64,000 bases of DNA from Nanobdellota archaeon (GTDB taxonomy: Archaea; Nanobdellota; Nanobdellia; Pacearchaeales; GW2011-AR1), in the NCBI GenBank assembly GCA_030611805.1, contig JAUWPB010000002.1:7690-71689 (forward strand), given 5' to 3'. The position numbers were made by a program, and so were the translations under genes. The notes below the pieces were generated by a model, which did not search any database, had not been told where the DNA came from, and saw nothing but the letters and a program-made list of their open reading frames with translations. Below are positions 1 through 64,000 of the stretch, in pieces (position 1 is the stretch's first letter; every line of letters starts with the position of its first letter).

Positions 1-5
1 TTCTT

Positions 6-962
6 ATGAAATTTTCATTGGTAATTCCTGTAGCACCTGAAAGAGATGCAGAAATAATAGATTCTATCAGAAAATTAGACTATCCTAAATCAGAGTTTCA
101 TGTTTTAGTTGTTAGGGGAAAGAATCCCTCGGAAAACAGGAACAAAGGAGCGTCTAAAGCAAGAGGAGAGATAATAGTTTTTTTAGATGATGATGCCGTA
201 TTAGAAAAAGATTATCTAAAAAATGCTGAAGAATTTTTTGAAAGACATAAAGAAATAGATATTGTTGGGGGGCCTCAATTAACTCCAAAAGATGAAATTG
301 GTTTTGCACAGATTTCTGGTTATGCACTTAGTTCTAAATTTGGTGCATTTAGATTGGCCCATAGATATTCAATAAAAAAAGAAAACCTTAATGTTGATGA
401 AACTGCACTTACTTCTGCAAATCTTTTGTGCAGAAAAGAAGTTATGGAAAAAATAAAATTTGAGGCAAGATTATTTCCAGGTGAAGACCCAAAATTTATT
501 GAAGATGCAAAAAAACAAGGGTTTAAAGTTGCATATTCTCCAGATATAATCTTATACCACAGAAGAAGACCAACAATTAGGAGTATGGCAAAACAATTTT
601 TTAATTATGGAAAAGTAAGACCAAAAAAAGAATCTTTTATTAAAACCCTTGAAAAACCTTATTTTCTTGTCCCAAGTATTTTTTCAATTTATTTAATTAG
701 TTTATTGCTCATAATTATGATTAGTCCTTCAATAATTAGTAGTGTTAATAATTTGGAAAATATGAGGATAGATAATTCTGGGTTTTTATTTTTTATTCCA
801 TTATTTGTTTATATTATTCTTAATTTATTATTCTCAGCATATGATTCAATAAACAATAAAAACTATAAAGCAATTTTATTTCTGCCTTTTATCTATTTCA
901 CAATTCACTTTAGTTATGGTTTTGGCATGATTTATGGTTACTTGAGAAAGTTAAAAAAATGA
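6..962 (+). CDS. GT2-family glycosyltransferase with hydrophobic C-terminal anchor
   Basis: N-terminal 'FSLVIPVAP' and 'VFLDDDAVL' (DxD-like) motifs typical of GT-A/GT2. The C-terminal third is hydrophobic. Stop overlaps the next start (ATGA at 959-962). Confidence 0.75.
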   Translation: MKFSLVIPVAPERDAEIIDSIRKLDYPKSEFHVLVVRGKNPSENRNKGASKARGEIIVFLDDDAVLEKDYLKNAEEFFERHKEIDIVGGPQLTPKDEIGFAQISGYALSSKFGAFRLAHRYSIKKENLNVDETALTSANLLCRKEVMEKIKFEARLFPGEDPKFIEDAKKQGFKVAYSPDIILYHRRRPTIRSMAKQFFNYGKVRPKKESFIKTLEKPYFLVPSIFSIYLISLLLIIMISPSIISSVNNLENMRIDNSGFLFFIPLFVYIILNLLFSAYDSINNKNYKAILFLPFIYFTIHFSYGFGMIYGYLRKLKK

Positions 963-2419
963 AAATATTAATGGGTTATCCTCCGACAGAATCTGAAAAA
1001 GGAACTGCGACTCTTGGGCAAAATCGTCAGTTTCAGTGGTTTACAAATCCTTGTTTGATTTTCCCGGTTGTTCCTGCAAGTGCTGCTACTTTGTTAGATA
1101 AAAAGGGCCATAATGTTCAGTGGATTGATTGTATTGCTGAAAAAATAAACCGGAAAGATTTTATTAAAATAATTGAAAAAGAAAATCCAGATTTATTTGT
1201 TTTTGAAACAAAAACCCCTGTTGTAAAAATGCATTGGAAAATTATTGGTGATTTAAAAAAAAGATTTCCAAAAATAAAAATAGTCATTATGGGAGATCAT
1301 GTAACTTCTTTTCCTGAAGAAACAATGAAAAATTCTAAAGTTGATTTTGTTCTTTGTGGAGGAGATTTTGATTTCTTATTACTTGAATTAGTGAATTGGC
1401 TTGCAAAGAAAACAAAAAAAATTCCTAAAGGAATTTATTATAGGGGCAAAAATAAAATAATCAATAGTGGAAAATTTCAATTAAAACATAATTTAGATGA
1501 ATTACCTTTTATTAATCGGGAATTAGCAAAATGGCGTCTTTATGATAAAGAATATAATCTCATTGGAAGGCCTTTTTTTTATATTATGTCTGGAAGAGAT
1601 TGTTGGTGGAGGAGGTGCAAGTTTTGCGCATGGCCGAAGCTGTTCCCAAAATTCAGGGTTCGGAGTGTTGAAAATGTTTTAAATGAAATAAAAATGTTAA
1701 TTAATAAATATAATGCCAAAGAGATTTTTGATGATTCTGGAACTCTAATGATTGGAGAATGGCTAAAAGATTTGTGTAATGGATTGATAAAAAGAGGTTA
1801 TAATAAAAAAATAAAATATTCCTGCAATATGAGGTTTGGGGCATTAAAACAAGAAGATTATGATTTAATGAAAAAAGCCGGGTTTAGACTTTTGAAATTT
1901 GGGCTTGAATCAGCAAACCAAAAAACACTTGATAAATTGGATAAAGGAATAAAAGTTGAGGACATAATTAAAGGTTGTGAAATGGCTAAAAAATCAGGAT
2001 TGACAGTTCATTTAACAATGATTGTTGGTTATCCTTGGGAAACTAAACAAGATGCCTTGAAAACTTTTGAATTAGCTAAGAAATTAATGCAATCTGGCAA
2101 AGCTGATTTGTTGCAATCTACTGTTTTAATTCCTTATCCCGGAACACGTTTATGGAAAGAAGCAAAACAAAATAATTGGTTATTATTTAATGAAAAAGCT
2201 TATGAAAGATATGACCAAAGAGAACCTGTATTAAAAACAAAAAATTCCGAACCTGAAGAAATTGCAAGCATCTGTGGAAAAATTTACACTATTTTTTTGA
2301 CCCCTCAGTATATTTTCGCAAGATTGAAAAGCATAAAAAATTGGGACGATTTTAAATTTAATCTGCGAGGAGCCAAAGCTGTTTTAGGACATTTAAATGA
2401 TTTTTGGAAAGGAAAATGA
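959..2419 (+). CDS. B12-binding-domain radical SAM enzyme (atypical Cx4Cx2C triad)
   Basis: Rossmann-like N-terminal half ('IVIMGDHVT', 'VLCGGDFD'), then 'GRDCWWRRCKFCAW' and 'LKFGLESANQ'. The layout matches class-B rSAM, but Cys spacing is 4+2 rather than 3+2. Confidence 0.7.
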   Translation: MKILMGYPPTESEKGTATLGQNRQFQWFTNPCLIFPVVPASAATLLDKKGHNVQWIDCIAEKINRKDFIKIIEKENPDLFVFETKTPVVKMHWKIIGDLKKRFPKIKIVIMGDHVTSFPEETMKNSKVDFVLCGGDFDFLLLELVNWLAKKTKKIPKGIYYRGKNKIINSGKFQLKHNLDELPFINRELAKWRLYDKEYNLIGRPFFYIMSGRDCWWRRCKFCAWPKLFPKFRVRSVENVLNEIKMLINKYNAKEIFDDSGTLMIGEWLKDLCNGLIKRGYNKKIKYSCNMRFGALKQEDYDLMKKAGFRLLKFGLESANQKTLDKLDKGIKVEDIIKGCEMAKKSGLTVHLTMIVGYPWETKQDALKTFELAKKLMQSGKADLLQSTVLIPYPGTRLWKEAKQNNWLLFNEKAYERYDQREPVLKTKNSEPEEIASICGKIYTIFLTPQYIFARLKSIKNWDDFKFNLRGAKAVLGHLNDFWKGK

Positions 2420-3231
2420 GGAACATAAAAATAAATCCTTTAGTTTCAGTGGTAATTCCTACAAAAAATAGGGCCTATATTCTGGGAGAAACAATAGAGT
2501 CTTTGTTAAAACAAACTTATACAAACATAGAGATAATAGTAGTTGATGATTGTTCCACAGACAAAACCCAACAATTAGTTTATGAAATTCAAAAAAGAAG
2601 CGGAAAAAAGATTATCTTTTTACAAAATGAAAAGAATAAAGGTCCTGCAGCCTCAAGGAACAGAGGAGTAAAAGAATCAAAAGGAGAGATTATCTTTTTT
2701 ACAGATTCTGATTGTTTTGTTCCGAAAGATTGGCTTGAGAAGATAATTAAGGAATATAAAGATAAAGAAATTGTCGGTGTGGGGGGATACCTAAAACCAG
2801 ACACAAATAACTGGGTTGGAAAATTAGAAAATCTTCAAAACAAATACCTTCTCCACATAGGAAATAAAAAAATTAAAGGAAACGAAAAATGCCCGGTAGG
2901 ATATACAAATAGCATGACTTATAAAAAAGATGTTTTGGAAAAGGCAGGAGGATTTAATGAAAATTTCAAATTTCCCTCGGGAGAAGATATTGATTTAAAA
3001 AAGAGGATATGCTCTAAAGGGGCTAAATTGGTTTTTGTTCCAGCCCCAATAATGCATCTTGATGAATATAATTTAGACTATTTACTAAACAGATTTATAA
3101 TAAGAGGACTAAACAAAGATGTTCCAAAAAATAAAATTTTCAAAATATTTTATGTTTTATTTATGTTTCCTTTAATTGTTATAAAAATTATCATTAAAAT
3201 AATAAAATATAAATTGCAGAGGGTTATTTAG
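2416..3231 (+). CDS. GT2-family glycosyltransferase
   Basis: 'VSVVIPTKNRAYILGETIESLLKQTY..IEIIVVDDCSTD' and 'FTDSDC' motifs. ATG at 2416 forms an ATGA overlap with the upstream stop; the track start at 2404 is TTG. Confidence 0.8.
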   Translation: MRNIKINPLVSVVIPTKNRAYILGETIESLLKQTYTNIEIIVVDDCSTDKTQQLVYEIQKRSGKKIIFLQNEKNKGPAASRNRGVKESKGEIIFFTDSDCFVPKDWLEKIIKEYKDKEIVGVGGYLKPDTNNWVGKLENLQNKYLLHIGNKKIKGNEKCPVGYTNSMTYKKDVLEKAGGFNENFKFPSGEDIDLKKRICSKGAKLVFVPAPIMHLDEYNLDYLLNRFIIRGLNKDVPKNKIFKIFYVLFMFPLIVIKIIIKIIKYKLQRVI

Positions 3232-3239
3232 AGGATAAA

Positions 3240-4331
3240 ATGACTTATAAAAAAGTTATAAGAAAAATTTATTGGAAACATTCTTTTAAATTTTTTATGT
3301 GTGCATTATCATGTTTTCTATCCAAACCAAAAGCGATTTCATTTCCATTAAGAGTTGAGATTGAAAACGGTGCAGGATGTAATTTAAAGTGCAAAATGTG
3401 TGCTCTAAATAATATGAAAAGAAAAAGAGGGTTTCTGAATTTCAAAAACTTCAAAAAAATATATGACCAAGTAAAGCCCCCTTATTGCAATCTTTCAGGA
3501 TATACAGAAAGCTTCCTGAATAAAGATATTTTCAAGATGATAAAATATGCAAAAAGTCAGGGTTCTTTTGTGAAGTTAGATTCAAATGCAACGATTATGA
3601 ACAAACAAATTATAGAAAATATTATTGAGTCGGATTTAGATTCAATTTCAATTTCAATAGATGGCTCCACACAAAAAACATATGGAAAGGTACGAAGAGG
3701 AGGAAAATTAGATATAGTTTTATTAAATCTAAAAAAACTTATTAGACAAAAAAACAAAAAAAAATCCAATCTGATAATAGCAATAGCAATAGTTGTGCAA
3801 AAAGATAATCTTCAAGATTTAATGAATATTATTAAATTGCTTGATGAAATTGGGGTGAATGAAATAAATCCTGTCCCAATTACAGAATATGATATTGAAA
3901 AATATGACAAATTTACATTGAAGAACTGCATTGTAGAATTGGAAAAGTTTTGTAAAGAAAAATTAAAAACAAAAACAAAGGTAAATGTTGGTGCCTTAAA
4001 TAGATATTTAAAGGATTATGAAAAGAATAATTTACGGTATAAAAAAGAAGCATGCTACGCTCCGTGGTATGATTCATATATTACTTGGGAAGGAGATGTA
4101 GTTCCATGCTGTTATCATTATGACAAACAAGTCTGCTTTGGTAATGTTTTTAAGGAAGATTTTAAAAAAATTTGGAATAATAAAAAATACAAAGATTTTA
4201 GAAAAAAGATTGTTAAAAAAAGGGAATCTATGATTTGCCAAACATGTAGAAATCACGATACTTTTTTAGAAGATAAATTTAAAATATTGCGAAAAATCCC
4301 TTTTATAGGAGTTTTATCAAATAGAAATTAA
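3240..4331 (+). CDS. radical SAM enzyme with SPASM-like C-terminal Cys cluster
   Basis: 'GAGCNLKCKMCAL' CxxxCxxC triad. C-terminal 'CYAPW..GDVVPCCYHYD..CFGN..CQTCRN'. Confidence 0.8.
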   Translation: MTYKKVIRKIYWKHSFKFFMCALSCFLSKPKAISFPLRVEIENGAGCNLKCKMCALNNMKRKRGFLNFKNFKKIYDQVKPPYCNLSGYTESFLNKDIFKMIKYAKSQGSFVKLDSNATIMNKQIIENIIESDLDSISISIDGSTQKTYGKVRRGGKLDIVLLNLKKLIRQKNKKKSNLIIAIAIVVQKDNLQDLMNIIKLLDEIGVNEINPVPITEYDIEKYDKFTLKNCIVELEKFCKEKLKTKTKVNVGALNRYLKDYEKNNLRYKKEACYAPWYDSYITWEGDVVPCCYHYDKQVCFGNVFKEDFKKIWNNKKYKDFRKKIVKKRESMICQTCRNHDTFLEDKFKILRKIPFIGVLSNRN

Positions 4332-4332
4332 A

Positions 4333-4968
4333 ATGCAAAAATATTTTGGAAAAGAAAGAATATGTAGAGAATATATTGACAAAAATATAAAAGGAAAAAC
4401 ACTTAATATAGGGGCGGGAGAAGTTTTATGGATAGAAAATGAACTCTTTTTAAATAATCCTAAGTTTATCTCCTCTGATATTGAAGAAAAAAATTTGAGG
4501 AGTAAAAATTTTGCATTAAACAAAATTGAAATAGATGCTGTGAAAATACCATTTAAAGATGGCGAGATATCTCAAATAATTATTTTAGATGTTTTAGAAC
4601 ACATAAAACATGATCTAAAAGTTGTTGAAGAAATGAACAGAATATTGAAGAAAGGATGTGCAATAGTAATTTGTGTACCGAGTGAAAATTTCTGCAATAT
4701 TTTTAACCCAATAAAATATTTGCAACATAAACGGCATTATTCTATTGAAAATATAACTTCTCTTTTAACAAAAAATGGATTTAAAATAGAAAAAATCTTT
4801 TGTGGAGGGGGGTTTTTTGAATTACTTGATTTATACATTCATCTAATTATAAAACATACAACTGGAAAATTAGCTTGGTTCAATTTTTTAAAAAAGTTGA
4901 AAGATTGGGAATATAGAAAACATAATGAAAATGGAAATGAGATTATTATAAGGGCTATTAAAAAATAA
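4333..4968 (+). CDS. class I SAM-dependent methyltransferase (type 11-like)
   Basis: 'TLNIGAGE' glycine-rich SAM loop and 'IIILDVLEHI' motif. Confidence 0.7.
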   Translation: MQKYFGKERICREYIDKNIKGKTLNIGAGEVLWIENELFLNNPKFISSDIEEKNLRSKNFALNKIEIDAVKIPFKDGEISQIIILDVLEHIKHDLKVVEEMNRILKKGCAIVICVPSENFCNIFNPIKYLQHKRHYSIENITSLLTKNGFKIEKIFCGGGFFELLDLYIHLIIKHTTGKLAWFNFLKKLKDWEYRKHNENGNEIIIRAIKK

Positions 4969-5043
4969 TAGGAATTAAGATTTTCTAACAAGTATATTTT
5001 AGAAAGAAGATATATTTTTATATAGTTATTTTATCCTTAATCT

Positions 5044-6540
5044 ATGCTTAAAATATTGTTAATCAATCCATATCTTACTCATAAAACAAATGAGAGAAAA
5101 TATCCCATGGAACCATTAGGATTATTATCCCTTGCTACTTATTTAAACAGTAGAATAAAAAAAAATATTTTAGAGTTTGAAATTCAAATTCTTGATGCTC
5201 AACTTGAGGGGGCAGAAAAATGTATCAAAACAAAAAGAGGTTATAGATCTGGTTTAAGTGATGCTGAAATTGAAAATAAATTGAAAAAATATAATCCGGA
5301 TATAATTGGCATTACAAACAATTATACTGGTCACACAAGAGATGTTCTGGATTTTTCTAAAATAGCAAAAAAAGTTTGCCCAAAAATTAAACTGATTTTG
5401 GGAGGAGCCCATGCTACAATTGCCCATGAAGAAATTATCAAAGAAAAAGACATTGATGTGATTGTGAGGGGCGAGGGGGAAGAAACCTTTAAAGAAATCG
5501 TTCTTTCATTGAAGAACAAAACTAATCTTAAAGATATTTTATCTATAACTTATAAAGAAAAAAATAAGATAAAGATAAATCCAAAAAGACCCTTAATTGA
5601 AGACATAAACACTCTTCCAATTCCTGATCGTTCATTAATCCCTTACAAAAAGTACCTTGAAAAAACATCTATAAATTACTTTTTCACGATGAATAAACCT
5701 GTTGGAACACTTTTTACTTCAAGGGGCTGTCCTTTCAGGTGTATATTTTGTAGCACCAGTAAGGTATGGACAAATAAATGGAGAGGAAGAAGTGCGGAAA
5801 ATATAATTGAGGAAATAGAATATTTAAAAAGAATTTACAAGGTAAAGGAAATCTCTTTCATGGATGATCAATTCATGGGAAATAAAAAAAGAATTAAAAA
5901 ATTATGCAGATTAATTATAAAGAAAAAATTAGGAGTTAGTTTTATTTGTCCTCCAGGAATATCTCCTTCATTAGTTGATGAAGAAGCACTAAATTTAATG
6001 AAACAAGCAGGGTTTTACAGAATTTGTTTTTCAATTGATGTTGGGACTAATCTTGCAAGAGATTATGTGGGAAAACCAGTCAAATTAGAGGAAATGCGAG
6101 AGTTAATTAAAAATGCTAATTCAAAAGGTTTTTGGACATATGCACATTTTGTGATTGGATTTTTACATGAAAAGACCTCGGATATTCAAGAAACAATAAA
6201 GTATGCATATGGTCTAAAATTAGATTTTGCAAGATTCTTCATAGCCCAACCATATTTAGGTTCCAGACTCTATGATATTTATCTTGAAAAAGGCTTAATC
6301 AATAAAAATGATGTGGAAGATCATAATTCAATATATGAACCAGTTATTGGGACAGAGCATATTTCCTGCGAGAAACTTAAAACATTGAGAGACTCTGCAG
6401 AGTATGGTTATTCTAAATTTCATATAAAACATTTCATGAATCCTTTCTATATGATTAAAGAATTTCTTCCAAAAATATCCTCTTTTAAAAAATTCAATTA
6501 TTTTGTTGGATTGATATCTCACTATGGTGATAAGAAATAA
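5044..6540 (+). CDS. B12-binding-domain radical SAM enzyme
   Basis: 'ILLINPY', 'LILGGAHAT', 'VIVRGEGEETF' in the B12-like half, then 'SRGCPFRCIFCS'. Confidence 0.8.
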   Translation: MLKILLINPYLTHKTNERKYPMEPLGLLSLATYLNSRIKKNILEFEIQILDAQLEGAEKCIKTKRGYRSGLSDAEIENKLKKYNPDIIGITNNYTGHTRDVLDFSKIAKKVCPKIKLILGGAHATIAHEEIIKEKDIDVIVRGEGEETFKEIVLSLKNKTNLKDILSITYKEKNKIKINPKRPLIEDINTLPIPDRSLIPYKKYLEKTSINYFFTMNKPVGTLFTSRGCPFRCIFCSTSKVWTNKWRGRSAENIIEEIEYLKRIYKVKEISFMDDQFMGNKKRIKKLCRLIIKKKLGVSFICPPGISPSLVDEEALNLMKQAGFYRICFSIDVGTNLARDYVGKPVKLEEMRELIKNANSKGFWTYAHFVIGFLHEKTSDIQETIKYAYGLKLDFARFFIAQPYLGSRLYDIYLEKGLINKNDVEDHNSIYEPVIGTEHISCEKLKTLRDSAEYGYSKFHIKHFMNPFYMIKEFLPKISSFKKFNYFVGLISHYGDKK

Positions 6541-6569
6541 GAAAAAAGTAAATAAGAGATTTGGTAAAA

Positions 6570-7718
6570 ATGAAAAAGATAATAAAATCGCTTGGAAAAA
6601 ATAAGAATTTGGCAAAATGTTTAGAACACTTATATTGTAAAATTCCTTACTTATTTGGGAATGGCCAAGCGTTCAATCCTTTATCAGTTGTGCTCTTAGT
6701 TTCTTATAAATGTAATCTAAGATGTAAAATGTGTTTTTATTATAATGACTCTGAAAAAGATAATACTTGTAACTTGATTAAAAATAGAGCAAATGAAGAA
6801 TTAACTCTGGGACAAATATACAAATTAATTGATGATGCTTCTTATATGAAAGTTAAAATCCTGACAATACATGGAGGAGAACCTCTACTTTATCCAGATA
6901 TTTTTAAAATTTCTAATTATGCTTATGAGAAAGGATTGTTAGTAAATTTTATCACAAATGGCGCTCTTTTAAGTGAGAAAATTGCTAAAAAAATTGTTAA
7001 TGCTAAAATTAATCAAATAACATTTTCATTAGACGGTCCAGAAGCAATTCATGATAATGTTCGTAATGTTAAGGGGACATTTAAAAGATTAATGCTGGGA
7101 GTAAAGAATCTCAAAAATTTGGAGGAAAAAGGATATAAAATTCCTAATTTATGTATCTCCACATATATTTCTGCAATAAATCAAAATAAAATAAAAGATA
7201 TCATTGATGTGATTAAGAACATTGGAATAAAAGATTGGGGAGTTGGATTGATTACTCATAACGGAGAAAAATTAGCAATTGCTACTAGTAAAATACTAAA
7301 AATTAATAAAAATAAAAATCAGGGTAACTTGGAAAATTTGAAAGACGAAGTAAAAAACATTGATATAAATATATTAAAAAAACAGAGAGAAATCGTGAGC
7401 ACAAAAAATAAAAAATATCAATTAGAAATAATATTTCCATCAAAAAAAGCAATTGAAAATTATTACAATCCTGGTTTTAATGAAATGGATTATTGTCTGC
7501 TTCCCTGGTCAAGAATAGTTATCTCTCCTTATGGAGAAGTTTTTCCTTGTATTAATCTTTCTATGATTGGTTGTGTGCTTGGGAATATAAAAGAAAAATC
7601 CTTAAAAGACATATGGAATTCTCAGAGATATATTAATTTTAGGAAGAAATTGAAAAAGAATAAATTATTCCCGCTTTGCTCTAAATGTTGCCACATAAAT
7701 AATTTAAAGAAAATATAA
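6570..7718 (+). CDS. radical SAM enzyme with SPASM-like tail
   Basis: 'SYKCNLRCKMCFY', 'TIHGGEPLL'. C-terminal 'CLLPW..GEVFPC..CVLGN..CSKCCH'. ATG at 6570; the track start at 6561 is TTG. Confidence 0.8.
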   Translation: MKKIIKSLGKNKNLAKCLEHLYCKIPYLFGNGQAFNPLSVVLLVSYKCNLRCKMCFYYNDSEKDNTCNLIKNRANEELTLGQIYKLIDDASYMKVKILTIHGGEPLLYPDIFKISNYAYEKGLLVNFITNGALLSEKIAKKIVNAKINQITFSLDGPEAIHDNVRNVKGTFKRLMLGVKNLKNLEEKGYKIPNLCISTYISAINQNKIKDIIDVIKNIGIKDWGVGLITHNGEKLAIATSKILKINKNKNQGNLENLKDEVKNIDINILKKQREIVSTKNKKYQLEIIFPSKKAIENYYNPGFNEMDYCLLPWSRIVISPYGEVFPCINLSMIGCVLGNIKEKSLKDIWNSQRYINFRKKLKKNKLFPLCSKCCHINNLKKI

Positions 7719-7720
7719 TT

Positions 7721-9238
7721 TTATTGCTCATTAATTTTATAGATGATAACAGCGGGTTGTTTTTGTTCTTGATCAAAAAATACTGCGTTCACGGGGGAAA
7801 GTTTTGATGAAAGATTAATATTTACATAATCAAGAACTTCTACTGATTGGTGTTCAAAGCCATGGATAATTATATAATCTACACCTGACAAAGAACCTTG
7901 CAAATCAGTTTTATTCCAGTGAGCAATTCCTCTCTCTGCATAATAAATTGTGTAAGGATCTATTGCATCTCCCAAAAGAACTGCATCCTCTGGAGTATTT
8001 TCATTAATCCATAAAAAAGCCTGTTTCATCTGGAGATAAGATGTTTTTTTAGACTCAATCATGGTGTTCGCAAAACTTATTTGGGAATAAGCCCCGGTAA
8101 TTAAAACTAAAACCAACAAAACTACTGCTATGTTTTTGTTATATTTTTTTACAAGATTGTAGGGATAAGAAATCCCTCTTGAAACCAAGAAGATTATTGA
8201 AGGCAGACAAATAAATAGGTATCTATCTTCTGCTGCCTTTAGCCAAAAAATAAAAAATAAAAGAGGGACAAGAAGAAGTAAGAAAACAAATAAATCTGAT
8301 CTAAGACTTCTAATTTTTGAATAAAAACCAAAACTTAAAATAATTCTAAATAAAATAATTAAAAGACCCAAGATAAAAAATATTAATAAAAACTTCTGTA
8401 AAATATGAGGTATAAGATTGGACAATGTATAAAATGCATAAGAAGGTAGACTTTCTGCACCTTTAGAATAAGTTTCCACTGCTGGAAACAATGTTTCATA
8501 TACTAATATATTTCTAATAAAGAAGCTTATTAGAGGGATTATCCCGAGTATTCCTCCAATCCAAAAAGATTTATTTTTTAAAAAAGAAAATTTTTTTGTT
8601 GAAAATAAAAATAAAACATAAACAAACCCGACCAGACCAGAAGGATATCGCATTAAAACTGCCAAAGAAAGAAAAAATATGGATAATGCAAAATTTTTAA
8701 TTTCCATTTTTTTATCAAATTTTAAGAAAAAATAAATACTCATTAAAATAAGAGTTAAAGAGGGTACGCCGGTCAGCATTCTTACTGAATAAAAAAGATT
8801 TATCCATAGAACGGCCATAAAAAAAGAAGAAATCAAAGCAATTTTTTTATTAAATAATTGTTTTCCTATTAAGTAAATAAAAACAACTGAAAGAAATGAG
8901 GGGATTATCTGGAGTAAAAACATTGAAAAAAATTCAGAAAGATTCAACCTCATAAGAATAGACCACAAAAAAGGCAATAGTGGAGGTCTTATTATAAATT
9001 CATGTAAAAGAAATCCATTTTCAGACCAACGATGAAAAATAAATTCTTTAGCCATACTTCCATATGCCAAACTATCCCACCAGTGAGCTTGACCTTTTGT
9101 CAGGAAAAAATAATACATTCTAATAAAAAAAGAAAAAATTAAAATCCCTGCTAAAGCAAAATTGTGTGGTTTTTTTATCCAACTAAAAAATTGTTTTTTT
9201 AGTTTTTCTTTTCTTTTTTCGAGAAGAGCTTCTTCCAT
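7721..9238 (-). CDS. polytopic GT-C type glycosyltransferase (PMT_2/ArnT-like)
   Basis: More than 10 predicted hydrophobic helices, an N-terminal loop 'WWDSLAYGSMAKEF', and a soluble C-terminal ~100 aa. The architecture matches GT39/GT83-like enzymes that use polyprenyl-P-sugar donors. Confidence 0.6.
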   Translation of the reverse strand: MEEALLEKRKEKLKKQFFSWIKKPHNFALAGILIFSFFIRMYYFFLTKGQAHWWDSLAYGSMAKEFIFHRWSENGFLLHEFIIRPPLLPFLWSILMRLNLSEFFSMFLLQIIPSFLSVVFIYLIGKQLFNKKIALISSFFMAVLWINLFYSVRMLTGVPSLTLILMSIYFFLKFDKKMEIKNFALSIFFLSLAVLMRYPSGLVGFVYVLFLFSTKKFSFLKNKSFWIGGILGIIPLISFFIRNILVYETLFPAVETYSKGAESLPSYAFYTLSNLIPHILQKFLLIFFILGLLIILFRIILSFGFYSKIRSLRSDLFVFLLLLVPLLFFIFWLKAAEDRYLFICLPSIIFLVSRGISYPYNLVKKYNKNIAVVLLVLVLITGAYSQISFANTMIESKKTSYLQMKQAFLWINENTPEDAVLLGDAIDPYTIYYAERGIAHWNKTDLQGSLSGVDYIIIHGFEHQSVEVLDYVNINLSSKLSPVNAVFFDQEQKQPAVIIYKINEQ

Positions 9239-9274
9239 CTTAGTACTAAAAAATCTTCGTATATAAGATTTTTG

Positions 9275-10714
9275 TTATTGTCTTGTTATCTGTTTAATTA
9301 TTCTATTTAGATAATATCTTGGCTCTTTAAAAACTAAATTAATTGTCTGGAAGAAATTCTTAAATAAAAATCTTCTAATCAATCTGATTCTTAATTTTCT
9401 TAGTTTTTTTCTCCCTTTCAAAAAAACTCTATCAAATTCTTCCTTAGAAATTTCAGGATCTAAAAGCAATGGTTCTTGAATATTATGAAATCCCAAAAGA
9501 TCAAAATTCATATTATTGGAAACCTTGCCTCTTTCCAAAGCTGTGTTCCAAAAAGGCGTAGCGGGAAAAGGGGTTGCAATAAAACTCCATATGTTTAAGG
9601 CACCATTTTTAATACAAAAATCTATAAAGTCATTTGTTTTTTCCATATCTTCTATTGTTTCTGTAGGAGAGCCATAAATTAAACTACCATAAATATTAAA
9701 TTTATATTTTTTTCCAAGAATTATTGCCCTCTTATTCATTTCCACACTTGATCCTCCTGCTTTTAGATACTTCAACATTCTTTCAGAACCAGATTCAAAT
9801 CCAAAACTTATAGTACTAATCTTTATATCATTCATTATTTTGCAAAGTTCTTCACTCATAAGATTTGCTCTTACTGCACACACTATCCCCTTAATTTTAT
9901 TTAACAATCCTTTTTTATTCAATTCATTTTTTATAGATTTTAATCTTTCAGGGCTTATTGCAAATAAATCATCTAAAGCATATATATAATCTACATTGTA
10001 TTCTTTGATTAATCTTTCTACTAGTTTTGCAATATATTCTGGAGAATGGAACCTCATCTTCCCCCAAAATCTAGAGGTTGAACAAAATACACATCTGTAG
10101 GGACATCCTCTTGAAGAAAACAAATAACCTTTTATTCCGATGGAATTAATTCCAGGGATTTCTTCTTTCCTAAAATAATTTGGATGAGCGAATTTAAAAT
10201 CTGGAAAAGGAAGAGAATCTAATTCGAGAGCATCCCTAATTTTTGTAATATTTATCTTATCTCTTTCTTTGTAGATTACACTTCTTATTTTTTTCAAATC
10301 TTTCTTATCAAATTTCTCTTTTTTTAGATAAAGTTCAATTAACTCTTTTAAAGTTTCCTCACCCTCTCCTAAAATCCCAACATCAAAACATTTTTTCAAG
10401 GATTTTGGAAGAGTAGAAATATGAACCCCTCCAATAAGAATCTGAAAGTTTTTCCATCTTTTCATTTTTGATGCAAAATCAATAGCTTGCTGATAATTAA
10501 TTGTCATTGCACTAATCCCTATGATATGCGGATCAAAATTAATTGTTTCTTTCTCTATTTCAAAATAATTTTTATCGAATATTTTTATGTTCTCTTTCTT
10601 CAATCCAACCCTTTCTTTTAGATAAGTTGCAAGAAAAATTAATCCTGCTGGAGGAAGTCTCTCTGCATCTTGTTGAAAAGAAATCAAAGCGATTTTTAAT
10701 TTATTCTTGTCCAT
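9275..10714 (-). CDS. B12-binding-domain radical SAM enzyme
   Basis: 'ILIGGVHIS', 'VGILGEGEETL', 'SRGCPYRCVFCS', 'FGFESGSERML'. Confidence 0.8.
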   Translation of the reverse strand: MDKNKLKIALISFQQDAERLPPAGLIFLATYLKERVGLKKENIKIFDKNYFEIEKETINFDPHIIGISAMTINYQQAIDFASKMKRWKNFQILIGGVHISTLPKSLKKCFDVGILGEGEETLKELIELYLKKEKFDKKDLKKIRSVIYKERDKINITKIRDALELDSLPFPDFKFAHPNYFRKEEIPGINSIGIKGYLFSSRGCPYRCVFCSTSRFWGKMRFHSPEYIAKLVERLIKEYNVDYIYALDDLFAISPERLKSIKNELNKKGLLNKIKGIVCAVRANLMSEELCKIMNDIKISTISFGFESGSERMLKYLKAGGSSVEMNKRAIILGKKYKFNIYGSLIYGSPTETIEDMEKTNDFIDFCIKNGALNIWSFIATPFPATPFWNTALERGKVSNNMNFDLLGFHNIQEPLLLDPEISKEEFDRVFLKGRKKLRKLRIRLIRRFLFKNFFQTINLVFKEPRYYLNRIIKQITRQ

Positions 10715-10835
10715 TTTAATTTAGAAGTAATTTACTTTTTAAAGATTTATTTAGTGGATTTTGTTTGTGTGCTGTTTTATTTGTTTTGGAATTTTGTGAA
10801 ATTTCAAATTAAAAATTTTTACAGACTTCCTATCT

Positions 10836-12734
10836 TTATTTTGTACTCTTAACTCTTGCCCAACCATCATTATAATGTTTATTAAATATGTAAGTATCTA
10901 AAAAAAATTTAGCCCAGGTATAAAATCTTGCTAAAGCTAATTTAATTGTCCACAAAAGTTCTCTCAAATTTGAAGGATATTTCATTAACCAAAAAATTCC
11001 TTTAAATTCTGTTCTGAAAGATTTCACTTTTGGGGTTGTTTTAATATCAACATATTTTCCCAATTTTCCATGAGATTTATGAGTTCTTATTTTTTGTTGA
11101 ATCCAGTCTTTTAAATTCCCTGCGTTTTTTACATACACTTTTGCTGATTCTACATACCCTATTTTATATCCTTTCGCCCAAAAAATATGGGGTATGACTG
11201 TATCCTCTGCAACATCTACCGGAATTTTATTTATATTCTTTTTTCTAAATGCAAAAAGATACCCTGAACATTCTATAAATGAATTGGATTCGCCAGCTTT
11301 TTTCCTTATTCTATGCGCTGCATCAAACAAAAAATTTGCCCAATATCCATATTTATTCTTTCTAGTTTCTTGAGGGGCTGGCCTTCCTGATACACATCCT
11401 ATCTCTGGGTCTAGAAAACTATTAACTATATCTTCCACAGAATTTTCACTTATATAAACATCCCCATCAGTTAAAATTAAAATATCTGTTTTAATCTTAG
11501 AAAAAATTAAATTTAAGGCGTAACTTTTTCCTTTTCCTGGATCTTTAAAAATCTTTATTTTTTTATGTTTTTGTGCATATTTTTCCACAATATTTAATGT
11601 CTCTTTGTCTGGAACAGAAATAACAATCTCATAATCATATTTGGTTTTTTGATTTAATGCGGATTCAATTGCTTTTGAAATTTTTGGTTCTTTATATGCA
11701 GTTATTAAAAGGGTTATCTTCGGGGTTAATAATTTTTCAATTGGAGAGAGCACATCTTTTATGTTTATTTTTTCCATACTTTTGCAGTTGTTTTTATAGC
11801 AACAAACACAAGGAGATTTTGCTACAATTTTTTCTCCCAATTCATACATCCCAAGTTCAGAGGAGGATGTTGGACCAACTAAACAAATTACTTTTCTTTT
11901 TAATGCTAAAGCAACATGCAATCCTAAACTATCTGAAGTTATGAATAAATTACAAGCGCTGATTAATGCAGGAAATTCCACTAAATCATTTCCACAGCCA
12001 GTAAGGATTATAGGAGATTTTGTTAATCTTAATATTTCTCTATTTCTTTCTACCTCATTTGGGCCTCCAAAAAGAAGAATCTTTGCCTGAAAATTTTTAT
12101 AAAGTTCTTCTATTAATTGAACTGTTTTTTTAATTGAAAGACTTTTCAACCATCTATCTGCTGCACCAGTATTAATCCCAATAATTCTGTCACTTCTTGA
12201 AAGATTGTATCTCCTTAAAAAATCCTGAGCAAATTTTCTTTGGTGTAATGTTAATCTTAAAAAAGGTTCATATTTTTTAAAATTTTTAAGCCCTATAATT
12301 TCAGCCATTATTTGCCTGTGGGATTTTTTATTTTTTTTCTTTAAAATATCTGCTCTTTTCTTTCCGAATTTGCTTATCATAGACATATCAAACCAATACT
12401 TTGCTTCTTTAGTGTAATCTACTTGTCCCTCTTCATTAAGAAAAGCCCCAATTAATTTTTTATATTTTAAACAAGAAACAAACTTACAATTTTCTCTATC
12501 TTCTTCTAAATTAATTATAATATCAAATTTGATTTTTTTAAATTTGCTTTTATTCTCCTCACTTATCATAGAATCAATATAAAAATTATTAATAAAAAGA
12601 GGCTTAGCTTTTTTACTTGTAATCCAAAATATTTTTGGATTTTGCTTCTTATATTTATCTTTAAGTGCTTGGGCTAAAAAAGAGCATCGGACTACATCTC
12701 CTAAAGCTCCTGTTTTAATTATTAAAATATTCAT
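10836..12734 (-). CDS. fusion protein: GT9 (heptosyltransferase-like) N-terminal half + GT2 C-terminal half
   Basis: N-terminus 'MNILIIKTGALGDVVRCSFLAQALK' and 'ITSDSLGLHVALALKRKVICLVGPT' are GT9 hallmarks. From about residue 335, 'ITLLITAYKEP..', 'LTDGDV' and 'SGYLFAFR' are GT2-like. Confidence 0.7.
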   Translation of the reverse strand: MNILIIKTGALGDVVRCSFLAQALKDKYKKQNPKIFWITSKKAKPLFINNFYIDSMISEENKSKFKKIKFDIIINLEEDRENCKFVSCLKYKKLIGAFLNEEGQVDYTKEAKYWFDMSMISKFGKKRADILKKKNKKSHRQIMAEIIGLKNFKKYEPFLRLTLHQRKFAQDFLRRYNLSRSDRIIGINTGAADRWLKSLSIKKTVQLIEELYKNFQAKILLFGGPNEVERNREILRLTKSPIILTGCGNDLVEFPALISACNLFITSDSLGLHVALALKRKVICLVGPTSSSELGMYELGEKIVAKSPCVCCYKNNCKSMEKINIKDVLSPIEKLLTPKITLLITAYKEPKISKAIESALNQKTKYDYEIVISVPDKETLNIVEKYAQKHKKIKIFKDPGKGKSYALNLIFSKIKTDILILTDGDVYISENSVEDIVNSFLDPEIGCVSGRPAPQETRKNKYGYWANFLFDAAHRIRKKAGESNSFIECSGYLFAFRKKNINKIPVDVAEDTVIPHIFWAKGYKIGYVESAKVYVKNAGNLKDWIQQKIRTHKSHGKLGKYVDIKTTPKVKSFRTEFKGIFWLMKYPSNLRELLWTIKLALARFYTWAKFFLDTYIFNKHYNDGWARVKSTK

Positions 12735-12735
12735 T

Positions 12736-14268
12736 TTAAACTTTATACCTCACTTTATCATACCAAACTCTGAAACTTAAAGGCAGACTTCGATAGACTG
12801 GTTTTAATATTCTTTCTCTTATTAAATCTGAGAGGCTTACAATTTTTAATGCAATTAATGTTAAAAAAGGGTTTCTTAAATTGTATTTTACCCGTTTAGG
12901 TTTAAGAAGAAAATTAAGGATAAAGTTGGGCATAATCCCAAAGCGAGTTTCTGTTACACCTCCCCTCATTAAATTAACTATTAAATTCAAGTACATGTTT
13001 CTCTTTTTCAAAAGAATGTGTGCGCTCCTGTCCCAATAATTTAAATTTGATGCAGAATCTTTTTCTTTTTTTATGATTCCGTCTTTTTTTGCTTTATAAT
13101 ATAATGGGGTTGAAGTGAAAAAAACAAGATTATTTACTGAAAGAAAATAAGGTTTTGGAATTTTTTGTAAAAGTTTTATTAGATTAATTATATCTTCTGG
13201 TTTTTCATAAGGATTTGTCGTTATAACATCATACATAACTGTAAGTTTATCTTTATACTTGTTGACTATTTTTGCGGAATTTAAAACAGACTGGTTTGTC
13301 TGATTTCTATGATAAATTTCTTTATTGACTCTTTCTTCTCCCTGAATCCCGATTATAATATCTGTGCATCCTGCATTAACAATAGCTTTTATTTTTTCGT
13401 CAGAAGTTGTTTTTGGGTCTGTCAGGCATTTGAATCTCATATTAACTTTTTCCTTATATTGTTTGCAAAAATCTTTTATTTGCTCTGCACTCCTCATTGA
13501 AAAAGTGTCGTCTCTTATGTCAAAATATTTTAGAGTTTTGAATCTTTTCTTTAAATCAATAACACAATTAATTATATAATCCGGAGAATGCCACCTTAAA
13601 ATTTTTTTTCTTTTTCCCTGATAAAGTTTATTTAACAAATCATTACTGCAATAAGAACAGCCATAAGGACAACCTCTTCCTGTTAAAAAGAAAATCTGCC
13701 CTCCTAAATCATACTCTCTGAACCTGATTAGTTTAGTTTTATCCAAGATATAATGGTCCTGAATATCATAATCCACAGGAGGCAAAGAATCTAAATCATC
13801 AATTAAATTTCTTACGGGGTTTTTTATTACCCTACCTTGTTTTTTAATCCATAGATTTTTTATTTTGTCAATTGGTTTATTTTTTCCAATTGCTTTGGAT
13901 AAGTCTAAAATTGCTCCCTCTCCTTCTCCTACACAAACTATGTCGCAATGTCTAATGCATTTTTCAGGGCTGATGGTTGCATGAATTCCACCCCACACAA
14001 TTGGTTTATTTAACTTTTTTAAATGATTAATTATCTGGATTGCTCTTGGGGCGGTTGATGCAAATGAATTTATCCCAATTAAATCAGAACCTTTAGATAA
14101 TTGAAGTGTTTGCTCAAGAACTTTTTTTGGATAAAATTTTGTGTAATCTTCAAAATATGCTAAAAAAATTGTTTTGACATTATGTCCTGCTTTTTTTAAC
14201 ACAGAGGAAATTGTTCTTATTCCCTGGTCTGAAGGGAATGTTGCTGTTGAGATAAGTGTTATTTTCAT
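12736..14268 (-). CDS. B12-binding-domain radical SAM enzyme
   Basis: 'IVWGGIHAT', 'VCVGEGEGA', 'GRGCPYGCSYCS'. Confidence 0.8.
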   Translation of the reverse strand: MKITLISTATFPSDQGIRTISSVLKKAGHNVKTIFLAYFEDYTKFYPKKVLEQTLQLSKGSDLIGINSFASTAPRAIQIINHLKKLNKPIVWGGIHATISPEKCIRHCDIVCVGEGEGAILDLSKAIGKNKPIDKIKNLWIKKQGRVIKNPVRNLIDDLDSLPPVDYDIQDHYILDKTKLIRFREYDLGGQIFFLTGRGCPYGCSYCSNDLLNKLYQGKRKKILRWHSPDYIINCVIDLKKRFKTLKYFDIRDDTFSMRSAEQIKDFCKQYKEKVNMRFKCLTDPKTTSDEKIKAIVNAGCTDIIIGIQGEERVNKEIYHRNQTNQSVLNSAKIVNKYKDKLTVMYDVITTNPYEKPEDIINLIKLLQKIPKPYFLSVNNLVFFTSTPLYYKAKKDGIIKKEKDSASNLNYWDRSAHILLKKRNMYLNLIVNLMRGGVTETRFGIMPNFILNFLLKPKRVKYNLRNPFLTLIALKIVSLSDLIRERILKPVYRSLPLSFRVWYDKVRYKV

Positions 14269-15407
14269 TTTAATAATTTTTTATATTCCTCCATATATTT
14301 TTTATATATGATATCCCAATCATACTGCTGTGCTTTTTTAAAATTATTCTTTGACATTTTTTTTGCTAATTTTTGATTGTCTAAAATTTTTAAAATATTT
14401 TTTTCAAGAGATTTAATATCTCCATAATTTGAAAAAAAACCATTTTCTGGTTGTTTCATTTCATAAGGAATCCCATTTACAGGGGAAGCAACTATTGGAA
14501 GTCCTGACGCCATGGCCTCAAATAAAGTCAAGGGCAATCCTTCCCTATAACTTGGCAAAACATAAACATCTGCTGCCTGATACATTTCTGCGATTTTTTC
14601 TTTGCCCCTCATTGCCCCAAGATATTTCATATTTTTATAAGGCTTGATTAATTTTTTTAATTCTTCTGCTTTTCCTTCGTCCGGACCAACCCAGATAAAA
14701 GCTATGTCTTTTCTTTTTTTAGAAATACTTATAGCAGATAACGCCAACTTTTCTGGTCCTTTTGTAGGATTTAATCTTCCAAAAAATAAAACTAATTTTT
14801 TCTCTTTTATTTTATGTTCTTTCTTAAAATTGTTATCTCTTATTTTTTTATAAAAAATCTTATCCATGCCATTTGGAATAATTTTTATTTTTTCTTTTTC
14901 CACAAATTTTTTCAGAATATCAATTTCCCAGGGAGTTATTGCAATTACTTTATTAATTAAATCAAAAGATAACTTGTTAAAAATAATATCATTTAGAAAT
15001 AAAAAAGGTCTTAAAATTTTTGGTCTGAATGAAGAATCTGTCCAGGGGCAATGAGTTGTATGAATATGTCTGAATTTTTTTATTTTAGAAAGTAATCCTG
15101 CAAATAAAATATAGGCGTGTCCTGAAACATGGGTATGAACTATGTCAAAATCTCCTTTAAATCTCCATAATAATGAAGGCCAGATAAAAGTGTTCAAGGA
15201 TAACCTGAACCAATAAGGAAACCTGTGGACATGGATTCCTTCAATGATTTCCTCTTTTATTGCAATCCTTTTTTCTTTATCTGAATCACAGCAAAACACA
15301 TGAACTTCATGTCCTTCTTTTACTTGTCTTTTTGCAAGTTCATACATTACTTGTTCAACTCCTCCAAATGTTGGGAAGTAAAACATATTTATGTGGGCGA
15401 TTTTCAT
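14265..15407 (-). CDS. GT4-family (GT-B) glycosyltransferase
   Basis: 'GGVEQVMYELAK' N-terminus and C-terminal 'PSYREGLPLTLFEAMASGLPIV' (EX7E-type motif). Confidence 0.8.
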   Translation of the reverse strand: MKIAHINMFYFPTFGGVEQVMYELAKRQVKEGHEVHVFCCDSDKEKRIAIKEEIIEGIHVHRFPYWFRLSLNTFIWPSLLWRFKGDFDIVHTHVSGHAYILFAGLLSKIKKFRHIHTTHCPWTDSSFRPKILRPFLFLNDIIFNKLSFDLINKVIAITPWEIDILKKFVEKEKIKIIPNGMDKIFYKKIRDNNFKKEHKIKEKKLVLFFGRLNPTKGPEKLALSAISISKKRKDIAFIWVGPDEGKAEELKKLIKPYKNMKYLGAMRGKEKIAEMYQAADVYVLPSYREGLPLTLFEAMASGLPIVASPVNGIPYEMKQPENGFFSNYGDIKSLEKNILKILDNQKLAKKMSKNNFKKAQQYDWDIIYKKYMEEYKKLLK

Positions 15408-15555
15408 AAAAAACCGAGATTAAGGGGATTTATAAAGATTATAGAGGAGAAATAAAATTGTGGAAATCTCTTTTTAAAAACAACGATATTATGTTGAAAA
15501 TTTGTATACTCTTTAACACGAAAAAGCTTAAATATAAAAATTTCTCAGAAATACT

Positions 15556-16263
15556 ATGGATAAAATAAAAACTGCAGTTATTCTTGCCGGAGGGGCAGGT
15601 CTTAGAATGGGTAAAACAGATAGGCCCAAACCAATGATTGATCTAAAAGGTAAACCTCTCTTACATTGGACCTTAGAAAAATGGTTATCTGTATATGATA
15701 TTCAACATGTTGTGTTTGGAGTCGCATATAAAAAAGAAGTTGTTATTGATTATTTTACAAAAAATAATCTTGAGATGAAGATAGATTTTAGTGAGCACTC
15801 TATAGAAGGAGAAACTGGGGAAGGATTTAGAAAAGCTATTAGTAGATTTGTTGAAGAAGATACATTTCTCGCCATGAATGGGGATGAATTAACAAACCTG
15901 AACATTAATGAATTAGTCAATTTTCACCAGAGGGACAGAGGAATTGCGACAATAGTTACAACCCCTCTTAAAATACCTTATGGGGTTTTAACAATAGATC
16001 AAGCGAACAATATTACAAGTTTTAATGAAAAAAAAGTCATAAAGAATTTGCCTATAAGCACGGGAATTTATGTTTTTGAAAAAAAGATTCTTGATTATCT
16101 CCCTATAACTGGCAATATTGAAAAAACAACTTTTAATGTTCTTGCAAAAAAAAGCTTATTAAAATCTTATTCATTACCTGAAGATAAAAAATGGTATACT
16201 GTGAATAACCTAAAACAATTAGAAGTTGCAAGAAAAGAAATAAATAACTTATGGAAAAATTAA
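15556..16263 (+). CDS. sugar-1-phosphate nucleotidyltransferase
   Basis: 'AVILAGGAGLRMG..RPKPMIDLKGKPLL' signature of NDP-sugar pyrophosphorylases. Confidence 0.75.
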   Translation: MDKIKTAVILAGGAGLRMGKTDRPKPMIDLKGKPLLHWTLEKWLSVYDIQHVVFGVAYKKEVVIDYFTKNNLEMKIDFSEHSIEGETGEGFRKAISRFVEEDTFLAMNGDELTNLNINELVNFHQRDRGIATIVTTPLKIPYGVLTIDQANNITSFNEKKVIKNLPISTGIYVFEKKILDYLPITGNIEKTTFNVLAKKSLLKSYSLPEDKKWYTVNNLKQLEVARKEINNLWKN

Positions 16264-16264
16264 A

Positions 16265-17233
16265 ATGGAAAGAGTATTAATAACCGGGATAACTGGATTT
16301 ATTGGGGGAGAACTCGCCCATAGACTTGTTACTAATTATGATGTGCACGGAGTGGTAAAACAATGCAGATCAAGAAATATGAAATCTCTTCAAGATATTC
16401 AACACAAACTTACATTGCATGAAGCAGACATAACTGATTTTATGTCTCTTGAAAATTTGATGAATAAAATAAAACCAAATAAAATATTACATCTTGCGGC
16501 GATTTCTCCTGTTAGAGCTTCATTTGAACATCCTTTAGAATATAATGAAGTTAATGCAAAAGGCACCATTAATATTATGAGTGCACTACATAAACTTGAA
16601 GATTTTAAAGACCGGAGACTTGTTATTGCTTCAACAGCAGAAACATATGGGTTACAACCAAAAAAAGAGCCCTTTAAAGAAGATTTGCCTCTTATTCCTT
16701 CTAGCCCTTACGCCTGTACCAAAGCTTATTGTGATATGTATCTTAGAATGATGAATGAAGTGCATGATTTCAATGGAGTTATTTTAAGATGTGCAAATAC
16801 TTATGGAAGAAAATATGATAAAAGTTTTTATATAGAATATCTTGTTGATAAAATGCTAAAGAACGAAGAAGTATATATCGGTGCACCAAATTCAATTAGA
16901 GATTATATGTACATTGATAACCATGTAAATGCCTATGTTTTGGCCATGGAAAAGCCAGAAGCAAAAGGCGAGGTGTTTAATGCAGCAACCGGGATTGGGA
17001 TAAAAAATAGTGATCTTGCTTTAAAAATTGCAGACATAACAGGATATGACAAGCAAAAATTGCATTTAGGAGAATACCCTCCAAACTATCCTAAGAGACC
17101 AATTAGTTCTGATCAGCCTTACCTTGTTTTAAATTCAAGTAAAATCAAAAACATGCTTGGTTGGCCAGACCCTCTATCTCTCGATGAAGGCCTTAAAAGA
17201 ACTGTTGATTATTGGGAGAAAAATTTAAATTAA
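16265..17233 (+). CDS. NAD-dependent NDP-sugar epimerase/dehydratase (extended SDR)
   Basis: 'VLITGITGFIGGEL' Rossmann motif and 'SPYACTKAYCD' (YxxxK). Confidence 0.8.
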   Translation: MERVLITGITGFIGGELAHRLVTNYDVHGVVKQCRSRNMKSLQDIQHKLTLHEADITDFMSLENLMNKIKPNKILHLAAISPVRASFEHPLEYNEVNAKGTINIMSALHKLEDFKDRRLVIASTAETYGLQPKKEPFKEDLPLIPSSPYACTKAYCDMYLRMMNEVHDFNGVILRCANTYGRKYDKSFYIEYLVDKMLKNEEVYIGAPNSIRDYMYIDNHVNAYVLAMEKPEAKGEVFNAATGIGIKNSDLALKIADITGYDKQKLHLGEYPPNYPKRPISSDQPYLVLNSSKIKNMLGWPDPLSLDEGLKRTVDYWEKNLN

Positions 17234-17234
17234 T

Positions 17235-18320
17235 TTACAAATTCTTTTCTGTTGCTTTTATAATCAATTTTTCAAATTTAGGAAGCATTTGTTTCCATTC
17301 CCATGTTTTAATATAATTTTTTGCTTTTAATCCCATACTCTTAGCGATTTTTTTGTTATCAACCAAGTAATTGATTTTCTCTGCTATTTTTTCCGGGGTA
17401 ACATCCTCAATTAAAAACCCTGTTTTGCCATCAACAATTGTTTCTTTTAATCCTCCTTCATTGACCCCAATTGTTAGTTTTCCTGAAGCTCCTGCTTCTA
17501 AAGGAATAAGCCCCCAATCTTCATTTATAGGAACAAACACTACTGCCAGACAGTTTGCATAAGGATCAACAAGTTTTTCACCTTTTATATTGTCTAAAAT
17601 TATGACATTGGGATATTTTTTAGAAAGAGTTTTCAGATTTTCTTTCTCACTTCCATCTCCAAATACATAAAGTTTTATTTTTTTATTTTTAACAAACCCC
17701 ATGCTCTTTATAACCAAGTCCACTCTTTTTGGTTTTTCAAGTCTTGAAACACACAAGAGATAATCTTCATAATTGCCTTGTTTATAATCTTTAAAATTAA
17801 TTCCGCAGTAAAAAATATCTGGGGCTTTTATATTATAAAATTTTTTAACTCTTTCTCTGACATTTTTACTAATAGGAAGAATAAGTCTGCATTTTTTTGC
17901 AGAGAGCACATCTATTTTTTTGAATAAAAATATTTTAAGAAATAAATAAATCTTCTTAAAAAAAGAAGAATTTTTTAAAGTATATTCTTTAAGGTCAAAA
18001 AAATCTCTTTTTGGAGAGAAACAAATCCAAACAACATTATTGTTTTTTAGACTTGCGAAATGAGTTGGCCAATCATTAGCAATTATAATATCAAAATCTT
18101 TGAATTTTCTATTAAAATTAAAAACAGAGAAGAATTTTGATTTAGATTTTAACAGATTAATTTTTATTTGTTTGAATTTGTGATAAGGGGTTTTACCTTT
18201 TCTTTGTGTAAAAATTTCCACGTCATGACCTTTTGATTTTAAATAAAAGGCATACTCTGCAATTACTTTTTGGGCCCCTCCAATCCCTTCAATGTATGGC
18301 TCAAGTATTGCGATTCTCAT
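17235..18320 (-). CDS. GT4-family (GT-B) glycosyltransferase
   Basis: 'MRIAILEPYIEGIGGAQKV' and C-terminal 'NEDWGLIPLEAGASGKLTIG' motif. Confidence 0.75.
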   Translation of the reverse strand: MRIAILEPYIEGIGGAQKVIAEYAFYLKSKGHDVEIFTQRKGKTPYHKFKQIKINLLKSKSKFFSVFNFNRKFKDFDIIIANDWPTHFASLKNNNVVWICFSPKRDFFDLKEYTLKNSSFFKKIYLFLKIFLFKKIDVLSAKKCRLILPISKNVRERVKKFYNIKAPDIFYCGINFKDYKQGNYEDYLLCVSRLEKPKRVDLVIKSMGFVKNKKIKLYVFGDGSEKENLKTLSKKYPNVIILDNIKGEKLVDPYANCLAVVFVPINEDWGLIPLEAGASGKLTIGVNEGGLKETIVDGKTGFLIEDVTPEKIAEKINYLVDNKKIAKSMGLKAKNYIKTWEWKQMLPKFEKLIIKATEKNL

Positions 18321-18370
18321 GTTAGAAGTTATGAATAAACATTTTTAAAGAATACCTTTTTGTGAAAGGT

Positions 18371-19513
18371 ATGAAATCCACATATACTCAAATCAGGGAG
18401 AAGACTAAAAATCTTTTTCTTATATCAGATTATCTCTTGTGGTTGTTATTAGATTTATCTAAATTTAAGAGAATCAAAAAAGAAAAAATAAAGAAGGTTT
18501 TAATAATTCATTTGGGAGCTATCGGCGAACTTTTAGTTACAACTCCTTTATTTCCTGCACTCAAAAAAACACTAAAGTGTGACATCAGTTTTATGGTCAG
18601 CAAGGGAAGAGAAGAAATATTTAAAAATAATCCACATCTTTCAGAAATCATAACTTATGAAGATAATTTTAAAAAAAATATTAAAATATTAAAAAATAAA
18701 GATTTTGATTTGGCAATTATTCTTTTTCCGGGTTCAATACAGCTCTCTTTAATGTGTCTGCTTGCCGGAATAAAATACAGAATAGGTTGTTTTAGCGGAT
18801 TAAAAAAAGGTCCTGCACTTTTTTTTACCAGAAGGGTTTTTCCGATTTTCCAAAAAAATAAAAGGCATGCCCTTGAAAAAAATTTAAGCATGATTAAGCA
18901 AATTGGCATTGAAAATAAAAACCCCAAGATAGAAGTTTATGTAACAAAAAAGGAAAAACAAAGTGTAAAAAATAAATTAAAAAAGTTAAAAGTCAAAGAT
19001 TATATTATTGTTCATCCTGGATTTGGTTTTTCAACAAAACATAAATATCCTTCAAGATTATGGCCATTAGATAGGTATGCCAAAGTTATAGATCATATTG
19101 TTAAAAATTATCCTGTTAAAGTTTTACTAACCGGAAGTGCAGATGAAAAAATATTTGCAGAGAAGATAAAAGAAAAAGTAAAGGATAAAAGAAAAGTGAT
19201 TATTACTAATGGTTTGTTTGACCTGATGGAAATATCTTATCTTATTTCTAAAGCCAGATTATTAATCGGGCCAAGCACTTCAGTGATTCATATCGCAACA
19301 GCATTTGACACTCCTCTTATACTGCTTGGAGGGGAAGAACTCCAAGATGTGTGGTATCCTCAAATGACTAAAGAAAAATATAAAGTTTTATTTCATCCAG
19401 AAGTCTGCACTGAATGTGATAAAGATTATTGTAGGAAAAAAACAATTGAATGCATGAATGCTATAACAACTGAAGAGGTTATAGAATCTTCTATATCTTT
19501 ATTAAATAATTGA
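18371..19513 (+). CDS. GT9-family (heptosyltransferase-like) glycosyltransferase
   Basis: 'KKVLIIHLGAIGELLVTTPLFPALKK' and 'GPSTSVIHIATAFDTPLILLGG'. ATG at 18371; the track start at 18362 is GTG. Confidence 0.7.
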   Translation: MKSTYTQIREKTKNLFLISDYLLWLLLDLSKFKRIKKEKIKKVLIIHLGAIGELLVTTPLFPALKKTLKCDISFMVSKGREEIFKNNPHLSEIITYEDNFKKNIKILKNKDFDLAIILFPGSIQLSLMCLLAGIKYRIGCFSGLKKGPALFFTRRVFPIFQKNKRHALEKNLSMIKQIGIENKNPKIEVYVTKKEKQSVKNKLKKLKVKDYIIVHPGFGFSTKHKYPSRLWPLDRYAKVIDHIVKNYPVKVLLTGSADEKIFAEKIKEKVKDKRKVIITNGLFDLMEISYLISKARLLIGPSTSVIHIATAFDTPLILLGGEELQDVWYPQMTKEKYKVLFHPEVCTECDKDYCRKKTIECMNAITTEEVIESSISLLNN

Positions 19514-19553
19514 CCACAATTATATTTATAAATATCCTATTTTTAAATTTTCA

Positions 19554-20801
19554 ATGAGTCCTAAAAAACAAAGGGAAAAATTAGTGCCAATGCATGATTT
19601 TAGTACAAAACTAAGACAACCCTCAATAATAAATGTTCTTAAAGATTATGTAAAATGGCAGATTAAAATTCGTGATTCTAATAACAGCCAATCTGCTCTT
19701 GAACAAGGGCCTGACCATAGTCCAATTTCTGTTAATTTGGATTTGACGACTTCTTGTAATTTTCGCTGTGGTCATTGTGTAGATATGCAAATCCTTAACA
19801 AAAAAGATTTTTATAATTATAAAGATTTGAAAAATTCATTTAAACTTCTGGGTGAAAAAGGTCTTAAATCTGCAATTATCATTGGCGGGGGAGAGCCCAC
19901 AATGTATCCCAAATTTGAAGAAATTGTTGGTGTTTTGAAAGATGAAAAAATTAATGTGGCGGTGGTGACTAATGGTAGTCATATGAAAAAAATAAAAAAA
20001 GTAGCTCATTTATTTGGTCCAAAAGATTGGGTGCGTCTTTCAATTGATGCAGGAACAAATTCCACTTTCCAAAAAATGCATAATCCAAGAAAATCTATAA
20101 AGCTTGAACAAATTTGCCATGAAGTTTATGGAACAAAAAAAGAGTTTCCAAATCTCCAAATAGGATTTTCTTATATGGTAACCTGGAAAGGGGCTCAGAT
20201 AAATGATATTAATATTTGTGAAAATATAGAAGAGATCGTGTTAGCTACCAAACTCGCACGTGATAATTTATTTGATTATATTTCAATTAAGCCATTTCTT
20301 GAACGCTCTCCTGAAAATAACGCAGAACTTGTGAGTATTGATGAATCGCATAGAGATTATCAAAAAACAATAAGGAGTATTTGTGAAAGTGTTAATAAAT
20401 CAAAAGAATTGGAAACTAAAACATTCAAAGTGGTTGAGAGCACTAATATGGGGGCTTTGACAGATAAAAAGAATTATGATTATACACTCCAACCAAAGAA
20501 TTGCCATATGCAATTTTTCCGCCAGATACTTAGCCCTTTAGGTGTTTTTAATTGCCCTGCATATAGAAATGTGGAAAAAGCCAAAATTGGAAAAAAAGAT
20601 GCATATGCTTCTCCTGAAAAGATGTTTGCAACTAAATTAAACACAGCGAAAATGATTCAAGAATTTAATGCTTCGTATGAATGCAGGGGAGTGAGCTGTC
20701 TTTATAATGGAGTTAACTGGTTTATAGAAGACTTGATTCAAAACCATAAAAAAATTAATCAATTGGAAGCTGTTCCAGAACAGAGAGATTATTTTTTATA
20801 A
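19554..20801 (+). CDS. radical SAM enzyme
   Basis: 'DLTTSCNFRCGHCVD' triad and 'IIGGGEPTMYP' SAM-binding GGE motif. Confidence 0.7.
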   Translation: MSPKKQREKLVPMHDFSTKLRQPSIINVLKDYVKWQIKIRDSNNSQSALEQGPDHSPISVNLDLTTSCNFRCGHCVDMQILNKKDFYNYKDLKNSFKLLGEKGLKSAIIIGGGEPTMYPKFEEIVGVLKDEKINVAVVTNGSHMKKIKKVAHLFGPKDWVRLSIDAGTNSTFQKMHNPRKSIKLEQICHEVYGTKKEFPNLQIGFSYMVTWKGAQINDINICENIEEIVLATKLARDNLFDYISIKPFLERSPENNAELVSIDESHRDYQKTIRSICESVNKSKELETKTFKVVESTNMGALTDKKNYDYTLQPKNCHMQFFRQILSPLGVFNCPAYRNVEKAKIGKKDAYASPEKMFATKLNTAKMIQEFNASYECRGVSCLYNGVNWFIEDLIQNHKKINQLEAVPEQRDYFL

Positions 20802-20803
20802 AA

Positions 20804-21736
20804 TTAATTTGAAGAGGTCGTGAGTTCTCCACTTTTATAATAGTCTTCAATGGCTTTTCTAAAATTAAATTTTGAGACAAATCCTATTTTTTCTTTTGTT
20901 TTTCTCATATCCAGTTCTGTATGTTTTTGAAAAAAAGATTTGTAAGGATTTTCTATATAAACGATTTTTTGATTGGTTCCTAATACTTCATTTAGTGTTT
21001 TAACCATCTCATTAAAACTTGTGGCTTTTCCAGAACCGCAATTTAATACACAACTCTCTTGTGCATTTAATGATAATAAGTTTGCGGTGAGAACATCTTT
21101 GATATAGATTTCATCTCTTTTTTGTTCACCATATTTAAAGAGTTTAGGTTTATCGTGCAAAATTTGCTTGGCAAGTTGATAAACCATATTTGCCATTTTT
21201 CCTTTATGGCTTTCTCCGGGACCAAAGACATTACCATAACGCAGACCCACAATTGTTACTTCAGGGAATTTTTTTGCCAGAGCCATTGCTCTTTCGTCCA
21301 AAAGAAGTTTTGATTTTCCATAAGCATTTAATGGTTTTTCGCTCTTTCCCTCAATAAATGGGACTGGACTATTTCCATATACTGCCATTGAAGAAGCATA
21401 GATTATTTTTTTACATCCATGAGAAATAGCTTCTCTAAATAACTTAATTGGTGCTTTAGAATTAACAAAAAACATCTTTTTTTCATCAGTAATGGTAGTA
21501 TTATTAATTGCAGCCTGATGAAATAAAATATCAATATCTCCAATAAGATTCCAGTCTAATTCATAAAAAGAAGATTTTATAATTCTCTTGCAAAATTTCC
21601 CCATATTATTTTTCCCGCTTCTTCCAACAGCAATAACATTGTATTTTTTTTTATGAAGTTCTTTAACTAAATTTGAACCAATAAATCCTGTTGCTCCTGT
21701 GACTAATACTTTTGTATCTAGATTTTTCATGTCCAA
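20804..21736 (-). CDS. hldD: ADP-L-glycero-D-manno-heptose 6-epimerase-like SDR (HldD/RfaD-like)
   Basis: 'VLVTGATGFIGSNLV'. 'EKPLNAYGKSKLLLDE', 'VGLRYGNVFGPGESHKGKMANMV' and 'PKLFKYGEQKRDEIYIKDV' line up with E. coli HldD blocks as I recall them (EKPLNVYGYSK, FRYFNVYGPRE.HKG.MAS, PKLFEGSENFKRDFVYV). Confidence 0.65.
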   Translation of the reverse strand: MDMKNLDTKVLVTGATGFIGSNLVKELHKKKYNVIAVGRSGKNNMGKFCKRIIKSSFYELDWNLIGDIDILFHQAAINNTTITDEKKMFFVNSKAPIKLFREAISHGCKKIIYASSMAVYGNSPVPFIEGKSEKPLNAYGKSKLLLDERAMALAKKFPEVTIVGLRYGNVFGPGESHKGKMANMVYQLAKQILHDKPKLFKYGEQKRDEIYIKDVLTANLLSLNAQESCVLNCGSGKATSFNEMVKTLNEVLGTNQKIVYIENPYKSFFQKHTELDMRKTKEKIGFVSKFNFRKAIEDYYKSGELTTSSN

Positions 21737-21825
21737 ACTTAATAATCTTTATTTATAGTTTTTTCTGTGTGAAGGAAAACAAAAGAAATAAAAGCAAAGA
21801 AAATTAAAATAACTTAAGGAATAAA

Positions 21826-22818
21826 ATGATAAAATTTAAAGTAATAAAAAATGAGATTCTTAAAAAGATTTCTTATACTTTTAAACTGGAAAAGAATCTT
21901 GGGAAACCAATTATACGGCAATTAGAACCCACAAATGCCTGTATGATGAATTGTATTATGTGTCCCCGTAAGAACATGAAAAGAAAGATAAAATATATGG
22001 ATATTGAATTTTTTAAAAAAATAATTGACCAGGCAAAATGGAATTATCAGATGTTTCTGCATCATTTCGGAGACCCTTTGATGCATCCAAAGATAGATGA
22101 AATGATAAAGTATGTTGCAAAAAAAGGAATAAAAGCCCAAATTTCGGTTAACCCAAAACTACTTTCAGAAAAAATGTCTGAAAAATTAATTGATTCTGGT
22201 TTAGATATGATTATGATTTCTATAGATGGTATTGACGACAAAACTTACAAATATTTCAGAGGAAAAAACGCAGACTATGAAGAAGCTGTAGAAAATATAA
22301 ATAACTTTTTGCGGATAAAAAATAAAAAAAATAGTAGTGTAAAAGTGATTATTTCGCTTGTCAGGATGAAGGCAAACAAAAAAGATGTTGAGAAATTTGA
22401 AAAAATGTGGAAGAAAAAAGGGGTTAATCAGGTATTGATTAAACAGTTTACAACTTTTGACGGTTCTGACAAAGTGATTATGGAACAGGGAGATAAAGAT
22501 ACGCTTACAGACCAGTTTAAGACAAATAAAAGGCAATATTGTTCAGAGCCATGGATGGGGATTACAATTACTGCAGAGGGAAATGTTGTTCCTTGTTGTT
22601 ATGATTATGATGAAAAATATATAATTGGAAATTTGAAAAAAGAGTCGCTGGAACAAATTTGGAATAATGAAAAAATGAGGCTTTTGAGAAGACAGGTTAA
22701 AACCAAAACTTTATATAAAAATCCTCTTTGTAAAACCTGCCATGAAACAAGAAACGAAGGTATGCTAAGATATATTTTAGATAAGTTTTCATTAATAATC
22801 TCTTCTTTTAAATCTTGA
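21826..22818 (+). CDS. radical SAM enzyme with SPASM-like tail
   Basis: 'PTNACMMNCIMCPR'. C-terminal 'CSEPW..GNVVPCCYDYD..IIGN..CKTCHE'. Paralog of 3240 and 6570. Confidence 0.8.
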   Translation: MIKFKVIKNEILKKISYTFKLEKNLGKPIIRQLEPTNACMMNCIMCPRKNMKRKIKYMDIEFFKKIIDQAKWNYQMFLHHFGDPLMHPKIDEMIKYVAKKGIKAQISVNPKLLSEKMSEKLIDSGLDMIMISIDGIDDKTYKYFRGKNADYEEAVENINNFLRIKNKKNSSVKVIISLVRMKANKKDVEKFEKMWKKKGVNQVLIKQFTTFDGSDKVIMEQGDKDTLTDQFKTNKRQYCSEPWMGITITAEGNVVPCCYDYDEKYIIGNLKKESLEQIWNNEKMRLLRRQVKTKTLYKNPLCKTCHETRNEGMLRYILDKFSLIISSFKS

Positions 22819-22838
22819 ATAAATTGGTTTAAATTATT

Positions 22839-22855
22839 ACCGAAGAAATTATAAA
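22839..22855 (+). promoter_or_regulatory. BRE/TATA-like promoter motif ACCGAAGAAATTATAAA
   Basis: The 17-nt string is identical to 23376-23392. The TATA-like part lies about 25 nt upstream of the ATG at 22878, which suggests a near-leaderless mRNA. Confidence 0.5.
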
Positions 22856-22877
22856 TACTGTTGGAGATTTATTAAAA

Positions 22878-23360
22878 ATGAAAAAACTTAATTTAGGATG
22901 TGGAAAAGATATAAAAAAAGGTTATCTTAATGTAGATTTTGAAAAATTTAACGGAGTAGATAAAATTTTCAATTTAAATAAAGTTCCTTATCCATTTAAA
23001 AATAATTCTGTTGAAGAGATTTTAATGTATAATATTTTAGAACATTTAAATGACCCTTATGGAATTATGAAGGAAGTTTGCAGAATAATGAAAATTAATG
23101 CAATAATTCATATTCAAGTTCCACATTTTTCAAGTAATAGTGTTTGGGGAGATATCCAACATAAAAGAGGTTTTAGTTCAGGAACATTTACTCATGATAA
23201 TATTTTAAGCATGTTTAAATTAAAAAAACAAAGAATTGTTTTTTCTCGTTATGGATTTTTAATGGAAATTTTTGCAAATAAATTTCCAAGAATTTATGAA
23301 AAACTTTTTGCATATATTTTCCCTGCATCTTATTTAGACATAATTTTAATAAAAAAATAA
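22878..23360 (+). CDS. class I SAM-dependent methyltransferase (type 11-like, short)
   Basis: 'LNLGCGKD' and 'MYNILEHLNDP'. Clear paralog of 35198-35704. Confidence 0.7.
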   Translation: MKKLNLGCGKDIKKGYLNVDFEKFNGVDKIFNLNKVPYPFKNNSVEEILMYNILEHLNDPYGIMKEVCRIMKINAIIHIQVPHFSSNSVWGDIQHKRGFSSGTFTHDNILSMFKLKKQRIVFSRYGFLMEIFANKFPRIYEKLFAYIFPASYLDIILIKK

Positions 23361-23375
23361 TCAATTTTTTCAATC

Positions 23376-23392
23376 ACCGAAGAAATTATAAA
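23376..23392 (+). promoter_or_regulatory. BRE/TATA-like promoter motif ACCGAAGAAATTATAAA (second copy)
   Basis: Identical 17-mer ending 28 nt upstream of the ATG at 23420. Confidence 0.5.
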
Positions 23393-23419
23393 GGTTCTCA
23401 AAACTTATAAAAATATAAA

Positions 23420-24850
23420 ATGAAAATATTATTTATTAATCCTCCTTCAGAAACACCTTTTAAAAAAGATGACCCTTACTATCCTCTTGGACTTTTATAT
23501 TTAGCAAGAATATTAGAAAAAGAAGGCCATAAAGTTTTAGTTAAAGATTATTATAGATATTCTTTAAATGAAAAGAAAAAGGAAATTATAAAAATTATAA
23601 AAAATTCTTCTCCGGATATTGTGGGTTTAACTTGTGTAACAATGAATCGGTTATCTAACTATGAATTAATAAAAATTATCAAAAAAATAAATCCAAAAAT
23701 AAAAATTATTATGGGAGGGATCCATGCAACATCAATGTATGAACAAATTTTACTTAATTATCCTGTGGATGCAATTGTATTGGGAGAAGGGGAAATTAGT
23801 ACGCCAAAACTTATCAAAGCATTAGGAGAGAGAAAATCTTTAAAAAAAATAAAAGGAATTGCATTTAAAGATAAGGAAAAAGTTCATTTTACAGGTCTTG
23901 AAAAATATATAGAAAATCTTGATGAATTGCCTTTTCCTAAACATGAACTTTGTGAAAAGCTCATTAAAAAAACTAAAACAGCAATAGTAATTACTTCGCG
24001 GGGCTGTCCTTATAATTGTATATTTTGTTCAACAGCAGGGTATTGGGGAAGGAAGTGGAGGGCAAGAAGTGCAAAAAATGTTGTTGATGAAATAGAATAT
24101 CTTATTAAAAAATTCCCTTATTTAAAAACAATAGTATTTCCTGACGATACTTCTACCCTTAATAATCAAAGGATGATTGATATTTGTGAGGACATAATAA
24201 AGAGAAAAATAAAAATTGAATGGATCTGCTCTGGAAGACTAGATGTGATTTCTGAAAAAATGCTTTGTAAGATGAAAGAAGCAGGATGTAAATTTTTAGC
24301 ATATGGAATAGAATCTGGTTCATCGAAAATGTTGAAAACAATAAAAAAAGGAATTACCAGAGAGCAGATAGAAAAAACAATTAAATTAACAAATAAAGTT
24401 GGGTTGGATTATGGGGCTTATTTAATGGTTGGGAATCCTGGTGAAACATGGGAAACTGTAAAAGAAACTGTCTTATTTATTAAAAAATTAAAAAATATTA
24501 ATTTTTGGAGTGTGGGAAGATTAGAGATTTATCCAAATACAGAAGTATATGAAATCGCTAAAAGACAGGGAATTATAGATGATTCTTACTGGTTAACAGA
24601 TAAAAAAATCCCTCATTACACTTTTGAACATTCTGAAGATGAATTAACAAAAATGGCATACTACATTGTGGCCCAACATCAATTACATAAAGGTCTGCCT
24701 AATTTTATTATTTTTTGTTTTAAATTCTTTCTTGAAAAACCAAAAAAAGCAATTAGATATGGTCTCTTGAAATTAAGGGTTTTAGGGCAGGGGAATGTTG
24801 AGAAAGATATGAAAAATAAAAGTAAAGGAAAGAAAATTAAATTATTATAA
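23420..24850 (+). CDS. B12-binding-domain radical SAM enzyme
   Basis: 'ILFINPP', 'IIMGGIHAT', 'IVLGEGEIS', 'SRGCPYNCIFCS', 'YGIESGSSKML'. Confidence 0.8.
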   Translation: MKILFINPPSETPFKKDDPYYPLGLLYLARILEKEGHKVLVKDYYRYSLNEKKKEIIKIIKNSSPDIVGLTCVTMNRLSNYELIKIIKKINPKIKIIMGGIHATSMYEQILLNYPVDAIVLGEGEISTPKLIKALGERKSLKKIKGIAFKDKEKVHFTGLEKYIENLDELPFPKHELCEKLIKKTKTAIVITSRGCPYNCIFCSTAGYWGRKWRARSAKNVVDEIEYLIKKFPYLKTIVFPDDTSTLNNQRMIDICEDIIKRKIKIEWICSGRLDVISEKMLCKMKEAGCKFLAYGIESGSSKMLKTIKKGITREQIEKTIKLTNKVGLDYGAYLMVGNPGETWETVKETVLFIKKLKNINFWSVGRLEIYPNTEVYEIAKRQGIIDDSYWLTDKKIPHYTFEHSEDELTKMAYYIVAQHQLHKGLPNFIIFCFKFFLEKPKKAIRYGLLKLRVLGQGNVEKDMKNKSKGKKIKLL

Positions 24851-24900
24851 TATTGATTTAATATAACTATCTTTATAAATATAATTTTTTTGTATTTAAG

Positions 24901-25851
24901 ATGGACAAAAAAGAAAAGGTCTTGATAATTAAAACAGGGTATAACGAATTTCTTGAATACGAAAATAATAGCAAGATTGTAAGTTTAGGGGATGTTTTAA
25001 GAACAACGCCTTTGTTACATCTTTATAAAAATGATTATGTTACATGGGTAAGTGATAAATATGCTTTTCCATTACTCGAACAAACTCCCTATATTGATAA
25101 ATTATTACCTCTTAATTTTATAACAACTATGCAAATATTAGATGAAGAATTTGATACTCTTATAAATCTTGAAAAAAATCATGATATTTGCAAGTTATCT
25201 CATAGAATAGATGCTTGGAGAAAATATGGGTTTAGGTTTGATAAAGAGCATAAAAAAGCAGAAGCTTATGATAGAGCACATGATATCTTAGCAGTTAGTG
25301 CTGACAAAATATTGAAAAAAGAAAACCAAAAAACTTCCCAAGAGCTTTTATTTGAAATGGTTGGTGCAAAATGGAATGGAGAAAAATATATTTTAGGATA
25401 TAAACCAAAAACAAAAGAAATTTATGATATTGGGTTGAATATGATGATTGGAAAAAAATGGCCAACAAAAGCATGGCCTTCTAAAAATTGGGACATATTA
25501 GAAAAAAAATTGCTCAAGGATGGATTTAAGATAAGCAGACAAGATGATAAACGACACCCAGAAATAGTGGAGAATATTTATTCTTACATGGATTGGATAA
25601 ATTCTTCTAAGCTTATTATCACAAGTGATAGTTTAGGGCTTCATTTGGCTCTTGCATTAAATAAAAATGTCTTAGGATTATTCGGACCAACTCCCAATAA
25701 AGAAGTTTATTTTTATGGAAGAGGAAAAGCAATTCTTCCAGAGACAATCCCTGAGTGCATAACTTGTTTTAAAGGATTTTGTGAAAGAGGAAAAAATTGT
25801 ATGGAAGATATATCAGTAGAAAGAGTTTATGAAGAAGTAAAAAATACATAA
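24901..25851 (+). CDS. GT9-family (heptosyltransferase-like) glycosyltransferase
   Basis: 'VLIIKTG..LGDVLRTTPLLHLYK' and 'ITSDSLGLHLALALNKNVLGLFGPT'. Confidence 0.7.
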   Translation: MDKKEKVLIIKTGYNEFLEYENNSKIVSLGDVLRTTPLLHLYKNDYVTWVSDKYAFPLLEQTPYIDKLLPLNFITTMQILDEEFDTLINLEKNHDICKLSHRIDAWRKYGFRFDKEHKKAEAYDRAHDILAVSADKILKKENQKTSQELLFEMVGAKWNGEKYILGYKPKTKEIYDIGLNMMIGKKWPTKAWPSKNWDILEKKLLKDGFKISRQDDKRHPEIVENIYSYMDWINSSKLIITSDSLGLHLALALNKNVLGLFGPTPNKEVYFYGRGKAILPETIPECITCFKGFCERGKNCMEDISVERVYEEVKNT

Positions 25852-25967
25852 ATTCTGTGGAGTAATTTGAAATATTATCAATATTCCTCTTTTATTTTCC
25901 ATATCACATAGTTATATTTTATTACATAAATTCTTTTAAATAAATTTTTAATTAGAGAAATATTAAA

Positions 25968-27026
25968 ATGCCAGAATCAAATATAGATCACCACAAGTTA
26001 ATGTATCATCCAGAGAGAATTTCTGAATGGTTTAATAAAGGAGACTGTGCCCCAATTTATGTTGAAATTGGATTGACAGATTATTGTAATCATAAATGTG
26101 TTTTTTGTGCATTAGATTTTTTAGAATATGATAAAAACTTTATTGAGAAGGATGTTATGATGTCGGCGTTAGAAGACATGGCAAGTTCTGGTGTGAAATC
26201 TATTATGTTTGCTGGAGAAGGCGAACCTCTTTCACATAAAAATATTGGTTTGTTTACTCAAACTGCAAAAAAATATGGATTAGATATTTCTATTACAACT
26301 AATGGGATTTTGTTTTCGGAAACTAAAATAGAACAATGTTTACCAAATCTTTCCTGGATAAGATTTAGTATTGACTCTGGAAGTTCTGAAAATTATGCGT
26401 TGATTCATGGAACAAAACCAAAAGATTTTTCAAAATTAATAAAAAATATAGAAAACACTGTGAAATTTAAAACTAAAAATAAATTAGAAACAACAATTGG
26501 AACTCAGTTTTTAGCAATACATCAAAATCTGGATGAAGCAATAAAATTAGCTAAAATATTAAGAGACATTGGAGTAAACAATCTTCAAATTAAACCTTAT
26601 TCTCATCATCCAAAAAGTTCACACCAAGATCTTTCAGTGGATTCAAATCAATATAACAAGATTGGAGAACAATTAAAAGAATTTAATTCAAATGATTTTA
26701 AAATAATTTTTAGAGAAGTCACAGCCAAGAGAATTGAAGAAGGAGTTAGTTATCCTAAATGTTATGGCTTGCCTTTTATTACTTTGATAGATTCAAAAGC
26801 GAATATAATTCCTTGTAATTTATTTTATGGAAGAGAAAAATTTACTTATGGGAATCTTTCTAAAGAAAGTTTTAAGGATATATGGAAAGGAGACACAAGA
26901 AAAAAAGTATTAAAAAATATGAACAGGCAAGGAACTGAAGATTGCAGAAAGGGTTGTAGACTTGACCCAAGCAATAGATACTTACATAGATTAAAAAACC
27001 CTGAATCTCAGGATAATTTTATATAA
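25968..27026 (+). CDS. radical SAM enzyme (tandem paralog A)
   Basis: 'HHKLMYHPERISEW' leader, 'LTDYCNHKCVFCA' triad, 'FAGEGEPL'. C-terminus '..DNFI'. Confidence 0.7.
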   Translation: MPESNIDHHKLMYHPERISEWFNKGDCAPIYVEIGLTDYCNHKCVFCALDFLEYDKNFIEKDVMMSALEDMASSGVKSIMFAGEGEPLSHKNIGLFTQTAKKYGLDISITTNGILFSETKIEQCLPNLSWIRFSIDSGSSENYALIHGTKPKDFSKLIKNIENTVKFKTKNKLETTIGTQFLAIHQNLDEAIKLAKILRDIGVNNLQIKPYSHHPKSSHQDLSVDSNQYNKIGEQLKEFNSNDFKIIFREVTAKRIEEGVSYPKCYGLPFITLIDSKANIIPCNLFYGREKFTYGNLSKESFKDIWKGDTRKKVLKNMNRQGTEDCRKGCRLDPSNRYLHRLKNPESQDNFI

Positions 27027-27028
27027 AA

Positions 27029-28150
27029 ATGGAAGAAGAAAAACCAAATCAAAATTTAATACTTGATGGACATAAATTAGCCTGGCATAAGGATAGAGTT
27101 AATGCTTGGTTATCTGGAGAAAGAATAGCACCTATTACAATTGATTGTGCATTGACGAGAAAATGTAATTACAGATGTGTGTATTGTTATGGACAATTAC
27201 AAGCAAATGATGGGAAAAAAATGACTAAAGATGTGATTTTTAGATTTCTTGATGATGCAGCAGAAATAGGAGTAAAAGCCATTAGTTTTGTGAGTGATGG
27301 GGAAAGCACTTGTTCACCCCATTTATATGATGCGATAAAACATGGAAAAGAAAACGGGCTTGATATGGCTCTTGGAACAAATGGGGCTTTGTTAAAAAAC
27401 CAAAAACTTGAAGAAATGTTAAAAAATTTGACCTATCTTAGGTTTAATATCTCTGCAGGAGAATCTAAAAGATATTCTCAAATTCATGGTTGTAGAGAAA
27501 AAGATTTTTATAAAGTTAAGAATATAATTAGCGAGTGCACTAAAATAAAAAAACAAAATGATTTAGATGTAACAATTGGTTTACAAATGGTTTTAATGCC
27601 TAATTTTAAAGATCAACTCCTTCCTCTTACAAAATTAGGGAAAGAGCTTGGAGTGAATTATTTAGTTATTAAACATTGCAGTGATGATGCTTCACAAAGT
27701 TTGGGAGTAGATTACTCAAAATATTTTGATTTGATTGATATTTTAAAAGAAGCTGAATCACACGCCACAAAAAATTACTTGGTTAAAGCAAAATGGTCAA
27801 AAATATTAAGTGGAGGAAAAAGGAGTTATACAAAATGTTATGGTGCTCCATTTATGCCACAATTGTCTGGTTCTGGATTAGTTGCTCCTTGCGGCATGCT
27901 TTTTAATAGAAAATTTAAGAGATACCATATCGGGAATATAGCAGACACCTCTTTTAAAGAACTTTGGAAAAGTGATAAATATTGGGAAGTTATGAATTTT
28001 ATAGTTTCTGATAAGTTTAAATTAGAAAAAACATGTGCAACATTGTGCTTACAACACAAAGTAAATGAGTATTTGTGGGATTTGAAACAAAAGAAAATTA
28101 AGTTAAAAAATACTCTGGGAGAGTCCCCACAACATATAAATTTTATTTAA
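27029..28150 (+). CDS. radical SAM enzyme (tandem paralog B)
   Basis: 'GHKLAWHKDRVNAW' leader, 'LTRKCNYRCVYCYG' triad, 'VSDGEST'. C-terminus '..INFI'. Same layout as the upstream gene. Confidence 0.7.
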   Translation: MEEEKPNQNLILDGHKLAWHKDRVNAWLSGERIAPITIDCALTRKCNYRCVYCYGQLQANDGKKMTKDVIFRFLDDAAEIGVKAISFVSDGESTCSPHLYDAIKHGKENGLDMALGTNGALLKNQKLEEMLKNLTYLRFNISAGESKRYSQIHGCREKDFYKVKNIISECTKIKKQNDLDVTIGLQMVLMPNFKDQLLPLTKLGKELGVNYLVIKHCSDDASQSLGVDYSKYFDLIDILKEAESHATKNYLVKAKWSKILSGGKRSYTKCYGAPFMPQLSGSGLVAPCGMLFNRKFKRYHIGNIADTSFKELWKSDKYWEVMNFIVSDKFKLEKTCATLCLQHKVNEYLWDLKQKKIKLKNTLGESPQHINFI

Positions 28151-28151
28151 A

Positions 28152-28883
28152 ATGATTAGTTTACAAGAAAAAGCTAAGAAATTGAGAAGAAACACTTTAG
28201 AAATCTGTAGAGAAACAAATGATGCTCATTTGGGTTCCTCTTTTTCAGAAATAGAAATTTTAATATCTTTATATGATTCTGTATTAAAGGAAAATGATAA
28301 ATTCATTTTGAGTAAAGGACATGCTCCTTATCCATTATATCTTCTTTTAAGAGAAAGGGGCTATGATCCAAAAATAACTTCTCACCCAGACATAGATGAA
28401 AAAAATGGAATCTATTGCACAACTGGAAGTCTTGGACACGGTCTGCCAATAGCAACAGGTATGGCTCTTGCAAGGAAAATACAAAATAAACAAGGAAGAA
28501 TTTATGTTTTAATGGGAGATTGTGAGTGTTATGAAGGAACGCTTTGGGAATCTTCAAATATAACCAGACATTTTAAATTAGATAATCTCGTTTTGATAGT
28601 AGATAATAATAAATTTGGGGCCTTGGATAGTATAGAAAATATTCTTGGATTTGGAGATTTGGAAAAAACCTTTGAAGCTTTTGGATATGATGTTTCTAGA
28701 ATAAATGGGCATAATTTTCAAGAAATAATTCCTGCTTTAAAAAAAAATAGTTATGAAAAGCCAAGAGTGATTATTGCAGATACAATAAAAGGCAAGGGAG
28801 TAAGTTTTATGCAACATCCAAAATGGCATGCAAGGATGCCAACCGAAGAAGAATTTAAAATAGCTTATGATGAATTAAAATGA
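28152..28883 (+). CDS. transketolase, N-terminal (thiamine-PP-binding) subunit
   Basis: 'GHLGSSFS', 'LSKGHA', 'GSLGHGLPIATGMA', 'GDCECYEGTLWES' (the GDG..EG..WE ThDP motif). Confidence 0.8.
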   Translation: MISLQEKAKKLRRNTLEICRETNDAHLGSSFSEIEILISLYDSVLKENDKFILSKGHAPYPLYLLLRERGYDPKITSHPDIDEKNGIYCTTGSLGHGLPIATGMALARKIQNKQGRIYVLMGDCECYEGTLWESSNITRHFKLDNLVLIVDNNKFGALDSIENILGFGDLEKTFEAFGYDVSRINGHNFQEIIPALKKNSYEKPRVIIADTIKGKGVSFMQHPKWHARMPTEEEFKIAYDELK

Positions 28884-28889
28884 CTTCCT

Positions 28890-29007
28890 CCGCACACTAA
28901 AGTGCGCGGTTTCCTTCCGTCTTAAACGAACAAAACAAAATGCAGAGAAATACAAAACAAAGAACTAAATTAAGGAACGCAATTCCCCTACTAGCTAAAG
29001 CTAGTAG
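28890..29007 (+). other. two GC-containing hairpins with TAAA loops in the transketolase N/C spacer
   Basis: CCGCACAC-TAAA-GTGCGCGG (28890-28909, one mismatch) and CTACTAGC-TAAA-GCTAGTAG (28988-29007, perfect 8 bp). The local GC content is clearly above the surroundings. Confidence 0.5.
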
Positions 29008-29023
29008 TATCCTTGCTAGTTAA

Positions 29024-29500
29024 ATGAGAAAACAATTTGGAGAAACTTTATTTAAGCTGGCAAAAAAAGACCCTCTTATTTATTTGGTGGTGGGGGATAT
29101 AGGTTACGGGACATTTGACAAGTTTAAAGAAAAATTTCCAGATAGATTTTATAATATAGGTGTTTGTGAACAAAGCATGGTGGGAATAGCTGCAGGAATG
29201 GCTTTAGAAGGTCTCAAACCATGGGTTTATACTATAACACCATTTCTTATTGAAAGAGCGTTTGAGCAAATAAAAATTGATGTTGATGCCATGAAAACAA
29301 ATGTAAAACTAATTGGTTATGCTGATTACCCTCAACATGGTTTAACACATGCAGAATTAGATGCAAAAAATCTTATGGGTTTATTAAAAAATATTAGGTG
29401 CTATTTTCCAAAAAATTCAGAGGAAACTAATCAGGTCGTAAATGATTCTTATAATTTTGTGGGTCCAAATTTTATAAGTTTAAAGAAAAATTCATTGTAA
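29024..29500 (+). CDS. transketolase C-terminal-subunit homolog, pyrimidine-binding domain only (short)
   Basis: 'VGDIGYG', 'FYNIGVCEQSMVGIAAGMALEG', 'TITPFL..RAFEQI'. At 158 aa it lacks the usual C-terminal domain of ~300-aa subunits. Confidence 0.7.
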   Translation: MRKQFGETLFKLAKKDPLIYLVVGDIGYGTFDKFKEKFPDRFYNIGVCEQSMVGIAAGMALEGLKPWVYTITPFLIERAFEQIKIDVDAMKTNVKLIGYADYPQHGLTHAELDAKNLMGLLKNIRCYFPKNSEETNQVVNDSYNFVGPNFISLKKNSL

Positions 29501-29536
29501 CAACCTTTTAAAAGCCATAAATACTAAGTTAAGAAA

Positions 29537-30499
29537 ATGAACAAAATTATAAAAAATAAAAAGATAATTGCATGGGGTGTTGGCAATGCTTTTATCAATT
29601 TTGTAAGAAAATATACTTCTGTAAAAATTGAATATGCTGTGGATGATTTTACATATAATTGTGAAGTCGCCGGTACAAAAGTATATCGTCCAGAGAAATT
29701 ACTTCAGGAGAATAAAGAAGAAGTTTTTGTATTAATTTTTACTCTTTCATCTAATATTTATCAAACCATCTCCAAAAAATTACAAGAGAGAGGTTTTATT
29801 ATTAACAAACATTTTTCAGATTATTCTTTTATAATAAAAGATCAATTTGCTTCTGAAATGCGTCAATATGGAATTGAATTAAAGGATGAATGGTATTCGG
29901 TAGTTAAAAGCTTATTTTCTAATTTAACTATCCCAAATCATTCTTCTTTGTTAGGTACTTGGCTTATATATGGACTTCTTTTTAAAAGTAAAAATATTTC
30001 GGGGGATATTGTTGAATTGGGTGTTTACAAAGGGGGGAATGCGTTTTGTTCTGCCTTGTTTATAAATCTTATGGGAGATAAAAGAAAACAAATTTTAGTG
30101 GATAGTTTTGAGGGTTTTGGAAAGTTATCTGAACATGATCCTGTAGAACATAAAAATTTATTCAAAGATGTTTCTTATGAAGAAGTATCTAACTATTTTT
30201 CTGATTTTAATAATACACAAATTCTTAAAGGGCATATACCAAAAATATTGAATTCACTTCACAATAAAAATTATTCTTTTGTTTATTATGACTGTGATCT
30301 TTATGAGCCAACATTAGATTCATTAAATTATTTTTTTCCAAAAATATCTGAGGGGGGTTTTTTTTTAATTGATGATTATTGTGTTACAAAAGATTTTTTG
30401 GGTGTTCAAAAAGCAGTCAAACAATTTTGTAAGGAGCATAAACTTGATATAATAGAAATCCCTGAAACAACTCAAGGTCTCATCATAAAAAAGAAGTAA
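29537..30499 (+). CDS. TylF/MycF-like SAM-dependent (O-)methyltransferase with extra N-terminal Rossmann-like domain
   Basis: 'GDIVELGVYKGGNA' and 'YYDCDLYEPTLDSLNYFFPKISEGGFFLIDDY', as in the macrocin-O-methyltransferase family. Confidence 0.7.
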   Translation: MNKIIKNKKIIAWGVGNAFINFVRKYTSVKIEYAVDDFTYNCEVAGTKVYRPEKLLQENKEEVFVLIFTLSSNIYQTISKKLQERGFIINKHFSDYSFIIKDQFASEMRQYGIELKDEWYSVVKSLFSNLTIPNHSSLLGTWLIYGLLFKSKNISGDIVELGVYKGGNAFCSALFINLMGDKRKQILVDSFEGFGKLSEHDPVEHKNLFKDVSYEEVSNYFSDFNNTQILKGHIPKILNSLHNKNYSFVYYDCDLYEPTLDSLNYFFPKISEGGFFLIDDYCVTKDFLGVQKAVKQFCKEHKLDIIEIPETTQGLIIKKK

Positions 30500-30511
30500 T
30501 TTCAAAATAAA

Positions 30512-31516
30512 ATGTACTCAGAAAAACCAAAATTATATGCACGAGAAAAGTTGTATAATAAATTAGAGCTTAAATCCATCAGCCTTGATGTTACATCAAG
30601 ATGCAATATGGAGTGTTCTCATTGTTATGCTAAAACATTTGCAAAGGTTGAACCAATTGGACTTGACATATTAAAGAAAGCTTTGGATGAATTATATGAA
30701 ATGGGGGTTTTCCATTATATTTTACAAGGAGGGGAAGCAATTACAGACCCAGAGAGATTAGAAGCAATAATTAATATGATTTACCCAGATGAAACATATA
30801 TTAATATTTCATCTAATGGTTGGGATATGACTTATGATAAAATACTCTGGTTAAAAAAATTAAAAGTGGATAAGATTTCTTTTAGCCTTGATTCTGGCAT
30901 TGAAAAAGAACATGATACAAATAGATTATCAGGCTCATTTAGAAGAACACTTAAAGCTATTGATAATGTTATAAAAGAAGGTTTAGATGTCTCATTTCAA
31001 ACCACTATTACACATGATTCTTTAAAGTCTGATGGTTTTAAAAAAGCTTATGAGTTTGCAAGGAAAAAGGGGATTAGAATGGAGGCCCAAATAGCTGAAC
31101 CTGTTGGAGCGTGGGATGGAAGAAAAGATTTATTAATTACTTCGGAAGATGCAAGGTTCATAAAAGAATTGTGTTTGAATTCTCCCAAAACAAGAGATGG
31201 AAGAGAAATGGTGAAAAGGGATTTATACAGGGGCGATGAAGATTATTGTCCTGCTGGCAAGGAATTTATGGCAATAGCATCAAATGGAGAATTTCTTCCT
31301 TGTAATTTTCTGCAGTTTAGTTTAGGAAATATAAAAAATAAATCAATAAAGGAAATGAGGGATGCACTATTGACAAATAAGTGGTTTAATAAAAAATACG
31401 CTCATTGTCTTGTTGGAGAAAATGAAGAATTTATTAATAGCCATGTAATGCCTTATGTAAGGGAACAAAAACCCCTTAATGCAAACAAAATATTTAAATT
31501 GGAGGAAAAAGAATGA
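30512..31516 (+). CDS. radical SAM enzyme
   Basis: 'DVTSRCNMECSHCYA', 'ILQGGEAITDP'. C-terminal 'CPAGKEF..NGEFLPCNF' (partial SPASM/twitch-like). Confidence 0.7.
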   Translation: MYSEKPKLYAREKLYNKLELKSISLDVTSRCNMECSHCYAKTFAKVEPIGLDILKKALDELYEMGVFHYILQGGEAITDPERLEAIINMIYPDETYINISSNGWDMTYDKILWLKKLKVDKISFSLDSGIEKEHDTNRLSGSFRRTLKAIDNVIKEGLDVSFQTTITHDSLKSDGFKKAYEFARKKGIRMEAQIAEPVGAWDGRKDLLITSEDARFIKELCLNSPKTRDGREMVKRDLYRGDEDYCPAGKEFMAIASNGEFLPCNFLQFSLGNIKNKSIKEMRDALLTNKWFNKKYAHCLVGENEEFINSHVMPYVREQKPLNANKIFKLEEKE

Positions 31517-32277
31517 AAAAAGAATTTGATGGTTTTAAAAAAACAGGTATTGATAATCAAATTGAGAGTAAGATAGAAAAACATTGTAAAAACTATAATA
31601 TTAATCCTTTGAATGCTATAAAACTATTTCCTGTACTTGCACGTCGTCAACTACTTAAAAGATTTCTTGCACATACAGAATTATTTAAAAGAACATTAGA
31701 TATTCCAGGGGATATTGTGGAATTAGGTGTTTTTAGGGGAGGGGACTTGATGACTTGGGCAAATTTACTAGAAGTATATAGTATTGGGAATCGCACTAAA
31801 ATTGTATATGGATTTGATAATTGGGAGGGATTTACTAAATTATCTCCTGAAGATGGCAAAGTTGATAATTCTGTCCAAAAAAAGGTTGGAGGTTATTCTC
31901 CAGCAAATTATTTTGAAGAATTAAAATCAGCCATTAAAATTTATGATGAAGATAGATTTATTCCTTGGAAAGATCGTGTGAAATTAATTAAAGGAAATAT
32001 TGAAGAAACTGCACATACATTTATTAAAGAAAATCCTGGAGTAAGATTCTCATTAGTTCATTGTGATTGTGATTTATATGAACCAACAAAAGCCGCATTA
32101 GAATGTTTTTGGCCACATTTATCTCGTGGAGGGATTATGTTATTTGATGAATATGCACTACATGAGTGGTCAGGGGAAACAAAGGCTGTTGATGAATATT
32201 TTGCAGATAAACCAAATATAAAGATTAAAACTCTAACTTGGACTAATGCTCCTGCAGCTTATATTATAAAAGAATAA
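31513..32277 (+). CDS. TylF/MycF-like SAM-dependent methyltransferase
   Basis: 'GDIVELGVFRGGD' and 'HCDCDLYEPTKAALECFWPHLSRGGIMLFDEY'. ATGA overlap with the upstream stop. Confidence 0.75.
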   Translation: MKKEFDGFKKTGIDNQIESKIEKHCKNYNINPLNAIKLFPVLARRQLLKRFLAHTELFKRTLDIPGDIVELGVFRGGDLMTWANLLEVYSIGNRTKIVYGFDNWEGFTKLSPEDGKVDNSVQKKVGGYSPANYFEELKSAIKIYDEDRFIPWKDRVKLIKGNIEETAHTFIKENPGVRFSLVHCDCDLYEPTKAALECFWPHLSRGGIMLFDEYALHEWSGETKAVDEYFADKPNIKIKTLTWTNAPAAYIIKE

Positions 32278-32364
32278 AAGATTTAAAATGAATGGCTCTT
32301 TTAAATGGAAAGGTATCAAAATAAAAAATGTTAAAACTAACAAACCTCAGGTTAAGGAGAAGTA

Positions 32365-32760
32365 ATGAAAAAAGCATCAAAAATTATTTTAATTAATCCT
32401 AAAAAAGAAATTTTATTGTATTTAAGAGATAATAAACCGACAATATCACACCCTGATTATTGGGATTTTATTGGGGGAGAGGGGGAAAAAGGAGAAACTT
32501 CTTTACAAACGATTCAAAGAGAAATAAAAGAAGAGATAAATTCTAGAGTCAGCGAAATTAAAATTTTGAATAGTGAAATATATAACCCTTTAAATACAAA
32601 TGTAACTTTTTTCAAAGGGAAAATTAATGAAAATATAGAAAACATTAATTTAACAGAAGGGCAAAAATTAGGATTTTTTAAATTATTAAATTTACCTTCA
32701 AAATTCCCTTTCTTTTATAGAGATTTTATTCATAAAAATAAACATAAGATCTTTGATTAA
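32365..32760 (+). CDS. Nudix hydrolase
   Basis: Nudix box 'GGEGEKGETSLQTIQREIKEEI' (GX5EX7REUXEE). Confidence 0.7.
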   Translation: MKKASKIILINPKKEILLYLRDNKPTISHPDYWDFIGGEGEKGETSLQTIQREIKEEINSRVSEIKILNSEIYNPLNTNVTFFKGKINENIENINLTEGQKLGFFKLLNLPSKFPFFYRDFIHKNKHKIFD

Positions 32761-32814
32761 AATATATTTTTTTGTATAGCAATTATTTTAAACTGAATAT
32801 TTATCATACTTTCT

Positions 32815-33702
32815 ATGGGCAAAGAGATAAAAATCCCAGACACATATAAGTACATATCTGCATTTTTAACAATGAGATGTAATCTTAATTGCAGTTTTTG
32901 TTTAAATGCTTTTGATAAAAATTTTAACAGAAAAAGTTTTGAAGAAATTTCTGGGGAGCAATGGGTTGAAGCATTAAATAAAATAGAATCAAGGTCTGAT
33001 GTCCCAATTACTCTCACTGGAGGAGAGCCTTCATTACATAAAGATTTTATTTATATTATAAATAATCTAAAACCAGAACTCAATATAGACTTCTTAACAA
33101 ATCTTTCTTGGGGGAAAAAAGGTTTGGAGAAGTTTATTTTAAAAGTTGATCCGAATAGAATTAAAAGAGATGCGCCTTATGCTTCTATCCGTGTTTCTTA
33201 CCATCCAGAACAGATGGGGAATGGAATCAAACTTGCTGAAAATGCGAAAAAATTGCAGGATGCAGGTTTTAGTATTGGAATATGGTCTGTCTTATATCCA
33301 AGTCAACAACAATTGTCTGCAATTAACCAGATGCAATTTGTATGCAAGGACGCGAAAATTGATTTCAGAATTAAAGAATTTACAGGAGAATATAAAGGAG
33401 AGATATATGGAAATTATTCTAAATTTCCTGGCTCGGCCTTTAATTCTAAAGAGACCTTACAAGGGATGTGTAAAACAACAGAACTATTAATGGGCCCATG
33501 TGGTGATGTTTATAGATGTCATAGGGATGCGTTTGCAGGAGAGAATCCTGTTGGAAACATAACTTCTCCATACTTTAAAATCAAAGATATTTTTAGACCT
33601 TGTGATAAATACGGACAGTGCCATCCATGTGATGTTAAAGTCAAAACAAATTATAAACAAGAATTAGGACATACAAGTGTTGAAATAAAAAATGTTAAAT
33701 AA
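32815..33702 (+). CDS. radical SAM enzyme
   Basis: 'LTMRCNLNCSFCLN', 'TLTGGEPSLH'. Cys-rich C-terminus 'CGDVYRCH..CDKYGQCHPCD'. Confidence 0.7.
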   Translation: MGKEIKIPDTYKYISAFLTMRCNLNCSFCLNAFDKNFNRKSFEEISGEQWVEALNKIESRSDVPITLTGGEPSLHKDFIYIINNLKPELNIDFLTNLSWGKKGLEKFILKVDPNRIKRDAPYASIRVSYHPEQMGNGIKLAENAKKLQDAGFSIGIWSVLYPSQQQLSAINQMQFVCKDAKIDFRIKEFTGEYKGEIYGNYSKFPGSAFNSKETLQGMCKTTELLMGPCGDVYRCHRDAFAGENPVGNITSPYFKIKDIFRPCDKYGQCHPCDVKVKTNYKQELGHTSVEIKNVK

Positions 33703-34849
33703 AAAACAAATTGTTTTTGTAGAATCTTTTTTTAATGTGCCCACTTTTAACATGGCCTATGCACTAAAAAAAACAAAAAAATATGAAACTGTTTTAATTT
33801 TACTTGCTAAACATGATAAAAAAATATTTGAAAAAGCTTTTGATAAAATCTTTATTTTTGATTTAAAATTTAATCTTACTCCAAAAGGATTGATTAATTT
33901 TTTTAAAAAAATAAAAAGTAAAGAAGGAAAAAAATTTCTTGCAAAAATAAAAAAAATTAATCCTCATGTTTTCCAGATAACTGGTCCTGACTTAGTTACT
34001 TTATGGTTCATGCATTTTTTAAAGAAGAAAGTAAAAGTATACTATGCTTATGATATATGGAAGTTTTATGACAAAAAATTCTCCTTTAAAAAAAATTCAG
34101 GAATAATGCAATTTTTTCATAAATATACTGAAAGAATTTGCTTTAAAATGGCAGACGGAATTTTGCATAAATGTTCTCCAAAAATGATTAATTTATTAAA
34201 ATTAAAGAGTAAAACCCCAGAACTATCTTTTTTACCATGTTGTTTGGATGAATGGAATTATTCTATAAAAGAAAAGCGAAAAAATAAAGAATTGCATATA
34301 GTCTATGCTGGGAGATTTTGGGATAAATGGAAAGGTCATATTTCTTTTCCTAAAATAATTAAAGATATAATTTCCCAAAAAATTCATTTTCATATCTATG
34401 ATTTATTGACAAAAGAATTTAAAGAAAATCTTAAAAATATAAATAAAAAATATTTACATTTGCATAAATTAGTATCTATAGATAAATTAAATAAGGAAAT
34501 TTCAAAATATGATTATGGGTATTGTATGGATTTCACAGATGATTCAATAGTAAATCCCTTATGGAGGAAAGCGGGCATAGCAAATAAATTATTTAGTTAT
34601 ATTGGGGCAGGACTACCGACTATAGCGAATGAACAACTAGAATATATAGCTAAAATAGTTCGGGATAATAATATTGGAATTACAATAAAAGATTTTAAAG
34701 ACCTAAAAAACCTAAGAAAAATTCTTGAAAAACAAAATTATGGGCAATTACAAAAAAATGTCAGAAAAGCCCAGGAGAAATTTAAATTGAGCAAGAATAT
34801 AGAAAAATTAGAAAGATTTTATGAGAAAGTTGTTGAGATGAAAAGGTGA
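33692..34849 (+). CDS. putative GT-B glycosyltransferase (GT4/GT1-like)
   Basis: Two-lobed size. 'LHIVYAGRF' starts the C-lobe and 'NKLFSYIGAGLPTIANE' follows. Motifs are weaker than in the other GT4 genes. Confidence 0.45.
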   Translation: MLNKKQIVFVESFFNVPTFNMAYALKKTKKYETVLILLAKHDKKIFEKAFDKIFIFDLKFNLTPKGLINFFKKIKSKEGKKFLAKIKKINPHVFQITGPDLVTLWFMHFLKKKVKVYYAYDIWKFYDKKFSFKKNSGIMQFFHKYTERICFKMADGILHKCSPKMINLLKLKSKTPELSFLPCCLDEWNYSIKEKRKNKELHIVYAGRFWDKWKGHISFPKIIKDIISQKIHFHIYDLLTKEFKENLKNINKKYLHLHKLVSIDKLNKEISKYDYGYCMDFTDDSIVNPLWRKAGIANKLFSYIGAGLPTIANEQLEYIAKIVRDNNIGITIKDFKDLKNLRKILEKQNYGQLQKNVRKAQEKFKLSKNIEKLERFYEKVVEMKR

Positions 34850-35105
34850 GTATAATAAAACTTGGTTTTTCTTGGATTATTTTTTTAAAAAGTAATTCTT
34901 TGATATTTTTTGGTCCATAATCCAATCTTTTTTTCTTTAAATCAAAAAAGATTGTTTTTTTAAATGATTTTCCGATTGGGAGACACCAATTTTGATATCC
35001 ATCGCCATCTTTATTTTCACAGTCCCAAAAACAAAACATAATTTTCTTATTTTTAAGTTTCTTCTCTAATTCTTTTAAATTAAGATCTTTAGATTCTTTA
35101 TTCAT
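34782..35105 (-). pseudogene. possible N-terminal remnant of a CgeB-like/GT-B protein
   Basis: 'KIMFCFWDCENKDGDGYQNWCLPIGKSF..FFDLKKK..DYGP..' resembles only the first ~85 aa of GT-B proteins. The last ~22 codons run antisense into the 3' end of 33692-34849. Confidence 0.25.
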
Positions 35106-35197
35106 TTTAAATGTTAATTATTTTGCATATTAAAAAAACTTTTTAATTTTATCTATAGTCAAACATCATCTTTTAAAAGCATCATAAAATTTAAAAA

Positions 35198-35704
35198 TTA
35201 TTTTACCACTTTTAACTCTACATCAATCTTTGAAAGAAAACCATTTATAAATAAAGATAATTTTTCTCTGACATATTTAGGAAAAAATTTACCCGCAATA
35301 GTTGGGGTTATTTTTAATTTAATTATTTCGAATTCCTTTTTTAAATTTATTTTATTTACTTGCTTTTCTAAATGTATAAAACAATCTTCATTAAAAAAAC
35401 GTTTATGTTCCAAGCTAGAGTAAGCTCCTTTATTTGTATAGTGGGGAACAACTATTCTTATAATTCCGTTATCTTTTGCAATTCGCCATAATTCTTGAAC
35501 TACTTTATCTGGTTCTTTTAAATGTTCCAAAACATTATCTGTATAAATATAATCATAAGTATTATCTTTAATAGGATATGGAAATATATTAAAATCAAAA
35601 CTCTTTGTAACCTTCTTATCTTTTTGTATATCTACATTATCCCATCCTTCTCTTATATCATCCCCACATCCTAAATTGAGTTTTTTAATTTTCTTTTTTA
35701 CCAT
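35198..35704 (-). CDS. class I SAM-dependent methyltransferase (type 11-like, short)
   Basis: 'LNLGCGDD', 'TDNVLEHLKEP', 'IVVPHY'. Paralog of 22878-23360. Confidence 0.7.
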   Translation of the reverse strand: MVKKKIKKLNLGCGDDIREGWDNVDIQKDKKVTKSFDFNIFPYPIKDNTYDYIYTDNVLEHLKEPDKVVQELWRIAKDNGIIRIVVPHYTNKGAYSSLEHKRFFNEDCFIHLEKQVNKINLKKEFEIIKLKITPTIAGKFFPKYVREKLSLFINGFLSKIDVELKVVK

Positions 35705-35763
35705 TTTGTTTGTACTAGATTATATCTCCTATCTTGAATTAATCTTAAAGATATTTATAAAGA

Positions 35764-37320
35764 TTATTGTGGATAAATTTTCCTCTTGATACTTCTTAAA
35801 ATCATAAAATCATTTTTATCAAGACATTTAGTAAGAAATATTAAAAGGGTGTAAGATGTAATAAATAAAAAAGTTAATAATATTATACTTATTATGTTAA
35901 TAATGACTAATTCTCTGGCACAAATTAATAACAGCAAAGGGATAATTGAAATTGCTCCTATCTTAATCATCTTTCTTCTTAGGGGAATAAAAGAAAAATA
36001 ATGTTTTGTTTGGAATGCAAAGAGAATATTAAGAGAAATATATGAAATCATTGTTGCTATTGCTGCCCCATTTATTCCAAGACTATTTTCTATAAAAAAG
36101 ATTTGTTTCATAGGAATCAAAAGATAATTTAAAATTATATTCACAAGGGCTATAAAAAACAAGTCTTTTAAGAGGAGTCTTGATTTTCCTGCCACCAAAA
36201 TTAATTTAGAAGAGATTATAAATATTGAAGAAACGAATGCTCCTATTGCAAGGATTCGCAATGAATTTTCAGCAGCCAAATAATTCCCTCCAAATAAAAT
36301 GTTTATAAAAACTCCTGGAAACAAAATTAAAAATATAAAAATAGGGAGGTTAATCATAAATATCCATTTTACAATTTGCTTGCTTGTTTCCTGGATAGTT
36401 TTAAAATTTTTTGCTGAATATTGTTTAATAATCAACGGGAAAAATAAAGTTATAAACAATGAAGGGGCAATTAATAGAAGGAGTGCTATTGGAACGGCAG
36501 CATTATACAAACCAACTTCAAATACACTTTTTAAATATCCTATAAAAAAAGAATCTGTCCAGTAAAAAATATTCCCAATTAGCCCTACAAACATAATTGG
36601 CCAGGAATATGAAAGAATTTTATTTTTTATTTTAACTGCTTCTTGTTCTTTTAATTTATATTTCTTAAAAATCTCTGGAAAACCATATTTACACAATAAA
36701 AAAGATGTTATTAAAACAATTAAAAATCCTAAAACATAAGAAAAAATAATTGCACTAGTTTTAAATCCCAAAACAAGAAGAAAAATAAGAGATATTACCT
36801 TAATAGCATTTAACAAAATATTATCTATAAAAGAGTACCAGGAAATCTTTTCAAATGCTCTTATGACTGAAAGGAAAATATTTGAAATGACATATAGAGG
36901 GATAACAAAACTAAAAATCTTGAGGAAAATTATTAAATCTGTATTATGAAAAAAGTTTATTGAAATAAACTCTGAAAAAAAGAAGAGGATAATTCCGGAA
37001 ATCATGCTTAAGAAAAATGAAATTGTTAAGGAAAATTTAAACAGATATCTTATTTTTTGTCTTTCTTTTTTTCCCCGATAAAGAGAGATATATCTTAAAA
37101 GTCCTTCTGACAAACCCAAGGAAGAAAAAGCTACAAAAAAACCCAAAATCATTATTGCCAAAGAAAATAAACCATATACTTCCGGACCAAAATTCCTTGC
37201 AATTATTATTCTATAAACATAGTTAAAAATCTTAGCAAAAAAAATCCCTGCAAAAACAATAATGGAAGATTTGGCTAATAGTTTCAAATCTTTATCAATT
37301 TCTTTTTGTTCGTTTTTCAT
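35764..37320 (-). CDS. Wzx/RfbX-type oligosaccharide flippase (MOP superfamily)
   Basis: About 14 hydrophobic segments. N-terminus 'LLAKSSIIVFAGIFFAKIFNYVYRIIIARNFGPEVYGLFSLA' is typical of polysaccharide-biosynthesis flippases. Confidence 0.75.
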   Translation of the reverse strand: MKNEQKEIDKDLKLLAKSSIIVFAGIFFAKIFNYVYRIIIARNFGPEVYGLFSLAIMILGFFVAFSSLGLSEGLLRYISLYRGKKERQKIRYLFKFSLTISFFLSMISGIILFFFSEFISINFFHNTDLIIFLKIFSFVIPLYVISNIFLSVIRAFEKISWYSFIDNILLNAIKVISLIFLLVLGFKTSAIIFSYVLGFLIVLITSFLLCKYGFPEIFKKYKLKEQEAVKIKNKILSYSWPIMFVGLIGNIFYWTDSFFIGYLKSVFEVGLYNAAVPIALLLLIAPSLFITLFFPLIIKQYSAKNFKTIQETSKQIVKWIFMINLPIFIFLILFPGVFINILFGGNYLAAENSLRILAIGAFVSSIFIISSKLILVAGKSRLLLKDLFFIALVNIILNYLLIPMKQIFFIENSLGINGAAIATMISYISLNILFAFQTKHYFSFIPLRRKMIKIGAISIIPLLLLICARELVIINIISIILLTFLFITSYTLLIFLTKCLDKNDFMILRSIKRKIYPQ

Positions 37321-37369
37321 CTAAATAATAAAAATAAAGGGCTTTTAAACTTTCATTAAGTGTCCTCTA

Positions 37370-37426
37370 TTCACTCAAAAACCTTCAACTTCTTAAACTT
37401 TATAAAATCATATATCAGAGAAAATT
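37370..37426. repeat. 57-bp direct repeat, copy A
   Basis: TTCACTCAAAAACCTTCAACTTCTTAAACTTTATAAAATCATATATCAGAGAAAATT is identical to 38682-38738. The flanking bases differ on both sides. Confidence 0.95.
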
Positions 37427-37496
37427 AAAAATATTCACTTAAAAGATTTCTAATACTAAAAATAAAAAAAACATTTTTAATTATATAGGAAGGTCA

Positions 37497-38243
37497 TTAT
37501 TTTTGTTTAATATTAAGAGGGGTCTTCCAAACCACAAGATTAAGTTTGACAAATTTCTTTGCAATTGATTTTGGAATAAAGATTTTTAAAAATGATTTAA
37601 GTTTTGGGCGGAAAATAACAAAATTATGTAAATTATTTAAAATTTTAGATTTTGGTTTATAACTTTTCCCACGAAGAGGAAAATCTTCTTTGCCATCATA
37701 TTTACATTTTAAAAATTTAAGGACTCTTTGATAAACTTTTTTTGTATTTTTTGTAAAATCTTTAAAGTCTATTAATAAAATCTGATTAGACGGAAAAACT
37801 TTCTTAAATCTATCAATATTAATTTTATGATTATATATCTCCCAATAAAGCACATCATCCCGTATATCTCCCCTTAGAAGAAGGGTTTTAAAAAGAGAAA
37901 GAAGCCCTTCATTAGGGTCTCTTACCATGATGATTATTTTTGCTTTTGGATTAAATTTATATAATTTTTTAGGAGCATTTGGAGAAGAGATATACCATGG
38001 AGTAGATTCCCCAATTATTCTTTCATTTTTTACATCTTTAAATAATTTTTGATACTCTTTCAATGTTTTTACAACTTGTGTTGATTTAAAATCTGAAAAA
38101 AATCCTGGTTCTTTTAATTCAGACATAAAAATTTCTAGATGTTCCCCCAAATAATTATGTAAACTTGTTGTTCCTGACCTTTGGGGCCCCACAATAAATA
38201 AATTTGGTTTTTTCATTTTTAATACTTTAAAAGATTTTTTCAT
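37497..38243 (-). CDS. PAPS-dependent sulfotransferase
   Basis: 5'-PSB-like 'FIVGPQRSGTTSL' and 'IIIMVRDP' (3'-PB region). Confidence 0.75.
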   Translation of the reverse strand: MKKSFKVLKMKKPNLFIVGPQRSGTTSLHNYLGEHLEIFMSELKEPGFFSDFKSTQVVKTLKEYQKLFKDVKNERIIGESTPWYISSPNAPKKLYKFNPKAKIIIMVRDPNEGLLSLFKTLLLRGDIRDDVLYWEIYNHKINIDRFKKVFPSNQILLIDFKDFTKNTKKVYQRVLKFLKCKYDGKEDFPLRGKSYKPKSKILNNLHNFVIFRPKLKSFLKIFIPKSIAKKFVKLNLVVWKTPLNIKQK

Positions 38244-38246
38244 CTT

Positions 38247-38681
38247 TTAAATGTTCTCCTTGTTTAAAAAGATTTTTATTAATTCTACGCTTTTATCCAA
38301 AGATATTGTGTCATTGTCAACCATTAAAGAATAATTTTTTGGTTCTTCATAAAAATGCCCTTCTCTTTTCTCCAATGTTTTTTTAAGATATATCCATTTT
38401 GGATTACAAATTTTATCTACTTCATTTCTAATTTCCACCGTAGGAGCAATAACAGAAACAATTACATTTGTCTGTTTTGACAAGATTTTTGCTAATCTTG
38501 CTACTCGCAAATTGTGCTCCATTCTATCTTGTCTTGAAAAGCCTGTATTCAAAGAAATACTTTCCCTCATTTCATCTCCATCTAAAACAACGGCATTAAA
38601 CTCTTTTCTTAAACCATACGCTAAAGATGTTTTTCCTGATTCACTCTGCCCAGTTAACCAAATTATTTTATTTTTTTCCAT
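38247..38681 (-). CDS. cysC: adenylyl-sulfate (APS) kinase, short form
   Basis: 'IIWLTGQSESGKTSLA', 'VLDGDEMRE', 'GFSRQDRMEHNLRVARLAKIL'. The ATG at 38681 directly abuts repeat copy B; the track start at 38690 is TTG. Confidence 0.8.
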   Translation of the reverse strand: MEKNKIIWLTGQSESGKTSLAYGLRKEFNAVVLDGDEMRESISLNTGFSRQDRMEHNLRVARLAKILSKQTNVIVSVIAPTVEIRNEVDKICNPKWIYLKKTLEKREGHFYEEPKNYSLMVDNDTISLDKSVELIKIFLNKENI

Positions 38682-38738
38682 TTCACTCAAAAACCTTCAA
38701 CTTCTTAAACTTTATAAAATCATATATCAGAGAAAATT
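38682..38738. repeat. 57-bp direct repeat, copy B (contains the last 17 sense codons and the stop codon of 38683-39138)
   Basis: Identical to 37370-37426. On the minus strand it also contains TTTTATAAAG about 29 nt upstream of the APS-kinase ATG. Confidence 0.95.
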
Positions 38739-39138
38739 TATCTATTCTGTCCCAATCAATTGTTTGGTCAACTGAATCCAAAAGCAAATGAAATGCAACT
38801 CCTATGAAAATAAAGAAAAAATATTTTGAAAAAAAACTAAATAAAAATAAAATTATCAAAACCTCTATTCCATGTAAAAAATAAAAACCACGATAAAATC
38901 CATTTCTTTGTTTTCTGGGCAAAGAGAGAAATATTTTTTTATTTTTGGTAAACCAGTTATAAGCATTTTTTAAGCTTAAATCTTTTTTCTTATAAACAGA
39001 ATATAAATAATGGTCAACATCAATTAAAAAACTTGATAAAAAAACTATGAAAAATCCAATTAAACCTATTTGTGGAAATAAGAAAAACAAAGAGGCTGAA
39101 AAAATAATTCCAAAAATTATGTGTTGTTTTGGGTACAT
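38683..39138 (-). CDS. small membrane protein, DUF457/YdjM-like putative metal-dependent hydrolase
   Basis: Four hydrophobic helices with 'IDVDHYL' and 'LHG..' His/Asp positions. Confidence 0.45.
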   Translation of the reverse strand: MYPKQHIIFGIIFSASLFFLFPQIGLIGFFIVFLSSFLIDVDHYLYSVYKKKDLSLKNAYNWFTKNKKIFLSLPRKQRNGFYRGFYFLHGIEVLIILFLFSFFSKYFFFIFIGVAFHLLLDSVDQTIDWDRIDKFSLIYDFIKFKKLKVFE

Positions 39139-39199
39139 TCTAAGGACAAAGAATTTTTATTTTTAAAGCTTATGTAGTTTATTTCTTTTTTTCAAAATT

Positions 39200-40723
39200 T
39201 CATTCCTCAATTCTTTTTATCATATCTGTGAAAGCAGGTCTTGTAATTAAAACCCCTGCAGTAATTCCTATGATTGTTGTGATTGCAAATCCTTTTAACA
39301 AACCTGCGCCTGCCCACATTAAAGGAAGCAATGCAACAACTGCTGTGAAATATGCCCCCAAAATAATTGTAAATGCTCTTTTCATTCTTTGTTTGATACT
39401 TAAGAAAGTGCTTTGCCTTGCCTCGTCTAAAATAATAATCTGCTGGTCTATTCCTGTGCCTATTGTCGCTAAAATCCCTGCAATACTCGGCAGGTCAATA
39501 TTCCATTCTATAAAAGATGCAATTCCCAAAATTATGATTACTTCAGAAACACTTGTAATTAACAAAGCAATTGAAGATTTGAATTTTTTATATCTAAAGA
39601 AAATAATTATTGAAACTGCGAGAAGTGCGACCAAACCTGCCAGTAAAATTGACTTGATAAATTCTTTCCCAAGTATCGGAGAGATTGTATCTAATTTAAC
39701 TATCTCTAATTTATATGGAAGACTTCCGGTAATTAAAATTGTCTGAAGTTTATTCATTGACTCTTCTGCAAAATCATATGCTTCTTCCTGGGTTTTTCCG
39801 TTTTCAGAACCTGAGATTGCTATTTGTGTTGTTACTCTTCCTTTAAGCCCTTCTCCAATTAAAAGACTATCAACAAGAATGTCATCTACATACAGATTTA
39901 ATTTTTCAGAAAGATAATCCCCCTGAGAAGTTGAATTTACATCAAGTTTATCTGTTATTTCTGCGTGTTGTTTTGCAGCATCCTCGCTTAAATAAATTGT
40001 AAATCTAAACTTGCAAAAATATCCTGTTTCAGATTTCTGACAAGTTTCTATTCCTGCACAAGTTGCATCATTCCTGCAAACAGAAGCAATATCTTTTTCC
40101 CCCCCAACAAACACGGTCTCATTTCCTATCCTTGCTTCAAACTTTCCTTGTTCAGAAATTAATTCTTTCAAATCTTTTGGTGTTGCCCCTGCAATTTCAA
40201 TTAACATAAAATGGTTTCCGGTCATATCTAAAACAGGGCGAATTTTCATATCTGCAATTCCATAAACATTTAATCTATTGGTTATCACATCAACTAAATC
40301 ATTTATTTCTGAAGACGTCAGTTTTTTCCCCTGTGCCTGGACCAACGCTCTTGAGCCACCTGCTAAATCCAAACCCATTTTAATATTTGTCTTTGGTATT
40401 TCTGATACAGTTATATTTGGGGCGTAGTTTGAGAATAAAATTATTTCAAAATCTTTTGTCTTGAAAATAGTTTTTACATCTTCATTAGAATTAAATTTTC
40501 CTTTCATAACATTTGAAAAATCCTCTATAGTTGTTATTTTTTGTGAATCAATTTCTGTAATTATCTGACCCTGCCTTAGTCCTTGCTCAAATGCTGTTGA
40601 ATTTGATTCAACACTTGTAACTAAAACTCCTTTTTGAAAAAAGGTGGGAGGCAATCCAAAAATAGACAGCAAAGACAAGGACACTATAATTATCAAAAGC
40701 CATATTTTCCAGCTTAATTTCAT
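39200..40723 (-). CDS. secD: protein-export membrane protein SecD
   Basis: N-terminal TM helix, large periplasmic-type domain, and a C-terminal 6-TM block 'GLDLAGGS..', 'ILGIASF..PSIAGILATIGTGIDQQI'. The ATG at 40723 makes an ATGA overlap with the secF stop. Confidence 0.8.
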   Translation of the reverse strand: MKLSWKIWLLIIIVSLSLLSIFGLPPTFFQKGVLVTSVESNSTAFEQGLRQGQIITEIDSQKITTIEDFSNVMKGKFNSNEDVKTIFKTKDFEIILFSNYAPNITVSEIPKTNIKMGLDLAGGSRALVQAQGKKLTSSEINDLVDVITNRLNVYGIADMKIRPVLDMTGNHFMLIEIAGATPKDLKELISEQGKFEARIGNETVFVGGEKDIASVCRNDATCAGIETCQKSETGYFCKFRFTIYLSEDAAKQHAEITDKLDVNSTSQGDYLSEKLNLYVDDILVDSLLIGEGLKGRVTTQIAISGSENGKTQEEAYDFAEESMNKLQTILITGSLPYKLEIVKLDTISPILGKEFIKSILLAGLVALLAVSIIIFFRYKKFKSSIALLITSVSEVIIILGIASFIEWNIDLPSIAGILATIGTGIDQQIIILDEARQSTFLSIKQRMKRAFTIILGAYFTAVVALLPLMWAGAGLLKGFAITTIIGITAGVLITRPAFTDMIKRIEE

Positions 40724-41595
40724 CCTCTCTTCTCCACATACCATTTAAGTATTGAAACATTAGTTATCCATGTATTGAGAAGGTCAAACCCCAACCCAAT
40801 AATTAGTATTGTAAAAATTTGGCTTAGAACTACTGAAAAAGATTTCACGACGATTAAAGCAAACGCCACAGCCAATATAGAAGTTAAAGTCATTGTCATC
40901 CCTGTTTTAAATGCTCCTAAAATTCTTTGGTTTAACGAACCTTCTTTTCTCTTTAAGATTCTTGTTGTGAGCAAGATATCTGTGTCTACTGAATAACCAA
41001 TTAACATTAAAAACGCAATAATGCCTGCACTTGACATTTTCATCCCCAAGAGATTCACAAAAACAAGAGTCATCAAAATATCTGCGAAAACAGCAAGGAT
41101 AACTGCAAGAGAAGGGATAAATGTCCGAAAAATAATAAAGACAACTATTGCCATAAAAATAAAAGCAAACAAAATTGCGATTAAAAGCTGCCTGTAAAAA
41201 CTCTCGCTTAAAGCAGAACCAGTAAATTCAAAACTGCTATTTTCTGTATTTAATTCATAGCCAAGATAATCTTCTAAAATTTGTTTTATCTCTTCTCCTG
41301 AAGATTTTGTTTCAATAATTACTGCTTTTTGCTCTCTTGTGATTAAATCATATATTTTTCTTGTATTAACCTCTTCTAATTTTTCCGAAAGTGCCTGCTC
41401 TAAATCTGTTATATCAATCTCTCCATAAATTGTTACAGAAGTTCCTCCTGTCAAAGAAATGTCTTTGTAAATAAAATCCTGGTTATTAGAATAAAATATT
41501 CCCATGTAAACTAAAGAAAAAAGCACGAGTGAAATTGGAATTAGCAAGAGTAATTTGTAATACTTGTCGTGCCAGTTTTTTTGTTGTGTTTCCAT
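40720..41595 (-). CDS. secF: protein-export membrane protein SecF
   Basis: 'SAGIIAFLMLIGYSVDTDILLTTRILKR' and the 6-TM layout typical of SecF. Confidence 0.8.
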   Translation of the reverse strand: METQQKNWHDKYYKLLLLIPISLVLFSLVYMGIFYSNNQDFIYKDISLTGGTSVTIYGEIDITDLEQALSEKLEEVNTRKIYDLITREQKAVIIETKSSGEEIKQILEDYLGYELNTENSSFEFTGSALSESFYRQLLIAILFAFIFMAIVVFIIFRTFIPSLAVILAVFADILMTLVFVNLLGMKMSSAGIIAFLMLIGYSVDTDILLTTRILKRKEGSLNQRILGAFKTGMTMTLTSILAVAFALIVVKSFSVVLSQIFTILIIGLGFDLLNTWITNVSILKWYVEKRG

Positions 41596-41604
41596 TTTAA
41601 ATCA

Positions 41605-41692
41605 TGCGCGGACTGGGATTCGAACCCAGATCATTTGGTTTCTTCAAAAATTAATTTGGAAGCCAAAGATTCTGCCATTGAACTATCCACGC
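41605..41692 (-). tRNA. tRNA-Gly (anticodon UCC) with 17-nt canonical intron after position 37
   Basis: Hand-folded cloverleaf: acceptor GCGTGGA/TCCGCGC, T-arm CTGGG-TTCGAAT-CCCAG, anticodon stem TTTGG/CCAAA. Intron AATTAATTTTTGAAGAA; its GAAG pairs with CTTC of the anticodon loop (BHB-like). No encoded CCA. Confidence 0.85.
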
Positions 41693-41743
41693 TTATTATA
41701 ACATCTTAATATTGTTTAATAAAGTTTACTATGTTTTTGCAAA

Positions 41744-41816
41744 CGCCCGAGGTAGGATTTGAACCTACGACCTCGTCCTTAGGAGGGACGCATTCTATCC
41801 GCTGAACTACTCGGGC
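41744..41816 (-). tRNA. tRNA-Arg (anticodon CCU)
   Basis: Cloverleaf GCCCGAG-TA-GTTC..GAAT-G-CGTCC-CTCCTAA-GGACG-AGGTC-GTAGG-TTCAAAT-CCTAC-CTCGGGC-G. Confidence 0.9.
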
Positions 41817-41856
41817 TTACTGATATATTTTTAAAGAGCATTTTGATTTAAAAAAC

Positions 41857-42129
41857 ATGTTGGTTAAAATACTTGGAATAATTGACCTGATTGCGGGGTT
41901 GATTTTGATATTTGGGGCAAGTATAAACCTTCCGAACCAAATCTTTATGGTTTTTGGTGTGGTTTTATTAGTTAAATCTTCTTTAGGATTATTAAAAGAT
42001 TTTGCAAGCTGGATTGATTTTTTATGTGGGATAATTTTTCTTATATCAGCAACAATCTCAGTTCCAGAAATAATTAGTTTAATCTTTGGATTATTGATTA
42101 TTCAGAAAGGGCTTTTTAGTTTTTTGTGA
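41857..42129 (+). CDS. small membrane protein (3 hydrophobic helices)
   Basis: ORF with a strongly hydrophobic, helix-length periodic sequence. No recognised family. Confidence 0.4.
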   Translation: MLVKILGIIDLIAGLILIFGASINLPNQIFMVFGVVLLVKSSLGLLKDFASWIDFLCGIIFLISATISVPEIISLIFGLLIIQKGLFSFL

Positions 42130-42130
42130 A

Positions 42131-42206
42131 TGCGGAAGAAAGGATTCGAGGCCTCGAAGAGGTCATCCCCTTGTGGGAAACCCGTAGGGTGAGAATCAAA
42201 TTTATA
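42131..42206 (-). repeat. tRNA-Leu 3' trailer element A (GC-rich core + copy of tRNA 3' end)
   Basis: Minus strand reads TATAAATT-TGATTCTCACCCTACGGGTTTCCCACAAGGGGATGACCTCTTCGAGGCC-TCGAATCCTTTCTTCCGCA. The last 19 nt repeat the 3' end of the adjacent tRNA. The core is nearly identical to 53218-53267. Confidence 0.85.
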
Positions 42207-42290
42207 TGCGGAAGAAAGGATTCGAACCCTCGCAGGCACTAAGCCACTGGAGCCTTAATCCAGCCCGTTTGACCACTCCGGCACTTCCGC
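42207..42290 (-). tRNA. tRNA-Leu, type II; anticodon reads AAG
   Basis: GCGGAAG-TG-CCG..CGG-G-CTGGA-TTAAGGC-TCCAG-long variable arm-GAGGG-TTCGAAT-CCTTT-CTTCCGC-A. It is in perfect register with the tRNA-Leu(CAA) at 53125, and G37 fits the CUN-Leu family. Confidence 0.8.
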
Positions 42291-42315
42291 ATAGAATTAG
42301 AGGATATTTTGAATA

Positions 42316-42331
42316 TAAAAAGTTTTATAAA
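42316..42331 (+). promoter_or_regulatory. promoter (TATA box) of 5S rRNA: TAAAAAGTTTTATAAA
   Basis: The TATA centre lies about 25 nt upstream of the 5S 5' end. The 16-mer is identical to the one at 53296-53311. Confidence 0.6.
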
Positions 42332-42352
42332 TACAGATAATCATGAAATTTT

Positions 42353-42467
42353 GAAGACAGCCATAATAGGTTGGAAACACCTGGTCTCATTCCGAACCCA
42401 GAAGTTAAGCTTCCTATGTTGATGGCAGTAGTTTCCTACAAGAAGCCAAACCATTAAGCTGTCTTTC
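42353..42467 (+). rRNA. 5S rRNA (ends approximate)
   Basis: Contains 'CACCTGGTCTCATTCCGAACCCAGAAGTTAAGC', matching the conserved archaeal 5S core. Terminal helix AAGACAGC/GCTGTCTT. No 16S or 23S nearby. Confidence 0.85.
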
Positions 42468-42502
42468 ACTATTTTTATAAAAGATGTTTGAGTGATTGTT
42501 TA

Positions 42503-42766
42503 ATGAAATCCAACTTATCTAAAAAAGAAATTCAAATAAAAATTCTTGAATTTTTTAAAGATATTAAAAATCAAACCCCAAAAGAAGTTAAAAAAATAAA
42601 AAAACTTGCAATGAGCAAGAATATCTCTCTTGGGGGATTAAGAAAAAAATTTTGCAAAAAATGTTTAACTCCCTATAAGAGCCCTAAAATAAGGATTAAA
42701 AATAAAATAAAATCTGTAGTTTGCGAAGAATGTGATTATGTTGCTAGATGGAAGTTAAAACTCTAG
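42503..42766 (+). CDS. rnp4: RNase P protein component 4 (Rpr2/Rpp21-like zinc ribbon)
   Basis: 'KKLAMSKNISL..LRKKFCKKCLTPY..IRIKNK..VVCEECDY' matches the Rpr2 layout. ATG at 42503. Confidence 0.6.
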   Translation: MKSNLSKKEIQIKILEFFKDIKNQTPKEVKKIKKLAMSKNISLGGLRKKFCKKCLTPYKSPKIRIKNKIKSVVCEECDYVARWKLKL

Positions 42767-42796
42767 TATTAATTTTTTAAAAGTAAAAAGACAGGA

Positions 42797-42994
42797 TTAA
42801 CTCTTCTTAAACTTGCCAACTAACTCAATCAAATCAGTTTGCCCTAAAAAAGCAGACCTGCAACAGTATCTTTCTAATCCAAGCTCGTCTAAAACTTTTT
42901 TAGAATTTTCTCCTTCTTTCACAAGTTTCTTAAATTCTTCCCATAAATGAGCTATTGGTTTTCCACAACTAAAGCATCTGACTGGTATTATCAT
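42797..42994 (-). CDS. rpoN: DNA-directed RNA polymerase subunit N (Rpb10)
   Basis: 'MIIPVRCFSCGKPI..W..F' and 'YCCR' motifs; 65 aa. Confidence 0.9.
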   Translation of the reverse strand: MIIPVRCFSCGKPIAHLWEEFKKLVKEGENSKKVLDELGLERYCCRSAFLGQTDLIELVGKFKKS

Positions 42995-43107
42995 ATTATT
43001 AATTCTTGAAATCAGTTTAAAAAACTTGTGATAGGTAAATTTAAATAATAAAGACCTCTAACAATATAGAGGTGTGGTGCCTCAGAGCCTAATTCTGGGA
43101 AATTAAG

Positions 43108-43578
43108 ATGGAAAATATTGATAGTAATTTAATAAAAAAAGTTTTAGAGTTATATAAACCGAAATATAGGTGGCTTAAAACTGCTAGTGAACAATATCCT
43201 ATTTTTAATGCCATTTTTAAAGTTCAGCAAGGAACTTATAGTATACTCCCTTTTGAGCATTTAACAAATACAGAAACAGAATTATGTCTTAATCAATTAG
43301 CTTATGTTTCTATTGCACATATGGTTCAAAGTTCGCATGAAAAATTTAAAGAATATCCTTTGAAAAAATTTTATGAATTACAAAAAGAGGGAGCATGGGT
43401 TTTTGAATCTAATAAAAGATTTAATAAAATTATTGATAATGGTAAAAAATTTCACGGAAAGTTAATATTTAAGAATATTAAAAGAATGAAAAATTTATTA
43501 ATCATTAAAACAGATTTTGAATTTGAAAATAAAAGTTATTTTGGAACCTTCGGATTAGCAAGTAAAATCAACTATTAA
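43108..43578 (+). CDS. hypothetical protein (possibly hotdog/FcoT-like fold)
   Basis: The ORF has a plausible start. 'LPFEHLTNTETELCLNQLAYVS' is weakly reminiscent of FcoT-type thioesterases. Confidence 0.3.
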   Translation: MENIDSNLIKKVLELYKPKYRWLKTASEQYPIFNAIFKVQQGTYSILPFEHLTNTETELCLNQLAYVSIAHMVQSSHEKFKEYPLKKFYELQKEGAWVFESNKRFNKIIDNGKKFHGKLIFKNIKRMKNLLIIKTDFEFENKSYFGTFGLASKINY

Positions 43579-43587
43579 GAATAGAAT

Positions 43588-45792
43588 ATGAAACAAAAAA
43601 CAATAATCAAATTGGATAATGTAAAAAAACATTACTTGATGGGAGATAGCATAGTCCGGGCTTTAGATGGAGTTGATGTACAAATAAATAACGGGGATTT
43701 TGTGGTGATTATTGGTCCCAGTGGTTCTGGGAAATGTGTTTCTGGCGATACAGAATTAATATCAACCAAAGGCATACCAATTCAAATTAAAAATCTTAAA
43801 AAAGATAAAACAAAAATTTTTGCTATGTCTAAAAAAAGTGGGAAGATAATTCCTTTTTTATTCTCAAATTTTTATAAAAGAAAAGTTAAGAGTTTCTTGG
43901 AAATAAAAACGAGCAGTGGAAAATCAATTGAAGTAACTGAAGAACACCCTTTTTTCACATTAGATGAAAAAGGTTTTTCTGAGATTAAAGCCATGTCCCT
44001 CAAAAATAAAATGTTTATAGCCACTCTAAGGAAATTGAATTTTAAAGGATTGCCTCAAGATTTAAATTCATTAAAAAAATTAGGGAAAGATAAATCCTTG
44101 GTTGTATATGATTCCTTACAATTAATTAAAGAATTAAAAAAAGGAATTTCAAGAGGGAAAATTTGTAAAGAATTTGGTTTTAATCAAGTAACTTATGATT
44201 CTTGGTCAAATAAAAATAATATTAAATTACATAATTTTATTAAAATCATCAATGAATGCGGGAGAGATTTAAATGAGTATGAAGGAAAACTAAAACTAAC
44301 AGCACTTTCTTCTCGGATTTCTGTTAAAATTCCTCAGCATACAAGTCCCGAATTAATGGAGCTTTACGGATATTTAACCGGAGATGGCAATCTTGACGGA
44401 CATGGTTTAAAAATAACAAATATCGATAAAGAAATAATAAATGAAGTTAAATCTTTAGTAAGGAAAATTTTTGAGATCGATTGCAAAAAATTTATTGAAA
44501 AAAGAATTGATTGCAACACCAGGGTATTAAGAAGTTTTTTTAATTTAATATTTGAAGTACCGTTGATTAAAAAATCGCGCAATATCGATCTCCCAGATTT
44601 TGTATTTAAGTGCTCTAATAAAGAAATAGCAGGGTTTCTTAAAGGATTATTTGACTGCGATTCTTATATTTCAAAAGATAAAAAAGAGATTATAATAACT
44701 CTTGCTAGTAAAAACTTGATTAAACAACTAAATTATCTTTTATTAAGATTTGGTATTATTTCAAGATATTCGGAAAAAATAAAATGGGCAAGTAATACTA
44801 AACAAAAGATAAAAAGAAAGTATTATAGTTTATCTATCTCTGGTTTTGATAATCTGAAAATTTATGATGAAAAAATAGGTTTTAATTCTAAGAAAAAAAA
44901 TAAAAGATTAAAGAAACATTTGTCGGAAAATAAAAACACAAATGTTGATGTTGTCCCATGCGGAAAATTATTAAGAAATATAAGAAGGGGTTCAGGCATT
45001 TCACTGCCAAAAAAAATTCATAAAATATTATGGCCTTATGAAAAAGAAAAAATAAACCCTTCTTATGAAAAATTAAAAAAAATCATAAGGATATTAAAAA
45101 ACAATAAAATTAATGTTAAGGTGCTTGAAGAGATTATGAAAAAAAAGATATTTTGGGATAGGATAATTTCTATTAAAAAAATAAATAGAGAAATCCAGGT
45201 TTATGATATAACAGTTCCTGGAGCAGACAATTTTATTGCAAATGGATTTATAATTCATAATTCAACAATGATGAATATGGTTGGAGCATTGGATTTGCCG
45301 ACAGAAGGAGAGATTTATCTTGATGAACAAAATATTGCAAGTCTTGAGGAATCAGAGTTGGCGCAGATTAGAGGGAACAAAATAGGATTTGTGTTTCAGA
45401 CTTTTAATTTAATTCCTACTTTAACAACTTTAGAAAATATTGCACTTCCAATGATTTTTCAGGGCGTGAGTAAAGAAGAGAGAATTAAGAGAGCGGAAAA
45501 GATTTTAGAAGATGTTAAATTAACCCATAGAAAAAATCATCTGTCAAATGAGCTTTCTGGAGGGGAAAGACAGAGGGTTGCAATTGGAAGAGCATTAGCA
45601 AATAATCCGGATGTCATCTTAGCTGACGAGCCAACAGGAAATTTGGACACAAAAACAGGTTTGGAAATTATGAGATTATTTGTTGAATTAAATAAAAAAG
45701 GAAGAACAATAATTCTTGTTACTCACGATTTAAGTCTTGTAAAATATGCAAACAAGGTTTTAAAATTACAAGACGGAAAGATTGTGAAGTAA
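43588..45792 (+). CDS. ABC transporter ATP-binding protein (MacB/LolD-like) interrupted by an intein
   Basis: The exteins join to 'GPSGSGK|STMMNMVGALD', a complete Walker A. Downstream lie the Q-loop, 'LSGGERQRVAIGRAL' signature and 'ILADEPTGNLD' Walker B. Confidence 0.85.
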   Translation: MKQKTIIKLDNVKKHYLMGDSIVRALDGVDVQINNGDFVVIIGPSGSGKCVSGDTELISTKGIPIQIKNLKKDKTKIFAMSKKSGKIIPFLFSNFYKRKVKSFLEIKTSSGKSIEVTEEHPFFTLDEKGFSEIKAMSLKNKMFIATLRKLNFKGLPQDLNSLKKLGKDKSLVVYDSLQLIKELKKGISRGKICKEFGFNQVTYDSWSNKNNIKLHNFIKIINECGRDLNEYEGKLKLTALSSRISVKIPQHTSPELMELYGYLTGDGNLDGHGLKITNIDKEIINEVKSLVRKIFEIDCKKFIEKRIDCNTRVLRSFFNLIFEVPLIKKSRNIDLPDFVFKCSNKEIAGFLKGLFDCDSYISKDKKEIIITLASKNLIKQLNYLLLRFGIISRYSEKIKWASNTKQKIKRKYYSLSISGFDNLKIYDEKIGFNSKKKNKRLKKHLSENKNTNVDVVPCGKLLRNIRRGSGISLPKKIHKILWPYEKEKINPSYEKLKKIIRILKNNKINVKVLEEIMKKKIFWDRIISIKKINREIQVYDITVPGADNFIANGFIIHNSTMMNMVGALDLPTEGEIYLDEQNIASLEESELAQIRGNKIGFVFQTFNLIPTLTTLENIALPMIFQGVSKEERIKRAEKILEDVKLTHRKNHLSNELSGGERQRVAIGRALANNPDVILADEPTGNLDTKTGLEIMRLFVELNKKGRTIILVTHDLSLVKYANKVLKLQDGKIVK
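43735..45261 (+). mobile_element. 509-aa intein with LAGLIDADG homing-endonuclease domain
   Basis: Begins 'CVSGDTELI' and ends 'FIIHN', followed by +1 Ser. LAGLIDADG blocks 'LYGYLTGDGNL' and 'FLKGLFDCDSYI'. Inserted between the Lys and Ser of GxxGxGKS. Confidence 0.85.
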
Positions 45793-45862
45793 GTGTATTA
45801 ATTATTTAGAAGTAACAAGCTAAAGATTTATAAATAATGGGGGTTAAGGAATAAGACAGAAA

Positions 45863-46228
45863 ATGAAAAATCAATCTAAACAACCAGGAATGAGAAAAAA
45901 GCAAATACTTAAAGGTCTTGCTTTAATTACTACAACTGTTGCTATAAATTTTTTTACTCATTTTGAAGGAGTTGTGCGAGCAAATGTTAAAACCGCAGAA
46001 TTTCCATTATTTCGAAGAACCGCAGAGGTTCAAATACTTATGAATTATCAAGGGCAGTGTCTTGATGAATGTTTAAGTTATTGGTTGGTTGTCCCAGGAA
46101 GTGCTATATGGAGACAACATAAATTTCCAGAAGTAGGTGACCCTTCTAAATATTACCAATTAAATAAACCCTATCAAGAAAAAAGGCACCCAAAAAGATA
46201 TAATCCTTCAAAAATTTTTAAAATTTAA
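45863..46228 (+). CDS. hypothetical protein with N-terminal hydrophobic segment
   Basis: ORF only; no motif recognised. Confidence 0.3.
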   Translation: MKNQSKQPGMRKKQILKGLALITTTVAINFFTHFEGVVRANVKTAEFPLFRRTAEVQILMNYQGQCLDECLSYWLVVPGSAIWRQHKFPEVGDPSKYYQLNKPYQEKRHPKRYNPSKIFKI

Positions 46229-46240
46229 TAAATACAAAAA

Positions 46241-47119
46241 ATGAAAACACAGACTAAACTTATAATTACAAGCATATTTATTTTTTTATTTAGTTTAAAC
46301 TTTATCTCAGCAGTTTCAATTACAGATGTTTCAAGTTCGCCTCAGGAAGTGGTTCCAGGGGAAATCGTGAATATTATTATTGAAATAGAAAATATTTTTG
46401 AGTATGATGTGCAAAACTTAAATGTTAAACTAGATTTATCTGGAGAAGATGTTCCTTTTGCACCTTATCAATCAAGCTCTGAAAAGTTCCTGGATGAATT
46501 AGATGATGGGGATGAAGAAGATTTTAAATTTAAGTTAATAGTTTTGCCTGAGACAAGTTCCGGGATTTACAAGATTCCTGTAGAGATTAGTTATGAAGAT
46601 GACGAGGAAGATACTTGTACAAAAAATGAACTAATCAGTGTGACAGTTAATTCAGAGCCAGAGCTAAAAGTCTCGTTGGTTGATTCAGAGGTTTTAATTA
46701 AGGGTAGTGAAAATGTTTTTTCAATTAAAATAATTAATTCTGGTTTGGCAGATGTTAAGTTTGTTTATTTGGGTGTGAGTGATTCTAAGGGAATTAAAAT
46801 TCTTTCTGAAAAAGAACAATATATTGGAGACATAGACAGCGATGATTTTGATAGTGTGGAATATAGAATATATATTAATGAAGATGCTTCAGGCACAATA
46901 AACCTGCCAGTGATTTTAAAATTCAGGGACGCGACAAACAAGGAATTTACAGAAAGTAAAAATCTTATATTAAAAACTTATTCGCTAAAACAAGCTCAGG
47001 ATTTAGGGCTTGTGAAAAAAACAAATTACACAATTTACATTATAATTGGAATTTTAGTTCTTGGTTATATTGGTTATAGAATTAGGAAGAAAAGAAAAAA
47101 GAATAGAGGGAGGATTTGA
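46241..47119 (+). CDS. secreted, C-terminally anchored S-layer-like/CARDB-type (COG1361-like) protein
   Basis: Signal-like N-terminus, repeated beta-rich segments ('PGEIVNIIIEIEN', 'FSIKIINSG'), and a C-terminal TM helix plus 'RKKRKKNRGR' tail. This class often accompanies archaeal MacB-type ABC systems. Confidence 0.5.
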   Translation: MKTQTKLIITSIFIFLFSLNFISAVSITDVSSSPQEVVPGEIVNIIIEIENIFEYDVQNLNVKLDLSGEDVPFAPYQSSSEKFLDELDDGDEEDFKFKLIVLPETSSGIYKIPVEISYEDDEEDTCTKNELISVTVNSEPELKVSLVDSEVLIKGSENVFSIKIINSGLADVKFVYLGVSDSKGIKILSEKEQYIGDIDSDDFDSVEYRIYINEDASGTINLPVILKFRDATNKEFTESKNLILKTYSLKQAQDLGLVKKTNYTIYIIIGILVLGYIGYRIRKKRKKNRGRI

Positions 47120-47454
47120 AGATGAGTGAAAAATGTAAACAAGGGATTGAATATGGTTGCCCTTATAAAACAGAATGCGGGAGTAATCACCCCCTAAATA
47201 TTAGTATAACAGACCCAAATAATCCACATTTAATCTATTCTCGTTCAAAAGATTGGTCAGACACCACTTTAACTTGGGTAGATAACGAAAGCCTTTATGC
47301 TTGCCACCCTGAAAATTTAATGAGGAAAAGAAATATAGAAATGATGTTTGGAGAAACTTTTTATGAAAAAGATGCCAAACAAATTAGAGAAAAAGTGATA
47401 GAAGAAGTGCAAGAAACAATTAATGGATTAAAAAAGAATAGAGGGGGAATTTGA
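47116..47454 (+). CDS. hypothetical protein
   Basis: ORF with a 4-nt start/stop overlap at each end (ATTTGA at 47114-47119, with a non-ATG TTG start at 47116, and ATTTGAAG around 47451) inside the ABC operon. Confidence 0.3.
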   Translation: MKMSEKCKQGIEYGCPYKTECGSNHPLNISITDPNNPHLIYSRSKDWSDTTLTWVDNESLYACHPENLMRKRNIEMMFGETFYEKDAKQIREKVIEEVQETINGLKKNRGGI

Positions 47455-47843
47455 AGGTGGTCCCCAGAAATATAATCAAAAGAAAAGAAAGAAATTATAG
47501 AAAAAAAAGAAAATTTAATCGTTTGAGCAGGGATGGTAAAAACAAACATTGGGCAAATCATACAGGAATATTTAGAGATGAAGAATTTAGAAAAGGTCCG
47601 AAATACTGGCATGGACAAAAACCAATAAGAAATTTTAATCCAATAAAAAATCATAAAGATTTGATGTGTGCATTAAACCTTATAAGTACTGGAGGAAAAA
47701 ATCATGATCATTATAGAAATATTAGTGGGTTGTATAGAGAAAGATTAAGGACCGCACAATCGCTTAGAGACAGGAACGCAAATGTGAATATTAACTATAT
47801 TGCAAAAGCAGGATATTTTGAATTAAATCGGATGGTAGCATAA
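47451..47843 (+). CDS. hypothetical, very basic protein
   Basis: ORF rich in Lys/Arg/His; no motif recognised. Confidence 0.3.
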   Translation: MKVVPRNIIKRKERNYRKKRKFNRLSRDGKNKHWANHTGIFRDEEFRKGPKYWHGQKPIRNFNPIKNHKDLMCALNLISTGGKNHDHYRNISGLYRERLRTAQSLRDRNANVNINYIAKAGYFELNRMVA

Positions 47844-47851
47844 TCTCAAAA

Positions 47852-49069
47852 ATGAAGGCTCATTTTTCTCTTGCATTTAACAATCTTAGAAGAAGAAAAC
47901 TTAGAAGCTGGCTGACTATGATTGGAATTTTTATTGGGATCGCAGCAGTTGTTGCCTTGATTTCTCTGGGTCAGGGTCTGCAAAATGCTATTAGTGAACA
48001 GTTTGAAACTCTTGGAGCAGACAAAATAACAATTATTGGAAAAGCAGGTTTTATTGTTTCTCCAATTGCATCTGAACTTTCATCAAAACCATTGACAGAA
48101 AAAGATGTTGAAATTATTGAAAAAATTCAGGGTGTTAAAATTGCTTCTGGGTTTTTAATAAAATCTCTGGAAGTAGAATTTAAAAAAGAAAAGAAAGACG
48201 TGCTTATTTCCGGGATAGAACCTGATGAATATCAAAAAATGTTTGAAGGAACTTATGAAATTTATAATGGAAAAGATTTAAAATCAAAAGACAAGAGCAA
48301 AATAATAATCGGATATAATACAGCAAATAAAGACTTTGAGAAAAAAATAATTATTGGAAATAAACTTGTAATTTCTGGAAAAGATTTCGAGGTTATTGGA
48401 ATTATGGAAAAAATCGGCTCTCCTCCTGATGACAGCTCAATAATTATAAATATAAATTCTTTAAGAGAATTAACAAATGAACCAGAAATTATCTCAATGA
48501 TTTTTGCCAAAGTTAAAATAGGTATTGAGGTGGAGGAAGTTGCAGAAAATATTGAAAAAGACTTAAAAAAATACAGAAATGAAAAATTAAAGGAACCCCC
48601 TAAAACTTTTTCTGTTTCAACATCTGAACAATTATTAGAAACATTTGGAAATATTTTAGGAGTTGTGCAGGCAGTTTTAGTCGGGATAGCCGCCATCTCT
48701 CTTTTAGTTGGAGGAATTGGGATAATGAACACAATGTATACTGCGGTTATAGAAAGAACAAAAGAGATTGGAACCATGAAAGCTGTTGGTGCAAAAAATT
48801 CAGATATTTTATTTATTTTCTTATTTGAGTCTGGTTTATTAGGATTAGTTGGAGGAGCCATTGGAATTGGGATAGGGATAGGATTAAGCAAGGGTGCAGA
48901 ATATCTTGCCACGATGGCTCTGGGGACGAATTTATTGCAAGCAGATACAGGTATGACTTTAATTGGAGGGGCCTTGATGTTTTCTTTTTTAATCGGTGCA
49001 GCTTCAGGAGTTTTGCCAGCAATGCAGGCAGCAAAGTTAAAACCTGCGGATGCACTGAGGTATGAATAA
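47852..49069 (+). CDS. ABC transporter permease, FtsX/MacB family
   Basis: 'LAFNNLRRRKLRSWLTMIGIFIGIAAVVA', a large extracytoplasmic loop, and a C-terminal FtsX 3-TM block 'GGIGIMNTM..ERTKEIGTMKAVGA'. Confidence 0.8.
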   Translation: MKAHFSLAFNNLRRRKLRSWLTMIGIFIGIAAVVALISLGQGLQNAISEQFETLGADKITIIGKAGFIVSPIASELSSKPLTEKDVEIIEKIQGVKIASGFLIKSLEVEFKKEKKDVLISGIEPDEYQKMFEGTYEIYNGKDLKSKDKSKIIIGYNTANKDFEKKIIIGNKLVISGKDFEVIGIMEKIGSPPDDSSIIININSLRELTNEPEIISMIFAKVKIGIEVEEVAENIEKDLKKYRNEKLKEPPKTFSVSTSEQLLETFGNILGVVQAVLVGIAAISLLVGGIGIMNTMYTAVIERTKEIGTMKAVGAKNSDILFIFLFESGLLGLVGGAIGIGIGIGLSKGAEYLATMALGTNLLQADTGMTLIGGALMFSFLIGAASGVLPAMQAAKLKPADALRYE

Positions 49070-49126
49070 AAAGTCCATACAAAAATTTATAAACTAATTT
49101 TATTTTTATTCATAGTTAAAAAGAAA

Positions 49127-49333
49127 ATGGTGAAAAAATGTATTTATTGCGGGACTGAAGTTTCTGACTCCAGTGTAATAGATTTTTGCGAGAAATGCGG
49201 GAAAGGTGTTTGGGGCGAAAAGATGTTTAATGCAATAGTTCAAAACATGGAACAGGCAAGGGAAAATGGAGACCTTTGTCATACCAGCCCGATTACAGAG
49301 ATGCCCATAGATTCAGAGGGGTTTAAGCAGTAA
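49127..49333 (+). CDS. small zinc-ribbon protein
   Basis: 'CIYCG..(13)..CEKCG' CxxC pairs. Confidence 0.4.
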
Positions 49334-49417
49334 AAGATAGTTTTTTAAATAAAATATTTCTGGGTAAGTTATGAAGAAAATTGAAATTCGTTAATTCGTA
49401 TTTCAGGAAAAATTCAA

Positions 49418-49675
49418 ATGAAAAAAAAATCAATTAGAACCAAGGGAAAATTACAACTTAGCAGGTATTTCCAAGAGTTGAAAAAAGGCGACTATGTTGC
49501 AGTTGCAAGAGAATGTGCTGTGCAATCAAGCTTTCCTACAAGGCTTCAGGGAGGAACAGGAATTATAGAAGGCAAAAGAGGAAAAGCATATATTATTAAA
49601 TTAAAAGATAACAACAAAGAAAAGACCTTTTTAATTGAGCCAATACATTTAAAAAAAATAAAAGTCAAGCAATAA
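49418..49675 (+). CDS. rpl21e: 50S ribosomal protein L21e
   Basis: 'RTKGKL.LSRYFQELKKGDYVAV' and 'GGTGIIEGKRGKAYIIKL' match the L21e pattern. Canonical position upstream of rpoF. Confidence 0.8.
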   Translation: MKKKSIRTKGKLQLSRYFQELKKGDYVAVARECAVQSSFPTRLQGGTGIIEGKRGKAYIIKLKDNNKEKTFLIEPIHLKKIKVKQ

Positions 49676-49676
49676 G

Positions 49677-49982
49677 ATGATAAAAAATAATAAACTTTTA
49701 AGCATGAGTGAAGTTATTGAATACCTTAAGAAAACTGAAAATAGTGGAACAGACATAGCTAAATTTATAAAAAAATTTGCAAAATTAACCCCTAAAGAAG
49801 CTAAAGAATTAAGGAAGAAGATTGAAGAATTAGATTTAATGAAAGTGAGAGAAGAACACATAGTAAAAATAATTGATTTAATGCCGGAAAACCCAGAAGA
49901 TTTAAATAAGATTTTTGTTGGTGTTGGCTTAGATGAAAATGAAACAAAAAAAATACTTGAAACAATTAAAGAATTTAAATAA
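49677..49982 (+). CDS. rpoF: RNA polymerase subunit F (Rpb4-like)
   Basis: Size, helical composition, and the conserved archaeal gene order L21e-RpoF-DUF655. Confidence 0.55.
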   Translation: MIKNNKLLSMSEVIEYLKKTENSGTDIAKFIKKFAKLTPKEAKELRKKIEELDLMKVREEHIVKIIDLMPENPEDLNKIFVGVGLDENETKKILETIKEFK

Positions 49983-50134
49983 GAAAAATGAAAGCAAATA
50001 TAAAATTTTCATTCATCCAAATAAAAATAGGAAGGATTATCTAAATGAAAGTAAATCAACACTACTCAGTGTACCTCAGATATCTGGGGGCAAGATTTTC
50101 ATGCATCCAAAAAAAGTATCGGGGGTTATTTTGA

Positions 50135-50668
50135 ATGAAAGAAGAACATGCAATAATTTTAGAATATTTACCAAATGGGTATCCGTTAGAGGGAAAAATG
50201 ATGCCAATAGTTCAGGCTATAGGAGAAACAAACTTAACACTTTTGGAATTAGTTCCCAGGAAAGATACAACATTGGAAATGGGGGAGAAGGTTTATATTG
50301 GTGAGGGAAAAAGACCTAAAATATATTATATTCTTGGAAGACTTCATAGAGAAAAATTAACTGAGTCTGCTAAATCCCATTTACAGGAATTTATAAAAAA
50401 AATCGTTAAGGAAAGAGAGCCGAAATTTGTTGAATTTTTTAACAAAGCAGATGCAATAAATAAGAGAATTCACCAAATAGAATTAGTCCCCGGATTAGGT
50501 AAAAAACATATGAAAGAAATTTTAAGGCAAAGAAAAGAAAAAGAATTTGAATCTTTTGAAGACATGAAAAAAAGAATCCAAAATTTGCCAGACCCTGAAA
50601 AAGCAGTTGAAAAAAGAATAATCAAAGAATTAACAACTATTGAAAGATATAATTTATTTGTGCGTTAA
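50135..50668 (+). CDS. DUF655-family protein (OB + helix-hairpin-helix, putative RNA/DNA-binding)
   Basis: 'EEHAIILEYLPNGYP' N-terminus and 'LVPGLGKKHMKEIL' HhH, as in archaeal DUF655 proteins. Conserved neighbour of rpoF. Confidence 0.6.
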   Translation: MKEEHAIILEYLPNGYPLEGKMMPIVQAIGETNLTLLELVPRKDTTLEMGEKVYIGEGKRPKIYYILGRLHREKLTESAKSHLQEFIKKIVKEREPKFVEFFNKADAINKRIHQIELVPGLGKKHMKEILRQRKEKEFESFEDMKKRIQNLPDPEKAVEKRIIKELTTIERYNLFVR

Positions 50669-50669
50669 A

Positions 50670-51137
50670 ATGGAAACAAACTTAGATCAAAAATATGAAG
50701 AACGAGTGGTCAGAATCCTCTCGAAAGACATAGAGGGCGGTATGAAAATTTATCCAGGATTGACAAAAGTAAAAGGAATTTCATGGAGCATGTCCAATGC
50801 TCTTTGTAAAATATTAAAAATTGACAAAAACCGGAAAATTGGTTCTTTGACAAATCAAGAAATAGAAAAATTATCTGAATTCATGAAAAACCCAAAAATT
50901 CCAAAACACATGAGTAATCGAAAAAGCGACTTTGAAACAGGGGAAGACAAACATTTAATTGGAAGTGATTTAGAATTCAAAAAAGAGTTTGATATTAAAC
51001 GATTGAAAAAAATTAAAAGTTATAGGGGTTTTAGGCACATGGCAGGCCTTCCTACAAGAGGACAAAGAACAAAAAGTAATTTTAGAAAAAATAAAGCCAA
51101 AGGTGCTGGAATTAAAAAGAAAGGAAAGAAAAAATAA
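50670..51137 (+). CDS. rps13: 30S ribosomal protein S13 (uS13)
   Basis: 'VRILSKDIEG', 'LTKVKGIS', 'YRGFRHMAGLPTRGQRTK'. ATG at 50670; the track start is TTG. Confidence 0.85.
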   Translation: METNLDQKYEERVVRILSKDIEGGMKIYPGLTKVKGISWSMSNALCKILKIDKNRKIGSLTNQEIEKLSEFMKNPKIPKHMSNRKSDFETGEDKHLIGSDLEFKKEFDIKRLKKIKSYRGFRHMAGLPTRGQRTKSNFRKNKAKGAGIKKKGKKK

Positions 51138-51151
51138 GGGAATTTATTCAA

Positions 51152-51655
51152 ATGAAACGAAAACATAAAACATATTCAAAACCAAAAAGGCCTTTTGATA
51201 AAGCCAGGCTTGACGAAGAAGCAGGGATAAAAAAAGAGTTTGGGCTGAAAAATAAAAAGGAAATCTGGAAAGCAGAAGCCAGAATTAAGTCAATAAGGGA
51301 GAAGGCAAAGAAGCTGATTTCTTCAAGTGCAGAAGAACAGCAGGCGTTGTTTGATAGATTGAAAAAAATAGGTTTGGAAGTTAATTCAATTTCCGATGTT
51401 TTATCGTTGGACAAGAAAGATTATCTAAAAAGAAAACTTCAGACAATTGTTGTCAGTCAAAAAATTGCCACAACCCAAAAAAGTGCAAGGCAATTAATTG
51501 TTCATAAAAAGATTTTGGTTGATGGGAAAGTTGTTAATGCCCCTTCATATATTGTTCCTATAAAATTAGAAAATAAAATTTCATTAAAAAAGAAAAGAGA
51601 GAAGAAAATTAAATTAAAAGAAGGACCTAAATCAGAGGAAAATAAAAATGAGTGA
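51152..51655 (+). CDS. rps4: 30S ribosomal protein S4 (uS4)
   Basis: 'KTYSKPKRPFDKARLDEE..KEFGLKNKKEIW' and a C-terminal S4 domain 'ARQLIVHKKILVDGKVVNAPSYIV'. Confidence 0.85.
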   Translation: MKRKHKTYSKPKRPFDKARLDEEAGIKKEFGLKNKKEIWKAEARIKSIREKAKKLISSSAEEQQALFDRLKKIGLEVNSISDVLSLDKKDYLKRKLQTIVVSQKIATTQKSARQLIVHKKILVDGKVVNAPSYIVPIKLENKISLKKKREKKIKLKEGPKSEENKNE

Positions 51656-52085
51656 AGAAAAAACTAGAGAAATTCAGGGAGAGAAGGTAAAAAAACCAAA
51701 AGAAGATAAAAAATCTTATGAAGCAGTGGTTAATATTTATACATCTTTTAATAACACAATTGTTCATATTACAGACATGTCTGGAAAAACTATAACCAAA
51801 GTTACTGGAGGAATGGTTACAAAACACAGCAGACTTAAAGCCAACCCAACAATAGCAATGTTCATCGCAAAAAGGGTCTCGGAAAACATAAAAGATTTAG
51901 GAATTAAATCGTTATATTTTAGGATAAGGGCAAAAACAAGGAATCCTGCACCAGGACCTGGAGCAAATGCAATAATAAAAAGTTTGTCAAGAGAGGGTTT
52001 TAAAATATTAAATATTCTTGACACTACAAGGATCCCACGAGGAGGGCCAAAAAAGAAAGGCGGAAGACGTGGGAGAAGACCATAA
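51648..52085 (+). CDS. rps11: 30S ribosomal protein S11 (uS11)
   Basis: 'VNIYTSFNNTIVHITD' and 'GPGANAIIKSL..GFKI..I.DTTRIPRGG'. Confidence 0.9.
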   Translation: MSEEKTREIQGEKVKKPKEDKKSYEAVVNIYTSFNNTIVHITDMSGKTITKVTGGMVTKHSRLKANPTIAMFIAKRVSENIKDLGIKSLYFRIRAKTRNPAPGPGANAIIKSLSREGFKILNILDTTRIPRGGPKKKGGRRGRRP

Positions 52086-52115
52086 GTTTAAAAGTAAAGA
52101 AAATTAAAAAATAAA

Positions 52116-52361
52116 ATGACAGAAGGAATAAAAAAAATGAGAATAGGATTGAAATTATTAATAGAGGGCATAATAGAAGATAATTTAGAGTTAAAAGAAG
52201 ACAAGGACATACCTCAAGTAAGAGGTGTTATTGAAATGCGAAATAATGAGGTAAAGGAGTACTTTAGAATCGCTGAGGAAAAATATCTAATCCCCGAAGA
52301 AGAATTATTACCTCTTAAATTTAAATATGCTTCAATGAAAGCAAATTTAGGATTAAAATGA
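52116..52361 (+). CDS. hypothetical 81-aa protein inserted between rps11 and rpoD
   Basis: ORF with an ATGA overlap onto the rpoD start. No motif recognised. Confidence 0.3.
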   Translation: MTEGIKKMRIGLKLLIEGIIEDNLELKEDKDIPQVRGVIEMRNNEVKEYFRIAEEKYLIPEEELLPLKFKYASMKANLGLK

Positions 52362-53077
52362 AAATAATAAATAAAAAAAATAACCAAATTACATTTACAG
52401 CAGAAATAGAAGAAAGTCTGGCAAATGCAGTAAGAAGGTGTGTGAATCAGGTTCCGGTACTTGCTATTGACGAGGTGGAAATTTTAAAAAATGACTCTCC
52501 CTTATACGATGAAACAATTTCTCACAGAATGGGGTTAATTCCTTTAACAATGGATAAACCAGTAAATGAAAAAACAGTTGCTAAATTAAAATTAAGTACA
52601 AAAAAAGAAGGGATGGTTTGTTCTGAGCTATTGGTTGGAGATGTAAAAGTTGTTTATGATAAAATCCCTATAACTTCTCTAAAAAAAGGACAAGAATTAG
52701 AAATTGTTGCGACTGCAAAGGTTGGCAAGGGAATTGAACATGCAAGGTTCTCCCCTGGATTAATGTTTTATAGAAATATTATTGAGCTAAAAATAGACAA
52801 AGATTGCTCAAAAGAAGTTGTTGATGTTTGTCCTCAAAAAATTTTAAAAACAGAAAATGGAAAGATAATTGTTGAAGATAATTATAAATGTGATATGTGT
52901 GAAGCTTGCGTAGACTTATGTGAAAAACAAGGGAAAGATTCAATAAAACTTATTCCAACAAAAGAATTGACAATTACTTTAGAATCTTTTGGGCAGTTAA
53001 GTGTCGAAGAAATCTTCAAAAAGTCTATTGAGGTTTTGAAAAAAGATCTTAAAGAAGTTTCAAAAAAAATTAAGTAA
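52358..53077 (+). CDS. rpoD: DNA-directed RNA polymerase subunit D (Rpb3-like) with Cys-rich insert
   Basis: 'ANAVRRCVNQVPVLAIDEVEI..NDS.LYDE.ISHRMGLIPL' and 'CPQKIL..CDMCEACVDLC'. Confidence 0.85.
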   Translation: MKIINKKNNQITFTAEIEESLANAVRRCVNQVPVLAIDEVEILKNDSPLYDETISHRMGLIPLTMDKPVNEKTVAKLKLSTKKEGMVCSELLVGDVKVVYDKIPITSLKKGQELEIVATAKVGKGIEHARFSPGLMFYRNIIELKIDKDCSKEVVDVCPQKILKTENGKIIVEDNYKCDMCEACVDLCEKQGKDSIKLIPTKELTITLESFGQLSVEEIFKKSIEVLKKDLKEVSKKIK

Positions 53078-53092
53078 TTCTGAATTCTAAAG

Positions 53093-53103
53093 ATTTTTAT
53101 ATC
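53093..53103 (+). promoter_or_regulatory. TATA-like box upstream of tRNA-Leu(CAA)
   Basis: ATTTTTATATC is centred about 27 nt upstream of the tRNA 5' end. Confidence 0.45.
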
Positions 53104-53124
53104 TAAAATTTGTCCTAACTTTAA

Positions 53125-53208
53125 GCGGATGTGCCGGAGTGGTCAAACGGGACAGACTCAAAATCTGTTAGCTTAGTGCTTACGTGGGTTCGAATCCTTC
53201 CATCCGCA
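53125..53208 (+). tRNA. tRNA-Leu (anticodon CAA), type II
   Basis: GCGGATG-TG-CCG..CGG-G-ACAGA-CTCAAAA-TCTGT-variable arm-GTGGG-TTCGAAT-CCTTC-CATCCGC-A. One T:T mismatch in the T stem. Confidence 0.85.
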
Positions 53209-53286
53209 TCTGTATTTTTGATTCTCACCCTACGGGTTTCCCACAAGGGGATGACCTCTACGAGGCCGCGAATCCTTCCATCCGCA
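53209..53286 (+). repeat. tRNA-Leu 3' trailer element B (GC-rich core + copy of tRNA 3' end)
   Basis: TCTGTATTTT-TGATTCTCACCCTACGGGTTTCCCACAAGGGGATGACCTCTACGAGGCC-GCGAATCCTTCCATCCGCA. The last 18 nt repeat this tRNA's own 3' end. Confidence 0.85.
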
Positions 53287-53295
53287 TTTTTTCTT

Positions 53296-53311
53296 TAAAA
53301 AGTTTTATAAA
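53296..53311 (+). promoter_or_regulatory. promoter (TATA box) of the L18e-L13-S9 operon: TAAAAAGTTTTATAAA
   Basis: Identical 16-mer to the 5S promoter. It lies about 80 nt upstream of the ATG, implying a ~50-nt leader. Confidence 0.55.
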
Positions 53312-53388
53312 CCCATATCTTTTCAAATTTATACCTGCGAGTGAATCGCGTTAGCGGGAAGATAATACTTCTCGTTTAACAATAAAAA

Positions 53389-53778
53389 ATGAAAACAAAA
53401 TCTTTAATTGAAAAACAGGCACAAAGAAAGAATAATTCAAAGTTAGTCAAGACTATAATTGCTGCCAAGAAAAATAAAAATTGGTTTAAGATAGCTGAAA
53501 TTCTTTCGAGTCCAAGGAGAAAAAGGATTGATATGAATCTTGAAGATATAGATAAAAAAACAAAGGAAGAAAAAATTGTTTTAATTCCCGGCAAAGTTCT
53601 TTCACAAGGAGAAATAAATAAAAAGATAAAAGTTGTTGCTTTGAGTTTTTCTGAAAAAGCAAAAGAAAAATTATTAAAGGCTAATTGTCAAATTTCAAAC
53701 ATAGACGAAGAAATTAAAAAAAATCCTGAAGCCAAAGGAATAAAAATTTTAAAAAATTTAACATTGGAGACTTACTAA
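53389..53778 (+). CDS. rpl18e: 50S ribosomal protein L18e
   Basis: 'W..IAEILS.PRRKR', 'VLIPGKVLSQGEI', 'VVALSFSEKAKEKL'. Confidence 0.8.
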   Translation: MKTKSLIEKQAQRKNNSKLVKTIIAAKKNKNWFKIAEILSSPRRKRIDMNLEDIDKKTKEEKIVLIPGKVLSQGEINKKIKVVALSFSEKAKEKLLKANCQISNIDEEIKKNPEAKGIKILKNLTLETY

Positions 53779-53779
53779 A

Positions 53780-54175
53780 ATGACAAAAATCATCGACGGA
53801 AAAAACGCTGTTTTGGGACGATTGGCTAGTTATGCTGCTAAAGAATCTTTGAAAGGAGAAGAAATCGTTATTTTAAATTGTGAACAAATAATAATCACAG
53901 GTAATAAAAAAAATATTGAAAAAGAATTTCAGGAAAAAAGAAGCAGATTTGGAAGCAGTCAAAAAGGTCCAAAACATCCTAAAACAAGTGAAAAAATAGT
54001 GAAGAGGGTTATTAGAGGTATGTTACCAGACCATAGAAAAGGACGAGGAAAGATTGCCTTCAGGAAAATAAAATGTTATGTTGGGATTCCAAAAGAATTT
54101 CAAGATGTTAAAAAAATTATTGCCGGAAAAGAGAAAACATGTAAATTTTCTCAGGTAAAGGAGTTTGTAAAGTAA
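53780..54175 (+). CDS. rpl13: 50S ribosomal protein L13 (uL13)
   Basis: 'IIDGKNAVLGRLAS.AAK', 'IVILNCEQIIITG', 'RVIRGMLP'. Confidence 0.85.
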   Translation: MTKIIDGKNAVLGRLASYAAKESLKGEEIVILNCEQIIITGNKKNIEKEFQEKRSRFGSSQKGPKHPKTSEKIVKRVIRGMLPDHRKGRGKIAFRKIKCYVGIPKEFQDVKKIIAGKEKTCKFSQVKEFVK

Positions 54176-54227
54176 AATGGCAAGAAAAGACATCCCCTTG
54201 GGATCACCCTTGAAGGGCGTAAATAAA

Positions 54228-54644
54228 ATGGCTGAAAATAAATTAAAAAGAATAATTGTTTCAGGGAAAAGAAAAACAGCAATTGCAAAAGCTGTTCTTG
54301 TAGAAGGGACTGGAAAAATTAGTGTAAATAAAAAAAATTATAAAAATTTGCAAATGTTTGACAGGTTTAAAATTGAAGAACCAATAAGACTTGCTGAGAA
54401 TATTCTTGGAAAAATAAATTTTGATGTAGCAATTAGTGTGAAAGGTGGCGGGGAAAAAGGCCAGATTGAAGCCGCCAGACTTGCATTGGCAAAGGCAATT
54501 GTTGAGTTTTCAAAATCTGAAGAATTAACAAAAGCATTTTTAGCCTATGACAGAAATTTGCTTGTTGCAGATGTTAGAAGAAAGGAAGCCTACAAGCCAG
54601 GAGATAGTAAAGCGAGGAAGAAAAGGCAGAGTTCTAAGAGATGA
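54228..54644 (+). CDS. rps9: 30S ribosomal protein S9 (uS9)
   Basis: 'SGKRKTAIAKAV', 'GGGEKGQIEAARLALAKA', and a C-terminal basic tail ending KR. Start set at ATG 54228, because the 17-codon upstream extension is a GC-rich hairpin region. Confidence 0.85.
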   Translation: MAENKLKRIIVSGKRKTAIAKAVLVEGTGKISVNKKNYKNLQMFDRFKIEEPIRLAENILGKINFDVAISVKGGGEKGQIEAARLALAKAIVEFSKSEELTKAFLAYDRNLLVADVRRKEAYKPGDSKARKKRQSSKR

Positions 54645-54817
54645 TTGAAAATTGAAGTAATTATAAAAGGGTAACAGAGAGTAAGGTTTATATAGCAAAA
54701 AATTAAGGTAAATTCATGACAAAAATATTAGAGCTTAGATACTCTTCCCCTCTTCCAGAAGAAGAGAATAAAAACAGAGAATGGATTGGTTCAGTATTAG
54801 AAAATATGGGTTACTAA

Positions 54818-55051
54818 ATGATTCCACTTAAAGGGGGACTCTTGGGGAGAAGAGAGATAGATGGGGAAACTTATAGTTTTGGGGAACTTTTTTATACGCC
54901 AAAAAATAGAAAAAATTTAGAATTGTCTGTAAAAGAAGTAGAACAAATTAAAGAAAGAACTTCTCATCTAATTACCCATATTAAAACTTATGACCTTCAC
55001 CAAGATCTCACAAGTTCCGCAGTGGAATTACTTTTAAAATCCAAAAAATAG
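54818..55051 (+). CDS. hypothetical protein
   Basis: ORF only. It is preceded by a 33-codon ORF (54717-54818) with a TAAATG junction. Confidence 0.25.
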   Translation: MIPLKGGLLGRREIDGETYSFGELFYTPKNRKNLELSVKEVEQIKERTSHLITHIKTYDLHQDLTSSAVELLLKSKK

Positions 55052-55068
55052 TATAAAATAATCATTAA

Positions 55069-55704
55069 TCATTTTCCCCTCTTCAACCCCTCTAACTTAT
55101 TCTGGACATGATTAAATAAAGTTGAAGAAAGAAGTGGCTGGTGATTGCCTTGGTGTGTCTGGCCGTCAAATTTAATTTTTCCAAGATAGGTTTGATTTGA
55201 AAGAACTTTTTTTAGCCCGTTTACAGAAAACCCATATTTTTTTGCTAACTTTGTTAAACTAATTTTTTGATTTAAAAAATCCTGAAAAATTTCCTGAACA
55301 ATGTATGAATTTTCAGACGGAATTATTTTTTTATTTTCTAATTTATAACCAAACGCCGCCCTTGTGACAATGTTTCCTTTATTAAACTTTAAAACCATTC
55401 CTTTTTTTGTTCTCTTGGAAATGGATTTTTGAGATTTTCTGAAAGTCTCCAAAAGATCCCCATCAATTTTTTCAGAAATATAGACCTCAAATTCTTTCTC
55501 ATCATCCGGAGCATAATAATGGCAGATAGAACATAAAGTTACTAAATTATTAATACTATCTTCTCCTCCTTTAACCTTCATTTTTATGTGATGTACTTCC
55601 AAGTCATCTAATAGTGCATAAAACCCACATTTTTGGCACTTAAATTTATCTCTGCTAAATACTTCTGATTTTATTTTAAAAGAGACTGTTAATCTTTTTG
55701 ACAT
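55069..55704 (-). CDS. HNH endonuclease domain fused to a serine-recombinase-type 'Recombinase' DNA-binding domain (no resolvase catalytic domain)
   Basis: N-terminus 'CQKCG..LEVHHI..GGEDSINNLVTLCSICH'. C-terminus 'AFGYKLENKK..YIVQEIFQDFLN.KISLTKLAKKY..VLSNQTYLGKI..HQPLLSSTLFNHVQ' resembles the domain that follows the resolvase core in large serine recombinases. Confidence 0.55.
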   Translation of the reverse strand: MSKRLTVSFKIKSEVFSRDKFKCQKCGFYALLDDLEVHHIKMKVKGGEDSINNLVTLCSICHYYAPDDEKEFEVYISEKIDGDLLETFRKSQKSISKRTKKGMVLKFNKGNIVTRAAFGYKLENKKIIPSENSYIVQEIFQDFLNQKISLTKLAKKYGFSVNGLKKVLSNQTYLGKIKFDGQTHQGNHQPLLSSTLFNHVQNKLEGLKRGK

Positions 55705-55705
55705 T

Positions 55706-56542
55706 TTATATTCCCATCATATGATCTAATGGATTTTTTATTTTTTTTAATTCTTCGGTTGAAACGTGTGTGTATATTTGAGTTGTTGAAAGATCTGCAT
55801 GCCCCAACAATTCTTGTATTTTTCTTATGTCCACATTATTTTCTAAAAGATGGGTGGCAAAACTATGCCTAAGAGTATGAGGAGAAACTTTTTTATTGAT
55901 TTTAGCCTTTTTTGCAGCATTTCTTACGATTTTTTGTATATTCCTATCAGATAATTTTCCTTTTGGACCAGTAAATAAATACTCCTCCTCATTTTCTTGT
56001 TGTTTTCTCGCCTGTTTTTTTAAATTTTTTAATAAAAATTGAGGAATATTAAAGATTCTATCTTTTTTTCCTTTTGCTTGTCGTAAATACCCAATCATTT
56101 CCTCAAAATCTAAATCAGAAATTTTAAGATTAACCAACTCTGATACCCTAAAACCTGATGCATAAATTAACCATGTCATTAATTTGCTCTTTTTTGTGGG
56201 AACATGCTCAAGAAGTTTAATTACTTCATTTTTGGTTAAAACTGCTGGAAGTTTTTTCTCTTTTTTTGGGCGTTTTATTCCCATTGTTACATCTCTCTTT
56301 AAAATGGTAGAAAAGGAAAATCTTAATGCAGATAAAAAAACAATAATTGTTGCAGCCGCATTTTCTGTTAGTTTTTCTGCCATATAGAATTTAATGTCAT
56401 CTGATGTGATATTATCTGGCTCTTTTTCCAGGAAATTAAATATTTTTTTATTAACATCTAAATAGTTGCGAATAGTATATTTAGAATTTTTAGAAATCTT
56501 TAATTCAATCTCTAACTTCTTCAAAAATTCCTCTTTTTTCAT
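55706..56542 (-). CDS. xerA: tyrosine recombinase, XerA/XerC/D-like
   Basis: 'SPHTLRHSFATHLLENNVDIRKIQELLGHADLSTTQIYTHV' (R..H..R/H..Y catalytic set) plus a SAM-like N-domain. Confidence 0.8.
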   Translation of the reverse strand: MKKEEFLKKLEIELKISKNSKYTIRNYLDVNKKIFNFLEKEPDNITSDDIKFYMAEKLTENAAATIIVFLSALRFSFSTILKRDVTMGIKRPKKEKKLPAVLTKNEVIKLLEHVPTKKSKLMTWLIYASGFRVSELVNLKISDLDFEEMIGYLRQAKGKKDRIFNIPQFLLKNLKKQARKQQENEEEYLFTGPKGKLSDRNIQKIVRNAAKKAKINKKVSPHTLRHSFATHLLENNVDIRKIQELLGHADLSTTQIYTHVSTEELKKIKNPLDHMMGI

Positions 56543-56700
56543 AAAAATGATTGTAAGAACTTGTTTATAAATTTTAGTTATAATTTAAAGGTTGTTACAA
56601 TATACATTATACGAAGTTTTGATAAATAAAACTTCTTTTATTCACTAAGGTTGCCTAAGTTAATGGATTTTAAATATAAATAAGAAAATCGTGTTAAAAT

Positions 56701-57024
56701 TCATTTCTTTTCTTTTAAAAAATAGGCTGTAATATAGATTAATAAAATACTAATTATTGTGATAAATATTGAGGTCAAAATGCTTGAAAAAGATGAGCTT
56801 TGGATGTGAATAAAAAAATTAACAAAAGACTGAGACAAATCAAAAATTGTTTGTCGCCATGTAAATGCAATAGTAAGTCCCAATGTAATTACAATTAACA
56901 TCCTTAATTGTCTTTTAAATTCGCTTTCAAAATTCCTGCCTTTAATAAAAAATCTATATAATTTCTTTTTCATTTTTTCAAAAGTTAAATTAAGTTTATA
57001 AAATGTTTTGAAATTTGGTAGCAA
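56701..57024 (-). CDS. small membrane protein (2 TM)
   Basis: ORF with two hydrophobic helices. The real start is probably the internal Met ('MKKKLYRFF', about 56973). Confidence 0.3.
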   Translation of the reverse strand: MLPNFKTFYKLNLTFEKMKKKLYRFFIKGRNFESEFKRQLRMLIVITLGLTIAFTWRQTIFDLSQSFVNFFIHIQSSSFSSILTSIFITIISILLIYITAYFLKEKK

Positions 57025-57108
57025 ATTTTTTAATTTATTTTGGTTTTTGGCAGATGTTGTGCACTTAGGTTGGCTTAGTTCATATTAATTAAATAATTTT
57101 TGTGGCAA

Positions 57109-57257
57109 GGGTGTTTAAACAGGCTGTTTGTTGTATTTTATAGACGGGAAAAAATTAATTTTTCAAAAAATTAAACAGCTTGTTTAAAATTAGTCTGGGT
57201 GTTTAAGGGTGTTTAAACAGGCTGTTTAAGGGTGTTTTTTTAATTAAACAGCTGTTT
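57109..57257. repeat. iteron-like array: GGGTGTTT(AA) x4 and TTAAACAG(G/-/T)CTGTTT x4
   Basis: GGGTGTTT at 57109, 57197, 57207, 57230. AAACAGGCTGTTT at 57116 and 57214, AAACAGCTTGTTT at 57173, and perfect palindrome AAACAGCTGTTT at 57246. Confidence 0.85.
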
Positions 57258-57361
57258 TTTTATGATTTTTAACAAATAAATATTAAAGTTTATCATTAGT
57301 AAAAAATAATTTATACCGACGAAAACAAAAGATTTTTAAAGATAATTTCATAAAAGATATT

Positions 57362-58024
57362 ATGTTTGGTTGGTTTTTTAAAAATAAAGAGGTTGAGAAG
57401 GTTAAAGAAGAAACAAAAAAAGGTTTTGAATCTGTGAAAAAAGATATAACTTCTGTAAGTGGTTGGATTAAACACCTTGATTCTGAGAAAAATATTCAAA
57501 AAAAAGAAATAGGGGAGCTAAAAGAAGTTTTATCGTCGATACAAAATGAAATTGAAGGATTAAAAAATGTTTTTTCTATTACAAATGAATTAAAACCAAA
57601 TACCAGATTTAAAAATTCTAAACAGCTGTTTGGACAACCAACAGCTGTTTATGCTGTTCAAACAGCTGTTCAAACAGCTGTTCAAACACCAAATTTAAGC
57701 CAATTTTCAATAACTGAAAAAGCAATATTATGGATATTGTTAAATACAGATATGAAACTAAGTTATGATGATTTGGCATCTATGTTAGGAAAAGAAAAAT
57801 CTACCATTAGAGGGCAAATAAATACTATAAAACAGAAAAGTGAGAATATAATAGAGGAACTAATTGAACAAAATGGTAAAAAAAGACTATATATCCCTGA
57901 AAATGTTAAAGAAAAAATGTTGAAAAGGTCGAAAGTGAGTGTTAAAACCAATAAAAACTTAAAAAATAAGGAAAAACGCAGTTTAAAAAATAAAAAAGAG
58001 AGGGTTAGGATTACAAAAACTTAA
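57362..58024 (+). CDS. coiled-coil + winged-helix DNA-binding protein with AVQT x3 linker
   Basis: N-terminal heptad-like region, 'AVQTAVQTAVQT' encoded by 12-nt tandem repeats, wHTH-like 'ITEKAILWILLN..LSYDDLASMLGKEKSTIRGQI', and a basic tail. Confidence 0.45.
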   Translation: MFGWFFKNKEVEKVKEETKKGFESVKKDITSVSGWIKHLDSEKNIQKKEIGELKEVLSSIQNEIEGLKNVFSITNELKPNTRFKNSKQLFGQPTAVYAVQTAVQTAVQTPNLSQFSITEKAILWILLNTDMKLSYDDLASMLGKEKSTIRGQINTIKQKSENIIEELIEQNGKKRLYIPENVKEKMLKRSKVSVKTNKNLKNKEKRSLKNKKERVRITKT

Positions 58025-58142
58025 AAAAAGATAATAAAAATAACTTAAAAACCAAAAAAAGAGAGATTTAATATTATTAAACTTAAAAAACAAATACGGG
58101 GTGATAAGTTATCCTATTAACAGGACAAGTTTTTTTATACGT

Positions 58143-58862
<720 letters not shown>

Positions 58863-58909
58863 AATAAAAATAAAACTCAGGAGTATAAAAACTTTAAGAT
58901 ACTGTAATA

Positions 58910-59191
58910 TCAAAAAGATTTAATGTTTTGGTGGTGTTTGTAGATTTGGTATGTGGGGTCGCTTAATTTCCATCTTGATCTTCTTATATAAGGTATTCCA
59001 TTGGGATTTTTCTTTATTTCAACCACTAAGTTCTTGTTTTTTAACTCTAATAAAAGTTTTTTAATAAACTCTTCGTCCCGGGCTATTTCCTGAGCTATGT
59101 GTAATGTAAAAAGGGGTTTTGGTGTAATTGAATAAAGTAAGGCAAGAATCTGTTCAAAAATTTTTTCCTTTTTCTTTGTTGAAATTTTCAT
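58910..59191 (-). CDS. small winged-helix protein
   Basis: 'IFEQILALLYS..PLFTLHIAQEIARDEEFIKKLLLELKNKNLV' has a wHTH-like pattern. It lies immediately upstream of 58143-58862 on the same strand. Confidence 0.4.
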   Translation of the reverse strand: MKISTKKKEKIFEQILALLYSITPKPLFTLHIAQEIARDEEFIKKLLLELKNKNLVVEIKKNPNGIPYIRRSRWKLSDPTYQIYKHHQNIKSF

Positions 59192-59277
59192 AACTTAAAA
59201 GAGAAAAAAGATTTATTTAAAGGTTTCTTGAAGCCCAAAAATTAGAAAATAATTTATAATTAATTATAAAAGAAAAA

Positions 59278-59703
59278 TTATTCTTTTTTCTCTTCAGATT
59301 TCTGCTTTTTTAAAGACGGTAAAGATATATGTAAAGGTAAATTCACTTCATCTTCCAATTGCAAAGCCTTTAAATTAGATTTTCTTAAAATAATATTAAA
59401 CAAAGGTAATTTAAAATCTTCTGGAACTTTTTTATCTTTCCATTGTTTTAAAATATTTTTTGCTATTTTTGGATCAACTGCAAAAAGAACATTCCCAATA
59501 AATTCTATTTTAGCAAAATTAGGGTCATAAATTATATCATAACTAAATTTAATACTAATAAATTCTTCTTTTGCTTTGAAAAAATCAGACTTGACTTCAT
59601 TTATTTCTAAAATATTGATATTTGTGTTAATTTTTAAATTTTCAATTTTATCAGAAAATTTTTCTACATTTATTTTAACAAAGTTAAATCCAACTAATCT
59701 CAT
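59278..59703 (-). CDS. hypothetical protein
   Basis: ORF only. The beta-rich pattern is faintly SecB-like, but this is not supportable by eye. Confidence 0.3.
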   Translation of the reverse strand: MRLVGFNFVKINVEKFSDKIENLKINTNINILEINEVKSDFFKAKEEFISIKFSYDIIYDPNFAKIEFIGNVLFAVDPKIAKNILKQWKDKKVPEDFKLPLFNIILRKSNLKALQLEDEVNLPLHISLPSLKKQKSEEKKE

Positions 59704-59758
59704 TTTATTCTTAAAAAAATTGTATTTTTAAATATTTAGATGATATAAAAAGGGTTGA

Positions 59759-60019
59759 TTAAATTAAATCTTCTTCTGAAACAATAACAAAATCTCCAAT
59801 AGCAATAATTGCGCTATAAGGTATTAAGAGTTCGTTTAAACTTGTTCTTTCTAAATTAAGATTTTTTATATAAGGTGTTGAATCTTTTATAACAAGATTA
59901 ATGAGTTCTCCTGACCTTGTTTCAAAAGTTATATCTTTAACAAAACCTAATCTTTTTCCTTCTTTAGTTACAATCATTTTTCCTACAACTGTACTAAATA
60001 AATTTTTATTATTTTGCAT
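59759..60019 (-). CDS. PRC-barrel domain protein
   Basis: 'VVGKMIVTKEGKRLGFVKDITFETRSGELINLVI' and 'LIPYSAIIAIGDFVIV'. Start set at ATG 60019. The GTG-initiated extension to 60115 is low-complexity and ends at the edge of ORB1 (60113-60141), overlapping it by only 3 nt. Confidence 0.55.
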   Translation of the reverse strand: MQNNKNLFSTVVGKMIVTKEGKRLGFVKDITFETRSGELINLVIKDSTPYIKNLNLERTSLNELLIPYSAIIAIGDFVIVSEEDLI

Positions 60020-60112
60020 GTTTAAATTAAGATAATATAATTTTATAAACTTTTCTGTGGAGAAAAATAGATTTAGAAGTATATAATAAATCAATTTTAT
60101 TTGGTAATTGGG

Positions 60113-60141
60113 CACAGACCCCTTGGTTTCTTATAGAAAGC
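60113..60141 (-). promoter_or_regulatory. origin recognition box (ORB)-like element 1, inverted
   Basis: Minus strand reads GCTTTCTATAAGAAACCAAGGGGTCTGTG: the dyad TTTCTATAAGAAA followed by a G-string. Confidence 0.6.
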
Positions 60142-60200
60142 TTTAAAAAGAAATTTTTAATTTTTGGAGTTTTTATTTTATTTATAAAAATTTATATTAT

Positions 60201-60273
60201 ATAATATATATAATAAGTGTAATAATATATATAATAAGTGTAATAATATATATAATAAGTGTAATAATATAAT
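60201..60273. repeat. 21-bp tandem repeat x3 (TAATAAGTGTAATAATATATA)
   Basis: Copies at 60211-60231, 60232-60252 and 60253-60273 (the last 2 nt diverge), with a partial unit before them. Confidence 0.9.
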
Positions 60274-60527
60274 TAATAAGTAATAAGTAATAAATAATAA
60301 TATACATAAAATAAAAAGTATAAGATTTTATATTAAAACAGAATTTTTTGAAATTAAATAAGATTAATAATTTAATAATAAATTTAATAAATAATAATTT
60401 TAATATTTTAATAAATAATAGTATTTTTAATCTTAATATTTCAAAAATAATTAATGGTTTTTTGTGTTTTTAATTACTAAAAATATATAAATAAAAATTC
60501 AAAATTATCTACACTTTAAAATTAGTT

Positions 60528-60550
60528 ATTTCCATTAGAAGTAAAGGTGT
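60528..60550 (+). promoter_or_regulatory. ORB-like element 2
   Basis: TTTCCATTAGAAGTAAAGGTGT shares TTTCCAT.AGAA..A..GTG with element 3. Confidence 0.5.
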
Positions 60551-60626
60551 ATTTCTTTTTTAGTAGTTATAATGATTTATATAATAAAAATATTTCTTAT
60601 CGTTGTAATATTTAAATTTACTATAA

Positions 60627-60651
60627 TTTCCATAGGAAATACAAGTGTGGG
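60627..60651 (+). promoter_or_regulatory. ORB-like element 3
   Basis: TTTCCATAGGAAATACAAGTGTGGG: dyad TTTCCATAGGAAA plus a G-string, resembling the archaeal ORB consensus. Confidence 0.6.
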
Positions 60652-60686
60652 AATAAGTTATTTAATAAATATTCAGGAAATTTAAA

Positions 60687-61928
60687 ATGACAACAGAACT
60701 TGATGAGATTTTTGAATCTTTTGATAAAAATATTATTTTTAAAGATAAATCTATATTACAAACAAGATATCAACCAGAAGAAATTCCTCATAGAATTGAA
60801 CAGATAAAACAAATTGGCTCAATACTTGCGCCGGTTTTAAGAGGTGAAAGAACAAGTAATTTATTTCTTTATGGGAAAACAGGAACAGGTAAAACTCTTT
60901 CAATCCAACATGTTAGTGATAAACTTTTGAAAAGAGTTAGTAAAAATGAAGGGTTTAAATTAAGAATTGAGTATTTGAATTGTAAATTAAAAAAAGTTTC
61001 TGATACTGAATATAGAATTTTAGCAGAACTTATTAAAAAATTAGGTGGAAGTGTACCTGCTACTGGATTGCCAACACAAGCCGTGTATAGTAAATTTATT
61101 GAGATTATTGATTCTGAGAAACAGTTGATTGTTTTAATTCTTGATGAGATTGATCAGACTGTTAAAAAAATTTCTAATGATTTTTTATATAATTTAACAA
61201 GGCTTAACTCTGAACTTTCTAAAACCCAAATATGTATTGTAGGAATTAGTAATAATTTAACTTTTTTAGATGAACTTGACCCAAGGGTGAGGAGTTCGCT
61301 TTCAGAGGAAGAGATTGTTTTCCCTCCTTATAATGCATTACAGTTGCAGGAAATTTTAAATAAAAGGGCAAAAGGGGTGTTTAAAGAAGGAGTCCTTCAA
61401 GATGGTGTTGTTGCTAAGTGTGCTGCTTTTGCTGCAAGAGAACATGGAGATGCAAGAAGAGCTTTAGATTTATTAAGGATTGCTGGGGAGTTAGCAGAGA
61501 GAGACGGTTCTAAAAAAGTTTTGTTAAAATATATTGATGAAGCCAATAATAAAATTGAAAGAGATAAAATTTTAGATGTTATTAAATCAGAACCAAGACA
61601 ATTTCAGCTTGTTTTGTATTCTATAATTCATTTGTCTGAGAGAAAAATAAAAAATTCTAAAAACAAGACAGGACAAACTAATGATTCTATTTTTACAGGA
61701 GATGTGTATAATTTTTATCAGGATTTGTGTGTTCAAAATAAATTAGAGGTTTTAACACAAAGAAGGGTGAGTGATATTATTCAGGAATTTGATATGCTTG
61801 GGATTATTAATGTCAGAGTTATTTCAAAAGGCAGAGGAGGGAGAATGAGAGAAATAAAATTAGCAATCTCAAAGAATATCCTTCAAAAAGCAAAAGAAAT
61901 TATTGAAGATTCTTTGAGTTATGGTTGA
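60687..61928 (+). CDS. cdc6: Orc1/Cdc6 replication initiator
   Basis: 'LFLYGKTGTGKT' Walker A, 'VLILDEID' Walker B, 'GDARRALDLLRIAGELAE' sensor region, and a C-terminal winged helix. Confidence 0.9.
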   Translation: MTTELDEIFESFDKNIIFKDKSILQTRYQPEEIPHRIEQIKQIGSILAPVLRGERTSNLFLYGKTGTGKTLSIQHVSDKLLKRVSKNEGFKLRIEYLNCKLKKVSDTEYRILAELIKKLGGSVPATGLPTQAVYSKFIEIIDSEKQLIVLILDEIDQTVKKISNDFLYNLTRLNSELSKTQICIVGISNNLTFLDELDPRVRSSLSEEEIVFPPYNALQLQEILNKRAKGVFKEGVLQDGVVAKCAAFAAREHGDARRALDLLRIAGELAERDGSKKVLLKYIDEANNKIERDKILDVIKSEPRQFQLVLYSIIHLSERKIKNSKNKTGQTNDSIFTGDVYNFYQDLCVQNKLEVLTQRRVSDIIQEFDMLGIINVRVISKGRGGRMREIKLAISKNILQKAKEIIEDSLSYG

Positions 61929-62011
61929 TTAAAAAACACAGACGTATTTTTTAAATAAAAGATTAAAAAACACAGCCGCATTTTTAATTAAATAAAAGAT
62001 CAAAAAACACT

Positions 62012-63577
62012 ATGGAACAAAAAGATATTTTAAAGTTTTGTTTGACTAAAGGACTTTTGTTGGATAAAGAAGTTTTAAGTTTATTTAGTGAAACAAATGA
62101 TTTTGAATCTGTAAAGTTAATTGTTGAAAAAATTAAAAATAATAGTCAACAGAGAATTATAACTAAAGGCATTTTTTATCAAAATAAAGAGGATGTTAAT
62201 CAAATTTTTTCTGGTCTTCCTGAAGAAAATCAAAAAATACTTGAAAAAATAAAAATTAAACTTGGATTAAGTATTGAAATATCAAAGGAGAAAGAAATTA
62301 TACCTTCTTTTCAAAACGAAAAAGAAAAAATTAATGAAATCAATGATGTAAGAATTACTTCCAAGAATCTTAGTTTTAATAAAAAAATAGAAGTTAAAGA
62401 TTTTGTTAAGTATTTTAGAAACAGGTTCGTTGAAATGAAAAATGTTTTGCAGGAACACCAAGAATTGAATAATTTGGTTTCAATAAATAAGATTTCAGGG
62501 AACAGACAAGGCATTTCTATAATTGGTCTTGTCTCTGATAAAAAAGTTACTAAGAATAAAAATATGTTGCTTGAGATAGAAGACCTGACAGGAAAAATCA
62601 AGGTTTTGATAAATCAGAACAAGTCAGAACTTTATAAAAAAGCAGAGGAGATAACTTTAGATTCTGTGATTGGGTTTAATGTTTCGGGAAATCGAGAAAT
62701 AGTTTTTGTAAATAATCTTTTTTTCCCGGATTCAATGATTGTTGAAAGAAAGAGGTCTTCTGTTGAAGAGTATGCTTTATTTATCGGAGATTTACATTTT
62801 GGAAGCAAATTATTTTTAGAAGAGAATTTTTTAAAATTTATTAATTATCTTAATGGAGAAGTTCCAAATACACCAGAGGTTGAGAAAATAAAGTATTTGT
62901 TTATTGTAGGGGATTTAATTACTGGTGTTGGGAATTATCCGAATCAGGAAAAGGATTTAGAAGTGGTTGACCTTGAAGAGCAATTTGAAAAGATTGCTGG
63001 GTTGCTAGGTAAGATAAGAAAAGACATTAAAATAATAATTTCTCCAGGGAATCACGATGGCGTGAGATTAATGGAGCCACAACCAGTATTTGATGAAAAA
63101 TATGCCTGGTCTTTATATAATATGAAGAATGTGATTTTGACAGAAAACCCCTGTAACTTAAATATTGGGGCAAAAGAAAATTTTTCTGGATTTGATGTCC
63201 TGACTTATCATGGGTTTTCTTTTCCTTTTTATGCAAATAATGTTTCTAAATTAATGTTGAAGAGAGCAATGAATTGTCCCGAGGAAATTATGAAGTATCT
63301 TTTAAAGAACAGGCATCTGGCCCCGACACATGCTTCTGCACAGTATTTTCCTTTAGAAGAAGATGCGTTAATGATACGGAAAACTCCGGATATTTTTGTT
63401 GCAGCCCATACACATAAAAGCGGGATTTCTTATTACAATAATATTTTAGTTATTTCAACTTCATGCTGGGAGAGTATGACTCCTTATCAGGAGAAATTTG
63501 GAAATGAACCAGATCATTGCAAGGTTCCGATGTTTAATTTAAAAACAAGGGCAGTAAAAATACTTGATTTTGAATAA
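62012..63577 (+). CDS. DNA polymerase II (PolD) small subunit DP1
   Basis: OB-fold middle region and calcineurin-like phosphoesterase motifs 'FIGDLHFGS', 'FIVGDL', 'PGNHDG', 'HGF', 'AAHTH'. Classic position next to cdc6. Confidence 0.85.
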   Translation: MEQKDILKFCLTKGLLLDKEVLSLFSETNDFESVKLIVEKIKNNSQQRIITKGIFYQNKEDVNQIFSGLPEENQKILEKIKIKLGLSIEISKEKEIIPSFQNEKEKINEINDVRITSKNLSFNKKIEVKDFVKYFRNRFVEMKNVLQEHQELNNLVSINKISGNRQGISIIGLVSDKKVTKNKNMLLEIEDLTGKIKVLINQNKSELYKKAEEITLDSVIGFNVSGNREIVFVNNLFFPDSMIVERKRSSVEEYALFIGDLHFGSKLFLEENFLKFINYLNGEVPNTPEVEKIKYLFIVGDLITGVGNYPNQEKDLEVVDLEEQFEKIAGLLGKIRKDIKIIISPGNHDGVRLMEPQPVFDEKYAWSLYNMKNVILTENPCNLNIGAKENFSGFDVLTYHGFSFPFYANNVSKLMLKRAMNCPEEIMKYLLKNRHLAPTHASAQYFPLEEDALMIRKTPDIFVAAHTHKSGISYYNNILVISTSCWESMTPYQEKFGNEPDHCKVPMFNLKTRAVKILDFE

Positions 63578-63629
63578 ATGTATTTTAATTTACATAAATA
63601 AATAAAAAGAAAAAAAGATTTTTTATGAA

Positions 63630-64000
63630 ATGAAAATTAAGGCTGTTTTGGCGGACATGGACGGATGTGTACTTACTTATAAGAATGAACCTTATAATTC
63701 TAGTTGGGATGCTATATCTGAAGCCCTTTTATGCAACAAAGAATGGATAAAAATGAGGGATTTTTATGTTGGGAAAAAAGACAAATATGCTGAATGGTTT
63801 GAAAAACAAGTAGGAATGTTAGAAGGGTTGTCTGTCAAAGAAGCCAGCAGAGTTTTATTCCCTGTTCCTTATTCAAGAGGAGCGGTGGCTTTTTTTAATT
63901 CATTAGATGGAAATTATGTAAAAGGTTTAGTTTCTTCTGGGATAAATATTGTTGCTGAAAAAGTTAGAGAAGATTTAAATTTAGATTTCCAAGTTTCTAA
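63630..64000 (+). CDS. HAD-superfamily hydrolase (partial, runs off window)
   Basis: 'AVLADMDGCV' HAD motif I (DxDG). The ORF is open to the window end and is not in the supplied track. Confidence 0.55.
   Translation, partial: MKIKAVLADMDGCVLTYKNEPYNSSWDAISEALLCNKEWIKMRDFYVGKKDKYAEWFEKQVGMLEGLSVKEASRVLFPVPYSRGAVAFFNSLDGNYVKGLVSSGINIVAEKVREDLNLDFQVS

Follow-up and report, generated by a model that had tools for sequence, protein, structure and literature searches.

The window, viz. the whole 64-kb stretch of DNA that was analysed, is AT-rich DNA of a DPANN archaeon and it contains two tRNA-Leu genes, each of which is followed by a spacer, a conserved module (hereafter X) and a copy (DR2) of the tRNA gene's 3' end, the other member of this repeat (DR1) being the end of the tRNA gene itself. 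The positions of these features are listed in Table 1. The RNA polymerase subunit D (RpoD) of the window has numerous close homologues, among which one bears the name Candidatus Pacearchaeota. The trailers of the two genes are ~11 kb apart and are inverted relative to each other. Only the spacer and X, which is ~50 nt long, are found between the repeats (~60 nt in total), and no integrase or recombinase gene or cargo is present between the repeats of the window; the nearest recombinase genes are the two genes listed at the bottom of Table 1 (55069-56542). A 42-nt pattern from X matched the window at these two places only, and none of the 100 shuffles that were scanned with it gave any match. 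An nhmmer search over all of the DNA that was fetched revealed no further copy of X in the 64-kb window, the other tRNAs of the window carry no comparable trailer, and neither ARAGORN nor Rfam called a tRNA at the DR2 copies of the window.

Table 1. Positions of the two tRNA-Leu genes, their trailers and the nearest recombinase genes in the window
Feature	Position	Strand	Remarks
tRNA-Leu(CAA)	53125-53208	+	intact, no encoded CCA; ARAGORN and Rfam (56.5 bits)
DR1, CAA locus	53191-53208	+	final 18 nt of tRNA-Leu(CAA)
Spacer TCTGTATTTTT	53209-53219	+	AT-rich
Conserved module X, CAA locus	53220-53268	+	X-only nhmmer profile matches exactly these positions (E = 4e-14)
GATTC within X, CAA locus			complementary to GAATC of DR2
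Invariant block ATTCTCACCCTACGGGTTTCCC	53221-53242	+	unchanged in 10 archaeal and bacterial instances
Small hairpin TTCCC-ACAA-GGGGA	53238-53251	+	inside X
Hairpin 3, CCTC-TAC-GAGG	53255-53265	+	variable; five different Watson-Crick stems across instances
Junction CCG	53266-53268	+	last 3 nt of X
DR2 CGAATCCTTCCATCCGCA, CAA locus	53269-53286	+	exact 18-nt copy of 53191-53208 (C56-A73)
tRNA-Leu(AAG)	42207-42290	-	Rfam 52.8 bits
DR1, AAG locus	42207-42224	-	final 18 nt of tRNA-Leu(AAG)
Whole trailer, AAG locus	42131-42206	-	layout as at CAA locus
Spacer TATAAAT, AAG locus	42200-42206	-	
X, AAG locus	42149-42197	-	sequence alignment and nhmmer
Hairpin 3, AAG locus	42152-42162	-	
DR2 CGAATCCTTTCTTCCGCA, AAG locus	42131-42148	-	exact copy of the final 18 nt of tRNA-Leu(AAG)
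HNH-Recombinase fusion	55069-55704		outside the repeats, beyond L18e-L13-S9
Tyrosine recombinase	55706-56542		outside the repeats, beyond L18e-L13-S9

The first-pass annotation of this DNA had described the trailer of tRNA-Leu(CAA) as the second copy of an element which ends in a repeat of the tRNA 3' end, and the sequences of both loci bear this out. The identical run that it reported for the two X copies is real, but its length in the alignment is 43 nt (TTTGATTC...CCTCT) and not 44 nt. The sole difference between the two cores (TTC versus TAC) lies, as had been predicted, in a hairpin loop, viz. the 3-nt loop of the 4-bp hairpin CCTC/GAGG, and the acceptor stems of the two tRNAs (GCGGAAG/CTTCCGC versus GCGGATG/CATCCGC) differ as described, with each downstream copy being of the type of its own locus. 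In the alignments, the spacers show no conservation between the two window loci or among species. The spacer in relatives looks like the native flank of the tRNA in duplicated form, and in one other archaeal genome (L015, Table 2) the flank TWAAAGATATT recurs behind two consecutive tRNA-end copies. Since this flank is repeated along with the tRNA end, the spacer would be a part of the repeat unit.

Distribution of module X in relatives, other archaea and Clostridia

The orthologous loci of relatives were fetched through the adjacent RpoD gene, and the site that was compared in them is RpoD-tRNA-Leu-L18e. X was found in those relatives whose RpoD shows at least 83% identity, and it was absent from those at 76-79% identity, with clean empty sites among the latter (Table 2). 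This comparison shows X to be an insertion and no part of tRNA-Leu, and the relatives that possess tRNA-Leu but not X imply that tRNA-Leu works without it. An unrelated insert of 85 nt, accompanied by a duplication of the first 17 nt of the tRNA, was observed in L038/39. These tRNA genes accumulate short insertion scars.

Table 2. State of the tRNA site in the relatives of the window and in the other loci with X
Locus	Source or RpoD identity	State of the site
L001	RpoD 97%	X present
L003	RpoD 85%	X present
L004/L005	RpoD 83%	X present
L037	RpoD 79%	empty; a few bases, then the L18e promoter
L035/36	RpoD 79%	no X; unrelated genes downstream
L006	RpoD 78%	no X; tRNA-Leu(CAA), then tRNA-Arg and tRNA-Gly
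L007	RpoD 76%	empty; one base, then the L18e promoter AAAAAGTTTTATAAAC after the tRNA end
L009	marine-sediment archaeon	X behind tRNA-Leu(TAG)
L014	another archaeal MAG	X behind tRNA-Leu(CAA)
L015	same MAG as L014	X behind an intron-containing tRNA-Leu(TAG)
L016/L012	Woesearchaeota contig	truncated X behind tRNA-Trp
L017	Mogibacterium MAG (Clostridia)	X behind tRNA-Ser(CGA)
L013	Anaerovoracaceae MAG (Clostridia)	X behind just a 3' fragment of tRNA-Ser(CGA)

Scans of sequence collections with the exact 20-mer TCTCACCCTACGGGTTTCCC yielded 7 real loci and 2 chance matches, the latter (L010 and L011) in GC-rich coding DNA. Outside the relatives of the window, three tRNA-Leu loci with an identical layout belong to two other archaeal lineages, a further archaeal locus has the truncated X behind tRNA-Trp, and the remaining loci are from Clostridia (gut bacteria). 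In the resulting sample of ~9 independent loci, all of which were found by the exact 20-mer, the 23-nt block ATTCTCACCCTACGGGTTTCCC is identical in every full copy from the archaea and the Clostridia. Some of these loci are of a composite nature. Three copies of the tRNA end are present in L015, where a different insert of 165 nt precedes X, and in L013 a full X is followed by two cargo genes, one for an HTH protein and one for a protein of 132 aa, and then by a truncated X.

Other searches for the module and for its source gave no relevant match. A 23-mer pattern for X (ACGGGTTTCCCACAAGGGGATGA), which was poorly chosen as it spans the variable loop, matched nothing in the genome, metagenome and viral collections; a degenerate pattern for X had no match in IMG/VR; and blastn with the bacterial module had no meaningful match among phages, plasmids and E. 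coli genomes. The 3' end of tRNA-Leu, when searched in IMG/VR, matched only bacterial tRNA-Leu-like 3' ends besides chance matches, and no DPANN virus was found in this manner. The 17-mer CACCCTACGGGTTTCCC matches one family of phage replication-protein genes, in which it encodes NHPTGFPQ (L018-L033); this match was taken as a coincidence, as one independent match is about what is expected by chance. No description of module X was found in searches of the literature.

The bacterial relatives, which were fetched through the gene upstream of tRNA-Ser(CGA), show this site in several states. In L040 the tRNA-Ser(CGA) is bare and the site is empty. In L041 and L042, the tRNA-Ser(CGA) and its own terminator are followed by GTATCCA/TGGATACAC repeats and by a tyrosine-integrase gene which ends toward the tRNA, with a gene for an AAA_25/DnaB_C protein being additionally present in L041. 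Repeats of TGGATAC are also found in L013, immediately upstream both of the truncated copy of X and of an X-less variant. We read these repeats as putative arm-type integrase-binding sites, and X of L013, being situated between them and the presumptive crossover point in the T loop, reads as the att-proximal end of what would be an integrating element. An integrase-bearing full-length X element was not found in archaea.

Agreement of the downstream copy with its tRNA and exchange between the two loci

The first-pass annotation had stated that each downstream copy matches its own tRNA, and this holds for relatives as well as for the window. The copy follows its tRNA in 7 of the 8 archaeal instances, which include three acceptor types (CTTCCGC, CATCCGC and CTCCCGC), and also in the bacterial L017, where the tRNA is tRNA-Ser(CGA). 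Six of the seven archaeal copies are exact, and the remaining one, in L009, has one mismatch in 18 (C-to-T). However, when the tRNA-Leu loci of relatives are aligned, the agreement of acceptor stem and copy fails in L004 and L005, where the copy differs from its tRNA at 2 positions. In L013 both repeats are identical, yet only a 3' fragment of tRNA-Ser(CGA) lies upstream. Cores that are cut down and without a clean copy are present in L016 and as the second copy in L013.

The identity with the tRNA starts at C56 in archaea as well as in bacteria (at T55 in two archaeal copies with a CCT junction, viz. W1 and L009), and the 3-5 nt that precede it differ from the tRNA in all instances, GTT being changed to CCG or CCT, and GGGTT to CGTCG. 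The copy is unusable as a T arm in all instances owing to these changes; in the window copies, positions 53-55 (GTT in the tRNA) are CCG or CCT. The length of the repeat is 18 nt in archaea, whereas in the bacterial L017 it is 53-68 nt and extends from C56 through CCA, an intrinsic terminator and ~15 nt beyond, leaving 47 nt of unique X. Since the bacterial repeat continues past the end of the mature tRNA, the duplication was made in DNA and not from the mature tRNA.

The locus-specific match has an ordinary cause, and it is incorrect to read it as covariation with the tRNA. A mismatched copy is evidently tolerated, and the copy seems to act as linked DNA and not as a pairing partner. Gene conversion, between the repeats or between the two inverted loci, may contribute to the upkeep of the match. 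A source that the first-pass annotation had missed is the 3' end of the target itself, whose duplication upon insertion provides the simplest origin for a locus-specific copy. The independent decay of two elements to the same remnant, which had been judged unlikely, is indeed not the explanation.

The two tRNA-Leu loci also show signs of recombination with each other. In L004/L005, the tRNA-Leu(CAA) gene has CATCCGC, yet the copy behind its X is of the AAG type (CTTCCGC), and the next features downstream are a homologue of a 90-aa gene and a tRNA-Arg, both of which flank the AAG locus in the window. If a crossover occurred inside X between the inverted copies, inverting the segment of ~42.2-53.2 kb, then the arrangement of L004/L005, which is seen in two independent assemblies, would be the exact product expected. 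In L003, tRNA-Leu(CAA) is of the AAG type in its variable arm, its T arm and its acceptor, and this apparently recombinant tRNA is further evidence of exchange between the two tRNA-Leu loci.

Structure of X and the constraint upon it

Within X, covariation is restricted to hairpin 3, for which the stems CCTC/GAGG, CTCTTT/AAAGAG, CTCAAT/ATTGAG, GGCGC/GCGCC and GGCAC/GTGCC were observed; the remaining candidate pairs lie in invariant sequence and are uninformative. The covariation of hairpin 3 fits RNA or single-stranded DNA, and either strand alike. Between the window and L003/L004 there is no substitution in ~49 aligned nucleotides of X, the only change being a 3-nt indel in the loop, while RpoD retains only 76% and 73% identity at its four-fold degenerate sites in the same comparisons and the spacers are unrelated. 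X is thus under constraint and not a decaying scar. It is also observed that X persists despite being flanked by perfect direct repeats, which should favour its deletion. Hairpin 3 is the same among the copies within a genome and different between lineages, a pattern that would fit either intragenomic homogenisation or recent spread. A 23-nt identity across domains in combination with a fully diverged hairpin argues for a strong sequence-specific constraint on X, rather than for its recent transfer.

The identity of this structure was also considered. Rfam 15 has no family for X, as only the tRNAs and 5S rRNA reach the gathering score, and nothing meaningful is matched by the X element at E <= 10 among the Rfam models, which include ribozymes, C/D sRNA, tmRNA, RtT and omega-RNAs. 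Several candidates were rejected by eye, viz. a C/D box sRNA (no D box is present, and GATGA is absent in bacteria), a hammerhead ribozyme (no CUGA core), an HDV-like ribozyme (the helix order is unfit and P1 has no partner) and a K-turn (the motif is unconserved in bacteria). The likeness to a tmRNA fragment is superficial and without a model match, and the coding potential of the reverse strand (WETRRVRI) corresponds to no gene.

It is tentatively suggested, as a reading whose chances are below even, that the X core is no passive scar but a structured nucleic acid with a function (e.g. the hairpin of a recombination site, a guide-like RNA or a small ribozyme), and that it belongs to a new family of tiny (~50-115 bp) non-autonomous elements which target the T loop of tRNA genes and are common to DPANN archaea and Clostridia. 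Such a family would explain the invariance of the 23-nt block across domains, the covarying hairpin, and the persistence of X between direct repeats that are prone to deletion.

Interpretation of the trailer

The explanation that we favour, with a probability only slightly better than even (about 0.55), is that the trailer is a miniature scar of the attL/attR type, left by an element that targets the T loop, and that it lies outside the biology of tRNA-Leu. Insertion of a very small element into the tRNA gene would leave the ~50-nt X between two copies of the segment from C56 to the 3' end (plus a little more), with the geometry that results from site-specific integration when the crossover is in the T loop. 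One copy would complete a working tRNA (attL-like), and the other, attached to the terminus of the element, would be the gene end that was displaced or duplicated (attR-like). If so, then the copy agrees with its tRNA by virtue of stemming from that very gene, and not for the sake of pairing; and when inverted tRNA-Leu loci recombine, the match would be preserved by linkage, as the 3' part of the tRNA, X and the copy travel together. We infer that the archaeal insertions were the work of a tyrosine integrase which either acted in trans or has since been lost, and that X is a functional att-proximal part of the element, either as structured DNA or as structured RNA.

Several points speak against this explanation. 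The ~60 nt between the window repeats are too few for an autonomous element or for a DNA circle that could recombine. Under a simple model of integrase action, the copy proximal to the tRNA should be derived from the element; however, both copies are of the local type at two loci which have different acceptor stems and unconserved spacers, and hence extra steps are needed, viz. selection, gene conversion or linked transfer. X is also constrained and has been kept between perfect direct repeats, and a 23-nt block shared by DPANN and Clostridia, next to a hairpin that covaries freely, resembles a structured RNA or single-stranded DNA more than an arm site to which a protein binds.

The two readings of the match that the first-pass annotation had offered, viz. 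pairing with the 5' strand of the tRNA and continuing gene conversion, have to be weighed against a miniature insertion scar. According to the former, X and the copy constitute a host-selected, cis-acting RNA of the tRNA-Leu precursor, in which an alternative fold, made by pairing of the copy with the 5' strand of the acceptor, controls processing or quality control. The copy does track three acceptor types, X is constrained relative to synonymous sites, the archaeal spacers have no strong terminator, making co-transcription likely, and the minimum-energy folds of the precursors join the 5' strand to the distal copy. However, these folds of tRNA plus trailer are no better than those of shuffled sequences (z = -1.1 and -1.8, not significant), and close relatives (L006, L007 and L035-L037) have a normal tRNA-Leu without X. 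Further, a copy with 2 mismatches is tolerated in L004/L005, the truncated cores of L016 and of the second copy in L013 are without a clean copy, a terminator separates the bacterial tRNA from X and the bacterial repeat passes the end of the mature tRNA, and nothing similar adjoins the other tRNAs of the window. Selection for such pairing is thus quite improbable. If, on the other hand, ongoing gene conversion preserves the match, with the adjacent direct repeats or else the two inverted tRNA-Leu loci as partners, then no selection on the sequence of the copy is involved. The identity of the window X copies (100% over 43 nt) while their tRNAs differ at many positions, the species-specific hairpin 3 that is common to the two copies in the CBDVES MAG, the recombinant tRNA-Leu(CAA) of L003 and the inversion through X in L004/L005 all favour such exchange. 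Yet 18-nt repeats that are ~60 nt apart are short for homologous conversion, the mismatches in L004/L005 and the single mismatch in L009 persist, and the origin of X and of the duplication is left unexplained, making conversion an unlikely account of the trailer. It is compatible with an insertion scar, which it complements and does not exclude.

Of the readings that invoke other machinery, one holds that X is the scaffold of a small functional RNA, either of the guide type or a ribozyme, which belongs to a mobile element and whose tRNA-identical tail directs an effector to the segment from the T loop to the 3' end. The order of the parts (scaffold, variable hairpin and a tail of 18 or more nucleotides identical to the target) is suited to this, as are the 23-nt core that is invariant across domains, the one stem that covaries freely, the constraint on X, and the identity whose first tRNA position is common to both domains and is preceded by 3-5 nt which always differ. 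CRISPR-type nucleases require a short sequence next to the target, the PAM/TAM-like motif, and the changed bases before the tail would, on a guide reading, correspond to the lack of such a motif, by which the element avoids targeting itself. However, no effector gene, such as adjoins the guide RNAs of RNA-guided mobile elements (TnpB/IscB omega-RNA, IS110 bridge RNA and CAST homing crRNA), lies beside any of the X copies, whose neighbours are ribosomal-protein, RNA polymerase, TFB, surface-protein and housekeeping genes; the supposed guide adjoins its own target; the bacterial repeat holds a terminator and flank that are needless in a guide; and there is no match in Rfam to a ribozyme, TnpB/IscB omega-RNA or other family. 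A guide or ribozyme scaffold is therefore rather doubtful. It would be hardly credible that the stretch from the first to the second copy is a non-canonical intron in the T loop, excised at a bulge-helix-bulge (BHB) by the splicing endonuclease. Joining of equivalent positions in the two copies does regenerate the same tRNA, and introns do exist in DPANN tRNAs (e.g. tRNA-Gly at 41605-41692 in the window and tRNA-Leu in L015), but the first copy already completes the tRNA and the element is also found in bacteria, which lack such splicing. When 5 precursors were scanned under strict hBHBh' criteria, no conserved motif that would link corresponding sites of the copies was found, which brings the BHB intron close to refutation. 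A miniature casposon-like or other transposon, with the repeat as a true target-site duplication, is likewise very improbable. Casposons insert at the 3' ends of tRNA genes (tRNA-Leu in Methanosarcina being one of them) with a duplication of 14-15 bp, and the sequence duplicated here is local; however, X lacks terminal inverted repeats, the length of the repeat is not fixed (18 nt in archaea versus 53-68 nt in bacteria), and neither a cas1 nor a transposase gene is nearby.

The insertion-scar explanation can also be compared with known systems. Integrases are reportedly, in the work of Williams from 2002, directed to preferred positions in tRNA genes, the T loop being one of them. Partial repeats of tRNA genes that flank integrated elements are a general phenomenon in archaea and bacteria, with inter-repeat distances of 9-120 kb in the examples described (PMC9897764). 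The trailer resembles the att repeats of genomic islands, proviruses and ICEs (among them remnants that are decayed or cis-mobilisable) in having an intact tRNA whose 3' part recurs downstream as a direct repeat, and also in presence/absence polymorphism, tandem build-up at one tRNA and rearrangements through the repeats. Unlike integrated islands, the window trailer has ~60 nt between its repeats and no integrase inside, and unlike the remnants of decaying islands, X is a defined and constrained module with a 23-nt block that is identical in DPANN archaea and Clostridia. The trailer is best explained as the known signature of integration at tRNA genes (PMC9897764) in miniature form, and the surprising residue is X itself, which is constrained, partly structured, and common to DPANN archaea and Clostridia.

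Three bacterial systems share individual features with the trailer. The distal repeats of E. coli tyrT, which correspond to the RtT RNA (RF00391), are units downstream of a tRNA that each end in a copy of the tRNA 3' end, and the X trailer is similar in both respects. However, X has no similarity to RtT in sequence or structure (the RtT model gives 13.4 bits on the wrong strand, the gathering score being 45), and RtT units are 178-nt tandem repeats in one species, whereas X is a cross-domain module. In phage lambda, sib brings about retroregulation across attP, and the likeness to it is one of position only, as the integrase gene of the bacterial relatives ends facing the att core; we infer that X would lie across attP from int and would become part of int transcripts only after excision. 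In contrast to X, an RNase III site would need no invariant block of 23 nt. The 3'ETS-leuZ of E. coli is a tRNA-trailer sRNA sponge, and X is similarly located directly downstream of tRNA-Leu and is probably co-transcribed with it in archaea; unlike 3'ETS-leuZ, X shows insertion polymorphism, is associated with different tRNAs in two domains, and is accompanied by a duplicated tRNA end.

Duplicated tRNA ends are a standard mark of integration and the unusual part is the insert, X having been preserved whole against a divergence of ~25% at the synonymous sites nearby, with nothing else between the repeats. If X is a working recombination site or RNA, then it would be among the smallest site-specific mobile units known, and also a rare case of a unit common to two domains. 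Further, the inverted copies of X, by mediating the inversion that is indicated by L004/L005, would reorient an 11-kb ribosomal-protein segment, which matters for analyses of synteny and for assembly.

Gene order around the two tRNA-Leu loci

The two tRNA-Leu genes of the window, each taken together with X (the conserved module of ~50 nt behind these genes, which is followed by a copy of the last 18 nt of the tRNA), form inverted repeats that are ~11 kb apart (42131-42290, minus strand, and 53125-53286, plus strand), and the 5S rRNA and the S13-S4-S11-RpoD cluster lie between them. When loci from relatives (L004, L005 and L006) and an X locus from another archaeal MAG (L014) are compared with the window, the partners flanking this segment vary, the arrangements seen in relatives being RpoD-Leu(CAA)-X-90-aa gene and RpoD-Leu(CAA)-tRNA-Arg-tRNA-Gly-SecF. 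These differing partners on either side indicate, at the level of gene order, that the ~11-kb tRNA-Leu-bounded segment is repeatedly inverted within this lineage. Beyond S9, the window contains two recombinase genes (see the table), of which the HNH-Recombinase protein lacks a Resolvase catalytic domain; in two relatives (L003 and L007), a Resolvase+Recombinase gene is found shortly downstream of the same S9 gene, past one or two small genes.

Coordinates of features in the window and in the compared loci
Feature	Sequence	Positions	Strand	Remarks
tRNA-Gly(TCC), 88 nt	window	41605-41692	-	
ABC-type ATPase, 734 aa	window	43588-45792	+	
Conserved leader	window	53333-53374		between L18e promoter (AAAAAGTTTTATAAAC) and L18e-L13-S9 genes
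HNH endonuclease + Recombinase domain protein, 211 aa	window	55069-55704	-	Recombinase domain as in serine recombinases
Tyrosine recombinase, 278 aa	window	55706-56542	-	directly follows HNH-Recombinase gene
Two-gene cargo	L013 (Clostridia)	3519-4655	-	between full and truncated X copies
tRNA-Leu(TAG) + downstream inserts	L015 (archaeal MAG)	7040-7353	-	

Insertions at tRNA genes and matches to X

On the 3' side of tRNA-Leu(TAG) in L015, an insert of 165 nt, the last 13 nt of which repeat the end of the tRNA, precedes X and an 18-nt copy, and the tRNA 3' end is thus present three times in tandem. A separate mini-insertion is seen on the 5' side of tRNA-Leu(CAA) in the relatives L038 (1965-2068) and L039, where the 17 nt at the 5' end of the gene (TGCGGAGTTGCCGGAG) are present twice, with ~85 nt of hairpin-rich, unrelated sequence between the copies. 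The cargo in L013 consists of genes for a Cro/C1-type HTH protein (220 aa) and a 132-aa protein showing no match in Pfam, and it looks like a small, putative toxin-antitoxin or defence-type pair.

Further, 17-23 nt of X (CACCCTACGGGTTTCCCACAGGG) occur inside a phage replication-initiator-like gene (L018-L033 in IMG/VR; e.g. L019, 8794-8816), where this sequence encodes the peptide NHPTGFPQ, adjoins iteron-like repeats and folds as a 7-bp hairpin. Because L018-L033 amount to one gene family, this match is probably due to chance, despite its extension by 6 nt.

A conserved leader upstream of L18e

The leader upstream of L18e is also present in six relatives (L001, L003, L007, L035, L037 and L038), and it forms two hairpins, in which the changes among relatives are compensatory or G-U-compatible. 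In one of these, CCTGC pairs with GCGGG, GCAGG or GTGGG, and in the other the stems are GAAG/CTTC, GAGA/TCTC or GAAA/TTTC. No match for the window leader was found in Rfam. This sense-strand element is a candidate ribosomal-protein leader RNA.

Intervening sequences

The ABC-type ATPase appears to have a large insert just past its Walker A motif, bounded by C...HN, which, judged by eye, looks like a candidate intein with a homing-endonuclease-sized middle. The tRNA-Gly(TCC) of the window evidently carries an intron; its orthologue in L006 (2996-3068) is 73 nt long and without an intron. In the tRNA-Leu(TAG) of L015, the anticodon loop contains an intron of 62 nt.
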